Below the pieces are notes generated by a model. It was given only the letters and a program-made list of their open reading frames with translations. It was not told the DNA's origin and did no database searches. This document shows, in pieces, positions 1-64,000 of a DNA stretch of 64,000 bases (position 1 is its first letter; each line of letters starts with the position of its first letter). This DNA comes from Gammaproteobacteria bacterium (lineage in GTDB: Bacteria > Pseudomonadota > Gammaproteobacteria > CAJXQU01). Made by a program: the position numbers and the translations under genes. The DNA is taken from contig CBDEGZ010000003.1 in NCBI GenBank assembly GCA_965238175.1, positions 2,528,001-2,592,000 on the forward strand. The letters run 5' to 3'.

Positions 1-108
1 GACGGGTCAGTAAATCGGTCACACGCTGGTTGCGGACTGCACCCGAGTAATCTCTAGGGTATTCTGGGAACTGTTCTAAAAACCGTACCACTTCAGCCGA
101 AATCATAG

Positions 109-181
109 GGGTCAGGCCTTACAATTGACATTTTCTACAGCTTCTATGTTTCTATTTTATGTGAGATGTAAGGCCTGACCC
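109..181. repeat. REP/MITE-like inverted repeat pair
   Basis: GGGTCAGGCCTTACA (109-123) is the perfect reverse complement of TGTAAGGCCTGACCC (167-181), around a 43-bp AT-rich spacer. Confidence 0.75.
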
Positions 182-185
182 TACG

Positions 186-698
186 CCCTTCAAACGTTTA
201 AAAATCGTTATACCGATCACTCTGTTACTTATCTTCATCATGCTATATAGCAGCTTTGGATCACTTAAAAATGCAACGTTGATTATTTTAAATATTCCGC
301 TGGCATTAGTCGGTGGTGTAGTGGCTTTGTGGTTAAGCAAACTCAACCTTTCTGTGCCAGCATCCGTAGGATTCATCTCACTCTTTGGTATCGCGTTAAT
401 GAACGGAATTGTCTTAGCAACTTACTTTAATGAACTCATGGAAAAGGGATTGGATATTGATACGGTCTCCATTCATGGCGCGTGCCTGAGACTAAGACCC
501 GTGCTCATGACAGCAATAACCACCGCATTAGCGATGATCCCATTATTATTATCCACAGGAACAGGTAGCGAAGTCCAACGACCTTTAGCAACCGTTGTTG
601 TCGGTGGGTTGATTACCTCCACCATTTTGACCTTATTAGTCATCCCAGCTCTCTATAAATGGTTTGCAACAAAACCCCAGATTAAAGTGAATGATTAG
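186..698 (+). pseudogene. C-terminal fragment of a CusA/CzcA-family heavy-metal RND permease
   Basis: KRLKIVIPITLLLIF...SVPASVGFISLFGIALMNG...RLRPVLMTA...GSEVQRPLATVVVGGL are the last TM helices of a ~1000-aa CzcA; the frame is closed upstream by TGA at 162-164 inside the inverted repeat. Confidence 0.85.
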
Positions 699-812
699 AT
701 GATCTATTATTAGTTACTCAAGATCAGTAGTTCTAAATTTTATAGTGGTACTTAAAAAAACGATCACTTTTATGTAAAACACTTGTCATATTTCTTATCT
801 AGTATTGTCTTT

Positions 813-1010
813 ATGGAAAATAGTGCTGAATATACAAAGTCAACAACCACTCAAGACGAGATCATAAAACGTCTTTTTCGATACCGAGACATGAATGATT
901 TCTACCGTCGAGCGAAAGATTACGGTGAATCTAACGAGTTTGAAATACAGGCTTTTGAAATTGAAAAAAACCACTTCTTAAAGTTGCATGATCTAGAAGG
1001 TGTTTATTGA
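813..1010 (+). CDS. hypothetical small protein
   Basis: 65-aa ORF from ATG 813 with protein-like composition; no recognisable motif. Confidence 0.4.
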   Translation: MENSAEYTKSTTTQDEIIKRLFRYRDMNDFYRRAKDYGESNEFEIQAFEIEKNHFLKLHDLEGVY

Positions 1011-1076
1011 TCTCTAGTTAGTGAGTCAAACCTGTCTTACAATATTTATTTCTAGACAAATCAAAAAAAATATAAA

Positions 1077-1105
1077 ACCTTAGCGGCTACATCAGCCGCT
1101 AAGTT
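1077..1105 (-). terminator. intrinsic terminator
   Basis: CTTAGCGGCT-ACATC-AGCCGCTAAG hairpin followed by T-runs on the minus strand. Confidence 0.6.
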
Positions 1106-1126
1106 GTCCTTACCTTATTGTAATAA

Positions 1127-1325
1127 TTAAACGACTACATTGATCGTTTTACCATCACTAGGATCAGTCTATAGAAGTGGTTGAAATGCTTCTTGAGCGA
1201 CTGACATATATCCTTAGCTTTCTGTTTATTTTAATATCAGCCTTAGCTTCTGGTGCGATTTGAGATGTAGCAGGTTTTGCTTGCACAGCTTGGGTACTAC
1301 CAGCGCTTGTAGAACTGACATCCAT
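1127..1325 (-). pseudogene. degenerate small protein gene (YjfB/putative motility protein-like ends)
   Basis: AAGGA RBS then MDVSSTSAGSTQAVQ...; in another frame, after a stop, ...DGKTINVVV* followed by the terminator. Confidence 0.3.
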
Positions 1326-1592
1326 ATCGGTATCCTTTTTATTTTCAGAAATTATTTGATAACAAAATGAATAATTCCTCAGTGTGTTTTCTCACATGTC
1401 ATCAATTAACCTAAATTAACTTTTGTGAGAGCTTATAATTGATTTGGAATACATTTTTGATCTTAATCATTTCTAATTCGACAGAATATTCGTGAATCAG
1501 CCTTATCAAACAAAGCACAGACTGTGTATAATGGCGCGTTTTTTGAGAGCTTTAAACTATTTAAGCTCTGACAATCCCCACAGGAAAATACC

Positions 1593-3188
1593 TTGCTAAC
1601 AACTGCTAATGTCACGATGCAATTCGGCGCTAAACCGCTTTTTGAAAATGTCTCTGTTAAGTTTGGAGAGGGTAATCGTTATGGTTTGATCGGTGCGAAT
1701 GGTTGCGGAAAATCGACTTTTATGAAGATCCTTTCTGGTGAATTGGAGGCAAGTTCTGGCAACGTCAGTATCGATTCGAATGAATCATTCGCGGTGTTGA
1801 AACAAGATCAGTTTGCTTACGAAGATCAACGTGTCATTGATGTGGTAATTATGGGCAATCCAAAATTATGGGAAGTCCATAAAGAACGCGATCGTATCTA
1901 TAACCTGCCAGAAATGTCTGATGAAGAAGGCATGAAAGTGGCCGAACTAGAAGTTGAATATGCGGAAATGGATGGTTATACCGCGGAATCTCGTGCAGGT
2001 GAGTTGTTACTTGGTGTTGGGATCCCGACAGAACAACACTATGGCCCAATGAGTGAGATCGCACCGGGCTGGAAATTACGTATTTTATTGACGCAGGTGT
2101 TATTTGCCGATCCGGATATTTTGTTACTCGACGAACCAACCAATCATCTAGATATTAATACTATCCGTTGGTTGGAGGATATTATCAATCAACGAAACAG
2201 CACCATAATTATCATCTCGCATGATCGACATTTCTTGAACAGTGTTTGTACACATATGGCCGATATGGATTTCGGTGAGCTGCGCGTTTACCCTGGAAAT
2301 TACGATGCTTATATGTTGGCATCTACACAAGTACGACAACGACAACTGGCAGATAACGCTAAAAAGAAAGATCAGATAAAAGAATTACAAGATTTCGTTG
2401 CACGTTTTTCTGCTAATGCTTCAAAAGCAAAACAAGCGACTTCAAGAGCCAGGCAAATCGAGAAGATCGAGCTTGATGATATAAAACCGTCCAGCCGTGT
2501 TAACCCTTACATTCGATTTGAACAAGAAAAGAAATTATTTAGAAATGCATTGGAAGTTGAAAACCTTAGCCAATCTTATGATGATAATGAACCATTGTTT
2601 AAGGGCTTAAGTTTTATGACTGAAGTCGGCGAACGGATCGCAATTATTGGACCTAACGGGATTGGTAAATCCACCTTCGTCAAAACTTTATTTGGTGAGA
2701 TACCGAGTAAGACAGGATCGATCAAATGGTCTGAAAATTCTAACATTGGTTATTACGCACAAGATCATGAACACTTCTTCGAAGCGGATATCAGTTTGTA
2801 TGACTGGATGGCACAATGGGGTTCTCCTGAAGATGATGAACAGGTTATTCGAGGCACACTCGGTCGTCTCTTATTCTCAGGAAAGATGATCGATAAGAAA
2901 GTAAATGTCCTTTCCGGTGGGGAAAAAGGACGAATGATGTTTGGTAAATTAATTCTACAAAAGCCGAATATGTTGATCATGGATGAACCAACTAACCATA
3001 TGGACATGGAATCAATTGAATCGCTTAACATGGCTTTGGAACAATATGAAGGTACTTTATTTTTCGTCAGTCATGACCGCGAGTTTGTTGGATCATTAGC
3101 AACTCGTATCTTTGATATGAGAGAAGATGGGTTTGTAGATTTTGCCGGCACGTATGAAGAGTATCTTGCAAGCCAGGGAATTAATTAA
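1593..3188 (+). CDS. ybiT: ABC-F family ATPase YbiT
   Basis: two ABC domains ([19 protein letters not shown]; [16 protein letters not shown]), no TM segments, [15 protein letters not shown] linker. Confidence 0.93.
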
Positions 3189-3331
3189 GAGTACACGGGA
3201 TAAGGATTTTTCCGTACTGTTTACACTCTCGTAATCACATTCGATCACTGTAGTTAATTAAATTTGCATACAACACTTATCTGTTATTTTACCCTTGCTT
3301 TATCCCAAATTAACTTATCTAAATAAAATCT

Positions 3332-3372
3332 ACGTGGGTGAACCATATACATGGAAAAAATCCACCCACGCG
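3332..3372 (-). terminator. probable terminator of the spondin gene
   Basis: CGTGGGTG...CACCCACG stem just past the stop codon, between convergent genes. Confidence 0.45.
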
Positions 3373-3379
3373 AACTTAG

Positions 3380-4042
3380 TTATCTATTTCTTCGAACTCG
3401 TTTAATTGTGAACGAAGCAACCGGATTACGCCAATCAAAACTTGAATCCAAGTCACCAATACCTTGAATACCAGGATGAACATAAACATATCCTTCACCC
3501 GCTATATCAGAAGCTTTGAACTCGTTACCACAAGGCGGTCCTGGAATGTATGCACATGTTTCGTCGTTATTTTCAGCACCTGCATCATATGCAACTACTC
3601 GAAAATTTTGTGTGCGTCCACGCAGCCTAATTCCATTAAGAGCGACGAATGCATCGTTACTTGTTACGAGCATTGCAGCTGCAGTCAGATATCTTGCTCT
3701 GTGTGTAGAAACTTCGATTACGACTGTTTCACCCGGTAAAATAGGTCCTTCAGAAACAACAACTTCTCTACTATCAGGCGCATTTTCAAGTAAGCTAACC
3801 AGACTTGCATTATCTGCGTCTTGCGCTACCGCAGCTAATTCTGGAGAGACTTCAGCACCCAAGGTAAAAAGTGAAAAACGTTTTTTATGAGTAGAAAATA
3901 CCATTGGTGACATTATCTGTGACTTAGTTAAATTTGTTACAGAAATCTCATAAACATTGTGGCCACTTGATGCATTCAAGCTTGCAATGGAACTGAGTGA
4001 AATCCCAATACCAAATGCTATACTTTTAATAAATTTGTTCAT
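3380..4042 (-). CDS. exported Spondin_N-domain protein
   Basis: signal peptide; YEISVTNLT...SP...TH, ILPGET, AMLVTSNDAF and AYDAGAENNDE motifs. Confidence 0.85.
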   Translation of the reverse strand: MNKFIKSIAFGIGISLSSIASLNASSGHNVYEISVTNLTKSQIMSPMVFSTHKKRFSLFTLGAEVSPELAAVAQDADNASLVSLLENAPDSREVVVSEGPILPGETVVIEVSTHRARYLTAAAMLVTSNDAFVALNGIRLRGRTQNFRVVAYDAGAENNDETCAYIPGPPCGNEFKASDIAGEGYVYVHPGIQGIGDLDSSFDWRNPVASFTIKRVRRNR

Positions 4043-4123
4043 TTTTATCTCTCCAAAATTAGATAATTAATTTATGAACAGCGAAAGTTCGCCATATCAC
4101 ATGGAAAGAATAATGTACAGATA

Positions 4124-4161
4124 TCACACGCTACTCACACAAATATCACATTTTTATCACA
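4124..4161 (-). promoter_or_regulatory. four phased direct repeats, probable OmpR-family operator of the spondin gene
   Basis: TCACA at 4124, 4135, 4146 and 4157 (exact 11-bp period), about 80-120 bp upstream of the spondin start. Confidence 0.65.
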
Positions 4162-4170
4162 GCAGCTAAA

Positions 4171-5640
4171 TTAAGTGACAATAGGCAGGCGAAAGGAAAA
4201 GCTTGAGCCTTGATTAAGATTACTAACGACATTTATTTGACCATTATGCAATTCGACAATTCTTTTAACAATAGCCAGACCCAGACCAGACTGTCCTTGC
4301 TTCGTTCTGCTTTTTTCTTGTTGATAAAAACGATCAAAAATATACGGTAAATCTTTCTCGGGTATCCCATAACCCGTGTCATTAATTTCTATTGTAATTT
4401 GACCTTCGTTCGAAACTAGCTCGATTGAAATTGCACCACCTTTTGGAGTATTTTTTAAGGCATTATCAAGCAAGTTTTCAAGGGCACGCTCAATAAGACC
4501 TATATCAGCATTGACCAATGGTAAGATATTCTGAATATTAGCTGAAAGAATTATTTCTTTATTATGAGCTAACAGTTGAAATTTCTGCAGAATATCTTGT
4601 ACCAGTTCAGATAAATTAAAAGGTTCATTTACAGGTTTTACTTCTTGTGCATCAAATTTCGCAAGATCAAATAATTGCCCAACAAGTTTGTTCAGGTTAC
4701 TACAATGTTTTAATGCCGTTTCTAAGTAACTCTTCCGTTCTTCAGGAGTAAACTTTTCATCCTTTATTGTTAGCATCTCTATATATCCCTGAAGAGTTGC
4801 TAGTGGTGTTCTCAAATCGTGTGATACATTTGCCACCAATTCTCGCCGAAGATTATCAGTTGATTTTAATTGTTCAACTTGCTGTTGAATGGTGTCAGCC
4901 ATTTCATAAAAAGATCGTGAAAGTTCATCAATCTCATCACCATGAGATTTGTAATAAATACCCGGCAATGAATCAAAACCAACACCTTTTTCATAAGCAT
5001 CCATGGACTCTGAAATATTTTTCAAACGATTAGTCAACCATTTAAAAAATGAGAACCCTGTAAGTAACGAGAAGAGTAATCCTGAAAGTAAAACGTAGAG
5101 GCTGAGTTTGAGAATATAGCTGCCCGAGACAAGCTCCATAACATTATCAACTTGCTCACCGCCCAGAATTATATACAGATAACCCGATATTTGATCACCA
5201 TTTTTTATTGGTGCAACAGAGAAAACTTTTTTACGTTCGTAACCTCTTGGATCATCGCCCATTAAGGGAAAAGTAAATTGCCCATTTAGAAATTGTTTAA
5301 TTGGATTAAGACCGACTTGTTTCAACTTCACTGAACCAGCGGGTGCTGAATATTCCATAATCTTTCCATTCGTATTGAGTAGATATAATTCTATGCTGGG
5401 GTTTAGAATCATTATTTGATCAAAAAGATATTTTAACTCTTGATGATTTATACTCTGATCGGTTAACAAATTTGTTTCTTTAACAATATGCTCTGCAACA
5501 CCTCGATTCAATTTTTGATTAACTTCTTCTTGATACATTTTCGAAGAAAAAATTGTTGTGTAAACGACTAAAATCCCAATCAGGCAAAACAGTACAAGCA
5601 AACTCAGAGTGATTTTTTTTTGTAATGAGTTACTCAACAT
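4171..5640 (-). CDS. HAMP-domain sensor histidine kinase
   Basis: two TM helices, HAMP, H-box NVSHDLRTPL, NLLDNALK, DTGYGI, GLGLAIV. Confidence 0.93.
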   Translation of the reverse strand: MLSNSLQKKITLSLLVLFCLIGILVVYTTIFSSKMYQEEVNQKLNRGVAEHIVKETNLLTDQSINHQELKYLFDQIMILNPSIELYLLNTNGKIMEYSAPAGSVKLKQVGLNPIKQFLNGQFTFPLMGDDPRGYERKKVFSVAPIKNGDQISGYLYIILGGEQVDNVMELVSGSYILKLSLYVLLSGLLFSLLTGFSFFKWLTNRLKNISESMDAYEKGVGFDSLPGIYYKSHGDEIDELSRSFYEMADTIQQQVEQLKSTDNLRRELVANVSHDLRTPLATLQGYIEMLTIKDEKFTPEERKSYLETALKHCSNLNKLVGQLFDLAKFDAQEVKPVNEPFNLSELVQDILQKFQLLAHNKEIILSANIQNILPLVNADIGLIERALENLLDNALKNTPKGGAISIELVSNEGQITIEINDTGYGIPEKDLPYIFDRFYQQEKSRTKQGQSGLGLAIVKRIVELHNGQINVVSNLNQGSSFSFRLPIVT

Positions 5641-6328
5641 AACGATAACCTATTCCCCAAACAGTCTCGATATAATCTGGATCGCCAGGATCGTTTTCAA
5701 TCTTTACACGCAAGCGGTTTATATGTGAGTTAACCGTATGTTCATAACCGCTATAACTATAACCCCAAACTTGATCAAGTAGCTGTGTACGCGAAAAAAC
5801 TTTACCTGGAGATTTTGCAAAGTAGGTCAGTAAATCAAACTCACGAGCGGTTAAATCGATCTGTTTTTCTTTAATTGACACCAGTCTTTTTTCCAGGTCA
5901 ATTAGCATATTTTTTCTTTTTATTAAGCTAGTGTTATTTTGTTCATCTGACATTTCGACCACCCTCATTCTTCTAAGAATAGCTTTTATACGCGCCATTA
6001 ATTCCTGAACACTGAATGGTTTGACAACATAATCATCTGCACCTGATTCTAACCCCAAAATACGATCTATTTCTAAGGACTTTGAAGTTAGCATCAAAAT
6101 CGGCGTGTAGTTCTTATGCGCGCGCAATTGTTGGCAAATTTTCATACCGTCTAGCCCAGGTAACATAAGGTCTAGAACAACCAGGTTATAGTCATTTTCT
6201 GTTGCTAGTCTTAACCCTGTCACCCCATCAAGTGCAATTTGAACATCATATGAGAGATCTCTTAAATTGAGAGCGACTAACTTTGCAAGATCTTCACTAT
6301 CTTCAATGATTAAAATTTTTTCAGTCAA
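5630..6328 (-). CDS. OmpR/PhoB-family response regulator
   Basis: receiver (IIED, LDLMLP, KPF) plus winged helix (LTAREFDLL, TVNSHINRLR, TVWGIGY). Confidence 0.93.
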   Translation of the reverse strand: MTEKILIIEDSEDLAKLVALNLRDLSYDVQIALDGVTGLRLATENDYNLVVLDLMLPGLDGMKICQQLRAHKNYTPILMLTSKSLEIDRILGLESGADDYVVKPFSVQELMARIKAILRRMRVVEMSDEQNNTSLIKRKNMLIDLEKRLVSIKEKQIDLTAREFDLLTYFAKSPGKVFSRTQLLDQVWGYSYSGYEHTVNSHINRLRVKIENDPGDPDYIETVWGIGYRYVE

Positions 6329-6636
6329 CGTCTCTCACTCCAAAAGATGTGACAGCACTGCACAAGGTATCAATAAACTGTCACAAAAATATTAGGCTCA
6401 TTTAAGAAGGTATATGGGAAAGTTTATTAGGTGTCTATTATTAAAGGTATATTTGTTCCGCAATGGTATGAAAAACTACCTTAAAAGTAGTCATAAGTCA
6501 TTAATTATCAGGAGAGGAAACAATTCTTTATGTTGCAAAGATTTTGGGGAAACACCTGAGTGCTACTGATTTCTATAAAGATCAGCTTGTGACAACGGTT
6601 TTATTTTTGGAAATGTGAGGTATAGAAAAATACAAA

Positions 6637-6667
6637 ACCAGGTATGCATTTGCAATACATACCTGGT
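6637..6667 (-). terminator. intrinsic terminator after the SWIB gene
   Basis: ACCAGGTATGCATT/AATACATACCTGGT hairpin with a T-tract on the minus strand. Confidence 0.6.
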
Positions 6668-6685
6668 ATACGACTTACGTTCGAT

Positions 6686-7012
6686 TTATTCTACGTTTGC
6701 ACCTACAACGGCTGCCATCTGCATCATATTGATGGTCTGACCTTCTTGCATCTGTGTAAGATCGGTAACCTTACCCGACTTACTTGTAGATTTTGTGTTT
6801 TTAAAGACTGAAAGTAATTTAGCATCAGCTACAATGTACTTGCCTGCGTTTTCGGGCTTTCCATTCTCCGATTTTGTTTGGAGACCGCTAGATTTTATGT
6901 AATCCCAGAGTTTTTTTGTTATCTCTGTTCTTGGAAGTTCTTTTTCTCCCAAAAATGCTGCCAATTCACTTTTTAATTTTACTGGTTTTGCCAAGCCCTT
7001 TGCTTCTGCCAT
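6686..7012 (-). CDS. SWIB/MDM2-domain protein
   Basis: KPVKLKSELAAFLG...PRTEITKKLWDYIK..GLQ...IVADAKL SWIB signature. Confidence 0.85.
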   Translation of the reverse strand: MAEAKGLAKPVKLKSELAAFLGEKELPRTEITKKLWDYIKSSGLQTKSENGKPENAGKYIVADAKLLSVFKNTKSTSKSGKVTDLTQMQEGQTINMMQMAAVVGANVE

Positions 7013-7300
7013 TTTTTACCCCTCAAGCGATAAATAGTTTTAGTGAAGTTATCGTTAATTCCCGGTATAGATATATGCCCGAATTAACGGCAGCAATTGT
7101 ATGCCAGCTTGGCGCTAACTACTATAGGTAAGTATTACTAAGTGTTACGTATGATCTACAAATATAAACTTACAGCACTATCCTAAAGTAAACTTTAAGA
7201 ACTATACAGATCAAAACACGGATATTTGGCATGGATCAATACTACTTTGTTTGTAAAGTCTATAGTAACCTCATACCTTACACTTATTTTAAGATAATCT

Positions 7301-7351
7301 TAGAGGCTGAAAGTAGACTAACAGCTAGTCTTAGTCTACTTTCAGCCCCTA
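7301..7351 (-). terminator. terminator hairpin after tal
   Basis: GGCTGAAAGTAGACTAA...TTAGTCTACTTTCAGCC long stem. Confidence 0.55.
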
Positions 7352-7360
7352 AAAAATAAC

Positions 7361-8338
7361 CTATAGCATACTAAGCAAACAAATTTCTAACTTAATTTGA
7401 TCTGCAGCAAAGTTACGAATGCCTTCAGCCGTTTTCTCAGTAGCCATCGCATCTTCATTCATTTGCCAACGAAATTGTTGCTCCGTTAACTTTTGATCGA
7501 GTGATTGGCTAACGCCATTATCAACAAGTTTTACCTCAACGGCTTGAGCGGTCTCGGCTAGCTCTTCAAGAAAATTCGGGCCTATCGTTAAACGATCGCA
7601 GCCGGCCAATTCAATAATTTCACCAACGTTACGGAAACTTGCGCCCATCACCACTGTTTTGTAACCATGGGACTTATAATAGTTATAAATCTTAGTAACT
7701 GAAACAACACCCGGATCCTCTGATGCTGCATATTCTGTTCTACCTGTACTCGCCTTATACCAATCTAAAATTCGACCAACAAAGGGTGAGATCAAAAAAG
7801 CATTCACTTCAGCGCATGCTCTTGCCTGAACAAAACTAAATAGCAAAGTAAGATTGCAATTAATCCCTTCTTTTTCGAGCACTTCAGCCGCCTTGATCCC
7901 TTCCCAGGTGGATGCAATTTTGATCAAAACACGATCCTTATCAACGCCAACTTGCTGATATAAATCGATCAAACGATGCGCCTTAGCGATCGTTTCCTCA
8001 GTATTAAAAGATAACCGTGCATCTACTTCTGTCGAAACACGCCCCGGTATAATTTTGACAATCTCAGCACCAATCGCAACAGCCAGTTTATCCCCAGCAT
8101 CGATAACTTGTTGCGCCTGATCGGAAGACTGTTGTTTCGCCCATTCAACAGATTCTGAAACTAGCGATTGATATTGATCCATTGCAGAAGCTTTAAGCAA
8201 TAAGGATGGATTAGTCGTCGCATCGACTGGTTGATATTTTCGTATCGCTTCGATATCACCAGTATCGGCCACAACCGTTGTTAATGCTTTTAGACTCTCT
8301 AGTTGACTCTCTAGTTGACTCGCTAGTGAATTGGTCAT
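7361..8338 (-). CDS. tal: transaldolase
   Basis: [53 protein letters not shown]. Confidence 0.96.
8293..8327. repeat. 12-bp tandem repeat in the tal 5' end
   Basis: GACTCTCTAGTT twice plus GACTCGCTAGT, encoding [11 protein letters not shown]. Confidence 0.7.
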
Positions 8339-8526
8339 ATTGATCTCTTTGTGAAAATTTCGGGCGAATTTACCAGACTTTGATCACAGCCACCATAAAC
8401 AGAATGTAATAGCTTGTGTTTATTCAGCTTAAAAGCAAATTAGAAGTTGCCAGATGAAGGTAAGATAATTACGGTTACGCCCTGCTAAATTTTTGAATTA
8501 CTGTGGATAACCTGGTTAAAAAAAAA

Positions 8527-10224
8527 TCAGATCCGCTTATATTCTCGGTATTCCGGTGCCCAAAAGTTCTCATCGATTGCACTTTCCAATGCTTCCTTAG
8601 CTATCATAGGCGCAACGCCCTCTTCCATCGCCTGTAATCCTATCTGTAAAGCAATCATGCGACTGACAGTAGAGATCTCTGACAACTCGGGTAATAATGT
8701 ATCACCGCTACCATTCACCAATGGCGAACATGCTGCTAATGTTTCACTGGCGACCATAAACATGGTTTCGGTAACTCGATTAGCACCACTGGCAATGACA
8801 CCAAGACCAATACCGGGGAAAATGTAACTATTATTACATTGTGCGATGGAATATGAATTCTCTTGATATTTTACCGCCTCAAACGGACTACCTGTTGCAA
8901 CAATGGCATTTCCCTCTGTCCATTCGATAACATCTTTTGGCTGTGCTTCAACTTGAGATGTCGGATTCGATAAAGGTAATACGATCGGGTTAGAACAAGC
9001 TCCAACCATCGTTTTGATCACAGATTCACTCATCAAACCGGCAACCCCAGAAACCCCGATAATTATCGTTGGTTTAATCTCCCTGACCGAATCGAGCAAA
9101 CTTATCTGCTCACCATCACTGCTCCAGCCTTCGTAGCATGATTTCGGCTTAACAAATTTCTTCTGAAAATCACGCAATGACTGATCGTCTGTTAACAAGC
9201 CTCTACTATCAACAAGAAAAACCTGATCTAATGCCTGAGCTTCGCTTAACCCTTCTTTTTGCATGTGCATTAATATCTGCTGTGCGATACCACAACCAGC
9301 AGAACCTGCACCAACAAAAACAATGCGATGATCCTTAAGCGATGTCTTCAACACATGACAAGCGGCAAGCAAAGTGCCTACTGTCACGGCAGCAGTACCC
9401 TGAATATCATCATTGAAACAACAAAATTGATCACGATACTTAGTTAATAATGGTGTAGCATTAGTTTGAGCAAAATCTTCAAACTGGATCAATGCGTTCG
9501 GCCATCGTCGCTGTAAACCTTGAAGAAATTGATCAACAAATTCTGAATATTCCTGACCAACAATTCGTTTATGCCGCCAGCCCATGTATAAAGGGTCATC
9601 AAGTAATGCTTGATTATTTGTACCAACATCCAATGTCACCGGTAAGGTATATGCTGGGCTTATTCCTCCACAAGCCGAATATAAAGCCAGCTTGCCGATA
9701 GGAATACCCATGCCACCTATACCTTGATCTCCCAAACCAAGAATTCGTTCACTATCGGTAACTACAATGACTTTGACATTATCCTTAGTCGCGCTTTGAA
9801 TCATCTGGTTGATTCGTTCACGATCAGGATAAGCGATAAATAAACCTCTTTTACACCGATATATTTGGGAAAATTTTTGACAAGCTAAACCCACCGTCGG
9901 GGTATAAATAATCGGCATCATCTCTTCAAGATGATCAGTGATTAGTTTGAAATAAAGAGTTTCATTGGTATCTTGAATGTTGCGTAAAAAAACATGTTTT
10001 TCCAGATCTTCTCGAAAACTGGAAAATTGTTGATAAGCACGGCTTGATTGTTCTTCAATCGATTCTATAGCAAGGGGTAGTAGACCTTCGATATCAAAAA
10101 CACGCCTTTCTTCGGCACTAAAAGCATTACCTTTATTCAACAAGGACATTTCTAGTAATTCTGGGCCTGAATATCGAATTTCAAGTGGTCGTCTGGTTTT
10201 ATTCTGTTTACTCAGTTTTTCCAT
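8527..10224 (-). CDS. maeA: NAD-dependent malic enzyme
   Basis: [54 protein letters not shown]. Confidence 0.95.
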
Positions 10225-10310
10225 CGAATACCTGCTTTGTTAGGATTTTATAGGTTTGTCTTACTCCCTTCTTCCATTGCATGCATAAACTCGCCGAAAG
10301 CTTTTCCCAC

Positions 10311-10925
10311 TTATTCAGGCGTCATATCATTAATATCTTCCGTGGAGCGACCCATTTGCCCCTCATAATTACTCATATTCTGCTGCATATTACGTGCCGT
10401 GTTTTCACTGTTAACATTCACCACTACACCAAAAAATGCAAGAATTCCGAAGGTAATCATTGCTTTTTTTTGATCAAGCTTATGTGCTTCAATACTAGCG
10501 ATATACATTAAATACATCACCCAAAGAGCACCTATGATTGTTCCAAGGTATGGTATTACAGAAACAAGCGCCATAATGGGTGCGAGAGCCATTGAGTAGG
10601 CGACACAACGATAAGCTGTTTCGTAACCATGACTTGAGCCCATTAACTTCCAGATCAAATACATAAACCCAGCAGAAATAAAACTTCCGATCAACATAAT
10701 AATTGGTAAAACGATCAGACCAGTTAGACCAAGGTGTTCTCCTCCAAAAAGAGAAAACACCATAAAAACAACAGCCACAATGAACGCTAAGACAACAACG
10801 AAAATCACTGGCTCTAAAAAACCGCCAGACGTTGGCATATTGCGGTAAAAGTTGACGGGGTTTGTAATCACAGACTTAGCATCTTCGATCACTTTTCCAT
10901 GATTAAATGATGATGAATTTTCCAT
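10311..10925 (-). CDS. Yip1-family membrane protein, possibly truncated by a premature TAA
   Basis: about 5 TM helices with VITNP.FY and YETAYRCVAYS motifs; the frame continues 20 codons past the TAA to 10248. Confidence 0.75.
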   Translation of the reverse strand: MENSSSFNHGKVIEDAKSVITNPVNFYRNMPTSGGFLEPVIFVVVLAFIVAVVFMVFSLFGGEHLGLTGLIVLPIIMLIGSFISAGFMYLIWKLMGSSHGYETAYRCVAYSMALAPIMALVSVIPYLGTIIGALWVMYLMYIASIEAHKLDQKKAMITFGILAFFGVVVNVNSENTARNMQQNMSNYEGQMGRSTEDINDMTPE

Positions 10926-10995
10926 AGAGTTACCCTTTATATTATTGTTTTAGGTTTGCAGATCTTTATCTTTAATTTCCTCCGACTTTTACTTC

Positions 10996-11418
10996 CTAAC
11001 TTACATGATATGCCCATTCCCAATAGATCAAAAACAAGCCTGTCATAAGCATGGCAACAGCTTGCCAGCTCAATCCACTCATCAGTAAAAATCCGGCAAT
11101 AACGGATAGCCCTAAACCAAGGAAATAAAGCGTGGGGCCTGGGATCAGGTCAAATTGCTTACGCCGTAATGCCGAAACGATCAAACTCAATCCTGTGATT
11201 ACTGTACAAACTGTAACCAACAACCATAAACCTTGGTAGATCAGGCTAGCGTACGTGTATGGGGAACTGGTGGTATTAAATTCAGAAAATACAGTATTAA
11301 GGATTTGCCATGAAGGTTGTAATCCAAATATACCTATAACAAGAATGATGGCTCCGATAATAAAGATTACCGTACTTCGTACCTTTGAGCTTTTATCTAG
11401 GGCCTGTTCAGAATACAT
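10996..11418 (-). CDS. hypothetical 4-TM membrane protein
   Basis: GAGGGG RBS before ATG 11418; four hydrophobic segments. Confidence 0.6.
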   Translation of the reverse strand: MYSEQALDKSSKVRSTVIFIIGAIILVIGIFGLQPSWQILNTVFSEFNTTSSPYTYASLIYQGLWLLVTVCTVITGLSLIVSALRRKQFDLIPGPTLYFLGLGLSVIAGFLLMSGLSWQAVAMLMTGLFLIYWEWAYHVS

Positions 11419-11476
11419 TTCTAATCCCCTCGGATTTTGATTATTCTTATGGCTCAAGATAATAAACGGAACTGAT

Positions 11477-12880
11477 ATGGCTGACAAATCAATTAACTGC
11501 CCTGAGTGTGGAACAGAGATCGAAATCTCGACAGTGCTTTCTCAGCAGATCGAAAATGATCTGAAAAAAGAAAATGATCAAAAAACCCTAAAAGCGGTTG
11601 AAGATGCAAAGAAAAAATCATTAGAAGATTTCTCTATAGAAAGGAAAAGATTTGAACTGCAATTCGAAGAACAAAATAGCAAACTCGCAAAAGCTTCCGA
11701 AAGAGAATTGCAGATAAAAAAACAACAGCATGATCTAGAAACACAGAAACAACAATTTGAGCAAGAACTTGAATCCCGTTTAAAGCAAAGAGAACATACC
11801 TTACGCGAGAAAATCAAACAGAAGGCTAAACAAGATTTAGCAATGGAATTCAATGATCTACAAGAACAACTTAAAGAAAAGGACTTACGTGTTGAAGAGG
11901 CACAGGTAAAAGAAATAGAGATCCGTAAACAGGCTCGTCAACTAGAAGAAAAACAAAAAAATATTGAGCTTGAGTTTCAACGTAAAATTGATCAAGAACG
12001 AAAAGAGATAGAAGACAAAATCAGTAAACAGTTTTCAGATGAATCAAATCTGAAATTGAGAGAAAAACAAAAACAGATAGATGATCTACGAAGATCTCTA
12101 GAAAATGCAAAACGCAAAAGCGAACAAGGTTCAATGGAAACACAAGGTGAAGTGTTAGAGCTTGATCTTGAGCATCGACTAAATAATGAATTTTCTCACG
12201 ACACTATTTCACCCGTTCCAAAAGGGATCAAAGGTGCTGACATTATCCAAAATGTCAGAGACACAGCCATAAACGAATGTGGCAAAATTATCTGGGAAGC
12301 TAAAAATACCAAAAACTGGTCACCGCTTTGGCTACCAAAACTCAAGGATGATCAAAGAGAAATCGGCGCTAGTATTGCAATCCTAGTTACAGTTGCATTA
12401 CCAGAGTCTATATCAAGTTTTGGAATGATCGATGGTGTTTGGGTAACTGATGTCAAATCTGCCTTACCACTGGCCTCTGCGTTACGTGAACAACTTATTC
12501 AAATCAATTTCGCTCGTAACGCTTCTCAAGGCAAAGGGGAAAAGATGGAAGATATGTTCAACTATCTTTCCGGAGATGAATTCAAACAACGTGTCGAAGC
12601 CATTGTTGAAACTTTTAGTAATATGCAAGATCAGTTAAACCGAGAAAAACGTGCAATGGAAAAGATTTGGAAAGAAAGAGAAAAACAAATCCAGCGAATC
12701 ACGACAAATACAATTGGAATGTACGCAGATGTTCGTGGAATTATTGGATCATCTATTCAAACAATTCCCGCACTAGAACTAGACAACCTCGAAATAAACC
12801 AACAAAAACAAGCCTATACGGAACTAGTTCACACTACTCAAACAGAAACAACGACACAAAACGAGAAACCTAAACAGTAA
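11477..12880 (+). CDS. DUF2130-type coiled-coil protein
   Basis: N-terminal CPECG, long coiled coil, QGSMETQGEVLE, KGADI, WEAKNTK.WS..WLPKLKDDQR. Confidence 0.8.
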   Translation: MADKSINCPECGTEIEISTVLSQQIENDLKKENDQKTLKAVEDAKKKSLEDFSIERKRFELQFEEQNSKLAKASERELQIKKQQHDLETQKQQFEQELESRLKQREHTLREKIKQKAKQDLAMEFNDLQEQLKEKDLRVEEAQVKEIEIRKQARQLEEKQKNIELEFQRKIDQERKEIEDKISKQFSDESNLKLREKQKQIDDLRRSLENAKRKSEQGSMETQGEVLELDLEHRLNNEFSHDTISPVPKGIKGADIIQNVRDTAINECGKIIWEAKNTKNWSPLWLPKLKDDQREIGASIAILVTVALPESISSFGMIDGVWVTDVKSALPLASALREQLIQINFARNASQGKGEKMEDMFNYLSGDEFKQRVEAIVETFSNMQDQLNREKRAMEKIWKEREKQIQRITTNTIGMYADVRGIIGSSIQTIPALELDNLEINQQKQAYTELVHTTQTETTTQNEKPKQ

Positions 12881-12882
12881 AC

Positions 12883-12900
12883 GTGACATCTTTCTGTCAC
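12883..12900. promoter_or_regulatory. 18-bp palindrome, candidate activator box
   Basis: GTGACA-TCTTTC-TGTCAC about 80-100 bp upstream of the GGA-rich RNA candidate. Confidence 0.35.
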
Positions 12901-12981
12901 TAACCTTTTGTTATACCAACCAATATAAAAATAGTGGCAGATAGAACTAAAGAAATTTAGCTTACCAACCGATATACATTT

Positions 12982-13100
12982 TAGCAGTGATTGCACACGG
13001 ACATGCGCACCTGCTACTTTGCGGACACGGATTGTCCGCAATTTAACCCGGCCAAGGAAGGCCACCCTACTTCCCGGACTCCTAATCCGGGAGTTTTGGT
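12982..13100 (+). ncRNA. candidate CsrA/RsmA-sequestering sRNA (RsmY/RsmZ-like)
   Basis: GC-rich island of consecutive hairpins with ANGGA in or at the loops (12997, 13027, 13054), ending in a TTCCCGGA/TCCGGGAG stem plus TTTT. Confidence 0.6.
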
Positions 13101-13241
13101 GGCTTGTCAAGTCAATTTTCTGACGACCAATTCACAGAATAATAGCATCATTCAATCTCTAAAACACCAGCTCCCCCTCTAAAACATTATAAATATCGTG
13201 TCTTCATTCTATATTCCTGTTTTTACGGGAAATAAAATTTC

Positions 13242-13257
13242 TGGCACAGCATATGCA
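13242..13257 (+). promoter_or_regulatory. sigma54 (RpoN) -24/-12 promoter
   Basis: TGGCACAGCATATGCA with GG (13243) and GC (13255) exactly 12 bp apart. Confidence 0.7.
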
Positions 13258-13267
13258 TTATTTGAAA

Positions 13268-13346
13268 CGTAACATGTCATCCCTGACTGTTACGCTCCTC
13301 CCTTTGGGCTTATATTGGCACCTTTATTAAAGGTGCCATTTTTTTT
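13268..13346 (+). ncRNA. candidate sigma54-dependent trans-acting sRNA (~79 nt)
   Basis: 5' hairpin CGTAACA/TGTTACG begins at the predicted +1; CTCCTCCC anti-SD tract; terminator TGGCACCTTT/AAAGGTGCCA plus T8. Confidence 0.65.
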
Positions 13347-13417
13347 GCCTGCCGTTTAACATTCAAATAGAATCCCCTTCCTAACAATTAGATTCAATTC
13401 ATTATCACGAGGCGAAA

Positions 13418-13912
13418 ATGTCTACAATAAGATTTTTGATCACAGGTGGAACCATTGATAAGGTTTACAATGAAATAAATGGAAGCCTGATCTTCGATCA
13501 AACTCATATGCATTCAATGCTAGAACAAGCAAGGTGTAACGTTGGTATATCTACAGAGACAATCATGCTAAAAGATAGTCTTGAAATGGACAATACGGAT
13601 CGAGAGTTAATCAATAAAAAATGTCAGTCGTCTGAAGAATCGTTGATCATTATCTCTCATGGAACAGATACGATGGTCGAAACCGCAGCAGTTCTTGCAG
13701 AACATGTATCCAACAAAACTATTATCCTGTTTGGAGCGATGATCCCATTTACAATCAATTATTCAGATAGCCTGTTCAATCTCGGTTGTGCGATCACAGC
13801 CGTTCAATGCCTCGAAAACGGGGTTTACATTTCTATGAATGGCAAAGTCTTCCCGTGGAATAATGTGATGAAAAACAAGGTGAAAGGTATATTTCAAACA
13901 AAGAAAGTTTAA
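13418..13912 (+). CDS. asparaginase N-terminal-domain protein
   Basis: ITGGTIDK, KDSLEM and SHGTDTM asparaginase motifs in a short 164-aa form. Confidence 0.85.
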   Translation: MSTIRFLITGGTIDKVYNEINGSLIFDQTHMHSMLEQARCNVGISTETIMLKDSLEMDNTDRELINKKCQSSEESLIIISHGTDTMVETAAVLAEHVSNKTIILFGAMIPFTINYSDSLFNLGCAITAVQCLENGVYISMNGKVFPWNNVMKNKVKGIFQTKKV

Positions 13913-13940
13913 GTCTGAGCTACTACTGAACTAATACAGC

Positions 13941-14786
13941 TCATTCATACTTTTTAGCTTCTTCCCAAAGTGTATCCATTTCCTCTAGGCTCGCTTGTTC
14001 GGCAGTTTTATTTTTAAGCATTAAGCGAGATTCAATATATCGAAACCGTCGTTCAAATTTACTATTTGAGCGCCGTAATGCCTTTTCTGGATCAACCTTG
14101 AGATGACGCGCCAGATTTACACAAACGCATAGTAAATCACCAACCTCATCCTCAATCTTGTCTTGTCCAAGGTTTTCATTAATTGCTTCATGGATTTCAC
14201 CTACCTCTTCTTTGAGTTTTTCCCAAATGGGTTCTATTGTCTGCCAGTCAAAACCAACCTTTGCGACACGATTTTGTATTTTTGCTGCTCGGGTTAACGC
14301 GGGTAAGATAAGCGGAATATTATCCATTTGACTTTGAGTATCTTTAATTTGAGCATTTTGGCTTTGAATATTTTTTTGGGCAAGCTTTTGCTGTCGTTCG
14401 TCTTTTTTGATCGCGTCCCAGGCTATCGACAGCTCATTATCATCAAGTGCTTGATCCCTATGATCTCGATCAAAAATATGTGGATGCCGACGTATCAACT
14501 TCTCACTAATACCATTCACAACATCATTGAAATCAAAGTCGTTTCTTTCTTTTCCAATTTGAGCATAAAAGACTATCTGGAATAATAAATCACCCAGTTC
14601 CTCACGAAGATCGGCTATCTCACCGTTTTCTATCGCATCAATTACCTCATAAACCTCTTCAAGTGTATGTGGAACGATAGTTTTATAGGTTTGTTTGAGA
14701 TCCCATCGACAGCCACACTCTGGATCGCGCAATTTTTCCATTATTTCCAATAATGTTTCTATCGATTGTGATCCAATTTGACTCAT
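13941..14786 (-). CDS. mazG: nucleoside triphosphate pyrophosphohydrolase MazG
   Basis: LRDP.GC.WD..QT, EEVYEV.DAI, EELGDLLFQ, KLIRRHPH and a second domain with EDEVGDLL. Confidence 0.93.
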   Translation of the reverse strand: MSQIGSQSIETLLEIMEKLRDPECGCRWDLKQTYKTIVPHTLEEVYEVIDAIENGEIADLREELGDLLFQIVFYAQIGKERNDFDFNDVVNGISEKLIRRHPHIFDRDHRDQALDDNELSIAWDAIKKDERQQKLAQKNIQSQNAQIKDTQSQMDNIPLILPALTRAAKIQNRVAKVGFDWQTIEPIWEKLKEEVGEIHEAINENLGQDKIEDEVGDLLCVCVNLARHLKVDPEKALRRSNSKFERRFRYIESRLMLKNKTAEQASLEEMDTLWEEAKKYE

Positions 14787-14860
14787 AGGCCTTCCTGTTG
14801 TTTTAATTAGTAGCTTAAGTTGCTACAAAATTTAGATCATATCACTTTGATATTGTTACT

Positions 14861-15433
14861 ATGACAACACCACTGATTTTAAGACTCGATACCTCAGGTT
14901 CGCCAATGACCTGGATCCCTTGGGAAGACGCAGTCAATCTTTACACCAGGGATATGGTAGCGTGGACAGCAGGCGAAAGCATGTTCACTTTTCATGGTGG
15001 ATTAAGTCGTTTAACTGGCTTACGTTCAAAAGTTTCGATCAATTCCATTATTGCGATAAAACGTGCCAGTCAAAGCAAGTATGTCCGTCGTTCTATCCCG
15101 CCACTTAATAACCGTGAGCTGTTTTTCCGCGACGGAAATCTTTGTATGTATTGCGGTAAAGAATATCGCGACTTAATGTTAACACGCGATCATGTCAAAC
15201 CGGTGTCTCGCGGTGGTTTAGATCGGTGGTCGAATGTTGTTACCGCCTGCCGCACATGTAATACACGCAAGGGCAACCGGTTTCCTGAAGAAGCGAGCAT
15301 GCCTCTCTTAGCGATCCCTTATGTTCCAAACTGGGCCGAATATTTAGCTTTATCTAACCGACGGATTCTCATCGATCAAATGGATTTTCTAAAAGGCCAA
15401 TTTAAACAAGGCGATCGTTTGCTCAGCTTCTAG
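14861..15433 (+). CDS. HNH endonuclease (McrA-like)
   Basis: RDGNLCMYCG, LTRDHVKPVSRGG, WSNVVTACRTCNTRK. Confidence 0.88.
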   Translation: MTTPLILRLDTSGSPMTWIPWEDAVNLYTRDMVAWTAGESMFTFHGGLSRLTGLRSKVSINSIIAIKRASQSKYVRRSIPPLNNRELFFRDGNLCMYCGKEYRDLMLTRDHVKPVSRGGLDRWSNVVTACRTCNTRKGNRFPEEASMPLLAIPYVPNWAEYLALSNRRILIDQMDFLKGQFKQGDRLLSF

Positions 15434-15523
15434 CTCAAATAATGAAGAATCTTTATGCGTAGCGATCCCTATCAGTAACCCCAAACTTGAAATAAAATCA
15501 TTTCTTAAAAAATAAACAACATA

Positions 15524-16690
15524 ATGAAAACATCTCAACGCATGGATGCGGTTCAATCTCCTGTTATCCCCATTGTTGGTCAACTAATTAAAGATAATCC
15601 CGGGACGCTTTCTCTGGCTCAGGGTGTTGTCTATTTTCAACCCCCAGCGCAAGCGTTGGATAAAATCGCTGGTTTTGGAAATCAACCATCGGACCATTTA
15701 TACGCCAGTGTTCAAGGCATTCCAGAATTGATCAAGATAATTGAAGATAAATTACATAAAGAAAATGGTGTAACAAGTACGTTATCTAAAAGAATTGTTG
15801 TCACGGCCGGCGCGAACATGGCATTTCTTAATGCGCTTTATTCAATTACAGATCCTGACGATGAGATTATTCTGCCGACACCCTGTTATTTCAATCATGA
15901 AATGGCGATCCGTATGGTCAATTGTAGGCCCGTTTTGGTCAAAACTGATGATGTCTTTCAAATAGATGTTGATCAACTAAGAGCATCTATCACACCAAAA
16001 ACGCGCGCTATTGTCACCATTTCACCCAACAACCCCACTGGAACAGTCTATCCTGAAGAAACATTAAGAGCCATAAACAGTCTCTGTCGCGAAAATGAGA
16101 TTTATCATATTTGCGATGAAGCCTACGAATATTTTAGTTTTGATCAGGTTCAGCATTTTTCATCTGCATCAATACCTGAATCACAAAATCATACTATCAG
16201 CCTCTATTCACTCTCGAAAGCATATGGGTTTGCTAGCTGGCGCATTGGTTATATGCTTATCCCAGAAAAACTCTATATGCCCATTGCGAAAGCGCAAGAT
16301 ACTAATCTTATTTGTGCAAGCGTTATTGCACAAAATGCGGCTATTGGAGCGATGGAGCTTGGGGCTGAATACTGCCAGGAAAAGTTTTCTGAGATTAACG
16401 AGTCTCGGCTTCTAATTATAAAAGAATTGGAAACGATCAAAAACTGCTGTACATTTCCGATACCAATGGGTGCTTTTTACTTTTTCTTAAAAGTAAAAAC
16501 CCACTTAGACTCAATGACATTAGTCAAGAAATTAATTGAAACATACAAGGTTGCTGTTCTGCCAGGCAACATGTTTGGTATGAACGAGGGTTGCTACTTA
16601 AGAGTCTCGTTCGGCGCATTACAATCTGAGGCAGTCGTTGATGGAATTCGAAGACTCACTAAAGGTTTAACTGAAATCTGTCACAAATAA
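15524..16690 (+). CDS. PLP-dependent aminotransferase class I/II
   Basis: ISPNNPTG, CDEAY, SLSKAYGFASWRIG. Confidence 0.9.
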   Translation: MKTSQRMDAVQSPVIPIVGQLIKDNPGTLSLAQGVVYFQPPAQALDKIAGFGNQPSDHLYASVQGIPELIKIIEDKLHKENGVTSTLSKRIVVTAGANMAFLNALYSITDPDDEIILPTPCYFNHEMAIRMVNCRPVLVKTDDVFQIDVDQLRASITPKTRAIVTISPNNPTGTVYPEETLRAINSLCRENEIYHICDEAYEYFSFDQVQHFSSASIPESQNHTISLYSLSKAYGFASWRIGYMLIPEKLYMPIAKAQDTNLICASVIAQNAAIGAMELGAEYCQEKFSEINESRLLIIKELETIKNCCTFPIPMGAFYFFLKVKTHLDSMTLVKKLIETYKVAVLPGNMFGMNEGCYLRVSFGALQSEAVVDGIRRLTKGLTEICHK

Positions 16691-16749
16691 TAGAGACATA
16701 AAACGAACTTTTATCATCAAACCAGTCTATTCAATACATAAGGAAAAAT

Positions 16750-17148
16750 ATGAAAAAAATAATAATGGGAATATTGCTGGCAGTATTCGTATCAGGATTC
16801 AGTCTAAATAACATGGCTGCAGATCCAGAAGGAAATTATGCTATATGGGGTGAAGGCAGCTCGTCCTGCTTTAAATATAGCAAAGCACGTGCTGCAGAAA
16901 AAGACGATAACTATAAAGCCTATCTACGTGGATATCTAACCTCTTACAACACCATTTCTGATGATACTTACAGTATCAGTGGAAAAATGAATCTAACCGA
17001 AATGATGGGTTGGCTTGATAATTATTGTGATGAAAAAGCTATTGATAGTATTGACCGTGCCATCCAAATGCTGATTACTGAAGTTGAAAATGACCGCTAT
17101 CGAACACCTAACACGCAAGGGATCACTGAAGGTTGGGGTAAAAAATAA
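16750..17148 (+). CDS. exported hypothetical protein with a Cys pair
   Basis: signal peptide; GEGSSSC...GYLTSYN...WLDNYC. Confidence 0.65.
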   Translation: MKKIIMGILLAVFVSGFSLNNMAADPEGNYAIWGEGSSSCFKYSKARAAEKDDNYKAYLRGYLTSYNTISDDTYSISGKMNLTEMMGWLDNYCDEKAIDSIDRAIQMLITEVENDRYRTPNTQGITEGWGKK

Positions 17149-17150
17149 TA

Positions 17151-17783
17151 GTGGAGTTAAGCAGTTCCAATTTTAGTGATCAAATTAAACAGTTTCTTTA
17201 TCCCCAACAAAGTTGTCGGTACTCAGTCTGTGAAAAAGAAAATGATCTCAAACGAGCAGCGGTCTTAATTCCGCTAGTGGATATTGAAAATCAGGGTTTA
17301 TCTATTTTGTTAACAACCAGAACACAACACCTTCATCACCATGCTGGACAAATTAGTTTACCTGGCGGAATGTTAGATAAAGCATCAGATTTAACGCCTA
17401 TCGATACAGCTATTCGAGAAACTCATGAAGAAATTGGTATTTCTACAGAATTTATTGATATTGTCGGAGGGCTAGATCACTATCCAACCAATTCTGGTTT
17501 TGTTGTAACGCCTATCGTTGGCAGGATCCTTCCGGGATTTTCCCTACAAGCTGATCCCTTCGAAGTAGAAGAGATTTTCACAGTGCCACTGAAATTTATT
17601 TTTGATCAAAAAAATCATCATAAGTGTATATATAAAGATCAACAACGTGGCAGTTTTTACTATCAAATCAGCTATAATAATAAACGAATATGGGGAATTA
17701 CAGCAGCAGTATTAGTCAATTTTTACAATAAGTTAAAGGACAATTATCCTCTTTTTTATGAACTTATACCGCAAAACAGCTAA
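17151..17783 (+). CDS. nudL: Nudix CoA pyrophosphatase
   Basis: AAVLIPL, LLTTR..HL.HHAGQISLPGG, AIRETHEEIG, IWGITA. Confidence 0.85.
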   Translation: MELSSSNFSDQIKQFLYPQQSCRYSVCEKENDLKRAAVLIPLVDIENQGLSILLTTRTQHLHHHAGQISLPGGMLDKASDLTPIDTAIRETHEEIGISTEFIDIVGGLDHYPTNSGFVVTPIVGRILPGFSLQADPFEVEEIFTVPLKFIFDQKNHHKCIYKDQQRGSFYYQISYNNKRIWGITAAVLVNFYNKLKDNYPLFYELIPQNS

Positions 17784-17865
17784 CAATGATTGCGAATCGT
17801 CATAAAATAGGTCATTATCCTGCCTGGGCATTCTAATTTTTTATATCTTTAACTGGAGATTATCT

Positions 17866-18150
17866 ATGAAAAAAACAATCCATCTTTCTGCATTAATTCT
17901 TACCGCTGGTCTAGTTACCGGTTGTAGTTCTATCACTGTAGAACAACTTGATGAAGTAAGAGCGACAGCAAACAATGCTTTGTCTGAAGCACGGGCAGCT
18001 CAAGGCACCGCTAACAACGCTTTAAGTGTTGCCAATGACGCTCTTTCAACAGCTGCAAATGCAGAATCAGCCGCTAACCGTGCTCAAACTTGCTGTAATG
18101 CTAACTCAGAACGTCTTGATCGCGCATTTTCAAGAGCAATGAGTAAGTAA
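17866..18150 (+). CDS. Lpp/OprI-family alanine-zipper lipoprotein
   Basis: lipobox LVTGC, Ala-rich heptads, ERLDR and a C-terminal Lys. Confidence 0.85.
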   Translation: MKKTIHLSALILTAGLVTGCSSITVEQLDEVRATANNALSEARAAQGTANNALSVANDALSTAANAESAANRAQTCCNANSERLDRAFSRAMSK

Positions 18151-18182
18151 AAAAAGATCAAGCATACAATAATAGCTTGGCC

Positions 18183-18214
18183 AAAAAGGTCGCTTTTAAA
18201 ATGCGGCCTTTTTT
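18183..18214 (+). terminator. intrinsic (probably bidirectional) terminator
   Basis: AAAAAGGTCGC...GCGGCCTTTTTT. Confidence 0.7.
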
Positions 18215-18269
18215 ATGTCTGATTTCTTAATATTCACAACCTGCAGTTCCAGGTGGCACGGGTATATAC

Positions 18270-19517
18270 TTAAAAAAGATCTGAATAACTCGATTGTTGT
18301 TGTGATCCTGCTCCATCAACATTTTCGATTTTTTTAACATCAGTCGTCTCATATTCGCCGATATGATTGTTTATTATTAATTTTTCATCTAATTCTGAAC
18401 CAGACTCCGCACCTTCAAGGTCACTGTTACTAAACGATTTCATTTCCCCAAATCCAACAAGCGTTGGAATTCCTGTTTGTTTTTGGGATACCCTCCTCAA
18501 AGAATTCCAATCAATCTTACCGTTATCACTGTTATTGCTTAAATTGTCCTGATTTTGCATTTTTTCCATCGCTTTGCTGATTAATTTAACTAACTGCTGA
18601 TAATCTTCCTGCGAATTGTTCTTTGCTTCTTCCAAAGATGGATGTGCTTCAACATACAGTTTCCCTCTTAACCAACCAGCTTTGTATGGTTGATCAATAA
18701 TTTGCACCTTCGTACCCACTTTCGTAATCCCAAAAAGCTCTTCAATGTCCTTAGGGTAAAGTCGGATACATCCATGCGTTACCCGCATCCCTAAACCATA
18801 GGGTTTATTTGTGCCATGGATCAAATAACCCCGCTTGCCCAACCTCATCGCAAATTGCCCTAGAGGATTATCGGGTCCGGCAGGAACAACATCTGGTAGA
18901 GGATCTCCCATTTCAGCATGCTCTTTTTTGATCGATTCTGGTGGTGTCCAGGTAGGATCTTTTTTCTTGCCGATAATCGAAGTCGAACCATAGGGTGTTG
19001 CCCAGTCCTGTCTCCCGATACTAATCGGATAAGTCACGACTACTGCCTGCTCATCGCGCTTTGGCTTCGGGTAATAATATAGCCGCATTTCTGGAACATT
19101 GATAACAATGCCTTTCTTTGGGACATCAGGCAAAACATAATAACTTGGAATAATAACTTCCGTTCCATCACCTGGCAGCCATGGATCAACACCCGGATTT
19201 GCATGCTGCATCTCCCGGAAACCTTGATCATAGGCCCAAGCCAGATCGGAAATAGTATCTTCATAACGAGTCGTAGTAAGACTGATCGCACCAATTACAG
19301 AATCACCATTTTCCGGTAACAAATAGGTTTCAGCCCATAAGATCTGCGATGAAAATATTGACAGAAATAAAACTAAGGAACCTTTGATTAAGTCTGAGCG
19401 AAGTAGTTTGTAACTCAAACTATTCGTAATCAAGGCGTGAATCGCACGTAATAGCGAGCTACTGCGAAGATTTACAACGCAGAGTACGGATAGTTTGGGC
19501 GCAAGATACGAGTTCAT
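18270..19517 (-). CDS. L,D-transpeptidase (ErfK/YbiS/YcfS family); N-terminus supplied by a MITE
   Basis: ANPGVDPWLP, IVINVPEMRLYYY, YPISIGR, GPDNPLG, IHGTN, RVTHGCIRL. Confidence 0.9.
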   Translation of the reverse strand: MNSYLAPKLSVLCVVNLRSSSLLRAIHALITNSLSYKLLRSDLIKGSLVLFLSIFSSQILWAETYLLPENGDSVIGAISLTTTRYEDTISDLAWAYDQGFREMQHANPGVDPWLPGDGTEVIIPSYYVLPDVPKKGIVINVPEMRLYYYPKPKRDEQAVVVTYPISIGRQDWATPYGSTSIIGKKKDPTWTPPESIKKEHAEMGDPLPDVVPAGPDNPLGQFAMRLGKRGYLIHGTNKPYGLGMRVTHGCIRLYPKDIEELFGITKVGTKVQIIDQPYKAGWLRGKLYVEAHPSLEEAKNNSQEDYQQLVKLISKAMEKMQNQDNLSNNSDNGKIDWNSLRRVSQKQTGIPTLVGFGEMKSFSNSDLEGAESGSELDEKLIINNHIGEYETTDVKKIENVDGAGSQQQSSYSDLF

Positions 19518-19536
19518 GACTTAATCAGAAGTTCCT
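19376..19536. mobile_element. 161-bp palindromic MITE-like element, copy 1
   Basis: TIRs AGGAACCTTTGATTAAGTC / GACTTAATCAGAAGTTCCT; inner arms CTCAAACTATTCGTA / TACGGATAGTTTGGG. Confidence 0.75.
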
Positions 19537-19553
19537 CAAGTACAGCTTTTTAA

Positions 19554-19925
19554 TCATTGTTTTATCATGCCTATTACAAGTACTAACCAGCCAACTAAAA
19601 AAGCTAATCCACCAATGGGTGTAATCATTCCAAATTGACGGATTTCAAAGAGTGCTAGTAAATAAAGACTGCCAGAAAATAGAATAATTCCACTAACAAG
19701 CAACCAGCCGGCCAGTTTTAGTGATCCAATGCCGGAATAAAGATGTATTAAGACACCGATTAAAATCAATCCTAACGCATGAATCAATTGATATAACACT
19801 CCCGTCTGCCAGACGGCAAGCATTTGTTCAGAAAGCCTGTCGCGTAGAGCATGAGCACCGAACGCACCGAAACCAACACCCAAAAAGGCCCCGAAACCTC
19901 CAGTTGCGATAAAAAATTTAGCCAT
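19554..19925 (-). CDS. DUF423 (YgdD/TMEM256) membrane protein
   Basis: GAFGAHAL, YQLIHALG, LFSGSLY, TPIGG. Confidence 0.9.
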   Translation of the reverse strand: MAKFFIATGGFGAFLGVGFGAFGAHALRDRLSEQMLAVWQTGVLYQLIHALGLILIGVLIHLYSGIGSLKLAGWLLVSGIILFSGSLYLLALFEIRQFGMITPIGGLAFLVGWLVLVIGMIKQ

Positions 19926-22002
19926 AGATCGGCAATATTACAGTAAAGACAACACCTTCCCCAGTATCTAGATTTTCGGCAAGTAAATCACCATGATGAA
20001 AGGTTGCAATCAATTTTGCCACATATAAACCTAAGCCAAGATGAGGTTCCCCCTGTACTTTATTGTCTCGGGCAGAGATCATAGAGTCAAATAAGTTCTG
20101 CTCAATTTTTTCTGGAATTTGTGATCCAAAATTAATGATTTCGATCAAAACATTTCCGCTTTTCTCATCCAGCCTCAAGATAATAGGTGTTTCTTTTTTT
20201 GCAAAGTCAATCGCATTAGAAACAAGTTTATCCAACATCTGAACGATTAAATCCGGTGCGCAAAGTATATTTGTATCCGTATTTGTCTCGCCTATTTCGA
20301 ACCTAAACTCCTGCTCAGGGTATGCGACGCGGTAGCCTTCAACGCAGCCCTTGAGTATCTTATTGATTTTAAATGGTTTTATTTCCGAAGACTGTAATGC
20401 CCCTTCAAGACGAGCCGCTTCACTTAGTCTTGTTACTAAGGTCTGTAGTCGTTTGATCCCTTCTTTTGCTCGATCAACATATACAGCAGCATCTTCCTCA
20501 TTATCTACCGTATCTAAGCTCTCTAACGACGACTGTACTACTGCCATAGGCGTTCTAAGCTCATGCGATAATTTACTGGCAAGACTCTCCAGATAATCAT
20601 TGTATTGTTTAAGTCTTTCTAGCATGTCGGAATAATGCTGTGACAGATCACCCAACTCGTCATTCCAGGGTTTTCCTACATGTGTACGCGTAACACGCCC
20701 TTGCTCATCAATGGCCTGATCTGCTTCGCGACTTAACCGTCGGATCCGACTTAATAGACTTGATGCAAATGCGAGCAATAACAAGGTTACAACAACAAAA
20801 ACGACTAATGACTGAGTAAACAATTCGCTCATCGCTTTACGTTGGACCGTCTGAATATTGCCGGTTGTTTCTTCAGCAACAACGGCTCCAATAATTTCGG
20901 TTCCTGAAATGATAGGTTTTGCAGCTGTGACTACCGCAGCTTTACCATCTGGTGATGACCTCCAGCGGATCCCCGTTTCGCCTTTTAATGCAGCGGTAAC
21001 ATCTTCACCACGTAGTCGCGAAGCACCTTTCAAATCATCCTTAAAACGCGAGCTTGCAGAAGGGAAAATCCATGCATAAAAACGATTAAGTGTTTGACGA
21101 TAGGTCTTGTTTTTCAAATCTCCTTTACTGGCCAAAACATGTCCAGCAATATCTAAAACCCAAATACGTCTACCTTCAGCAACGTCCAACTTATCAATTG
21201 CCGAGCCTATATCATCAGAAGCTCTTACTAATAAGTTAGTTTGTTGTTCTCCAGAAGTCCTTACCTTACCCGTAATCTTTCGTAGAGACGGATCATCAAC
21301 ATCTGTGATCGTAATTCCTAACTTTTGATCGACGATACGTGATGGGATCTTCAACTCCAACCTGTAACCCGCCGGTGTCTCCTGCCAGACACCACTAATA
21401 TTGGTCACAGATCTTGGAATGGGTTGTTCTTCCCAAATATCTTCGTTCCAAATCATCCCTTGCTCATAGGCGCTAATTTTTCCAGGTGCGGAAGGTGCAA
21501 TCCAATAATGCTTTAGTTCACCATCACTATTTTCAAGGAATAGTTCTATTTGATCACTTTCATTATTGAATGGACTTTCAGGTCTTTGATAAATAAGTCG
21601 ATCATCTTCTGCTTGTAGCAAAATATATAAATATCCAGCTTGTTCAGCGACAATGACTTTGCTGACTAAACTTCCCTCAGTAGATGATTTATTGTCCGCC
21701 CAATCCAACCATGCGCTCCACTCTTCGGCATAGCCATCAAGCTGTACGATCTGTTTCATAGGATGGACGAACAGAGGGATCGATTTTTCAGAACCATAGC
21801 CCACTTGAGGAAAAAGTGTTTCTCGCCCACTCAATAGGCCAGAAATATTGCTCGCCGTACCCGTCAATGATGTTTCTAAACCGTCGCGGAGGTAATGCTC
21901 CATCTCACGAACATATTGATAACCCATATAAGGCAAACTCAATACCGCAATGGATAATAATAATAATTTTTTTCTGATCGAAAAAGAGAATGGTTTTTTC
22001 AT
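19918..22002 (-). CDS. pdsS: proteobacterial dedicated sortase system histidine kinase
   Basis: SIRKKLLLLS...LPYMGYQYVREME, LDGY..EW, YLESLASKLSHELRTP, GEPHLGLGLY; TAATG coupling to pdsR. Confidence 0.8.
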   Translation of the reverse strand: MKKPFSFSIRKKLLLLSIAVLSLPYMGYQYVREMEHYLRDGLETSLTGTASNISGLLSGRETLFPQVGYGSEKSIPLFVHPMKQIVQLDGYAEEWSAWLDWADNKSSTEGSLVSKVIVAEQAGYLYILLQAEDDRLIYQRPESPFNNESDQIELFLENSDGELKHYWIAPSAPGKISAYEQGMIWNEDIWEEQPIPRSVTNISGVWQETPAGYRLELKIPSRIVDQKLGITITDVDDPSLRKITGKVRTSGEQQTNLLVRASDDIGSAIDKLDVAEGRRIWVLDIAGHVLASKGDLKNKTYRQTLNRFYAWIFPSASSRFKDDLKGASRLRGEDVTAALKGETGIRWRSSPDGKAAVVTAAKPIISGTEIIGAVVAEETTGNIQTVQRKAMSELFTQSLVVFVVVTLLLLAFASSLLSRIRRLSREADQAIDEQGRVTRTHVGKPWNDELGDLSQHYSDMLERLKQYNDYLESLASKLSHELRTPMAVVQSSLESLDTVDNEEDAAVYVDRAKEGIKRLQTLVTRLSEAARLEGALQSSEIKPFKINKILKGCVEGYRVAYPEQEFRFEIGETNTDTNILCAPDLIVQMLDKLVSNAIDFAKKETPIILRLDEKSGNVLIEIINFGSQIPEKIEQNLFDSMISARDNKVQGEPHLGLGLYVAKLIATFHHGDLLAENLDTGEGVVFTVILPIYG

Positions 22003-22703
22003 TAATGTACCGGTGTCGTATTCCAACGATATCCCATACCATAAACCGTTTCTATACAATCAAACGACTCATCTATCTTCTTGAATTTTTTACGAATACG
22101 TTTGATATGCGATGTAATCGTACTATCATCAACAATCACATTTGCATCCTGCATTAATTGATCACGATTTTTCACATGGCCAGGTCGCCGTACCAAACAA
22201 TGCACTATCCAAAACTCCGTCAAGGTCAGATCAATTGGCTGACTATTCCATGTAATATTGATCGCACTGGTATTAACCGATAATGGGCCAATTTGTAGAT
22301 CTGCATCGTCTTCTTGTGGAGCACTCAACGCCTCAATGCGGCGAAATAAAGCACTAATACGAGCCAGTAATTGTGGGAGGGTGACATCCTTGGTCATGTA
22401 ATCATCGGCCCCCAGACGTAGGCCAGAAACAGTATCAAAGTCACCATCCCTGGCGGTTAAAAACATGATCGGTAAAGTCCGTGACATAAATCGCAACTCA
22501 CGACATAACTCGAAACCGCCTTCCATATCATCATGTAAACCAATATCAAGAATGATCATATCCGGTAGACGCTCACGAAATGCACTAAGTGCTTCATCTC
22601 GCTCACCAAAACACGCCACTTCATAACCTTGTTTACGCAAGATCGCTGCATAGTTTTCTCGTAATGCAACTTCATCCTCAACAATTGCGATCCGTCTGGG
22701 CAT
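22002..22703 (-). CDS. pdsR: proteobacterial dedicated sortase system response regulator
   Basis: RIAIVEDE..LRENY, GGFELCRELR, LTLTEFWIVH, DDSTITSHIKRIRKKF. Confidence 0.85.
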   Translation of the reverse strand: MPRRIAIVEDEVALRENYAAILRKQGYEVACFGERDEALSAFRERLPDMIILDIGLHDDMEGGFELCRELRFMSRTLPIMFLTARDGDFDTVSGLRLGADDYMTKDVTLPQLLARISALFRRIEALSAPQEDDADLQIGPLSVNTSAINITWNSQPIDLTLTEFWIVHCLVRRPGHVKNRDQLMQDANVIVDDSTITSHIKRIRKKFKKIDESFDCIETVYGMGYRWNTTPVH

Positions 22704-22891
22704 TTACACATCACTCCTTAAGTATCTTCCTATATGGGTAATTTACACCCGATTTAATCTTTAATGCTAAGAACGGAACAATTTCCATAGTTTTGCCACA
22801 TTTCGTAACCAAATGGCCCTTTTCTACCCCTTTCAATACCAGATCTGCACGCTTAAATAGTCTTCGTCAAATAAATACGAGGAAATATATA

Positions 22892-23623
22892 ATGAAAAAA
22901 CGCCAATTAAACAAAACACTTTTACCATTGTTAATCTCTAGTGCGTTAATCAATCCCGCATTAGCAGCAGAGAATATTTATGATCGTGATCACGCATCTA
23001 CAAAAGAGACCGGCGGCTTTGGTCTTGGTTTAATCCTTGGTGGTCTTTTAGGCGGCCCTCCTGGCGCAATTGTAGGTGCTGCCGGTGGCAGCTGGTTAGG
23101 TCATCATGATACTAACCGCACCGATATGATTGCCACACTGGACAAAAAGTTGATCGAGAGAAACGAGCTGATAACAAAACTTGAAACTGAACTTAGCGCT
23201 ACCGAGACTGAGTTAACAAATGCAATCCACCAATTAAGCGATGAACAGCACAACGCAAAATTAGACTATCTTCAAAAAGGTCTGACAACGACGGTTTATT
23301 TCCGATCAGCAGATACGAATTTACCCGCCAGTAATGCCTACCGACTCGAACAATTAGCTGATCTTTTACAAGAATTTTCAAATATCAACATTAGCATGGA
23401 AGGCCATACTGACATTCGTGGTGATGCTGAATACAACCGACATCTTAGTGAACTACGAATCGATACGGTACAGCAACTGCTCGAAAGCGCTGGAATTTCG
23501 TCTGACAAAATTCACTGTCAGGCCTATGGCGAATCAAAAGCAATGGCAATGGAAGGTGATAACGAAAATTATGTTTTTGATCGACGAGTCTCAATCCATA
23601 TCTCACTATCTGAGGCAAGTTAA
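22892..23623 (+). CDS. pdsO: sortase-associated OmpA-like protein
   Basis: signal peptide, GLLGGPPGAIVGAAGG glycine zipper, coiled coil, OmpA_C (GHTDIRG..EYN..LS..R, DRRV); divergent from pdsR. Confidence 0.8.
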   Translation: MKKRQLNKTLLPLLISSALINPALAAENIYDRDHASTKETGGFGLGLILGGLLGGPPGAIVGAAGGSWLGHHDTNRTDMIATLDKKLIERNELITKLETELSATETELTNAIHQLSDEQHNAKLDYLQKGLTTTVYFRSADTNLPASNAYRLEQLADLLQEFSNINISMEGHTDIRGDAEYNRHLSELRIDTVQQLLESAGISSDKIHCQAYGESKAMAMEGDNENYVFDRRVSIHISLSEAS

Positions 23624-23659
23624 GCGTCATTAACACTTCTGAATATCCCTCCAGCAACT

Positions 23660-23686
23660 TGCCGCCGGCTAACCGGCGGCTTTTTT
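23660..23686 (+). terminator. intrinsic terminator after pdsO
   Basis: GCCGCCGG-CTAA-CCGGCGGC-TTTTTT. Confidence 0.8.
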
Positions 23687-23699
23687 AGCGATTACTTCT

Positions 23700-23831
23700 A
23701 TGAAAAATAAAAGGCATTCTGATCAAGTACTCATTCTAAATGGATTTCTACGATACCTCATAACATCTGCATTTTGTGGACTGGCTTTTTCTCTGTTCCT
23801 CTCACTAATTATCTTCATGGTCATAGCCTGA
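23700..23831 (+). CDS. 43-aa membrane peptide, possibly the N-terminal remnant of a sortase target gene
   Basis: MKNKRHSDQVLILNGFLRYLITSAFCGLAFSLFLSLIIFMVIA*, directly after pdsO. Confidence 0.35.
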   Translation: MKNKRHSDQVLILNGFLRYLITSAFCGLAFSLFLSLIIFMVIA

Positions 23832-23872
23832 TAATTTAAATGCAGACAGACAGGTTTAGATCAAAATATTTC

Positions 23873-23899
23873 TAAACTTTTTCTGGGCATGTACGCTAA
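23873..23899 (+). promoter_or_regulatory. possible sigma28 (FliA) promoter
   Basis: TAAA-N15-TACGCTAA (5/8 match to GCCGATAA) upstream of a chemotaxis gene. Confidence 0.3.
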
Positions 23900-23935
23900 C
23901 TATGCATATCAATTAAATTCAGAGAACGCGAAGTC

Positions 23936-24838
23936 ATGGGCACAACTTCAGATCAGCCACCAGTTTCTTTATCTTCTAACGCCAAAAACGGAACAATCAC
24001 CGTCATGACGCTTTACATTGAAGACGCGTTGTATGCTATTCCTATTGAAAATGTAGTAAGTCTGAGCAAAGAAACTGATCATATTCAAGAACTGCCGATT
24101 AAAGCACCTGGCTTAATTGGTGTAAGTCACTATCAGAACAAAGTTGTTCCAGTTATTGATATTGCTCAACGTATTGGTATCAAGTCTGGGACGAAAGGCA
24201 AAAATGAGCTTATTGAAAAATTATCTGCCCGCGAACAAGAACACATCGATTGGCTTGATGCACTAGAAAGATCGATTAGTACTGGCGAAAAATTTGATCA
24301 AATACGCGATCATAAACTCTGCGATTTTGGAAAATGGTTGAATAAATTCGAACCACGCAACGAGTCTTTACAAGAAATCATGTCTCAATTCCAGGAACCG
24401 CATGAACATTTGCATAGTCTTGCTGATAAGTTACTGAGTACGTCAGCAACAAGTGAGCGTGGAAAAGAAGCCGCATTTGAAGAACTCAAGTTTGAACGAA
24501 TCACCACTTTAAAACGCCTGAGTTCACTGTTTAGCTATTCTCGTGAACAAGTCTCTGAAATGATGCGATCTATCTTGTTATATGTTACACGTGACGGAAT
24601 TACTCCAGCATATGCGATGTTAATTGATGAAGTCCACGATGCGCTAGATTACAACGTGAAAGATTGCTATTCCCCAAGCCAAGCCGGTTTTGAGTCGTTA
24701 CTTTCTACTGATCGATACATTAAAGCTGTTTTATCAGATAAAAACCAACCGAAGGCTATCTTATTAGATACAGATGAAATTCTTGAACAGGATCAAATAT
24801 CAGCAATAAAAAAGTCCGATTCTGAAGTCGCGGCTTAG
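23936..24838 (+). CDS. CheW-domain protein with an inserted CZB zinc-binding domain
   Basis: CheW start (YAIPIENV...GLIGV..YQNKVVPVID), then H..W, DHKLCDFGKW, EPHEHLH, then CheW end (AMLIDEV...LLD). Confidence 0.8.
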   Translation: MGTTSDQPPVSLSSNAKNGTITVMTLYIEDALYAIPIENVVSLSKETDHIQELPIKAPGLIGVSHYQNKVVPVIDIAQRIGIKSGTKGKNELIEKLSAREQEHIDWLDALERSISTGEKFDQIRDHKLCDFGKWLNKFEPRNESLQEIMSQFQEPHEHLHSLADKLLSTSATSERGKEAAFEELKFERITTLKRLSSLFSYSREQVSEMMRSILLYVTRDGITPAYAMLIDEVHDALDYNVKDCYSPSQAGFESLLSTDRYIKAVLSDKNQPKAILLDTDEILEQDQISAIKKSDSEVAA

Positions 24839-24849
24839 GCCTTACAATA

Positions 24850-24885
24850 AGCCTTGATAGCCTTGATAGCCTTGATAGCCTTGAT
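24850..24885. repeat. 9-bp tandem repeat x4
   Basis: AGCCTTGAT, four perfect copies. Confidence 0.9.
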
Positions 24886-24982
24886 TATATAAATCCTATA
24901 TCTAAATATAAGATATTACTTTGCCTGATAGCCATATTTTGTTGTAATAAGCTGGTGATAAAAATAACTATTTCAAATTAAC

Positions 24983-25363
24983 ATGCCATCAAGTTATGAA
25001 CGACTCGGTGGCGAAACGGAGTTAAGGGCACTGGTTGATCGATTCTATGATTACATGGATTCATTACCAGAAGCAGAAGCCCTTCGTGAGCTTCATCCTA
25101 AAGATTTACGTAGTGCGCGCGAGAAATTATTCATGTTTCTTAGTGGCTGGTTAGGTGGCCCTGATCGGTACATTGCTGCCTTTGGTCACCCGAGATTACG
25201 AGCCCGACACTTACCTTTTTCAATTGGGTTAGAAGAAAAAGAACAATGGATGTTTTGCATGCATAAAGCATTTGATGCAGCGGAGGTTGATAAGGCTTTT
25301 AAAGAGCAACTACTCTCAGCACTAAATCAAACTGCAACCCATATGATTAATAGATCAGAATAA
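24983..25363 (+). CDS. group II truncated haemoglobin
   Basis: YERLGGE..L..LVDRFY, FLSGWLGGP.RY, GHPRLRARH, W..CM, A.HMIN. Confidence 0.9.
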   Translation: MPSSYERLGGETELRALVDRFYDYMDSLPEAEALRELHPKDLRSAREKLFMFLSGWLGGPDRYIAAFGHPRLRARHLPFSIGLEEKEQWMFCMHKAFDAAEVDKAFKEQLLSALNQTATHMINRSE

Positions 25364-25427
25364 GACCCAACTGCTAAACATCTTAGAACCCACCCCTCTA
25401 TCAAAAATTTAAACGACTACTTTTACC

Positions 25428-26653
25428 TGTAGAAATTCAGATTTGATCTGACAGTTACCCAATTATCAGTAACCGACTGTCAGGTTAAGTTTAATTCACA
25501 AACTTTTCCTTCCAGATAGCTTGTCCGTCGATGAGTGTTTCCATCGGCGTCCTCCCGCAGCACATTTTGCCTTGGTGAGTTCGTTGAGTATTGTATTTGA
25601 GCAACCATTCGTCAAGGTCGAGTTGCAGTTCATCAATCGATTGGTAAATTTTCTTACGCAAAGCGACTTGATAAAACTCATTGAGGATCGTCTTATGGAA
25701 TCGCTCACAAATACCATTCGTCTGAGGTGATTTGACCTTGGTTTTGGTGTGTTCGATATTGTTCAACGCCATATAAAGCTGATAATCATGCTGGTCAGCT
25801 CGCCCACAATACTCCGTCCCTCTATCTGTCAAAATGCGCAACATAGGCAAACGTTGTTCTTCGTAGAATGGGAGGACGCGGTCATTGAGCATGTCAGCTG
25901 CCGTAATCGGTGTTTTAGTCGGGTACAGTTTCGCGTGAGCGACCTTGCTGTAAGTATCAACAAACGTTTGTTGATAAACCCGACCAATGCCTTTGAAAGT
26001 ACCGACATAGTAAGTATCTTGCGAGCCAAGATAACCAGGGTGTGCCGTCTCTATCTCGCCACAAGCCTCATCGTCGTCTTTCTTGCGTTCCATCGCCGCG
26101 ACTTGAGACTCAGTGAGGATCAAGCCTTCACCAGCTACCTTATCAGACAATGCCTTCAGGCGATCTTTAAAGCAAGCAAGACCATGACGAAGCCAGATAC
26201 AACGAACGCCACTGGGTGAGACAAATGTTCCCCGTTTGCGCAGCTCGTTACTGGTGCGCGTTTGACCATGTGCGGGCTCTTCCAGTGCATACTCGAGCAC
26301 AACGGTTTCAATAGCCGGGTCGATTCTGTTTTTAAGATTTGGGGTACGCCGATTACGATCAAACAAGGCTTCTACACCGCCTTCATCAGCCGCTTCTTTG
26401 TAGCGATAAAATGTATCTCTGGACAAACCCATCATCTTGCAGGCTTTTGAGACATTGCCGAGTTCTTCAGCGAGATTGAGTAGACCAACTTTATGTTTTA
26501 TAACTTTGTCATTAGTATGAATCATGAGAGTTACCTCTTTGTGTTTTGATGTTTACGTTGCAGTTACATCAAAGCGGGTAACTCTCACTAAATCAAGCGT
26601 CGCTACGCTCCGCTTGATTTAGTGATGTGTCAGATTGGGTCTAAACTTCTACA
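25428..26653 (-). mobile_element. IS481-family insertion sequence, copy 1 (1226 bp)
   Basis: TGT...ACA ends with 26-bp imperfect TIRs, flanked by the direct repeat TTTTACC (25421-25427, 26654-26660). Confidence 0.93.
25491..26525 (-). CDS. IS481-family DDE transposase
   Basis: LGNVSKACK HTH, PGYLGSQDT, LTDRGTEY, SPQTNGICERFH. Confidence 0.95.
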   Translation of the reverse strand: MIHTNDKVIKHKVGLLNLAEELGNVSKACKMMGLSRDTFYRYKEAADEGGVEALFDRNRRTPNLKNRIDPAIETVVLEYALEEPAHGQTRTSNELRKRGTFVSPSGVRCIWLRHGLACFKDRLKALSDKVAGEGLILTESQVAAMERKKDDDEACGEIETAHPGYLGSQDTYYVGTFKGIGRVYQQTFVDTYSKVAHAKLYPTKTPITAADMLNDRVLPFYEEQRLPMLRILTDRGTEYCGRADQHDYQLYMALNNIEHTKTKVKSPQTNGICERFHKTILNEFYQVALRKKIYQSIDELQLDLDEWLLKYNTQRTHQGKMCCGRTPMETLIDGQAIWKEKFVN

Positions 26654-26661
26654 TTTTACCT

Positions 26662-27654
26662 TTAGTGACCTTGTTTTTTTGGGGTAATAAAACGTGCACC
26701 AAGCTTTCGCGCCTGCTCCACCCAGTTTTCTTGTCTAACCTTTCCTGAAAAATCAAACAATTGATCAAAGCGATCAATATCACCGTTATCCCAGGCTGCA
26801 ATGTCTCGATAACGTGTAACACCCATTTCATATAACTTCGTTTCTAATACGCTACCAATGCCTTTAATCTGTTGAAGATCATCAAACTGCTTCGATATGT
26901 CAGTTATTTTGTCATTATCCGCCGGGTATTCCTTAACCGTGATCGAACCTTTTAACTTTTCTATTTCCTGATCTTTTAGATTTACTTCATCAAAAAGTTC
27001 TTGAACTCTGGTTTGCAATCTCGCTATTCGCGAAACTGCAAGTTCAGGCTCCGCGTTTTCATTCAAACTTAGAACGGCCATGTTCGAATTGTCGGTGGGT
27101 TTTGATTCAAGTTCTGCTAAACGTTTATCTTTATTGGTTAATTCTAGCCGTGCATGTTCCAGGGCATTTTTTAATATTCCGCTCTGTTGAACAATTTCCT
27201 CCAGATCGCTTTCAAAAATTAACATTCTATTTTTTACCAAATCAAATTCATTCGTCAATTGTTGATTTTTTTTGTGCTGCTGTTCAAGATCCAGTTCAGC
27301 TTTTTGAATTTGCTGACTAGCCTCTTCAAGTGATTGGCTTAATTCTAATACTTTCTGATCTTGTGCTTTAGATTGATTCTGAAATGACGATAGCTTAGAA
27401 CTCAATTCTCGAACTTCATTAGCGTCATCTAGTCGTTGTGATTTTTCCTTTTCAAGTGTGATCTTTGATTCCACCAACAGGACTTGAGTCTCATCTAATT
27501 GCTTGTTCGCATCATAAAGCTGCCCATAAACATTGACTTCAACATCTTCAATTTTTCGTTTCCAAGATGCACGCGTAAATAACCAGCCAATAAGAACCCC
27601 AAATAACGCGATACCAATTAGATATACAATCATCTCAACAATCAGAAAACTCAT
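26662..27654 (-). CDS. membrane-anchored coiled-coil protein with a C-terminal helix-hairpin-helix (COG3743-like) domain
   Basis: N-terminal TM, long coiled coil, DDLQQIKGIGSVLETKL...GV..Y.DIAAW...WVEQA. Confidence 0.75.
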   Translation of the reverse strand: MSFLIVEMIVYLIGIALFGVLIGWLFTRASWKRKIEDVEVNVYGQLYDANKQLDETQVLLVESKITLEKEKSQRLDDANEVRELSSKLSSFQNQSKAQDQKVLELSQSLEEASQQIQKAELDLEQQHKKNQQLTNEFDLVKNRMLIFESDLEEIVQQSGILKNALEHARLELTNKDKRLAELESKPTDNSNMAVLSLNENAEPELAVSRIARLQTRVQELFDEVNLKDQEIEKLKGSITVKEYPADNDKITDISKQFDDLQQIKGIGSVLETKLYEMGVTRYRDIAAWDNGDIDRFDQLFDFSGKVRQENWVEQARKLGARFITPKKQGH

Positions 27655-27664
27655 AGCTGATCCT

Positions 27665-29158
27665 CTATTCCAATTCTATTCGCAATCTATTTTCCACCCG
27701 AAACTGATTTCCCAAATTTGACACTGCAACATCAAACGCCTCAATAGCCCTTCGACTCTCCACAATTCCTTTAACAATGATCTGTTTATTTTTATATCGT
27801 AATTGCCCTTCTTCGACCCACTGAAAAAAGGGTACTAACAAAGGCAAGTTACCATTATACCAGTCAGGTATACTTTCACCCTCATCAATAGCAACCTCAA
27901 AGAAATCCTCTGGTATAGACACATACTGCTCCAGTTTAGCACGAAGCGTATCTTGTATATAAATCGTTGGCACTACTCCAGTGACTTCGATACGTTCTTT
28001 AACCTTGTTGATCAAAAAGACCTGTTGAGTAATTTCATTCAAACTCTCAACATAAGTATTTTTGATCGGCCAATATAATCCTTTTGTGTGTTCGACTTGC
28101 ACAATTGAATTTCTGTTCTGTCGAGCTTGATACGCTTGGATAGTTTCCTTATTGACAATCATATGCTCAACGTTATACGGATCAAACCTTATAACTTCGC
28201 CACTATTCTTCAACGGCCAGAATGTCTTTTCTGGATGCTCAACTTGGAGTGTTGGTACAAATTTTCGTTGTGAAAGATAAGCATTTATCTCATCACCTTT
28301 GACGAGCATTGGTTGAGTGACTTCTTGATCAAACCGTATGGGAGCTTCACCATTAATCTTCAGCGGCCAGAATGCATAACTCGGATGTTGAACCTGGACA
28401 GTAGGTATATATTGATTCTGCGAGAGGTAAGCAATAATTACCTCACCATCAACGATGCTATTTTCAAATTGAAGTGTTGGAGAAAGACTTTCTTTTACCA
28501 TTGGCCAAAAAACTTCTTCTGGGTGTAGAATTTGATCAATCCGTGTCTGTCTATCACGGCTTTGATAAGCATCATCAACTGATCTATCAATAACCAGATG
28601 ATAACGATTTAAACTTTCCGAGACTGGAGGATACAACTTCTCCTTCTGCTCATATTTTTTGTCATGCTTTGAAACTTTTAAACTGTCATCATTACGCTTA
28701 TTTTGTAAAAAGGATTCGATAAGGCCACCTTTTACGATATCATATTCCGCTAAAGGACGACTTGCTTCCGAGAGAAAATATTCTCCGACAACTCTTTTTT
28801 CTGGCCAACGAGTTACTTCAGGATGCAACACCTGTCCAGATAAAGTGACGCCGAGGTTAGATTCTTGTTGTTCAAAAACTTGTTTCAACTTTCCTTTTGA
28901 TCTTTTTTCTAAAAGTTCACCTGGCAACTTAACACCAGAGACAGCTTCAGCAACGGCGTAGGCTTGATCAAGCATTTCTTCAGGACCTGTTAACTGAAGA
29001 TCACGACCATCCATTTGAACACGTACCTCAGATAATCCTTCATCTACAAGCGCCAGGACAACATCACTGTGTAATTTCTGTTCTATTTTGGTAGATTTAT
29101 TTTGAACCCCTATATATAGAATGATAGGTAAGAAAAGAAGAAGAAACCAGCGCGTCAA
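27665..29158 (-). CDS. membrane-anchored protein with BON-like ends and internal HP/WP repeats
   Basis: N-terminal TM, VRVQMDGRDLQLTG...A.AVSGV, repeated QVxHPxxxFWP units, C-terminal ..VTGVVP...VKG.V...VENRLRI. Confidence 0.65.
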   Translation of the reverse strand: MTRWFLLLFLPIILYIGVQNKSTKIEQKLHSDVVLALVDEGLSEVRVQMDGRDLQLTGPEEMLDQAYAVAEAVSGVKLPGELLEKRSKGKLKQVFEQQESNLGVTLSGQVLHPEVTRWPEKRVVGEYFLSEASRPLAEYDIVKGGLIESFLQNKRNDDSLKVSKHDKKYEQKEKLYPPVSESLNRYHLVIDRSVDDAYQSRDRQTRIDQILHPEEVFWPMVKESLSPTLQFENSIVDGEVIIAYLSQNQYIPTVQVQHPSYAFWPLKINGEAPIRFDQEVTQPMLVKGDEINAYLSQRKFVPTLQVEHPEKTFWPLKNSGEVIRFDPYNVEHMIVNKETIQAYQARQNRNSIVQVEHTKGLYWPIKNTYVESLNEITQQVFLINKVKERIEVTGVVPTIYIQDTLRAKLEQYVSIPEDFFEVAIDEGESIPDWYNGNLPLLVPFFQWVEEGQLRYKNKQIIVKGIVESRRAIEAFDVAVSNLGNQFRVENRLRIELE

Positions 29159-29306
29159 TATTATATCTCCATGATTGCTTTTACGTTAATTATCTGTGGG
29201 ATTTTGACACATGACGTCCTTACGTTATAGTGCTGTGTTAGATATTACAATTCAATTCCACCCAAAAAAACCCAAAAAATCACCTTGAATTCTATTTTCA
29301 AGATGA

Positions 29307-29335
29307 TTGACTCCCAACATAGACTAGCTTAAAGT
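29307..29335 (+). promoter_or_regulatory. sigma70 promoter of the B12 operon
   Basis: TTGACT-N17-TAAAGT immediately upstream of the riboswitch. Confidence 0.55.
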
Positions 29336-29342
29336 TTCAATC

Positions 29343-29520
29343 GCTCGCGGCACCCAGATAATGGGTTAAATGGGAAGTCGGTCAAATTCCGACGCTGCCC
29401 CCGCAACGGTAGGTGAGTAAAACTGGATCTAAATGTCACTGTGTTAGCTATAAAACATGGGAAGGCGATTCAGTTAGATAATTAAATATCTCCTCACAAG
29501 CCCGGAGACCAACCATGAGC
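29343..29520 (+). ncRNA. cobalamin riboswitch
   Basis: AAATGGGAAGTCGGTCAAATTCCGACGCTGCCCCCGCAACGGTA, CACTG...GGGAAGG, AGCCCGGAGACC B12-box; upstream of a TonB-dependent receptor. Confidence 0.92.
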
Positions 29521-29707
29521 ATTACAAAAAAGTCGCGGTGGGCGATGATTAGTGATGCTATATTTGTTCTTTAAATTTACTTTCTTTAAGAAAGCCTTAA
29601 TAAGAATCAAATCGATCCTCTAGCTAATCTAACCATCCTCCCCACCGCTTAATAAAATCAAAACAATACTGTTCAAATTCGGGTTGGAATTTGAGTGGGA
29701 GGAATCA

Positions 29708-31651
29708 ATGAAAAACACCTATGTCTCAAGGCTATGTCTGCTCGGCACTAGCTTATTACTACCTTTATCACCAACACTCGCTGAAGAACCTCACACGCTA
29801 GATGATCTTTTGGTTACGGCCTCTCTTACTCCATTATCAAGTGAACAATCGGGTACCTCGCATACAATCATCACTGCGGAACAAATTGAGCAGCGTCAGG
29901 CGATTCATGTTTCCGATCTATTACGAGATGTTCCCGGGATTGCTGTCAGTCGTTCTGGTGGCATTGGTGCACAGACAGATATTCGAATACGTGGAGCCGA
30001 GGCAGATCAAACGCTGATTTTAATTGATGGAATTGAAGCAAACGACGCTTCCCTAGGATCAAGTTTTGACTTTGCACATCTACTGACCAATGATATTGAA
30101 CGGATAGAAATTATTCGTGGCCCGCAAAGTTCACTTTGGGGTAGCGATGCCATTGCTGGTGTGATCAATATTATTACTAAAGAAGCAAATATAGGAACTC
30201 AGCTTAGTGGTTTATTTGAATTAGGGTCTTTTACCACCGCACATAGTGCCGTCGGTATTTCTGATCGAGGGGAAAATCATCATATTGCACTGCATGGAAA
30301 TTTTATCAGAAGCGATGGTATCAATGCCTCTGAAAGTGGCGATGAAGATGACGACTACAAAAATGCGACCTTTAATTTAAAAGGTGGATTTAATCCACTT
30401 GAAAATTTTCAACTCTCTCTCGTGGTACGGCATACCTCTGCAGAGAAACAATTCGATCCAATCTCTTTTGTTACTTCTAAACCCGAAGATGGTGATCGAG
30501 AAACTGAGAATGAACAAACCTATGCATTAGCTAAAGCAACTCTTAACCTTTTTGAAGGTCGTTGGCAACACATTGTTAGTACCACGCTCACTGATACAGA
30601 TAACGAAAACTTTGCGGATAATGTTGAATCAAGCACGACGGATGGCAAGAAACTTAAATTTAGCTATCAAAGTAATGTCTTCTTCGATACCTCATTTGCC
30701 GATGCTACACACACAGTGACACTTGCGCTAGAAAGCGAAAAAGAAGAGATAACACAAACGGGAACCGCAAGTGCGTTTGGTGATCCGAATCAAGAACAAG
30801 ATTTAACCAATCACGCCTATATTCTCGAATATCGAGTCGGACTTTGGGAGCAATTATTTGCCTCAATTTCGACACGTTATGATGACAATGAAGAGTTTGA
30901 TAATGCCAACACGTTTCGTGGCACCCTTGCCTATAATATCCCAAATTCAGGCACGACTTTACGAACAGCCTACGGTACGGGTGTAAAAAATCCTACCTTT
31001 GGAGATCGTTTTGGTTTTACACCGGATACTTTTCTGGGTAATCCGGATCTTAAGCCGGAGAAATCGAAAGGTTGGGAGATAGGTATTGATCAAGCGCTTT
31101 TCAATGACAAGGTCACGTTTAGTGCAACGTTATTTAGAGAAGAACTGGAAGATGGGATCAACGGCTTCTCTTTTGATGCAACAGCGCTTAGGTTCACGGC
31201 CGTCAATATTGACGGGAAGAGCAAACGTAAAGGTCTCGAATTAGCCGTACAAACTTTCATTACTGATGATTTAACCATCAGCGGTTCATATTCGAATATA
31301 CATTCAACTGAAGCAGGACCAGATGGAAGACAAACCGAGGAAATTCGTCGTCCAGAACGTATCGCTAGTTTGAATGTTAACTATCGCTTTATGGATAACA
31401 AAGCAAATATTAATTTAGGTATCGATTACACGAGTAGACAATTGGATAGAGATTTCAGCACTTTTCCAACGCTTGTCACACTTGATAACTACACTCTGGT
31501 CAATCTTGCCGCTGAATATTCGATAAGCAAGCAAACTTCCCTATTCGGTCGAATCGAAAATTTACTTGATGAAGGTTATCAAGATATTTTTGGATACAAC
31601 ACACCGCGCATTGCTGCTTATGCAGGTATCAGAATGAATTTAGATTTATAA
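29708..31651 (+). CDS. btuB: TonB-dependent cobalamin receptor
   Basis: TonB box region LLVTAS, plug IERIEIIRGPQSSLWGSDAIAGVINIIT, NPDLKPEKS, RIENLLD; riboswitch-controlled. Confidence 0.82.
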   Translation: MKNTYVSRLCLLGTSLLLPLSPTLAEEPHTLDDLLVTASLTPLSSEQSGTSHTIITAEQIEQRQAIHVSDLLRDVPGIAVSRSGGIGAQTDIRIRGAEADQTLILIDGIEANDASLGSSFDFAHLLTNDIERIEIIRGPQSSLWGSDAIAGVINIITKEANIGTQLSGLFELGSFTTAHSAVGISDRGENHHIALHGNFIRSDGINASESGDEDDDYKNATFNLKGGFNPLENFQLSLVVRHTSAEKQFDPISFVTSKPEDGDRETENEQTYALAKATLNLFEGRWQHIVSTTLTDTDNENFADNVESSTTDGKKLKFSYQSNVFFDTSFADATHTVTLALESEKEEITQTGTASAFGDPNQEQDLTNHAYILEYRVGLWEQLFASISTRYDDNEEFDNANTFRGTLAYNIPNSGTTLRTAYGTGVKNPTFGDRFGFTPDTFLGNPDLKPEKSKGWEIGIDQALFNDKVTFSATLFREELEDGINGFSFDATALRFTAVNIDGKSKRKGLELAVQTFITDDLTISGSYSNIHSTEAGPDGRQTEEIRRPERIASLNVNYRFMDNKANINLGIDYTSRQLDRDFSTFPTLVTLDNYTLVNLAAEYSISKQTSLFGRIENLLDEGYQDIFGYNTPRIAAYAGIRMNLDL

Positions 31652-31689
31652 GATATTTGAGTTGATAAAATAAAACATGAGTAAGGAAA

Positions 31690-32397
31690 ATGACTCCTTG
31701 CTCATGTTTAAATAAACAAATGAAACCTAAAAAAGTTCTACTGTCCTGGAGTAGCGGCAAAGACTCAGCATGGACATTACATGTTTTACAGCGTGATCCA
31801 AATATCGAAATAATTGGGCTGTTAACCACCTTCAATCAAAAATTTGATCGCGTTGCTATGCATGCGACTCGGCGAGAACTGGTTGAGGCTCAAGCAAAAG
31901 CTGCCGACTTACCATTATTTGATGTTTTGCTTCCCTGGCCATGTTCCAATGAAAATTATCAACAAGCCACCACCACAAAATTAATTGAACTTAAAGATCG
32001 ATTTATGATCACACACGTCGCATTTGGTGATCTGTTTTTACAAGATATCCGCAGCTATAGGGAAAACCAAATGGATCCATTAGATCTAAAACCACTCTTT
32101 CCTATTTGGAATTTAGTCACAGATCAACTCGCACAAACCATGATCACTTCTGGACTTAAAGCAAGAATTAGCTGCATCGATCCAAAACGACTTTCAGCCG
32201 ATTTTGTTGGACGAAAATTTGATCAAAAATTATTGAACGATCTGCCTAACAATGTTGATCCCTGTGGTGAAAATGGCGAGTTTCATACATTCACATATGC
32301 TGGCCCAATGTTTCATGAAAATATTTCTATCAAGCAAGGTGATGCTGTTGAACGTGACGGTTTTATTTTTTCTGACATAATATTTAGGGATCTCTGA
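31690..32397 (+). CDS. Dph6/MJ0570-related ATP pyrophosphatase (adenine nucleotide alpha-hydrolase)
   Basis: PP-loop SWSSGKDS, FGDLFL.DIR.YRE, DPCGENGEFHTF. Confidence 0.85.
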   Translation: MTPCSCLNKQMKPKKVLLSWSSGKDSAWTLHVLQRDPNIEIIGLLTTFNQKFDRVAMHATRRELVEAQAKAADLPLFDVLLPWPCSNENYQQATTTKLIELKDRFMITHVAFGDLFLQDIRSYRENQMDPLDLKPLFPIWNLVTDQLAQTMITSGLKARISCIDPKRLSADFVGRKFDQKLLNDLPNNVDPCGENGEFHTFTYAGPMFHENISIKQGDAVERDGFIFSDIIFRDL

Positions 32398-32547
32398 TAT
32401 GTTATGAACATACAATTTGAGTCCAGAATATTCAATTTCATCGTTACAAAATTGATTAATAGAACCACTATTACTTGCGTTTTGCGCCTCGATCTTGAAT
32501 ATTTTGAATCTCAAACTTAATTTGCTTATAACACATCAGAGATCCCT
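32386..32547. mobile_element. 162-bp palindromic MITE-like element, copy 2
   Basis: TIRs AGGGATCTCTGATATGTTATGAACA / TGCTTATAACACATCAGAGATCCCT (22/25 complementary); core resembles copy 1 in reverse orientation. Confidence 0.75.
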
Positions 32548-32554
32548 CAAAACA

Positions 32555-33478
32555 ATGAAAATAGTTTCTCTTCTACCTAGTGCCACTGAAATAATTTGTC
32601 TTTTAGATCTGCAAGATCAACTCGTCGGTGTAACCCATGAGTGCGACTTCCCTGCTGCGGTTTTAGCACTTCCCAAAGTCACAAAAACACGCATTCCCAA
32701 ACAAGCAACGAGCAAACAAATTGATCAACTTGTGAACGAACATCTACAAGATAATCTCGCACTTTATTCACTCAATATAGATATTCTGCATGAGCTGCAA
32801 CCTGATGTGATCATTACGCAAGCATTGTGCGATGTCTGTGCGGTCGCCGAAAAAGAAGTTAAGACCGCTGCATGTGAACTGCCTGGAAACCCGCGTGTAG
32901 TCAATCTTGAACCGATGTCTTTAGAAGACGTATACCAAACACTGCTACTTGTCGGTAACGAATGTGATCGTACTGAACTCGCTCAAAAAACCGTTACGCA
33001 ATTACGCGCAAGAGAACGCAAAGTACAAACAATCACTGAAGAAAAAATACCGCTAGAAAATCGTCCAAGTGTTGGATTTTTGGAATGGATAGATCCACCT
33101 TTCAATGCCGGTCACTGGACGCCAGAATTGATCAAGTCCGCTGGTGGTATCGATGCTTTCGGAAACCTTAATCAACCGTCTGGAATGCTTACATGGGAAA
33201 AAATAAAACAAGCAGATCCTGATGTATTGTTTATCGCCTGCTGTGGTTTTGATCTACAACGAACATTAAAGGATATGCAGTTCCTGGAAAACAATAAAGG
33301 TTGGCAAGATCTAAAATGCGTTAAAAATAAACGTGTTTATATCTGCGATGGTAATGCTTATTTTTCAAGATCAGGACCACGGCTTATCGACAGCCTGGAA
33401 ATCATCGCCCACGCCTTGCATTCTGGAATTCACTCACTTCCTGCACATTTAGAACCAGCGTTATCTTATTGTAGGTAG
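32555..33478 (+). CDS. cobalamin-binding protein (BtuF-like, no signal peptide)
   Basis: MKIVSLLPSATEI, LVGVTHECDFP, TQALCDVCAV, EWIDPPFNAGHW, DGNAYFSRSGPRL. Confidence 0.8.
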   Translation: MKIVSLLPSATEIICLLDLQDQLVGVTHECDFPAAVLALPKVTKTRIPKQATSKQIDQLVNEHLQDNLALYSLNIDILHELQPDVIITQALCDVCAVAEKEVKTAACELPGNPRVVNLEPMSLEDVYQTLLLVGNECDRTELAQKTVTQLRARERKVQTITEEKIPLENRPSVGFLEWIDPPFNAGHWTPELIKSAGGIDAFGNLNQPSGMLTWEKIKQADPDVLFIACCGFDLQRTLKDMQFLENNKGWQDLKCVKNKRVYICDGNAYFSRSGPRLIDSLEIIAHALHSGIHSLPAHLEPALSYCR

Positions 33479-33752
33479 ACTTAGGCATAATATACTTAAC
33501 CTATGAGCAATTCTATCGACCAATTTATATGGATTAGGCTAGCGGAACTAAAGGGGTATGCCGTACTATTGGGCTACTCTCGGAAGAAGTGCATCGTGAT
33601 ATACAACTAATCAGAATGACCGTTTTACGATGTCATCCTGAACTCCCGCGAAGGATCTTAATATCGAAGTCACACAATCAGCCGTTAACTAAATGGGTAA
33701 ACTTTTCTCCTTTCTATGTTCAGAGCTTAAGAAACCCTTTACTTAGACCGTA

Positions 33753-34337
33753 TTACGAAGCCGATTCAGAATTATCTGCGCTTGAAACCGATTTGATCGC
33801 CACTATCATCATATGAATCAACGCAGCACAACCAACGTAAAATACCGTATTTGCAAGTGCGTTTGGTGAATACTTGATCAATCTTGCAAGCATTTCAGTC
33901 ATATTCGTATCGGCAAAACGATCCGACAAAAAATAAAAGCTTCCACTTGAAATCACTTCCGATAGGAATACAGCTACAATCACACTTAAAGCCAGCGGAA
34001 GAAATGTGATCCAGGTATTCTCGTGTCGGTTGCTATACCAGACACCACCCAACCACATCGCACCATAAGCCAAAATCAACATTGCATAAGCCGGGGTAAC
34101 ACAAAAACTACTAACGTCACCAAAGGTAATCACAACATAATCAATCAGTGCAGCTTCAACTAGTAGTAAAGGGAAAAACCATGATTTTTTAATATAGATC
34201 CCTGCAAGAAAGAAAATCGCTAAAGATGCAGCCGGTAATTGTTGCAGGCTCTCAAAATGATGTCCTCTGCTCACTGCCATTAGCAGCACAAAGAACAGAC
34301 CAAGAAAAAGTTGATTACGATTAGATAATTTTAACAT
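33753..34337 (-). CDS. btuM: BtuM-type cobalamin S-component transporter
   Basis: six TM helices; RGHHF, AS.AIFFL.G, DY..IT.G.VSSFCVTPAY with the cobalt-ligating Cys position; B12 gene context. Confidence 0.8.
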   Translation of the reverse strand: MLKLSNRNQLFLGLFFVLLMAVSRGHHFESLQQLPAASLAIFFLAGIYIKKSWFFPLLLVEAALIDYVVITFGDVSSFCVTPAYAMLILAYGAMWLGGVWYSNRHENTWITFLPLALSVIVAVFLSEVISSGSFYFLSDRFADTNMTEMLARLIKYSPNALANTVFYVGCAALIHMMIVAIKSVSSADNSESAS

Positions 34338-34462
34338 GCTGAACCTCAGGGTCGCTTTTCTTTTAAAGCTTATTTAATTTTTAATAGGCATAATTATACA
34401 GTATGTGGAAAGTAGGGTGTAGATTATAATACGTGTACATTATTCCAAACCGATAAAAAACA

Positions 34463-35065
34463 ATGTCCACAGAAGCTCAAGATCACAAACAAAAAATGCA
34501 AGATCAAAAGAAAGCCGTTGATGGCAGGATCAAATCGGCAAAAGACAAAAAAGGTTTAATCTTGATTCTAACCGGTGAAGGTAAAGGCAAAAGCAGTTCG
34601 GCTTTCGGTATGGTTGCTCGTGCCTTGGGGCACAAAATGCGCTGCGGTGTAGTGCAATTTATCAAAGGTAAAATGAGCACAGGAGAAGAACGTTTTTTCA
34701 GTCGGTTCCCAGACGAGATTGAATATCACACCACCGGCGATGGATATACATGGGACACACAAAATAAAGCAGCCGATATTGTCACTGCAGAACGCGGCTG
34801 GGCGATCGTAAAAACAATGCTGTCGAATTCCGAGTTTGATCTGATCGTCCTTGACGAACTAAATATTGTCCTGAATATGGAATACCTGAATCTTGATAAA
34901 GTCATGAAAGATCTACAATCTCGTCCAGAACGTCAGCATGTGATTATCACTGGCCGAGGTGCGCCTGAAAAATTAATCGAAGTTGCCGATACCGTCAGCG
35001 AAGTCAAGTTGATCAAACATGCGTTTGAAGCGGGAGTACAAGCCCAGAAAGGTATTGAGCTTTAG
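34463..35065 (+). CDS. cobO: cob(I)alamin adenosyltransferase
   Basis: TGEGKGKSSSAFG, QFIKG, LDELN, ITGR, KHAF.AG..AQKGIE. Confidence 0.93.
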   Translation: MSTEAQDHKQKMQDQKKAVDGRIKSAKDKKGLILILTGEGKGKSSSAFGMVARALGHKMRCGVVQFIKGKMSTGEERFFSRFPDEIEYHTTGDGYTWDTQNKAADIVTAERGWAIVKTMLSNSEFDLIVLDELNIVLNMEYLNLDKVMKDLQSRPERQHVIITGRGAPEKLIEVADTVSEVKLIKHAFEAGVQAQKGIEL

Positions 35066-35234
35066 AGACAACTCAATGCAATGCTCTTGAAGTTCTAAAG
35101 GCCTTAAAACAGAAATATCAATAACGCAGAAGGAACTTTATGTATTAGTTTATGCCATATACTGGTACTAGTTAGCATTACTAGTACTAAATTTAATAGA
35201 AAAAATCGAGATAAACACTATAATCATATAGATC

Positions 35235-35651
35235 ATGACGGTTCTACTCAAAAACAAGCGACATAAATTCGCAACGATGATGTTATCGATATTTATCGGT
35301 AGCTGGATGTTGCTATTGTGTCAAACCTGTTTTGCAGCCCATGGTAGTGATCAGAGAGTTGATCATTCCACGGAGATCGAGACGAAAATTCCTTGTCATG
35401 ACTCAACAACCGTCAGTGCTGATGATGAAATATGTTCTGAATCCTGTGATTGCGATGAGCTCAACATCACTATCAACAGTGATACAAACCCAGAGCAAAA
35501 AGTAAAAATAAAGTACTCACAAGATGCGACTATTCCTTCTGAGCAAAAAATAACATTATCAAATAGAGCTCCACCCAGCGAACAAATATCTGCACCACCC
35601 GACAGGGCTATCCTCTTACCTCTAGATTCATTCAACGTACTAATAATTTAA
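35235..35651 (+). CDS. Cys/His-rich leader protein with RAPP motif (DUF2946/CzcI/CutF-like)
   Basis: N-terminal hydrophobic segment ending CQTC, PCH, CSESCDC, NRAPP; first gene of the metal efflux operon. Confidence 0.6.
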   Translation: MTVLLKNKRHKFATMMLSIFIGSWMLLLCQTCFAAHGSDQRVDHSTEIETKIPCHDSTTVSADDEICSESCDCDELNITINSDTNPEQKVKIKYSQDATIPSEQKITLSNRAPPSEQISAPPDRAILLPLDSFNVLII

Positions 35652-35722
35652 ACACGGTCTATTGCATTCGTTGTTTGATCGCAAGATCAAATACCGTTAC
35701 TTATTCGCATTAGAGGTGTTTT

Positions 35723-36985
35723 ATGTACCATTACAAATTCTTAAAATTTATTGTCGTATTTTTTCTGATTGGCTTATCAGTTGAATCAACGGCTAATGAA
35801 CTATCGTTAGCAGAAGCAGAACAGATCGCGTTGGATCTCGACTTCATATCCAAAAAATACAACGCCCGATCAGAAAGTTTGCAAGCGCGGGCGATTGCCG
35901 ATGGGCAATTGCCCGATCCTGAACTGAGTTTTGGGCTCGCCGAAGTACCACTTAATAATTTCAACTTTAATGATCACGAAGACACAGAAGTTAGATTAGG
36001 GATCAGCCAGGTAATCCCACCTGGAAACACGCTGAAATATCGGTCAGAACGACTACTTTCAATGGCAGATGTTGAACAAGCACGCATGTTTAACCAACAC
36101 TTGCTGGTTCTAAATAATGTTCGCACTGCTTTTGTTGAACTTTATTTTCAGCAAGAAGCGTATCAATTACTTGAATTAAATCGCGACCTGTTTACTGAGA
36201 TGGCCGATATCACAGAGAGACAGTATGCCGAAGGTCGAGACAATCAACATGAGGTCTTAAGATCACAATTGGAATTGTCGTTTATTGAAGATCGAATAGA
36301 AGAAACAAGAGGCCTGATTGATGTTGCAAAGGCAGAGTTATCTGAATGGATCCAATACGAAAATGCCTCAAGAAAAATATCGTCCAAGCTTCCGAAAATA
36401 TCCTCAGTAAAGACAAAAGATAATGTTATAAAACACCTTAATCAACACCCTTTATTAGCCATCGAAAATGCCAATGTGGACGCTGCACAAAAATCAGTTG
36501 CTATTGCTGAAGAACAATACAATCCAAAATGGGTGGTCGATTTCATGATTACTGAAAACACTGGCAGTTCGTTCGATCTACAAACCGGACCTGATTTTGC
36601 CGGCGTTTTTTTCAAAGTGTCTTTACCCCTTTTTACCGACAAGCGTCAGGACAAAGTATTAAGTGCAAACAAAAGCGCAGAACAAGCGATGCGATTTAAT
36701 CGTTCAGATCGCTTACGAGAATTGATACGGCAGGTTGAAACTGAGTTCGCAAATCTGACAAGGCTTGAGCGCAGATTAAATCTATATGAGCAACGAGCAA
36801 CAATAGAGGCAACGCAAACACAAGATGCTGCATTCAATGCGTATCAAAATGATCTTACTGATTTCGAAACCTTAATTCGGACAGGAATACTCACGTTGAA
36901 TACACAATTGGAAATGCTAAATATTCAGAAAAAATATTTTAAGAGCCAAATTAAACTGTTGTACCTTTCTGGAGAATCACTATGA
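35723..36985 (+). CDS. TolC-family outer membrane protein (CusC-like)
   Basis: signal peptide, QLPDPEL, SQ.IP.G..L, HP.L, SLPLF; upstream of MFP and RND genes. Confidence 0.85.
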   Translation: MYHYKFLKFIVVFFLIGLSVESTANELSLAEAEQIALDLDFISKKYNARSESLQARAIADGQLPDPELSFGLAEVPLNNFNFNDHEDTEVRLGISQVIPPGNTLKYRSERLLSMADVEQARMFNQHLLVLNNVRTAFVELYFQQEAYQLLELNRDLFTEMADITERQYAEGRDNQHEVLRSQLELSFIEDRIEETRGLIDVAKAELSEWIQYENASRKISSKLPKISSVKTKDNVIKHLNQHPLLAIENANVDAAQKSVAIAEEQYNPKWVVDFMITENTGSSFDLQTGPDFAGVFFKVSLPLFTDKRQDKVLSANKSAEQAMRFNRSDRLRELIRQVETEFANLTRLERRLNLYEQRATIEATQTQDAAFNAYQNDLTDFETLIRTGILTLNTQLEMLNIQKKYFKSQIKLLYLSGESL

Positions 36986-38349
36986 ACCTTAAATTTATAA
37001 CAGGTTTGTTGTTTATCATCATTGCTGGCTTCTCAGCGGGAATATGGTTCGGTTGGTATGAAAACTTACTTCCCCAAAAAGAGACTGCAATCGAACATGC
37101 TGTAAAGCATCTTGATGAATCTTATTACTGCTCTATGCACCCACAGGTAACCAGCAATGAACCTGGTCGTTGTCCTATCTGCTCAATGGATCTTATCCCT
37201 ATTGTTAGTAATGAGAAGAAGGCAGAACCCAAAATTATTTTTTACCGACATCCAATGAATCCAACAATAACTGCAGAGACTCCACAAAAAGACAGTATGG
37301 GCATGGATTTTATTCCTGTCTATGAAGATGAAGATACCGAGACAACAAGCGTTACGGTTTCTCCTGCCGTGATTAATAATCTTGGTGTGCGTACGACTGA
37401 AGTTAAACGTAAAACCTTACCACGGCACGTCGATACCGTGGCATATATCAATCCGAATGAATCATTAATCGGTCACGTGCATTTAAGAACAGAAGGTTGG
37501 GTTGAAAATCTCACCGTGAATACAATAGGTGATCGCGTCAAAAAGGGACAATTGTTGTTTACACTGTATTCGCCTACGTTGGTCAATGCACAAGAAGAAT
37601 ACTTAAAAGCATTAGAACGTAGTAATAAAAGATTCATTAGTGCGTCAAAAAATAAACTGAAATCATTAGGCATCTCATCTTCACAAATTAACAAACTCAC
37701 TAAAACGCGTAAGGTTAAAAAAACCATCAGCATATTTGCGCATCATGATGGCATAGTAACTGAGTTAATGATTCGTGAAGGCATGTATGTCGAACCCTCT
37801 ACTGAAACTATTTCAATGGTTGATTTAAGTAATGTGTGGGTACTGGCTGAAGTGTTCGAACAACAAGCTGCGTGGATAAAAGTCGGGCAAAAAGCTATCG
37901 CAAAGGTGCCTTCTTTACCTAGTAAAACGTGGGCAGGATCGGTTGATTATATTTATCCGGTTCTTGATCCGGTGACGCGAACATTAAAAGTAAGACTGAA
38001 GTTCGATAACCCAAATGAATTATTAAAACCAAACATGTTTGCTCACGTCAAAATTTACTCTAACCCACGGGAAAATATTCTGGCTGTGCCACGAGAAGCG
38101 ATTATACGTGATGGCAGCAGCGAACGTGTGGTACTGGCAGAAGGTGATGGTCGCTTTTCACAACGGCAAATAAAAACGGGAATCGAAAGTGAAGATTTAG
38201 TTGAAATTATAGAGGGACTCGGAGAAGGGGAAAAAATTGTCACCTCAGCCCAATTTCTACTCGATTCAGAAGCAAGCCTCAGAGCCAGTTTCCAGCGAAT
38301 GCAACCAATGGAAGATAAACCGGCAACTTCAATGGAGATGACACCATGA
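36982..38349 (+). CDS. cusB: Cu/Ag efflux membrane fusion protein with two heavy-metal-binding domains
   Basis: YYCSMHP...CPICSMDL, YRHPMNP...KDSMGMD, LYSPTLVNAQEEYL, TRTLKVR, LKPNMF. Confidence 0.88.
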   Translation: MNLKFITGLLFIIIAGFSAGIWFGWYENLLPQKETAIEHAVKHLDESYYCSMHPQVTSNEPGRCPICSMDLIPIVSNEKKAEPKIIFYRHPMNPTITAETPQKDSMGMDFIPVYEDEDTETTSVTVSPAVINNLGVRTTEVKRKTLPRHVDTVAYINPNESLIGHVHLRTEGWVENLTVNTIGDRVKKGQLLFTLYSPTLVNAQEEYLKALERSNKRFISASKNKLKSLGISSSQINKLTKTRKVKKTISIFAHHDGIVTELMIREGMYVEPSTETISMVDLSNVWVLAEVFEQQAAWIKVGQKAIAKVPSLPSKTWAGSVDYIYPVLDPVTRTLKVRLKFDNPNELLKPNMFAHVKIYSNPRENILAVPREAIIRDGSSERVVLAEGDGRFSQRQIKTGIESEDLVEIIEGLGEGEKIVTSAQFLLDSEASLRASFQRMQPMEDKPATSMEMTP

Positions 38350-41300
38350 TAGAACGACTGATCCAATGGTCTCTTAATAATCGATTTTTGGTTTTGCTGG
38401 TCTCCATTATGTTTGCTGTCGGCGGTGCTTATACAGTCAAACAAACACCAATTGATGCCATACCTGATCTTTCTGACGTGCAAGTGATCATTAAAACAGT
38501 CTGGCCAGGCCAGGCCCCGCAAGTCATTGAAGATCAAGTTACCTATCCATTAACGACAGCTATGTTATCGGTTCCGGGTGCGAAAACGGTGCGTGGTTTT
38601 TCGAATTTTGGTGATTCGTATGTATATATTATTTTTGAAGACGGCACCGATTTATATTGGGCGCGTTCGCGTGTACTTGAATATTTAAGCCAGGTAACCC
38701 CTCTTCTACCACCGGGTGCCAGGCCCGCATTAGGTCCCGATGCTACGGGTGTCGGCTGGGTCTATAACTATGCGTTAGTTGATCGGAAAAATAAACATGA
38801 TTTGTCTCAACTACGTTCGATACAGGATTGGTTCTTAAAATACGAACTACAAGCCATAGCAGGTGTGTCTGAAGTTGCTACGTTAGGGGGCTATGTCAAA
38901 CAATATCAAGTTGTTATTGATCCAGATCGCCTTCGTGCCTATAGCTTAACTTTAAAACAAGTTCGCAATGCAATTCAGAATAGCAATCAAGAGGACAGTG
39001 GTTCGGTCATTGAATTGGCTGAAGCAGAATATGTCGTTCGCTCAACAGGTTATCTCAAGGGAATTGAAGAACTTAAGGCGATACCACTTGGTATTAATAA
39101 GAACGGAACGCCAATACTTTTAAAAGATGTCGCCCAGTTACAAATTGGTCCAGATCAACGTCGAGGTATTGCCGAGTTAAATGGAGAAGGTGAAACTGTT
39201 GGTGCTATCGTCGTCATGCGCTTTGGTGAGAATGCCAAGAAAACAATTGCCGCCGTCAAAACACGCATAGAAGAACTTAAAACCAGTCTGCCAGATGGCA
39301 TAGAAATTGTTGAAACTTATGATCGTTCAGATTTAATAGATCGATCTATATCGACGTTGACGCATCGTCTGATAGAAGAATTTATCATTGTTGCAATTAT
39401 TTGTGCCCTGTTTCTTTTTCATTTACGTTCTGCGCTCGTCGTAATTATCAGTTTGCCTTTGGGCATACTTGCTGCATTTTCAATCATGTATGCGCAAGGC
39501 ATTAATGCCAACATTATGTCTCTGGGTGGAATAGCGATCGCAATTGGCGCCATGGTTGATGCCGCCATTGTTTTGATCGAAAACTTTCATAAACACCTGG
39601 AACAGGCTGGAGATGAAATAACAGATCGTTGGTCCATCGTAATGGACTCTGCGCGAGAAGTCGGGCCAGCATTGTTTTTTTCATTATTAATTATTACCGT
39701 CAGTTTCTTACCTATTTTTGCCCTTGAAGCACAAGAAGGACGCTTATTTAAACCCTTAGCCTTTACAAAAACCTATGCGATGGCTGCCTCGGCAGGATTA
39801 GCCGTCACTCTGGTTCCTGTTTTGATGGGACTTTTTATTCGTGGTCGGGTAATAAAAGAAAATAGCAACCCGATCAATCGTTTATTAATTATTTCTTATC
39901 GACCTTTTATAAGAACGGCGCTGGCATTTCCACGTACGATAATTTTCTTTGCCATCATCATAACCGTGATTGGTGTATGGCCTGCTCAGCAGTTGGGTAG
40001 CGAGTTTATGCCAGAACTGGACGAAGGTGATCTGATGTACATGCCAACAACACTACCGGCGTTATCCATTGGGAAAGCACAACAAATATTGCAACAAACG
40101 GATAAGTTAATTCGTACCGTACCCGAAGTGGAACTTGTCTTCGGAAAAATAGGCCGAGCCGATACCGCAACCGATCCGGCACCATTATCCATGCTTGAAA
40201 CTCTGGTCAAATTAAAAGATCGAAGCGAATGGCGCCCAGGTATGACGCCTGAAAAGTTACGTCGAGAATTACAACAGCGTGTCCAGCTTCCAGGCTTGGC
40301 CAATGCCTGGGTTATGCCGATTAAAACCCGCATTGATATGCTTGCAACAGGGATCAAAACGCCTGTTGGAATTAAAGTCGCCGGTCCAGATTTAAAAGTG
40401 ATCCAAGAACTTGGGCAACAAATCGAACAGATCGTACGAAACATTCCCGGCACCGCATCGGCCTATGCTGAGCGTGTCACTGGCGGGCGTTATATCACCG
40501 TCGACATTAATCGCCTGGAAGCTTCACGATTGGGTTTGAACATCAACAATGTTCAGGAAGTGATCAATACCGCTATTGGTGGCAAAAATATTACCTGGAC
40601 AGTTGAAGGTCTAGAACGTTATCCAGTCAGTTTGCGTTATCCGCGCCATGTCAGAGATTCTGTCGAAAACCTGAAAATGTTACCAATAATTACACCTGCA
40701 GGTTCTCGTATTCCATTGAGTCAGATTGCTGATATTCGAATTGAAGATGGCCCACAAATGATCAAAAGTGAAAACGCTCGCTTAAATGGTTGGATATTTG
40801 TTGATACGGTGGGACGTGATCTGGGTAGTTATGTCGAAGAAGCAAAGCTGCAAATTTCCGAAGCAATTACATTACCTCCCGGCTATTCATTAACCTGGTC
40901 CGGCCAGTATGAATATCTGCAACGTGCCAAAGAACGATTAAGTGTGATTGTTCCACTCACTCTGGCGTTAATTGTTTTACTTTTGTTTATTCATTTTAAA
41001 AATATAACAGAAGTGATGATCATTCTCGCATCATTACCCTTCGCGCTGGTCGGAGGTTTATGGATGCTATATGTCATGAATTTTAATTTATCGGTTGCTG
41101 TGATTGTTGGTTTCATCGCTCTAGCAGGTGTTGCGGCTGAAACCGGTATTGTCATGTTGGTATTCCTTGATAATGCATTCAACAAATATCAACTAAAAGC
41201 CAAAAATGAAAACCGATCACTAACCTATGCGGAATTAAAAGAAGCCGTTATTGAAGGCGCACTGTTACGTGTACGTCCAAAAATAATGACTGTCGCTGCC

Positions 41301-41501
41301 ATTATAGGTGGACTGCTTCCCATTATGTTTGGAACTGGCACAGGCTCTGAAGTAATGACTCGAATTGCTGCACCCATGGTTGGTGGAATGATCACAGCGA
41401 CTATTCTGACACTTATCGTCATTCCTTCCGTTTATTTATTATGGAAGAAACGTTCTATTGCTGTGCGTCATGGTCAGGAGCGACTAAGTAATCTTAACTA
41501 A
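38346..41501 (+). CDS. cusA: Cu/Ag efflux RND permease
   Basis: DAIPDLSDVQV, GPDATGVGW, GAMVDAAIV, LMYMP, MLET, IDML, RVRPKIMT. Confidence 0.93.
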   Translation: MIERLIQWSLNNRFLVLLVSIMFAVGGAYTVKQTPIDAIPDLSDVQVIIKTVWPGQAPQVIEDQVTYPLTTAMLSVPGAKTVRGFSNFGDSYVYIIFEDGTDLYWARSRVLEYLSQVTPLLPPGARPALGPDATGVGWVYNYALVDRKNKHDLSQLRSIQDWFLKYELQAIAGVSEVATLGGYVKQYQVVIDPDRLRAYSLTLKQVRNAIQNSNQEDSGSVIELAEAEYVVRSTGYLKGIEELKAIPLGINKNGTPILLKDVAQLQIGPDQRRGIAELNGEGETVGAIVVMRFGENAKKTIAAVKTRIEELKTSLPDGIEIVETYDRSDLIDRSISTLTHRLIEEFIIVAIICALFLFHLRSALVVIISLPLGILAAFSIMYAQGINANIMSLGGIAIAIGAMVDAAIVLIENFHKHLEQAGDEITDRWSIVMDSAREVGPALFFSLLIITVSFLPIFALEAQEGRLFKPLAFTKTYAMAASAGLAVTLVPVLMGLFIRGRVIKENSNPINRLLIISYRPFIRTALAFPRTIIFFAIIITVIGVWPAQQLGSEFMPELDEGDLMYMPTTLPALSIGKAQQILQQTDKLIRTVPEVELVFGKIGRADTATDPAPLSMLETLVKLKDRSEWRPGMTPEKLRRELQQRVQLPGLANAWVMPIKTRIDMLATGIKTPVGIKVAGPDLKVIQELGQQIEQIVRNIPGTASAYAERVTGGRYITVDINRLEASRLGLNINNVQEVINTAIGGKNITWTVEGLERYPVSLRYPRHVRDSVENLKMLPIITPAGSRIPLSQIADIRIEDGPQMIKSENARLNGWIFVDTVGRDLGSYVEEAKLQISEAITLPPGYSLTWSGQYEYLQRAKERLSVIVPLTLALIVLLLFIHFKNITEVMIILASLPFALVGGLWMLYVMNFNLSVAVIVGFIALAGVAAETGIVMLVFLDNAFNKYQLKAKNENRSLTYAELKEAVIEGALLRVRPKIMTVAAIIGGLLPIMFGTGTGSEVMTRIAAPMVGGMITATILTLIVIPSVYLLWKKRSIAVRHGQERLSNLN

Positions 41502-41549
41502 TTTCATCATATTATTTATTCTAGTTGTAAACTTAACATAGTAAAAATG

Positions 41550-42287
41550 TTATCGCCGCTGCCTGACAGCTTCATACAAACAAACACCAGAAGCGACGGA
41601 AACGTTCAAACTTTCAACGATGCCAGCCATCGGGATTTGAACAAGGTGATCACAGTACTCACCTGTCAATCGTCGAATACCCTTATCTTCAGAGCCCATC
41701 ACCAATGCAATAGGTCCTGTTAAATCCTGATCAAAAATAGTTTGTTCACATTGATCGCTAGTGCCAATCAACCAGACACCGGCATTTTGAATTTCTTTTA
41801 AGGTTCGCGCTAAATTACGAACCTCTATTAAAGGAACAGAATCCCCAGCCCCACTTGCAACCTTTCGAACTGTTGATGTCATACTTACGCCACGACTGGC
41901 AGGGATGATGACAGCATCTACACCTGCTGCATCGGCAGTTCGCAAACAAGCACCAAGGTTATGTGGATCTTGAACACCATCAAGTACTAATAGAAAAGTA
42001 TTTTCAGAATTTCCGATGATTGTCATCAGATCTGATTCATCTTTGGGCTTCGCGGTTCGTTGCCTGCAGACAACACCTTGATGACGTTGATCGCCACTTA
42101 ATTTATCTAAGGTTTTTCTAGGTACAAGCTGAAAAGCTATTCCTGAATCCTCAGCTAAACTTTGAATCTTCTTGGTCTTTCCACCTTTTAGATCTCCTTG
42201 TATCCAAAGCGCTAAAATTCTTTCAGGGAATTGTTGTAGCGCATGCTCAACGGCATGCATTCCATAAATTAAATCAGTATCAGCCAT
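41550..42287 (-). CDS. rlmB: 23S rRNA Gm2251 methyltransferase
   Basis: YGMHAV, HQGV, LDGVQDPHNLGACLRTA, GSEDKGIR, ESLNVSVA. Confidence 0.93.
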   Translation of the reverse strand: MADTDLIYGMHAVEHALQQFPERILALWIQGDLKGGKTKKIQSLAEDSGIAFQLVPRKTLDKLSGDQRHQGVVCRQRTAKPKDESDLMTIIGNSENTFLLVLDGVQDPHNLGACLRTADAAGVDAVIIPASRGVSMTSTVRKVASGAGDSVPLIEVRNLARTLKEIQNAGVWLIGTSDQCEQTIFDQDLTGPIALVMGSEDKGIRRLTGEYCDHLVQIPMAGIVESLNVSVASGVCLYEAVRQRR

Positions 42288-42599
42288 CTCATGCTATCCT
42301 AAACCTTAATACAGTTATTAATGAATAATAGATATCACAGTATAAAGCATTGACGTGTTAAAATTTGGAGTTGGTTTGTCATGGTCGGAATAACTGTTGT
42401 GTGATTGTATCTTCACTCAAACAACAGCTAAATTTTGTAGAATGAAATAAATCGGAATAAAACAGATCGATATTTATCATGTATTCGGTAAAATAGTGCG
42501 TTTAATCAGACTATTAGCAATCTGGTTTATACAATTTATCATCTACATGAAAGGTACAGTTACTTATTTTGGTTTTAAACAAGTCATCAGGAAAAAATA

Positions 42600-43310
42600 A
42601 TGTTTTTAGATCCTTATTATTCAGAAAATAATTCGCAAATTTTGATCTCCAAAGATCAAGCGAGCAATTTTGCAAAAAATATCGCCAACGATTTTAATCC
42701 CCTTCACGATCCAGAAAATGCACGCTTTTGTGTCCCCGGCGATCTTTTATTTTCACTGGTATTAGCGAAGTGTGGCTTATATCAAAAAATGACCTTCGAA
42801 TTTTCCGGCATGGTTGGTGAAAATGTTCATCTTATTTTCCCAGATAATATTGATCAAAACTTTTCCATTACCGATGAGAAAGAAAAAGAATACCTGCATA
42901 TAGAAACTGAAGGTGACGTTTCTAATGATAAAAAAATGATCGCTAAATTGGCTGAAGGCTATGTTCAGTTCTCCGGTAAAACATTTCCTGATTTAATCGT
43001 CCCTTTAATGAAAGAAAACGATGTCATGATTAATGCAAGCCGACCAATGTTGATTTATCAAAGTATGTCGATCGAACTTGACACTATTTTAATCATCGAA
43101 CCATCTCTTGAGCTACATGAAACTAGCCTTTCAGTTCAAGGCCGTAAAGGAATTGCACTTGTTGAATTTGATGTAAAATCAGAAGAAAAAGTGATCGGAA
43201 AAGGCATTAAAACTTTGGCGCTGCGTGGGCTAAGCAAATTTGAACAAGAGACTGTTGATAAAATTGTTGATGACTATCAAACACGAAAAACCAATTTTGA
43301 AACCATCTGA
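42600..43310 (+). CDS. DUF3581-family protein
   Basis: QAS.FAK.IANDFNPLHD..NARFCVPGDLLF, FSG..FP, MIN..RP.LIY.SM. Confidence 0.75.
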   Translation: MFLDPYYSENNSQILISKDQASNFAKNIANDFNPLHDPENARFCVPGDLLFSLVLAKCGLYQKMTFEFSGMVGENVHLIFPDNIDQNFSITDEKEKEYLHIETEGDVSNDKKMIAKLAEGYVQFSGKTFPDLIVPLMKENDVMINASRPMLIYQSMSIELDTILIIEPSLELHETSLSVQGRKGIALVEFDVKSEEKVIGKGIKTLALRGLSKFEQETVDKIVDDYQTRKTNFETI

Positions 43311-43618
43311 AATTTATCACAATAATTTATTTCCAATTATTCAGTCACAATAATAGGAAATTATAATGAAAATACTTAATCTATTAATGCTTATGTTTTC
43401 ATTACTTTCAATATCTTTTACAACAAACAGCAAATCTGACTTTTCATACTTACACTACAAGGGATAGACATCATCGCTGTAAAAATCAAGAATTTTGATA
43501 AAGTTTTACCTTCCTAGATATAACACAAGATTAATAAACTGCAATCCGCAATGGATAAACTATTAGATCGATTGATAGACGAACATCATCAGCAAAACCA
43601 AAAATAATTTTTGATAAA

Positions 43619-44113
43619 CTACCGCTGGACACCGAGTTTATATTTATCACTCGTTTTCCTGACTTTTTTGGTCTGCGTCCGGTTAAGGCTCGTATTACCG
43701 ACAACACCACCTGATTTTTTAGATTTCAAACGGTTATTTACACTCACTGAATTTTTATCAGAAAGACCACTATATCGATAACGCTTGTCTTCTTCTATCT
43801 TTTCTTTTAGATCAGTAGAATTCAGATCGCGATTACCTATTTCACTCTCCTTTAACGCCTCTTTATCATCTCTTCGTTGGGGTAATTTATAACTCTTTGT
43901 AGAATTTCGATCTTGCTCAACGTCTTTCCCTTGTTGTGCTCTCGCCTGCTCTTTCAATTGTCGAATTTGTTCTTCCTTACGTTGTCGTTCTGCTGCTTTT
44001 TCTACATCAGTCATTCCGTCTTCTGCAGTTAAAACGGGCGTTACACTAGTAAACAGAACTGTAAGAAGTGCACTTGCGATCAAGTTTCGTTTTAAATTCA
44101 CTTTGCAAATCAT
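43619..44113 (-). CDS. exported hypothetical charged protein
   Basis: signal peptide followed by low-complexity K/E/R-rich sequence. Confidence 0.55.
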   Translation of the reverse strand: MICKVNLKRNLIASALLTVLFTSVTPVLTAEDGMTDVEKAAERQRKEEQIRQLKEQARAQQGKDVEQDRNSTKSYKLPQRRDDKEALKESEIGNRDLNSTDLKEKIEEDKRYRYSGLSDKNSVSVNNRLKSKKSGGVVGNTSLNRTQTKKVRKTSDKYKLGVQR

Positions 44114-44244
44114 ATTACATCTCCAAATTCATCCTCATAACCTTTCTCTCATAAAAAATAGCTTAAGCGATAGACTTATTCAATTGAAGCTATAGTTGTA
44201 TAGTTTTTGGTGAAAAGTTAGAAATACTGATCGAACAACTAAGA

Positions 44245-45618
44245 TCAAAAATTCATCCCTGGCGGCATTCCGCCGCCGGATCCACCACCCATTCCTCGCA
44301 TTAGGTTAGCCATGCCGCCTTTTTTCGACATTCGTTTCATCATTTTCTGCATTTGCATAAACTGCTTGAGTAGCTTATTTACATCTTGAACCTGGGTTCC
44401 AGAACCTGTGGCAATACGTTTTTTACGCGAAGCCTTAATAACCGCAGGAAATTTCCGCTCATTTGGTGTCATCGAATTAATAATCGCTACCGTCTTATTC
44501 ATTTCTTTGTCATTAACCTGTTCTTTCGCCTTATCAGGAATGTCTCCCATACCAGGAAGTTTCGTCATCAACCCAGCAACACCACCCATATTTTGCATTT
44601 GCAATAATTGCTCTTTGAAATCTTCCAGATCAAATCCTTTGCCTTTTTTGAGCTTCGTCGCCAGCTTGGCCGTTTTCTCTTTATCGACCTTTTGCTCAAC
44701 TTCTTCAATCAAACTCAACACATCACCCATGCCAAGAATTCGTGAAGCAATTCGATCAGGATAAAAAGGTTCTAACTCTGCAACCTTCTCGCCGACACCA
44801 ATAAATTTGATCGGCTTACCCGTGACATGTCGAACAGATAAAGCCGCACCACCGCGAGAATCACCATCGGTCTTGGTCAGAATCACACCGGTTAATGCTA
44901 ATGCTTCATCAAAAGCCTTCGCCGTCACCACCGCATCCTGCCCGGTCATACTATCGATCACAAACAAAGTTTCTACCGGTTTTAAAGCACCATGCAGAAG
45001 TTTGATCTCGTCCATCATTTGCTCATCAATGGCTAAACGACCTGCGGTATCGACGATCAAAACGTCACTGAATTCTTTACGCGCCTCCTCAATGGCACGT
45101 TTAGCAATATCTGCTGGCTTAGAATCTGCCTGGCTAGCGATAAAATTGACATCGACTTCTTTGGCGATGATTTCCAACTGTTCAATCGCTGCGGGTCGGT
45201 ATACGTCACAGCTGACAACTGACACTTTTTTGTTTTCTTTTTCTTTCAGGTGCTTCGCTAACTTACCAACACTGGTGGTTTTACCAGAACCTTGCAAACC
45301 TGCCATCAAAATTACAGCCGGCGGTTCCGTGTTTAAATTAAGCGACTCATTCACATCACCCATCAATGAGGTCAATTCATCATTCACCACCTTGATCAAA
45401 GCCTGACCCGGTGTTAACGAACCAACAACCTCTTCACCCACCGCACGCACTTTAACCTGATCAATAAATGCTTTAACGACAGGTAAAGCAACATCCGCCT
45501 CCAATAAAGCCATACGCACTTCACGCAACGCTTCCTCGATGTTGGCTTCTGTTAAACGCCCCTGACCACGGAGATTTTTTACAACTTTGTTAAAACGACT
45601 GGAAAGATTATCGAACAT
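44245..45618 (-). CDS. ffh: signal recognition particle protein
   Basis: ALLEADV, GLQGSGKTT, DTAGR, TKTDG..RGGAALS, RILGMGD, M-domain. Confidence 0.97.
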   Translation of the reverse strand: MFDNLSSRFNKVVKNLRGQGRLTEANIEEALREVRMALLEADVALPVVKAFIDQVKVRAVGEEVVGSLTPGQALIKVVNDELTSLMGDVNESLNLNTEPPAVILMAGLQGSGKTTSVGKLAKHLKEKENKKVSVVSCDVYRPAAIEQLEIIAKEVDVNFIASQADSKPADIAKRAIEEARKEFSDVLIVDTAGRLAIDEQMMDEIKLLHGALKPVETLFVIDSMTGQDAVVTAKAFDEALALTGVILTKTDGDSRGGAALSVRHVTGKPIKFIGVGEKVAELEPFYPDRIASRILGMGDVLSLIEEVEQKVDKEKTAKLATKLKKGKGFDLEDFKEQLLQMQNMGGVAGLMTKLPGMGDIPDKAKEQVNDKEMNKTVAIINSMTPNERKFPAVIKASRKKRIATGSGTQVQDVNKLLKQFMQMQKMMKRMSKKGGMANLMRGMGGGSGGGMPPGMNF

Positions 45619-45703
45619 TGGGTATTCCTGAATTGATTATGTGGTAGATTTTAGCACGAGTTTCATTTCATATAGAGTACCCAAGCTTTATAACTACTAT
45701 TCT

Positions 45704-46362
45704 CTATGCCCATTCAACCTCTGCTGGTAATTGAAAACTACTAAACTCAATATGAAGTATCCTGCGTTGACTAGGTAGAGTTCCTTTACTCGATGAATGA
45801 ATTAGGTGTGGCCTCATTACTAATGCTGAACCTTTTTTAGCAACACAATCTTTGACTTCATGTGAGTTCACATATGAACGTATTTCATTTTGAACTATGA
45901 CACCACAAGTATGACTTCGAGGCACAACTTTCATACAACCATTTTCTTTAGTCGCTTGATCTAAATGTATACGAAAAGTGATCATTTGATTTAGAACCTC
46001 TAACGGAGGCTGAACATGATGAGCTCTATCTCTCGTACTCCATGGTCCCCAACCTGGTTTCTCAAAACGTTCTGACACAGCAACGGTTTTATCTTGATGC
46101 CAAGATACTAGCCAGTTATTTTGAGATGTTTTGTTAAAAAGAATTGATCTTACAAACTTGGCTTTACCATTCAAATAAAAAGCGGCTTTTTCACGTAAGA
46201 GCCGGGAATTTATAAAATCCTCAATGGAAGCTACTTTTTCTCAATATTTCTTATCCCTCCTAAACCTTTAGAGCATTGAATTTGATCTACTTCATCAAGA
46301 ATTTTTTTAATATCTTCTTCACTAATAAAATCATCTATTAGCTCATAACCATGTTCTAGCAT
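45704..46362 (-). pseudogene. PhyH-family Fe(II)/2OG dioxygenase, frameshifted
   Basis: MLEHGYELIDDF...GGIRNIEKK* then VASIEDF...NWLVSWHQD...RIHLD..NG..HSS..RRILH in another frame; the shift falls at a T5 run (46235-46239). Confidence 0.75.
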
Positions 46363-46622
46363 AACGAATAACCAATTATTTATGAGATCTACTTTTAACC
46401 AGATAATAAAAAACTAAGAATTAATAACAGTACAATAGAAAAACAAAAGAAAACGTAAATTAATAGTACATTTATCCAAATACGACGATTTTCAGTTATC
46501 TCGAAAACTAGTGGAATTTCAAGCAAATTTTTAACCTTGGCACAAAACCAAAAAGTATATTGTTCTTCAGAAAAAACAACATCCAGACAAATCCAATTCT
46601 GATAATAGAGCCTGTCATTATG

Positions 46623-47848
46623 TGTAGAAATTCAGATTTGATCTGACAGTTACCCAATTATCAGTAACCGACTGTCAGGTTAAGTTTAATTCACAAACTT
46701 TTCCTTCCAGATAGCTTGTCCGTCGATGAGTGTTTCCATCGGCGTCCTCCCGCAGCACATTTTGCCTTGGTGAGTTCGTTGAGTATTGTATTTGAGCAAC
46801 CATTCGTCAAGGTCGAGTTGCAGTTCATCAATCGATTGGTAAATTTTCTTACGCAAAGCGACTTGATAAAACTCATTGAGGATCGTCTTATGGAATCGCT
46901 CACAAATACCATTCGTCTGAGGTGATTTGACCTTGGTTTTGGTGTGTTCGATATTGTTCAACGCCATATAAAGCTGATAATCATGCTGGTCAGCTCGCCC
47001 ACAATACTCCGTCCCTCTATCTGTCAAAATGCGCAACATAGGCAAACGTTGTTCTTCGTAGAATGGGAGGACGCGGTCATTGAGCATGTCAGCTGCCGTA
47101 ATCGGTGTTTTAGTCGGGTACAGTTTCGCGTGAGCGACCTTGCTGTAAGTATCAACAAACGTTTGTTGATAAACCCGACCAATGCCTTTGAAAGTACCGA
47201 CATAGTAAGTATCTTGCGAGCCAAGATAACCAGGGTGTGCCGTCTCTATCTCGCCACAAGCCTCATCGTCGTCTTTCTTGCGTTCCATCGCCGCGACTTG
47301 AGACTCAGTGAGGATCAAGCCTTCACCAGCTACCTTATCAGACAATGCCTTCAGGCGATCTTTAAAGCAAGCAAGACCATGACGAAGCCAGATACAACGA
47401 ACGCCACTGGGTGAGACAAATGTTCCCCGTTTGCGCAGCTCGTTACTGGTGCGCGTTTGACCATGTGCGGGCTCTTCCAGTGCATACTCGAGCACAACGG
47501 TTTCAATAGCCGGGTCGATTCTGTTTTTAAGATTTGGGGTACGCCGATTACGATCAAACAAGGCTTCTACACCGCCTTCATCAGCCGCTTCTTTGTAGCG
47601 ATAAAATGTATCTCTGGACAAACCCATCATCTTGCAGGCTTTTGAGACATTGCCGAGTTCTTCAGCGAGATTGAGTAGACCAACTTTATGTTTTATAACT
47701 TTGTCATTAGTATGAATCATGAGAGTTACCTCTTTGTGTTTTGATGTTTACGTTGCAGTTACATCAAAGCGGGTAACTCTCACTAAATCAAGCGTCGCTA
47801 CGCTCCGCTTGATTTAGTGATGTGTCAGATTGGGTCTAAACTTCTACA
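46623..47848 (-). mobile_element. IS481-family insertion sequence, copy 2 (1226 bp)
   Basis: same ends, length and transposase as copy 1; flanks CATTATG / CTTTATG. Confidence 0.93.
46686..47720 (-). CDS. IS481-family DDE transposase
   Basis: protein identical to 25491-26525. Confidence 0.95.
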   Translation of the reverse strand: MIHTNDKVIKHKVGLLNLAEELGNVSKACKMMGLSRDTFYRYKEAADEGGVEALFDRNRRTPNLKNRIDPAIETVVLEYALEEPAHGQTRTSNELRKRGTFVSPSGVRCIWLRHGLACFKDRLKALSDKVAGEGLILTESQVAAMERKKDDDEACGEIETAHPGYLGSQDTYYVGTFKGIGRVYQQTFVDTYSKVAHAKLYPTKTPITAADMLNDRVLPFYEEQRLPMLRILTDRGTEYCGRADQHDYQLYMALNNIEHTKTKVKSPQTNGICERFHKTILNEFYQVALRKKIYQSIDELQLDLDEWLLKYNTQRTHQGKMCCGRTPMETLIDGQAIWKEKFVN

Positions 47849-48043
47849 CTTTATGTGACATTGGATATTCAACTTCAGAATATGGAATAATTAAATCACC
47901 AAATCTAAAATCATTCTCCATAAACTCCAGTTCACTTTCCCCTAAATCTTAATGAACAATTCCACCCATCACATCGACTTGAGCTTTACTTGCTCGTACA
48001 CTCTTAAAAATTGTTGTACTCATCTACTTTAAAGGTAAGCTCG

Positions 48044-48658
48044 TTAACCTGCTAAAACATCTATCATCTGTAGTTTTCCTTCAAACTGCAGTTGCTGTCC
48101 TTCATTTGAAAATTCTATTTTAATAGTTGTCCCTTTAATGAAATACTTAAACGAAGTATCAACGATACTTTCTTTTTCAAGAACTTCTATTGGTTGATCA
48201 AAATCAATATTAGATCTTTTAACTAGAAATAATTGTTCAGCTTTTAGTTCTTTAGCCAACCAAGCAGAAAGACTATCTGAAGTAACTGTCCAATTTTGTG
48301 GGATCTCTTGATTGTCTTTTAGTTGTTTTGATGGCAACCAAACAGGCGTTTGTTTGTTTTTTAGGGCTTCTCTAATTTGTTGCTCAGAATTCACAGCGAT
48401 CAATTTATGTTCAGGATCATGCTTCTCTGCCATACCGATCAAAAACAATCCAAATTGATCCATCGCATGTAGCGCCATTTCATGTGCGATTGGATCATTA
48501 AAATTATGTTGCTTTTGCGCATCACGAACTTGATCTGCAAAAGGTCCGCCACCGGGAACGATAACTACTTTTCCTGCGCCCTCCCCCGATAAAACTTCTA
48601 ACCATTCGATCAATTCTAGAGAATCAAAAAAACTACCGCCGAGTTTAACGACGATCAT
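48044..48658 (-). CDS. amino-acid-kinase family protein (Orf21/MfnE-like, methylofuran synthesis)
   Basis: VVKLGGS, VPGGGPFADQVR, AH.MAL.AMDQ, W.VTSDSL.AWLA. Confidence 0.8.
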   Translation of the reverse strand: MIVVKLGGSFFDSLELIEWLEVLSGEGAGKVVIVPGGGPFADQVRDAQKQHNFNDPIAHEMALHAMDQFGLFLIGMAEKHDPEHKLIAVNSEQQIREALKNKQTPVWLPSKQLKDNQEIPQNWTVTSDSLSAWLAKELKAEQLFLVKRSNIDFDQPIEVLEKESIVDTSFKYFIKGTTIKIEFSNEGQQLQFEGKLQMIDVLAG

Positions 48659-48659
48659 A

Positions 48660-50048
48660 TTATTTGGAGGGTAAATCTTCTTGCGCGGATTTTAACAGCT
48701 TCAACATCGCTTCTGCTTTGTCGTAAGTTTCCTGGTATTCAGATTCCATTTCGGAATCCATCACGATTCCGCCGCCCGTTTGAACGTAAATTTTATCTTT
48801 ATCCCAAATCATCGTTCGTATCGCAATATTCGTATCTGACTGACCATCAAAACTGATGTAACCAATTGAGCCACAATAAACGCTGCGTCGATGTGGTTCT
48901 AACTCTTCAATGACTTCCATAGAACGAAGCTTAGGAGCACCTGTGATCGATCCACCCGGAAAAGCACCTTTGATCAGATCAAGAACGTGTTTTCCTTTCG
49001 CTAATTTTCCCGTCACAGTACTGACCAGATGATGAACTGTTTTATAACTTTCTACCGCAAATAATTTTGGAACAGAAACTGATCCTGTAGCACAATTTTT
49101 ACCAATATCATTTCTAAGCAGATCAACAATCATTACATTTTCAGCCTGATCTTTTTTGCTGTTTTTTAATTCTTCTGCAAGTTCTTGATCTCGTTTTTGA
49201 TCATCGCTTCTTGGTCGTGTTCCTTTGATTGGTTTTGTTTCTACATAATTATTTCTAATCAATAAAAACCGTTCCGGTGATGAACTTAAAATAGATCCTG
49301 AATCCGTTTTCATATAGACAGCAAAAGGCGCTGGATTCATTTTTCTGAGATTTTGGTATGCATCCCATTGATCACCAGTAACACTGGCTGAGAAACGTTG
49401 CGCGAGATTAACTTGATAACAGTCACCTTCATGTATGTAGTGCTTTATTCGATCAAATGCTTTTGCGTATTTTTCTTTTGTGAAATTAGAAATTATTTCT
49501 GATGTAACTTTAAATTTTTTATTAATTTTAGCGGGTTTTGATTTGCTACATATTCTGATCAACGTATCCCATTGATCAAATGTTTTTTCATCTCGTCCTT
49601 GCCCGACTAAGCAAGTTTTTTTTTGTTGGTGATCAACTATCACAGCCCAATCATATAAACCGATCATCATTTCTGGCAAATCAATATCTCTTTCTGCAGT
49701 CGCAGGTAAATCTTCTATCTGCCTGCCCAAATCATAACTGAAAAAACCGAGTGCTCCTCCTACAAAAGGCAAAGTTTTATCAAACGCTATCGTGTCACCA
49801 AGATAACGTTGCAAAACATCAAAGGGATCATCGCTGGTTAGCCATTGTTTATCTCCCTGAGTACACGTCGTCAACTTGTCATGGGTAGCGATTTGCAGGT
49901 AAGGATCAAATGAGAGTATGTCATAACGACCCAATGAAATATTTGGATATCCACTATCAAGAAAAATAAATCCTGTATTATTCGCAAGATGCCCAAAGGC
50001 TTCGCTGCTGTCTGGTGAATAAGGTAATTCAACTTTTCTCATGTTCAA
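48660..50048 (-). CDS. pabB: aminodeoxychorismate synthase component I
   Basis: GDCYQVNLAQR, SSSPERF, PIKGTR, ENVMIVDLLRND, FPGGSITGAPK. Confidence 0.92.
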   Translation of the reverse strand: MNMRKVELPYSPDSSEAFGHLANNTGFIFLDSGYPNISLGRYDILSFDPYLQIATHDKLTTCTQGDKQWLTSDDPFDVLQRYLGDTIAFDKTLPFVGGALGFFSYDLGRQIEDLPATAERDIDLPEMMIGLYDWAVIVDHQQKKTCLVGQGRDEKTFDQWDTLIRICSKSKPAKINKKFKVTSEIISNFTKEKYAKAFDRIKHYIHEGDCYQVNLAQRFSASVTGDQWDAYQNLRKMNPAPFAVYMKTDSGSILSSSPERFLLIRNNYVETKPIKGTRPRSDDQKRDQELAEELKNSKKDQAENVMIVDLLRNDIGKNCATGSVSVPKLFAVESYKTVHHLVSTVTGKLAKGKHVLDLIKGAFPGGSITGAPKLRSMEVIEELEPHRRSVYCGSIGYISFDGQSDTNIAIRTMIWDKDKIYVQTGGGIVMDSEMESEYQETYDKAEAMLKLLKSAQEDLPSK

Positions 50049-50095
50049 TATTCTAAATTAATTATCTCGTAATTATCGCAGTTGTTGTCATCTAA

Positions 50096-51133
50096 TTATG
50101 TCAATAAAGCGGCACATGCCGTGGCCGGGGCACAAATAGCGGCTGCCTGCTTTAACATTTCATCACCCTCTATTAAATCTGCGAAATCAACATAAGGAAG
50201 GTTGTGCGATTCTGCAAGTTGTCTGATCAAAAACCGTCCAGCTCCTGTTCCAATAACCGGCAGTTTCTGATTATAACAACGTGTAGAAATTCGTGAACAA
50301 ACTCTCGCGACAGCTTTACTAATATTTTGTAGTTGTTGCCTTGCAATATATTGCGCCAGTTGTTGCCAAGCTGAAAGTTCTACTTCGTGCAAATCAAAAC
50401 CGACAACACGAGCAAGTCGTCTGGCACAATCGATCATGCTTGTCCCTTTTCCATCAGCTGTAGTAAACCCTGCATTTTCTGGAATGTCTTCGGTTAAGCA
50501 GTAGACATCTGCCATGGTTGAAAAATTCTCTGTTGTGATCTGCTGCCATTCGCCTGCAAATGGAACTTTAGAAACAACAGTGGCAACGGATGTTCTATTG
50601 ACACCTGTGTAAACCAGCTCGTCTTTTTGCAAACGTTCCTGATCACTAAAACCAACACTCATCGTTTTTTGATCAAAAAATGGAATAATATCTGTGGTAG
50701 TAGAACCTATATCGATCAATAAACCTTGTGGCATTTTTTTTGTTGATAAGAATGTGCTGGTAGCATGCCAATTTGCTGAAGCAATTTGGACTTCATTTCC
50801 TTCAATGCCACCAGCTTTTAGCCAGCCTTTTTCTGCAGCATATATGTTTATATCGCCAACCACTTTCTGTGAAAATAATGTAACTAGCCCTCTAACACCA
50901 CTGGTTCTATCAACAAAAATATCGGCTAATTCTCCTGTCATCGTAATTCCATGTTGTGCATTTTCCAGCAATATTTCTGGAAATGATTCGATTGCACGCT
51001 CTAAAACTTCCAAACCCTTCCAGATAGGCGTCTCAATTTGATCGACATAGATGACTGTTGAATCTTCATCGAGAACAACAATTTTTAAATGTGCTCCACC
51101 AATATCCCAACCAATTGTGTTATTTTTTTTCAT
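50096..51133 (-). CDS. H4MPT-cluster hydantoinase/oxoprolinase-family protein (Orf9/MfnF-like)
   Basis: GWDIGGAHLK, TMTGELAD, ASANW.A, DIGSTTTD, ELVYTG..RT. Confidence 0.82.
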   Translation of the reverse strand: MKKNNTIGWDIGGAHLKIVVLDEDSTVIYVDQIETPIWKGLEVLERAIESFPEILLENAQHGITMTGELADIFVDRTSGVRGLVTLFSQKVVGDINIYAAEKGWLKAGGIEGNEVQIASANWHATSTFLSTKKMPQGLLIDIGSTTTDIIPFFDQKTMSVGFSDQERLQKDELVYTGVNRTSVATVVSKVPFAGEWQQITTENFSTMADVYCLTEDIPENAGFTTADGKGTSMIDCARRLARVVGFDLHEVELSAWQQLAQYIARQQLQNISKAVARVCSRISTRCYNQKLPVIGTGAGRFLIRQLAESHNLPYVDFADLIEGDEMLKQAAAICAPATACAALLT

Positions 51134-51146
51134 AAATAATAAATTT

Positions 51147-52130
51147 CTATAATTTTACGGTGACCATTTCAAATCTGGAATAGTCCAATTCAGGCAATTT
51201 ATTTTTACGAAAAATATCAAGAATCATTTCCGCTGGATTGGAACCGATTGATTCAGAAAGTGCGACATAGGATGTTGTTAAACGTGGATTGATCTCAATA
51301 ATAAAAATTTGATCTTTATTAATGATTAAATCTATCCCAACGTAACCCCTGAGCGTTGGTAATGCTTTAGCAATAGAACTGGCGAATTGATCAAATTGAT
51401 CTTTATATTCCAATAATCCATTCACTTTTGATCCAATGAATTTCAAGCAGTTATTAGATGTCTCAATCATTTGCTCATTATAACCGATGATGACAGATTG
51501 GCCCTGATCACACAGCATAGAAATACTTGCGGCTTTTCCCTTCTTATAGGGTTGTACAATCGCCCGCTCACATTGTGAAGCTGCTTCTGAAATTTCGGAA
51601 TTACTATGACAAATAAATATTTGCTCACTGCCAACACCTTTATCAGGCTTTACAATCCAAGCTCTATCACTTTCAAGATAATCTGTGCTTTCATCTACGA
51701 AATGAGTTTCTATAACAGGCATATTATGAGCAGCGAGTATATCTATCGTATGTTTTTTACTGGTTGTTTGTTTGATAACTTCAGGTGTGCTGCCGAGAAG
51801 TATCTTTTTCTGATCGAGAACAATTTGTGAAAGCATTTCAAGAATGTCATCTGACTCTGGTGCAATCGGTAAAACAGCATCAACTTTTTCACACAGGCTT
51901 TCAAATCTCGAAACGTAATTCTGTTCGATAAATACAACGTCGATATTTTCTGGAAAATCATCCATCAAAAGTCGTTTATCATACGTAACCGACAACTCCA
52001 CTTGTGATAATTTAACAAAATCTGCAACAACCGCAGCAAACATCATTTGTCCTTCTTTTTGCATACTGGGAGGAAGGTTTTCCTCAGCCAACCCACCACC
52101 CGTGATAAACTCTGAAATAAGGATTTTCAT
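51147..52130 (-). CDS. ATP-grasp ligase (Orf1/MfnD-like)
   Basis: EFITGGG, EG.MM, IAPE, VKPDKG.G, GYVGID, EINPRLTTSY. Confidence 0.8.
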   Translation of the reverse strand: MKILISEFITGGGLAEENLPPSMQKEGQMMFAAVVADFVKLSQVELSVTYDKRLLMDDFPENIDVVFIEQNYVSRFESLCEKVDAVLPIAPESDDILEMLSQIVLDQKKILLGSTPEVIKQTTSKKHTIDILAAHNMPVIETHFVDESTDYLESDRAWIVKPDKGVGSEQIFICHSNSEISEAASQCERAIVQPYKKGKAASISMLCDQGQSVIIGYNEQMIETSNNCLKFIGSKVNGLLEYKDQFDQFASSIAKALPTLRGYVGIDLIINKDQIFIIEINPRLTTSYVALSESIGSNPAEMILDIFRKNKLPELDYSRFEMVTVKL

Positions 52131-52141
52131 CGAAAAATATT

Positions 52142-52843
52142 ATGCAAATTATTCCTGTTGTTGATCTTAAAGATGGTCATGTTGTTCGTGCTATTAAGGG
52201 AAACCGATCAAAGTATCAACCGATTCAATCTCCACTGTCTTCATCATCTGAACCTGAAGAGATAATTTCGGGATTACTTAAGCTCACTAACTCAAATATT
52301 ATATATATTGCTGACTTGAATGCGATTGAAGGTTCTGGCAATCATTTCGAAACCTTACTTTCAATTTCCACAAAGTTTAGCCATATTAACTTTTGGGTTG
52401 ATGCCGGTTTTAAATCGATAGATCAAATAAATTTATGGAAAAAGATCGACCACTTTAAACCCGTCATTGGTACAGAAAGCCACACTGAAACCAAAACGCT
52501 TCTGCCATTACTTAGCAAGAATTCTATCTTATCACTCGATTTTAAAAATGATCTTTTAATTGGACCAACCGAAATATTAAACACACCGGATATCTGGCCG
52601 GATGTGGTAATCATTATGGCCTTAGATCGTATCAGTAGCCACTTTGGTCCTAACATAAACTTACTTAATCGAATCAAAGAACTCTCATCGAGTAAGAACT
52701 ATTTTGTTGCAGGAGGTGTACGCGATCAATCTGATCTTGACGTCCTTAAAAAAGCTCAACCTGCAGGTGTTTTACTATCAACCGCGCTTCATAATCTAAC
52801 TATTTCTATCAATTATCAGGTTTTAGAAAAAACTAACAAATGA
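52142..52843 (+). CDS. HisA/HisF-related TIM-barrel protein (Orf17)
   Basis: IIPVVDLKDG.VVRA..G.R..Y.P, YIADLNAI, WVDAG, AGGVR. Confidence 0.82.
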   Translation: MQIIPVVDLKDGHVVRAIKGNRSKYQPIQSPLSSSSEPEEIISGLLKLTNSNIIYIADLNAIEGSGNHFETLLSISTKFSHINFWVDAGFKSIDQINLWKKIDHFKPVIGTESHTETKTLLPLLSKNSILSLDFKNDLLIGPTEILNTPDIWPDVVIIMALDRISSHFGPNINLLNRIKELSSSKNYFVAGGVRDQSDLDVLKKAQPAGVLLSTALHNLTISINYQVLEKTNK

Positions 52844-52848
52844 CAGAC

Positions 52849-52880
52849 AAAAAAATACCCCGACTAGCGGGGTATCTTTA
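52849..52880 (-). terminator. terminator after fae (between convergent genes)
   Basis: ATACCCCG-ACTAG-CGGGGTAT with a T-tract on the minus strand. Confidence 0.75.
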
Positions 52881-52902
52881 GTTTAATTTGAATAATTACA
52901 AA

Positions 52903-53412
52903 TTAAGCGTGAGCAGCAAATGGATGTTCGCTACCTTTGTTCGCTACAACGTCAGCTGCTTTCGGCTCACGAGCCACTGCACGTTTGATAGACTCTTTAA
53001 CAGCTTCGTAGTTATAGTCCTGAATTTTAGCATCATCCTCAGCTTCCCAATGAATGAATACACCAACAGAAATGAAGATATCATCAGCTTCGTCAGCAGG
53101 GATAGTGCCGTCTTCTACGCAATCAGTCACTGCCATTGCAACACCACGTTGTGCTGGGCCAAACATTTGTACTGCTTGCTTAGCACCTTTGATCGTTACT
53201 TTGTTGAACATAATTGTGCTTGGCTTAGCCGCCAAGTTAGGAGCAACAACCGCTAATAGCGTACTGAAACCATCTTTGTTATTACACAGTGCATTACAGA
53301 ATGCTGTTTCTGCTGCAGAACCACGTGGCCCCATAATCAAGTCAATATGTGCAACCTCATTACCGTCGCCTACCAAAGATTCACCAACCAATACTCGGTC
53401 AATAACTGCCAT
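52903..53412 (-). CDS. fae: formaldehyde-activating enzyme
   Basis: [39 protein letters not shown]; AGGAG RBS before ATG 53412. Confidence 0.96.
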
Positions 53413-53595
53413 TGTTTTATCTCCTGTTTTTAGAGTTGAAGTAGAATTTGTTGTAGATGATTCTTCAACGAGTCCTCTGAATATTGACATCGCTTGTCAC
53501 CTTTATAAATTATTGACGAGTCTCCTCGTCTTGTTAAAAAGAACCGTACATTCTTAAACTTAAATATGTTTAAGAATGTCGATAAATAGTATTTT

Positions 53596-54456
53596 TCACA
53601 AAAGAGCTTCCAGAGATAATGCAACCAAACTGGCTACCGTAAGATCTGCACTTGTTCCTGGATTAACACCCACCCGTTTAAGTTCGTGATCATATCGTTG
53701 CAATTCACTATTTGCAACAATGGGATTCTCGCATGCTTTGAACATGGATTCCACTGATTCTGTACGCTTTCGAATATCTTCCGCAATTTCCTGATCAAAC
53801 TTGCGAACGATATGGCTATCCTCAAACATCGTCATGAATTTTAAGTAGCAAGCCACAGTTGCCCATTCAAGCCTGTTTTCTACATCTTTCCAGCGTAAGA
53901 CCTGCATTCGCAACGTATTCGTACCAGTCTGAAATATATCTTGATAGCCATTCGCATATTGCCATGCAACTCGATCACGATCTTGTGCAGCTTCCATCGC
54001 GGCAAGTAACGTTATTGCCGCTGGTTCTCTGACATCATGTTCAGGTGTATCCCCAAGTCCACCTGGATTTGCCAATTCAATCGCCTCAAAAGCCAACGTT
54101 GCATCCTCAATCGTTAAATTATCAAGCACACGATGGATCGTCTGCTGAAGATATTCATTCTCTTTTGTTATAAAAGTCGCTTGAGCCAATGGCGCTACCA
54201 GTAAAATAATCCCAAGGTTTGTATTACAACCTACTTGCGACATCGTCAGTTGCACGCTTTGTAGAATACGCTCCCCAACGGTCAATTCAGAATTTCCCAT
54301 TACTGGACTAATTAATTCGGCACTTCGGATAAAATCATCAGCTTCCATACCGTGCCCTTCCGAATGAACACTGACATTACCTGGCTTAAATGCCTTTATT
54401 TCGGTGATACAACTTTTATAAACTGCTTGGGTGATTATTTCGGATTTACTTGCCAT
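53596..54456 (-). CDS. CitG-family triphosphoribosyl-dephospho-CoA synthase-like protein (Orf7)
   Basis: E..A.KPGNV, NTNLGIILL..PL, I..ANPGGLG, DSHI.RK, NPGTSADL. Confidence 0.85.
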   Translation of the reverse strand: MASKSEIITQAVYKSCITEIKAFKPGNVSVHSEGHGMEADDFIRSAELISPVMGNSELTVGERILQSVQLTMSQVGCNTNLGIILLVAPLAQATFITKENEYLQQTIHRVLDNLTIEDATLAFEAIELANPGGLGDTPEHDVREPAAITLLAAMEAAQDRDRVAWQYANGYQDIFQTGTNTLRMQVLRWKDVENRLEWATVACYLKFMTMFEDSHIVRKFDQEIAEDIRKRTESVESMFKACENPIVANSELQRYDHELKRVGVNPGTSADLTVASLVALSLEALL

Positions 54457-54479
54457 TATTATCTATTTAATTTTTTATA

Positions 54480-55415
54480 TTACTTGAGCACTTTGATCTG
54501 CTGTGAGGCAGCCACTCTTGAAAGGAAATGATCAGAAAGCCGTTCAGCGATATTAAATTCACAGACTTTTTGTAATCCCCACCAGGCAGGGACACTATTA
54601 ACCTCAGTCACCAGGAAGTGGCCTTGCTCATCTTGCATCAAATCCACGCCAGCATAATCAATATCCACCGCATTGACTGCAGCTTCGGCTAGATCGGCTA
54701 ACTGCTGATCAAATTTGATCGCAACACATTTTGCGCCTTGTGAACGATTTGTGATCCAATGGCCTCCAGAGCGCAACATCATCGCTTCAGCTCGACCGTT
54801 AATGACAAAAACACGCCAATCTTGAAATTGTTCTGTGGTCTTCTCTACATAACGTTGGAGATAAAAAACACCTCCATAAATTTCCAAATCTTCGGGAAGA
54901 TCATCAATACTTTCAATTTTGATCAGACCAAGCCCTTGCGAACCAAACAATGGCTTCATAACTAAAATATTACCTTTGCCAGTTTGTTGAAGAATAATGG
55001 CCCGTGCATGTAATTCAGATTCACAGACCCAGGTATCTACCGTTGGAAGACCATGATGGCTGAGTATAAGACTTGTCATCATTTTATCGACGGTACGCTC
55101 AATTGCGCGACCATTATTGTAGACGACCTTTCCAGTCTCATAGAGAGCATGTAGCACGTTCAAACGCATAATGACCTGTTCCAATGTTCCTCCAGGAACA
55201 CCTCTAACGAAAACACCTGCTAGTTTTTCCTGATCAAATCCAGGTATCGTAATAGACGTATTCCTAACTCCGTTCTGACCAAAAACTGCCAAGTGACAAT
55301 CCATTAATGACACGTACTCACTCTCAAACCCACGTTGCGAAAATGCGGTTTTTAACTGTCGCCCATGCCAGCCAGGATCATCCGTAATAACGGCTATTTG
55401 ATTTGCAAGTGTCAT
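54480..55415 (-). CDS. RimK-family glutamate ligase (Orf5/MyfA-like)
   Basis: GWHG, VRG.PGGTLEQ, N..RAIERTVDK, KPLFGSQG, YAGVD, EVNS.PAW. Confidence 0.85.
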   Translation of the reverse strand: MTLANQIAVITDDPGWHGRQLKTAFSQRGFESEYVSLMDCHLAVFGQNGVRNTSITIPGFDQEKLAGVFVRGVPGGTLEQVIMRLNVLHALYETGKVVYNNGRAIERTVDKMMTSLILSHHGLPTVDTWVCESELHARAIILQQTGKGNILVMKPLFGSQGLGLIKIESIDDLPEDLEIYGGVFYLQRYVEKTTEQFQDWRVFVINGRAEAMMLRSGGHWITNRSQGAKCVAIKFDQQLADLAEAAVNAVDIDYAGVDLMQDEQGHFLVTEVNSVPAWWGLQKVCEFNIAERLSDHFLSRVAASQQIKVLK

Positions 55416-55460
55416 AAGCTTAAGTTCTTGCCTCCCACTGAAAAATGGAAAATACTAAAT

Positions 55461-55500
55461 AAAAAAAGGATCTCTTACCTGCAATAAGAGATCCTTTATT
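55461..55500 (-). terminator. terminator between mch and orf5
   Basis: AAAGGATCTCTTA / TAAGAGATCCTTT stem with a T-run on the minus strand. Confidence 0.7.
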
Positions 55501-55523
55501 TATGTTCTTATAAAGTATCGTTT

Positions 55524-56495
55524 TTAACCAAAAGATTGATCAAGCAATTTTTCATCTAAGTTACCCGCATGAAAACTCTTACCTGTTTTCACTGAAGAAA
55601 CAGTTACTTTTGCTGGGCTAAATAATAGTGGATCAATTTTATAGAAATCGTATCCTGAATCTTTAAAAATATCCGCAAATGGTTTTCCGTAGTCATTAGA
55701 AGAACTACTTGGTAACTTATTTGCTAAATCCTCTGCTTCGTCATTTTCTGCATCAACAAACAGGTGAACTTCACCACCAAATAAGATTGCATCATTTGTA
55801 CGCCCCATCGCTTTAACAAAATCAGTATGTGGTGGCGAAACTGGCGCTGAGGCAAAACCATCAACAATTTTATCTAATGGGAAATGGAGCTCATGCGCTT
55901 TATGTAAAGATGTTTCAAGAGAACGGGCAACAACTTGAACACCACCTGCTAGACTAGAAGTTGGTGTCAAAATTATTGTCAGATTTTCTGCGTTCACTTT
56001 GCATCTTTCAGCAATTTCATCAGCGAGTTCTGCAGGCGGATTTTTATCTACCTCGATAACCATCACAGCTGTATCACTTTTATCGCGATAACCCAGTTCA
56101 TCGAATAACGGCTCACTACTCCCTAAAGCACGTGCTGGTCCTGAGCCTAAGGCCATAAATTTTTCCTTACCTTCACCGTGCGACAGACTCCAACCAGCAT
56201 ATTGGCTCGCCAGGCAAGCAAGAACAGGGTTAGATGAATAAACATCAATATTCGTACGCCAATTTCTAAAATTAGTACCAGAGCTAAAACTTACTGTGCC
56301 TAAACCACCCAAGCAGATTTCACCCACTAATCGACCTGCTTCAAGTCCGCCAAGCACCTTAACGCCCGCATCAATGACCGTCGTTCCATTTGAGAGGTTC
56401 TCAACTCCCAATCGTAGCGCTTGCGCATTAGCGATCATTTTATCAACAATGGAGCCGGCTAATTGATTAACGCTTGGTTTAAATTCTTCACTCAT
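55524..56495 (-). CDS. mch: methenyl-H4MPT cyclohydrolase
   Basis: [50 protein letters not shown]. Confidence 0.95.
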
Positions 56496-56537
56496 TTCAC
56501 TATCTCAACTTATTATATGTTTTATTAAAATTATTAT

Positions 56538-57608
56538 TTATCGGTACTTTATTTCAATTTCATTGCATTGATTATGCACTAGTTTTATAGCTTTGTCGGC
56601 ACTTGAAGCTTGGGAATATATTGTGCAGAAAGGTTCTCCCTGCTTAATATATTCACCATTTTGGGGGATGTCCGATGCCCAATCCGGCCAATGTTCAGGC
56701 CAGGTTATATTTAGTGGCCCAAGATCATTACTCGCATAGACAATTGTTTTTGCATAATAATTTTGATCCTCTGTTCGAGCAAAATCAATCTCACCATGAC
56801 AAGCCTTTATATGTGATAAAAATAAACAGTCTGTTTTTAGTTCATGCAGATCAAAGGTAGAAACCGGTCTGGGGTTAATCTCTAAAACGTAAATCTGATC
56901 ACATCCATCAAGGATGAAATCCAGCCCACACAATCCGACCAAGTTTAAGGAATTGCTAAGTTTTTCTACGATTGTTTTAAGCGAGTCATAAACAGGAAAA
57001 TCATTAAAGGTAACGGCTCCTCCAAATCGAAACGAAGTATCGCTCTCTGTCCAGATCTGATTTATTCCAACAATTTTCGCCTTTTCACCATCGGTAAGAA
57101 AAACGACTGAACACGTTTGTCCTTGTTGATATGTCTGAAAATAATAAGTATCCGGATAAATTTTTTTCTTATCCCACCAAGCAACATGCTCACCGCCACA
57201 AGCAGCTTTTTGTTTGACTAACCACTTACCTTCTACAGGAGGGGATAAACGAATTTCGGGGTGATAGATCCTAAGTTGATTTAAATGGTCAGAAAGATAA
57301 GTAGGATCTTTTGCTGCACTAACCGTTTTATAATCGTTACCAAGTAATGGATATTTGTCAGCGAGTCTTTTGATCAGATCAATGCGGTGCTCAAACCCAC
57401 TTGCGAGTATCAACCCAAGAAAATCATATTTTCTCCAACACCCTTCAATCGCTGCAAGGAGAGTTTCATCACAAAACTCTAGGAGCACTTTGCATTCATC
57501 AGAATAATGTTTAGTATCCTGATCGCCAAATTGATCAATAACAACCGTCGGAATACTGACTTTAAATGCTGATTGTGCCAGCATCCGGCCAGATTGACCT
57601 ACAATCAA
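56538..57608 (-). CDS. ATP-grasp protein (OrfY/MyfB-like)
   Basis: SGRMLAQSA, D.FGD.DT, SGFE, LEINPRP, D.P..G..I..GEP.CT; located between mtdB and mch. Confidence 0.8.
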   Translation of the reverse strand: MIVGQSGRMLAQSAFKVSIPTVVIDQFGDQDTKHYSDECKVLLEFCDETLLAAIEGCWRKYDFLGLILASGFEHRIDLIKRLADKYPLLGNDYKTVSAAKDPTYLSDHLNQLRIYHPEIRLSPPVEGKWLVKQKAACGGEHVAWWDKKKIYPDTYYFQTYQQGQTCSVVFLTDGEKAKIVGINQIWTESDTSFRFGGAVTFNDFPVYDSLKTIVEKLSNSLNLVGLCGLDFILDGCDQIYVLEINPRPVSTFDLHELKTDCLFLSHIKACHGEIDFARTEDQNYYAKTIVYASNDLGPLNITWPEHWPDWASDIPQNGEYIKQGEPFCTIYSQASSADKAIKLVHNQCNEIEIKYR

Positions 57609-57614
57609 ATAGAT

Positions 57615-58535
57615 CTACTTTATCCTTTTCTTAGCAATCTTTCTGGCCACTTCAAACGCTTTTTCATGATCAACATAAATGGGATCACCTTCATCATCAA
57701 TCATCAGTTTAAACAAGTCGTAATGAACCTTGTATTTAATATCGCCAATGGCAAGCGCACCAATACCAACAGCCTCCCCTGGCGTATTCTCGATCACTTT
57801 CCCCATATCGTTAATTTCAACACCTTCAATACCTAAAGGTGGAACAGCATTCACATCTGCTGCAACAATTAGGTTTTTCGCTTGACGTAATTGGTCTGCG
57901 CGCAGAATACGTATACCTGCCTTTGCCGCACCAATAACAATATGCGAATCATCCAAGAATGACGCAACTTGTTCATCCGTCCCACTACCTGCACCATCCA
58001 CTTTAAGTCTAAAACGTAAATTAACTTCATCGGCGATCTCCTGACCAACAGCTGGGCCAAGGTAACTAACCAACGAAACATGTGCACCACAGTTTGCGGC
58101 CAGAACACCCGCACAAATACCCACAGGCCCAGTTCCAATTATGTCGACATTTTTGCCTTCCAAATTGCCTTTTCCTTGTTTCTCTACCCAACGTTCAACG
58201 CTGGCGACTATCGCAGCTGCAGTGGTAATCGCCCCACTCGGATCAGCAAAAACCGAAACTTCAAAAGGTGGCACCATCGCTGCCTGGGCTCGCTTTAGCA
58301 TGTCTAACGCTAATGGGAAATCGCGGCCTCCAATAAAAATACTAGTGCGTTTAACACCCGTCGGGCCACGTGAAAAAATCGTATCCTGCGTCAACCCATG
58401 AATATCATCTAATTCCACAGACGTGTATGGAATAACCCGATCAAAATCGGCTTCATAAGCCATATTGACGTCAAATGGGCTGACGTTCTTTGTCGGATTA
58501 AACATGTGTAATAAATACGGATCTTCTTTTTTCAT
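57615..58535 (-). CDS. mtdB: NAD(P)-dependent methylene-H4MPT dehydrogenase
   Basis: LHM..P.KNVSPFDVNMA, QD.IFSRGP, VPPFEVSVFADPSGA.TTAAA, DVNAVPP. Confidence 0.9.
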   Translation of the reverse strand: MKKEDPYLLHMFNPTKNVSPFDVNMAYEADFDRVIPYTSVELDDIHGLTQDTIFSRGPTGVKRTSIFIGGRDFPLALDMLKRAQAAMVPPFEVSVFADPSGAITTAAAIVASVERWVEKQGKGNLEGKNVDIIGTGPVGICAGVLAANCGAHVSLVSYLGPAVGQEIADEVNLRFRLKVDGAGSGTDEQVASFLDDSHIVIGAAKAGIRILRADQLRQAKNLIVAADVNAVPPLGIEGVEINDMGKVIENTPGEAVGIGALAIGDIKYKVHYDLFKLMIDDEGDPIYVDHEKAFEVARKIAKKRIK

Positions 58536-58630
58536 CTATCAGATTTCCTTTTAATTACTTCATAAAGAGTTAGGTTGTATTTGCTTATGTCATGTAGATG
58601 CAAGAGCATACTTTTTCGATCAAGTTTCTC

Positions 58631-59662
58631 TCACCCCACCTTGGCGACCTTATCAGAAATCTCTATCGTCGCTCCAGTATTTAAAGCTTGGCAAATCATG
58701 AAACTCAAATCAGTATTACTACTCACTTTTACCGCTTTTTTTACTAATCTATTCGCCTCAAGCTCATTTTCAACCAGAGCAAATCCCGTTGGCCCCCATG
58801 AACTTTGTCCTACGCCAGCAACGCCTTGATCATCCATCCACGTCAAGGCATCTGCAACAAGGTTACTGCTATAACGCCCGCCTTGATAATTAGCAAAATA
58901 ATCGCCAACGCGCTCTTGTACATTGGTGACGCCTTTTCCGAAATCCTGAATGTTCGATTCAACTAATGCAGGCAAGATCCGCATAAGTACCGTTCGGCAT
59001 AAATTACCCGAAACACCAGGATCCATAGGCGGTAACTTTTTAAATGCCAGCTTTTCATGTGAGCCATTCAAACCAACTTTATTGTTATCAAAAATCAAGA
59101 TTAACCGCCACGCTTCTGGAAATTCCATCCGGCATATCACTGGTGGGATAACCGTCTTACCGCCACGTCCACCATCAACAATAAACCCACCTTGCTGAAA
59201 AGCACCGACACCAATACCAGAGCGAGCACCACGTGCAGTTAATTTCGCAATGGTTGTAACATCAATATCGAGATCAAATAAATGAGAGATAGCAGAACAA
59301 ACCGCCAAACCTAATTGTGTGCCCGATCCCAACCCAGCATGGCTCGGAATAGCTTCATGAAGTTCAATATGAACGCCACGATCTGGTGCATATTCCTCAA
59401 GCAATAACTTTGCATATTTGATCGCGCGTTCTGCACTGGAACTATTGTTTGGATCATTAGCAGTAACATCATCACTCGCTTTCACAGTCAGATGAGTGCT
59501 TAAACCTGCAAGCGTTAATCCCAAGCCTCCAAAATTACGCCCTAAGCCACCATTCATATCCATAAAACCCAAATGTAATCGAGCCGGTGCTTTAACCGTT
59601 ACGGATCTGGGTGACAAACGCGGATGCTGACCTATCAAAAGAAAGATCTCCTTGTATAACAA
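58631..59662 (-). CDS. mptG: beta-ribofuranosylaminobenzene 5'-phosphate synthase
   Basis: PARLHLGF.D, IP.HAGLGSGTQL, RG.RSGIG..AF..GGFIVDGG, GQSSWGPT. Confidence 0.9.
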   Translation of the reverse strand: MLYKEIFLLIGQHPRLSPRSVTVKAPARLHLGFMDMNGGLGRNFGGLGLTLAGLSTHLTVKASDDVTANDPNNSSSAERAIKYAKLLLEEYAPDRGVHIELHEAIPSHAGLGSGTQLGLAVCSAISHLFDLDIDVTTIAKLTARGARSGIGVGAFQQGGFIVDGGRGGKTVIPPVICRMEFPEAWRLILIFDNNKVGLNGSHEKLAFKKLPPMDPGVSGNLCRTVLMRILPALVESNIQDFGKGVTNVQERVGDYFANYQGGRYSSNLVADALTWMDDQGVAGVGQSSWGPTGFALVENELEANRLVKKAVKVSSNTDLSFMICQALNTGATIEISDKVAKVG

Positions 59663-59699
59663 AAATCACATGTTGTGTTCATCAGTCGATTAGGCACTA

Positions 59700-61361
59700 T
59701 TAATCCTCAGCCTGTAATTTCAAACCAACCGATCTTAAAGCGGCTTCACGTGTCCAAAGAACATGCTGCTTATCCATTGGCCGAAGAATATCCAGGCTCT
59801 GCATAATTTTATAAACCTCATCATCAAACCCACACAAATAAATATCACGATCACTTTCGACATGCGTTAGGATAATATCTTCGATGGCTTTACATGATGT
59901 TGTGTCGATTAAATGTACGTCGGTCAAATCAAGCACCAGCATGTCATAGTCATCTATGTTAGCTAATTGCTTACCCATTTCTCTAGCCGCACCAAAACTG
60001 ATTGGTCCGGTTAAATGGAAAAGTAATACACGACCGTCCGCCGCTTTCATAATTGCCGCTTCTTCATCTGTTAGAGGTGTTTCATCACTCGGTCCTCTAA
60101 TCAGATTTATATTCTCAACTTGTAGACCATGGAGTCGGTTAACCAGAATTAAACAAGAAGCAACAATACCGGCACCCACTGCTGTAATTAAATCGACAAA
60201 TACAGTGATCAACAAAACCGCGATCATAATCAGAACATCTATACGCGGCGCAGTAGTGAGCCGCTTCACATAATCCCAATCAATAATGTCATAACCCACT
60301 TTGATCAAAATACCGGCAAGTACCGCATGCGGAATACTTTCTGCTAGCGAACCTAAACCGAGAACAATCGCCAGTAGAATAACTGAATGTAGCCCACCTG
60401 AGATCGGTGTTCTACCGCCAGCACGAATATTCACAACCGTTCGCATTGTTGCGCCTGCACCCGGTAGTCCCCAGAAAAAACCGGCAATCGTATTGCCGAT
60501 ACCCTGACCTATCAGCTCACGATCTGAATTATGGATTGTTCGTGTTTTATTATCCGCAACTAATGATGTAAGTAACGAGTCAATCGCCCCTAGAAGTGCA
60601 AGTACAAATGCTGATTTCAACATATCAACGATTAATTCCGGTGAATAAGTAGGCAGATGAAATTCAGGCGCACCCGTTGGTATATCACCTATGATTTTCA
60701 CATTGCCACCTTTGGCTAGAAAAAATAGATACATAATCGTGCCGACAATCAACGCTAACAACGATCCGGGAATAATTTTATTAAAGCGGGCGGGCCAGAA
60801 CCAGACAATTACTAAGGTCAATAAGCCAAGAATTGTTGCATCAAATATTGGGTTCGAGAGTAGGCCTGGCAAATTGCTAAATGCACCAAGAATACCGCCA
60901 TCTTTCGTTGTTTCGTGCCCAACCAACGGAGCAAGCTGAAGAATAATAATAATAACGCCAATACCACTCATGAAACCTGATAGCACTGGATAGGGTACAA
61001 AATCAATATAACGCCCGAGTTTTAAAACCCCCATCAGAATTTGGATCAACCCACCCAGAATCACGACAGTAAATGCAGTTGCCAAACCTGTCTCAGGATC
61101 CGCTGCTATGTATTGCAAAATAATCGCAGTCATAACCACCGTCATAGGTCCCGTAGGGCCAGAAACTTGCGATGGCGTCCCGCCAAATATTGCCGCAAAA
61201 AATCCAACAATAATTGCTCCATACATACCATAGATTGCACCGGCACCAGAGGCTACGCCGAAAGCTAGCGCTAAAGGGAGTGCAACAACAGCTGCTGTAA
61301 CCCCTCCGTAGATATCCCCACGTATATTACGAAAATGTAATCCATGTACTAATTGTGTCAT
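59700..61361 (-). CDS. SulP/SLC26 anion transporter (BicA-like) with STAS domain
   Basis: RGD.YGGVTAAVVALPLALAFGVASG, SGPTGPM, LGAIDSLLTS, GAGATMRTVVNI. Confidence 0.88.
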   Translation of the reverse strand: MTQLVHGLHFRNIRGDIYGGVTAAVVALPLALAFGVASGAGAIYGMYGAIIVGFFAAIFGGTPSQVSGPTGPMTVVMTAIILQYIAADPETGLATAFTVVILGGLIQILMGVLKLGRYIDFVPYPVLSGFMSGIGVIIIILQLAPLVGHETTKDGGILGAFSNLPGLLSNPIFDATILGLLTLVIVWFWPARFNKIIPGSLLALIVGTIMYLFFLAKGGNVKIIGDIPTGAPEFHLPTYSPELIVDMLKSAFVLALLGAIDSLLTSLVADNKTRTIHNSDRELIGQGIGNTIAGFFWGLPGAGATMRTVVNIRAGGRTPISGGLHSVILLAIVLGLGSLAESIPHAVLAGILIKVGYDIIDWDYVKRLTTAPRIDVLIMIAVLLITVFVDLITAVGAGIVASCLILVNRLHGLQVENINLIRGPSDETPLTDEEAAIMKAADGRVLLFHLTGPISFGAAREMGKQLANIDDYDMLVLDLTDVHLIDTTSCKAIEDIILTHVESDRDIYLCGFDDEVYKIMQSLDILRPMDKQHVLWTREAALRSVGLKLQAED

Positions 61362-61638
61362 TTTTCCTCTCTTCACTTAATCTTAAAACATGTGAGTATT
61401 TAATTTATTCTTATTTTAATTATTCAGGCTAACTTTTTTGACCAGGCTTGACTAAAACCAGATCTGGAGCCTTTAAGAAAACTATGTTAGTTTTACACAC
61501 TTGTAACACAAGTAGGGGATGTCTATTCTGAGATCATCTTTGAAACACTCTGTTTCCATCCCAACTTCACTATAGTATTACTTACTGATTATTTAATACT
61601 TTTGATATTTATTTTTCCAACCAGGCGGAATAGATTAT

Positions 61639-62922
61639 ATGACATCATCGACAAATTCATCCAGTAAAAAAGAAATTTTACACGATGTACCGAATCCATT
61701 TTGTGGAACGCTTCCAGATGATCTTAAGGTCGAAGTGTCTAACAATGAACTAAAAGTAATCAATACTTCTTGCCCAATTACCACTGCGGGTTTTGAACGA
61801 AAACTGCCTAAAAATTCAAACCCTCAAATCAATGGTAAAAATGTGGATATAGATCAAGCCATTGCTAAAGCGGCCAGTCTGATCAAAAAATCCAGTTGTA
61901 CACTCTTTGGTGGACTCGGTACCGATGTCTCTGGCAATCGAAATATTCTTAGAACAGCCGACAAGGTCGGGGGCGTAGTTGATCATATGCTCGGTGATGG
62001 CATCCTGCGTAATGTATTGGCGATGAGTGATCGTGGTTGGGTAATGACCACTTTAACCGAGATCAAAAACCGTGCGGATTTGATCGTTTTTGTTGGAACC
62101 GATGCAACTGAACACTCTCGTTTTCATGAGCGCGTGATCTGGAATAAAGACGCTATGTTTGTAAAGCCAAGTGAACGTGAAATCGTTTATCTCGGCAAAA
62201 AACTTAATACTAAACCTGGCATCTCGCCAAGTGGCAGAAAACCATTTACCATCCCTTGTGATATTGATCAGTTACCTAGCGTGATAAACACACTACATGC
62301 ACTAATAGAAGGTCATTCACTGCAGGCAAAAAAATCAGGCGGTGCGACTATTGCTAACCTGCAAAAACTGGCGGATAAAATTGATGCAGCTAATTATCCA
62401 GTTTTTGTCTGGTCACCACCGAAACTCGGCTTTGATAATGCAGAATTAGCCGTTGGCGCCATCTCAGATATCGTGCGCAAATTGACAGCAACAAAACGCG
62501 CAGCAGGATTTTCCCTCGGCGGTGGAGAAGGTGCGGCAACAGCTATCGCAGTCTCCACATGGCAAACGGGTTACCCACTACGTGTCAGCTTTGCTAAAGG
62601 ACACCCAGAATATAATCCAACACGTTTTAGCATCAGCGAAATGTTGTCTTCTGGTCAAGCCGATACTTTAGTGTGGATCTCCACCATCTCGTCAAATAAA
62701 TTACCCCCTGAAACCGATATACCAACGATTGTTATCGGTGAACCAGGAATGAAACTCAAAACCACACCTGATGTATTTATCCCAGCTGGAACACCGGGTA
62801 TCGATCACAAAGGTCTAATGGTTCGAGTCGATGCTGTCGTTTCACTCTCATTAAAAAAACTTCGCGATGTTGGACTACCTAGTGTGGCTCATATCTTCGA
62901 CAAAATTCATCAAGCACTTTAA
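61639..62922 (+). CDS. fhcB: formyltransferase/hydrolase complex subunit B
   Basis: PFCG...DDL, GGLGTD, TTL.E.KNRADL, WQTGYPLR, P.GTPGIDH.G..RVD. Confidence 0.88.
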   Translation: MTSSTNSSSKKEILHDVPNPFCGTLPDDLKVEVSNNELKVINTSCPITTAGFERKLPKNSNPQINGKNVDIDQAIAKAASLIKKSSCTLFGGLGTDVSGNRNILRTADKVGGVVDHMLGDGILRNVLAMSDRGWVMTTLTEIKNRADLIVFVGTDATEHSRFHERVIWNKDAMFVKPSEREIVYLGKKLNTKPGISPSGRKPFTIPCDIDQLPSVINTLHALIEGHSLQAKKSGGATIANLQKLADKIDAANYPVFVWSPPKLGFDNAELAVGAISDIVRKLTATKRAAGFSLGGGEGAATAIAVSTWQTGYPLRVSFAKGHPEYNPTRFSISEMLSSGQADTLVWISTISSNKLPPETDIPTIVIGEPGMKLKTTPDVFIPAGTPGIDHKGLMVRVDAVVSLSLKKLRDVGLPSVAHIFDKIHQAL

Positions 62923-62936
62923 GTAAAGGATTCTAT

Positions 62937-64000
62937 ATGTTGATCAAATTATCCGGTGGCAAAGTTTATGATCCCATAAACAGTGTCAACGGCCAGATAA
63001 AAGATATTTTCATTCGGGATGGCCGCATTGTCGGTAAACCTAGCAGCGATGAAACCATTGATGAAACCTACGATGTTCGAGGCCGAGTGGTCATGGCAGG
63101 TGGGATCGACCCACACACACATATTGGTGGCGGAAAAGTAAATATCGCCCGAATGATGTTGCCAGAAGATCATGAACAAGACTTAGTTAAACATACACCG
63201 CTTACCCGTGCAGGTTGTGGCCATGCCGCCCCGTCTACGTTAACAGCGGGTTATCGCTATGTAGAAATGGGTTATACCGCAGGTTTTGAGCCTGCCATGC
63301 TACAAGCAAATGCCCGACAAGCACATATGGAAATGGCCGATACCCCCATTATTGATAAGGGTGCTTATGTCATGCTCGGTAACGATGACATGTTCATGCG
63401 CATGATGGCCGAAGGTGTCGAACAAGAAGTCATGAACAATTATGTGGGTTGGACGATTTCCAACTTCCAAGCCATGGCCGTTAAAGTGGTTAATCCTGGT
63501 GGCATCAGTGCTTTCAAATTCAACCAACGACAACTCGATCTAGATGAACAACATACTCATTATCAAATCACTCCACGTGAAGTCCTAAAAACCCTGTCAC
63601 GATCATTAGTTGATCTAAAAGTACCACATCCATTACATGTTCATGGTTGTAACCTGGGTGTTCCGGGCAATGTTGAAACTACCTTGGAAACCATTCGCGG
63701 CATGGATGGTTTACCGATGCACATGACTCATATTCAGTTTCACAGTTTTGCCACTGAAGGCGATAAAAATTTCTCCTCTGGTGCGGCTCGCATTGCAGAA
63801 ATGGTTAACCAGCACAAAAACATCTCCATCGACGTTGGGCAGATTATGTTCAACCAGACGGTTACAGCCTCTGGTGATTCTATGCGTCAATACGCCGGGC
63901 ATTCACATGGTAGCCCGAAAAAGTTTGTCGTCATGGATATCGAATGTGATAACGGTTGTGGTGTTGTTCCTTTTAAATATTCTGATAAAAGTTTCGTTAA
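62937..64000 (+). CDS. fhcA: formyltransferase/hydrolase complex subunit A (partial, runs off the window)
   Basis: own translation from ATG 62937 (AAGGA RBS): MLIKLSGGKVYDP...MAGGIDPHTHIGGGK...GYRYVEMGYT...VKVVNPGG...HVHGCNLGVPGN. Confidence 0.92.
   Translation, partial: MLIKLSGGKVYDPINSVNGQIKDIFIRDGRIVGKPSSDETIDETYDVRGRVVMAGGIDPHTHIGGGKVNIARMMLPEDHEQDLVKHTPLTRAGCGHAAPSTLTAGYRYVEMGYTAGFEPAMLQANARQAHMEMADTPIIDKGAYVMLGNDDMFMRMMAEGVEQEVMNNYVGWTISNFQAMAVKVVNPGGISAFKFNQRQLDLDEQHTHYQITPREVLKTLSRSLVDLKVPHPLHVHGCNLGVPGNVETTLETIRGMDGLPMHMTHIQFHSFATEGDKNFSSGAARIAEMVNQHKNISIDVGQIMFNQTVTASGDSMRQYAGHSHGSPKKFVVMDIECDNGCGVVPFKYSDKSFV

Follow-up and report, generated by a model that had tools for sequence, protein, structure and literature searches.

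A probable, conserved small RNA gene with a sigma-54-type promoter and an invariant anti-Shine-Dalgarno-like tract in Gammaproteobacteria known mostly from metagenome bins

The window analysed here, a 64,000-nt stretch (G000:C3:2528001-2592000) of a 3.35 Mb genome with 40% G+C, very probably contains a real, unannotated regulatory RNA gene of ~79 nt, which has a sigma-54 promoter and an invariant tract and is conserved in several lineages. The reading that we favour, and that the comparative evidence makes probable, is that of a stand-alone, sigma-54/IHF-dependent, trans-acting anti-Shine-Dalgarno small RNA (sRNA); the ends of the transcript, its activator, its action in trans and its targets are what we infer from sequence. 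An earlier note on this DNA had proposed a sigma-54-driven RNA of the same length. Comparison supports a stand-alone gene for it: the −24/−12 promoter is conserved, the helices covary, the exposed C-rich tract is invariant and an intrinsic terminator follows, in a locus that is not in Rfam.

All of the elements first described for the locus (the −24/−12 box, the 5′ hairpin, the C-rich tract and the 10-bp terminator with its U8) are present in the sequence (Table 1). The −24 box TGGCAC (13242-13247) is separated by five bases from the −12 element ATGCA (13253-13257), and the GG-to-GC distance is 12, as in the sigma-54 consensus, a geometry that would place +1 near 13268. Ten bases separate the promoter box from the hairpin at 13268, and seven A/U-rich bases lie between the tract and the terminator stem. 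In its own genome the sRNA is present in a single copy according to covariance model R1. A promoter scan of the locus found no sigma-70-like promoter 5′ of the sRNA; its sole sigma-70-like site (13345-13373) is located 3′ of the sRNA and 5′ of the next ORF. The earlier statement that no ORF fits the transcript needs to be qualified, as an 18-codon frame with an ATG does begin at 13274. In relatives, however, this ATG is replaced by ACG, AAG or other letters, and by that comparison the frame is not conserved.

Table 1. Sequence features of the sRNA locus, in positions of the window
Feature	Position	Strand	Details and basis
Sigma-54 (−24/−12) promoter TGGCACAGCATATGCA	13242..13257	+	TGGCAC-AGCAT-ATGCA; pattern match and conservation in homologs
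Predicted sRNA transcript, ~79 nt	13268..13346	+	5′ end predicted from promoter geometry
5′ hairpin CGUAACA-U-GUCA/UCCC/UGAC-UGUUACG	13268..13294	+	7 + 4 bp with a bulged U; fold and covariation
Single-stranded anti-Shine-Dalgarno-like tract CUCCUCCCUUUGGG	13295..13308	+	Invariant core of the family; unpaired in centroid fold
C-rich CUCCUCCC	13295..13302	+	Followed by UUUGGG
Intrinsic terminator	13316..13346	+	10-bp stem, 3-nt loop, U8; terminator scan and covariation
Terminator stem UGGCACCUUU/AAAGGUGCCA	13316..13338	+	Eight U at 13339-13346
Candidate enhancer (UAS) box GTCAATTTTCTGAC	13111..13124	+	GTCA-N6-TGAC architecture; starts 131 nt 5′ of the −24 box
IHF-like site position	13210..13222	+	Window sequence degenerate (TATATTCCTGTTT); pattern taken from relatives

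The minimum free energy (MFE) of the 80-nt RNA is −28.3 kcal/mol, compared with −11.2 ± 2.4 kcal/mol in 200 shuffles (z = −7.1). In the centroid structure most of the C-rich tract is left open, and a weak CUCC-GGGC pairing appears in the MFE fold. RNAalifold, applied to a MAFFT alignment of six close relatives, returned two hairpins with compensatory changes at 3 of 22 pairs. Once 15 homologs (14 of them distinct) were fitted to the model, an alignment which for that reason leans towards the model, two-sided changes were seen at 15/22 pairs, with 96.2% of cells paired. These were distributed over helices 1 and 2 (7/11 pairs changed on both sides, 92-98% of cells paired) and the terminator helix, helix 4 (8/8 pairs changed on both sides, 100% of cells paired). 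None of 500 column shuffles reached any of five measures, and partners slid along the alignment paired at 35-43%; given the size of the effect and these slid controls, conservation of the structure is safe in spite of the model-leaning alignment. Model R2, based on a MAFFT-derived structure, was without the terminator helix, and R3 was used in its place.

The most constant part of the RNA lies between the hairpins. In the 15 aligned homologs, which come from four families, the tract CUCCUCCCUU(U/G)GG is invariant: their MAFFT alignment gives CUCCUCCC, the UU that follows and GG as invariant columns, and the helices differ. A putative CCC/GGG mini-helix never covaries in the model-fitted alignment of 15 homologs, and for this reason we read the tract as single-stranded and conserved as such. 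Its sequence is similar to the 3′ end of the 16S rRNA of its own genome (...CACCUCCUUUCU). The loop of hairpin 1 is also C-rich (UCCC) in the window's genus, a property not conserved outside the genus.

A BLAST search with positions 13180-13420 found the region in five of the six other species of the genus and gave no match in 54 genomes from other families. Covariance model R1 recovered the sRNA with its promoter in 7/7 genomes of the window's order, an order made up of this one genus only; in the most distant congener (G005) the helix sequences differ, and the TGGCAC-N5-ATGC box and the tract are identical. Both searches agree with the earlier proposal, in that promoter, tract and terminator are kept in relatives. 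Outside the order, R1 detected G021 and others, that is, 5/9 genomes of G021's order, or four of the six that are of good quality, and in all five loci a TGGCA[CT]-N5-[AC]TGCA box, with unchanged spacing, precedes ACUCCUCCCUUGGG and a terminator.

When 401 genomes of the class were scanned with the pattern TGGCAY-N6-TGC-N30-55-CTCCTCCC, it matched at 15 places, spread over 12 genomes; the reversed control matched at 6. Four places were added in which the tract is followed by a terminator: G313 (family f129), G217 and G372 (f204) and G153 (f148), the last being a variant with two motifs and the only homolog with two. The broader model R3 contributed one further homolog (G064, f59). Collectively, 17 sigma-54-type homologs were found in six GTDB families, five of them beyond the window's own, with the class sampled by 401 genomes for the pattern and 151 for the model.

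Several other matches were set aside. Pattern places L073, L077, L078, L084, L085 and L087 (in G327, G126, G185 and G347) have no terminator and were taken as chance, which accords with the 6 matches of the reversed control, while a second pattern match in the window's own genome, at C3:1393320, falls in a long, perfect inverted repeat and is not a homolog. An exact 19-mer scan returned six loci, four of them relatives already found; the other two, in Muribaculum and Fusobacterium MAGs, are without promoter and terminator and were considered chance matches. Separately, a locus of G049 (L026) with TGGTAC-N5-CTGCT and a score of 25.8 bits is a possible homolog, kept outside the count of 17.

Taken alone, the promoter pattern is weak evidence and not rare by itself: the window has one TGGCACN5WTGC where 0.14 would be expected, and at least one match was seen in 14 of 100 shuffles. 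What raises the promoter above chance is that the box is conserved at a fixed distance in homologs, TGGCA[CT]-N5-[ACT]TGC being kept in all 17, across the six families, at 58-63 nt from the end of CTCCTCCC. The GG and GC dinucleotides, 12 nt apart, are conserved in orthologs, and the −12 element reads A/C-TGC instead of TTGC; the ATGC of the window, as opposed to the consensus TTGC, is itself conserved and also occurs at other candidate promoters of the genome.

The machinery for such a promoter is encoded in the same genome, which carries rpoN (233 bits; also found in 5/5 other genomes tested), hfq (99 bits) and ten enhancer-binding proteins (EBPs) with strong PF00158 domains. Among the latter, NtrC and RtcR both exceed NCBIfam cut-offs, L034 is a FleQ-domain protein within a fleQ-fleS-fleR cluster, and L037 is PilR (pilS-pilR-pilA, with pilA downstream); the remainder are GlrR-like, NtrX-like and PEP-CTERM-regulator-like proteins and two others. 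High-scoring −24/−12 boxes precede glnA, fliL, fliK, flgA, a flgJ-like gene, fleS, an exosortase gene and pilA, and the presence of such promoters before glnA, fliL, fliK, flgA, fleS and pilA indicates that this promoter type is in use in the genome. Additionally, the pattern YAW-N4-TTKWTW occupies a fixed position (−30 to −33, counted from the −24 box) in 11/16 homologs from four families. We label it IHF-like on the strength of YAANNNNTTGATW, which we take to be the IHF consensus; L081 and L082 match this consensus perfectly, and the window itself does not match the pattern.

The gene order of the genus consists of a DUF2130 gene, a conserved element of ~115 nt, the sRNA, an asparaginase-N-domain ORF (164 aa, 13418-13912), a convergent mazG and an HNH gene. 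Since the asparaginase-like gene is co-directional and lies 71 nt downstream in 5/6 congener loci (all but that of G005), the RNA could be a cis-acting leader or attenuator of this gene, working through read-through from the sigma-54 promoter. However, the asparaginase-like ORF is missing in G005, where the convergent mazG and then the HNH gene come directly after the sRNA, and the same convergent mazG followed by HNH is found beside the sRNA in families f1, f16, f129 and f204 (G313 and G217 included, so that two of the four homologs from the pattern scan adjoin mazG and HNH). What comes after the RNA in G005, f16, f129 and f204 is the convergent mazG and no co-directional gene, the terminator is strong (10 bp, U8), and the asparaginase-like gene is preceded by a separate sigma-70-like promoter (13345-13373). 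The lack of any co-directional gene 3′ of the sRNA in G005 and f16 argues that it is not a leader, and we consider the leader explanation very unlikely. Judging by gene order, the sRNA is a stand-alone gene, anciently linked to mazG.

As a stand-alone sRNA, it would be expressed when RNA polymerase-sigma-54 binds the −24/−12 box at 13242-13257 and an EBP bound roughly 100-150 bp upstream opens the promoter, probably with IHF-type bending at about −50; transcription is predicted to begin near 13268 and to end at the U8 terminator. The product would comprise three parts, namely the 5′ hairpin, the unstructured invariant CUCCUCCCUUUGG tract, and the terminator hairpin with its U tail, the usual 3′ module of Hfq-type RNAs, to which Hfq may bind. 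The tract would mimic the 3′ end of 16S rRNA and would be expected to pair with mRNAs at strong Shine-Dalgarno sequences (GGAGG, GGGAGGAG), and such pairing would block ribosome loading and amount to trans-acting translational repression.

A crude scan of the window's own genome for complements gave 44 start regions in which seven consecutive bases are complementary to the tract. Of the 20 subjected to a Pfam search, many turned out to be false starts inside genes (COX1, DnaE, AcrB, enolase); the genuine starts among the 44 include those of glnA, glnK and amtB, whose GGAGGAG is kept by part of the genus. Since G157, which does not have the sRNA, shares the GGAGGAG Shine-Dalgarno of glnA, complementarity to strong Shine-Dalgarno sequences does not discriminate, and glnA, glnK and amtB are offered as a lead to possible targets and not as evidence. 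A perfect 13-nt complement occurs just once in the genome (C3:1644533); it precedes only a 3-codon frame and is not at a real start, and by likeness it lies inside what we take to be a degraded IS4-like transposase frame.

No specific mRNA target emerged from these own-genome complement scans, an outcome that would also suit a different mode of action, in which the RNA works by mimicry and not by mRNA pairing, with CUCCUCCCUUUGG imitating the 16S tail and titrating a protein or RNA that recognises this tail. The invariant stretch, 13-14 nt in four families, exceeds a minimal anti-Shine-Dalgarno sequence in length, and the tract resembles the 16S end. Against mimicry, known RNAs with this motif are described in the cited text as anti-Shine-Dalgarno pairing RNAs (PMC4615179), the neighbours mazG and HNH indicate no partner, and the sequence has no GGA repeats of the CsrA/RsmA type. 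We regard mimicry as distinctly improbable.

Compared with Rfam 15, the window yielded no family for the sRNA at the gathering threshold, so the novelty put forward in the earlier note stands; the nearest family was suhB/MmgR, with 23.9 bits vs a threshold of 41. This alphaproteobacterial family (RF00519, alpha-r8) matched over the tract and terminator (E = 0.012), and both RNAs are short, with an unpaired UCCUCCCU tract just 5′ of a Rho-independent terminator. However, the score is below the gathering value, the 5′ part of the window RNA does not align, the relatives found here are labelled Gammaproteobacteria MAGs, and the sigma-54 promoter is a feature of the window RNA in which it differs from suhB/MmgR.

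Sigma-54-dependent sRNAs are known, including Qrr (activated by LuxO), GlmY (GlrR and IHF), NrsZ (NtrC) and CrcZ (CbrB), and GlmY has a distal EBP site together with IHF, the arrangement suggested here for the window sRNA. CJnc230 of Campylobacter is described as an RpoN-dependent flagellar sRNA in the cited part of its report (PMC11187230). What Qrr, GlmY, NrsZ, CrcZ and CJnc230 share with the window RNA is an sRNA gene with an EBP-requiring −24/−12 promoter; in sequence and structure none matches it, and the seed and presumed action differ. The Rfam families of Qrr, GlmY and the other named sigma-54 sRNAs gave no match in the window at gathering thresholds or in 12850-13450 at E values up to 10.

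A resemblance in sequence, with a C-rich CCUCC followed by UUUGG and a terminator, is to the Betaproteobacteria toxic small RNA (tsRNA, RF02278), reported to inhibit growth, although RF02278 (gathering score 50) gave no match for 12850-13450 at E up to 10. Copies of a tsRNA-like kind (CUCCUCCAUCCUCCUUUGGUGG) are spread over many families of this GTDB class, where the model built from the sRNA picked them up; such loci of other families score 36-37 bits against the RF02278 gathering score of 50. They differ from the window RNA in having two CCUCC motifs (CUCCUCCAUCCUCC) rather than one CUCCUCCC tract, and sigma-70-type promoters (TTGACA ... TAnAAT) rather than a sigma-54 one. The function of tsRNA in Burkholderia is stated to be unknown in the cited passage of a 2015 paper (PMC4603805).

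The cuckoo RNAs, or alpha-r14 RNAs (NfeR1, RSs0680), resemble the window RNA in their CCUCCUCCC-type anti-Shine-Dalgarno motif and presumed block of the ribosome-binding site, as far as the cited description goes (PMC4615179). There, CCUCCUCCC is located in the loops of 2-4 adjacent hairpins (PMC4615179), whereas the window RNA has a single copy, which joins the hairpin to the terminator as a linker, and the loop of its hairpin 1 is merely UCCC, without the cuckoo CCUCCUCCC loop motif. Cuckoo/alpha-r14 promoters are of sigma-70 type in the portion of the literature cited (PMC10746234), unlike the sigma-54 promoter here. Literature searches outside subscription journals returned no sigma-54-driven CUCCUCCC sRNA in Gammaproteobacteria. 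The window RNA is thus an anti-Shine-Dalgarno sRNA in its presumed action and a sigma-54 sRNA in its predicted regulation, belongs to no curated family and is a new one.

With respect to the activator, a candidate GTCA-N6-TGAC box lies 100-130 nt 5′ of the sRNA promoter, without mismatch in G000, G002 and G003 and with one in G004. Its right half (TTCTGACG / CTTGACG) recurs in loci of f16 and f204, and beyond these four members of the genus nothing but the right half-site (TGACG) is retained. The architecture of GTCAATTTTCTGAC (13111-13124) is that of the Pseudomonas FleQ consensus, published as GTCaNTAAAtTGAC and GTCAaAAAAtTGAC in the cited text (PMC6120874), and this suggests, tentatively, that the activator may be FleQ, a flagellar/biofilm EBP that senses c-di-GMP, and that the sRNA may belong to a motility/surface regulon rather than to nitrogen control. 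FleQ as activator is a sub-hypothesis about the input and is compatible with the main reading of an anti-Shine-Dalgarno sRNA. In its favour, the box (with at most one mismatch) is found 5′ of four of the 19 listed sigma-54 promoters (those of fliL, fleS, the flgJ-like gene and the sRNA), and ~20 of 41 GTCA-N6-TGAC sites in the genome are, by our reading, intergenic, preceding among others a GGDEF gene, a cadherin-like adhesin, an OmpA-family gene and fleS. The genome itself has the FleQ-domain EBP L034 in its fleQ-fleS-fleR cluster, and in f16 FleQ-type ORFs of ~490 aa are present in the sRNA-bearing G021, G159 and G161, with none in the sRNA-lacking G157 and G158.

Other observations weigh against FleQ. 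G372 bears the sRNA and a sigma-54 box but no FleQ ortholog (best match 41% over the AAA+ core, in a genome that is 94% complete), no FleQ-domain match was found in the sRNA-bearing G153, and the full box is confined to the four genus members, with the TGACG half-site elsewhere. Flagellin is absent from G021 and G372, both of which carry the sRNA, indicating that it is not tied to flagella. The FleQ consensus has, moreover, been called unreliable genome-wide in the part of the source cited here (PMC6120874).

Activation by NtrC, with the sRNA as a nitrogen-stress regulator feeding back on glnA, glnK and amtB, appears rather unlikely. It would be consistent with the GGAGGAG Shine-Dalgarno at glnA, glnK and amtB of the window's own genome (three of the 44 candidate start regions with a 7-mer complement), with the retention of CCGGAGGAG at glnA in 5/6 congeners and of GGAGGAG at amtB in 5/7, and with the presence of NtrC orthologs in all sRNA-bearing genomes tested. 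Alphaproteobacterial MmgR reportedly responds to NtrC, which we counted in favour of this possibility. NfeR1, another CCUCCUCCC sRNA, is tied to NtrBC in the cited text (PMC10746234). NtrC is, however, equally present in sRNA-lacking genomes, and G157, which lacks the sRNA, also has the glnA GGAGGAG. The nitrogen link that the earlier note had drawn from the asparaginase-domain neighbour is not supported: this neighbour is not conserved, being absent beside the sRNA in G005 and other families, and it has its own sigma-70-like promoter. The glnA promoter of the same genome carries two NtrC-type GCAC-N7-GTGC boxes, and inspection by eye of the sequence 5′ of the sRNA revealed none.

Among the other EBPs, no GlrR-type boxes, which we take to be TGTC-N10-GACA, were marked 5′ of the sRNA. 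PilR boxes are TGAC-N7-GTCA in three families; all that the sequence 5′ of the sRNA has in common with them is the 8-mer TTCTGACG, possibly by chance, and PilR-type spacing was not found there. A k-mer census of upstream regions gave GC-rich words only. EBP orthogroups common to the sRNA-bearing G000, G021 and G372 are GlrR-like, NtrC, PilR, PEP-CTERM-regulator-like and NtrX-like, all five of which also occur in the sRNA-lacking G157; for G158, orthology was assessed on 6 of its 8 EBP loci. Our expectation for the activator is accordingly divided, with FleQ a possible but doubtful candidate, NtrC a less likely one, and the rest spread over the other candidates.

A bolder picture, speculative and in our estimation improbable as a whole, would be that of an ancient family coupling an EBP signal to the ribosome-binding step, in which a sigma-54/IHF-driven mimic of the 16S tail damps mRNAs with strong Shine-Dalgarno sequences (glnA, glnK and amtB among them), as a promoter-swap sister of the widespread sigma-70-driven tsRNA-like RNAs; in the window's genus FleQ would provide the input and with it a link to c-di-GMP and the sensing of surfaces.

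The type of promoter is unusually clear for this sRNA. Because a sigma-54 promoter stays silent unless its activator is present, the sRNA would have to report one specific signal. The biology is otherwise of a known and ordinary type. A well-supported, unannotated sRNA family is nonetheless added to lineages known almost only from metagenome bins, and an Rfam family, with better annotation as a result, could be started from the covariance model of this work. With one invariant tract behind two promoter classes within the same GTDB class, the family also provides a comparative handle on the poorly understood 'toxic' small RNAs with CCUCC motifs.

Between the DUF2130 gene and the predicted sigma-54-driven small RNA lies a conserved element of ~115 nt, kept in six of the seven genomes of the genus and not seen in G004. 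It comprises three hairpins (see table), the middle one differing in sequence from species to species. Comparison of the element with Rfam gave no match, the best being GadY at 18 bits, and it could be a second unannotated small RNA or a 3′ UTR element. The only gathering-level Rfam match within the window was a cobalamin riboswitch (103 bits). A 164-aa ORF, absent from the congeneric genome G005, contains the N-terminal asparaginase domain only, matching PF00710 with 82 bits, far under the full-length NCBIfam asparaginase cut-offs, and has a sigma-70-like promoter of its own.

Coordinates of the features in the window and elsewhere
Feature	Location	Strand	Remark
Conserved element	window 12983-13097	+	~115 nt
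Near-invariant CAGCAGUGAUUGCACACGGACAUGCAGCUGCU hairpin	within 12983-13097	+	part of element
GGCCAAGGAUGGCC hairpin	within 12983-13097	+	part of element
Terminator-like hairpin + UUUU	hairpin 13071-13093	+	part of element
Sigma-70-like promoter	window 13345-13373		
Asparaginase-domain ORF	window 13418-13912	+	164 aa
Cobalamin riboswitch	window 29331-29531	+	103 bits
Inverted repeat	own genome C3:1393260-1393380	-	arms about 35 nt each
Sigma-54 box TGGCACGACATATGCA	own genome C3:1598588	+	
Presumed degraded transposase	own genome C3:1644050-1644900		L227 1050-1900
pilS-pilR-pilA cluster	G000:C3:3322543-3326043		L037
Longer sigma-54-driven variant	G153:C7:270531 onward		L080

Elsewhere in the own genome, the sole perfect 13-nt complement to the anti-Shine-Dalgarno-like tract of the small RNA falls inside a region with reading frames interrupted by stops, which we take, by resemblance, to be a degraded IS4-like transposase. 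A long near-perfect inverted repeat containing CTCCTCCC/GGGAGGAG sits downstream of a TGGCAT-N5-CTGCC box.

Small RNAs resembling the Betaproteobacteria toxic small RNA (CUCCUCCAUCCUCCUUUGGUGG followed by a terminator) are widespread in the class, including other families (loci L016, L021, L033, L159 and L161-L166), and have conserved promoters of sigma-70 type; matches to RF02278 from two of them, L021 and L033, reached 36-37 bits, below the gathering value of 50. The sigma-54-driven variant in family f148, with two CUCCUCC tracts ahead of its terminator, was not picked up by R1, the covariance model built from the small RNA.

Among other sigma-54 promoters, one precedes pilA in the pilS-pilR-pilA cluster (L037, L202, L220 and L215), the TGAC-N7-GTCA boxes of which (CTGACAATTnnnGTCAC) are conserved across three families. 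The TGGCACGACATATGCA box, near-identical to that of the small RNA, is followed 30 nt on by the start of a 398-aa alpha/beta-hydrolase gene, and further A-TGC variants of the -12 element were found before the gene of an exosortase (EpsH) and ahead of a pair of unknown ORFs.

Palindromes of the FleQ-type architecture GTCA-N6-TGAC occur at 41 sites on own-genome C3 (e.g. 157830, 232869, 1471995, 2251505, 2414237 and 3259568), about 20 of them intergenic by our reading. Genes following the intergenic sites include those for cNMP-GGDEF, OmpA-family, LVIVD-repeat, 1079-aa cadherin-like and STAS proteins as well as fleS, and the site set looks like a FleQ-type regulon.
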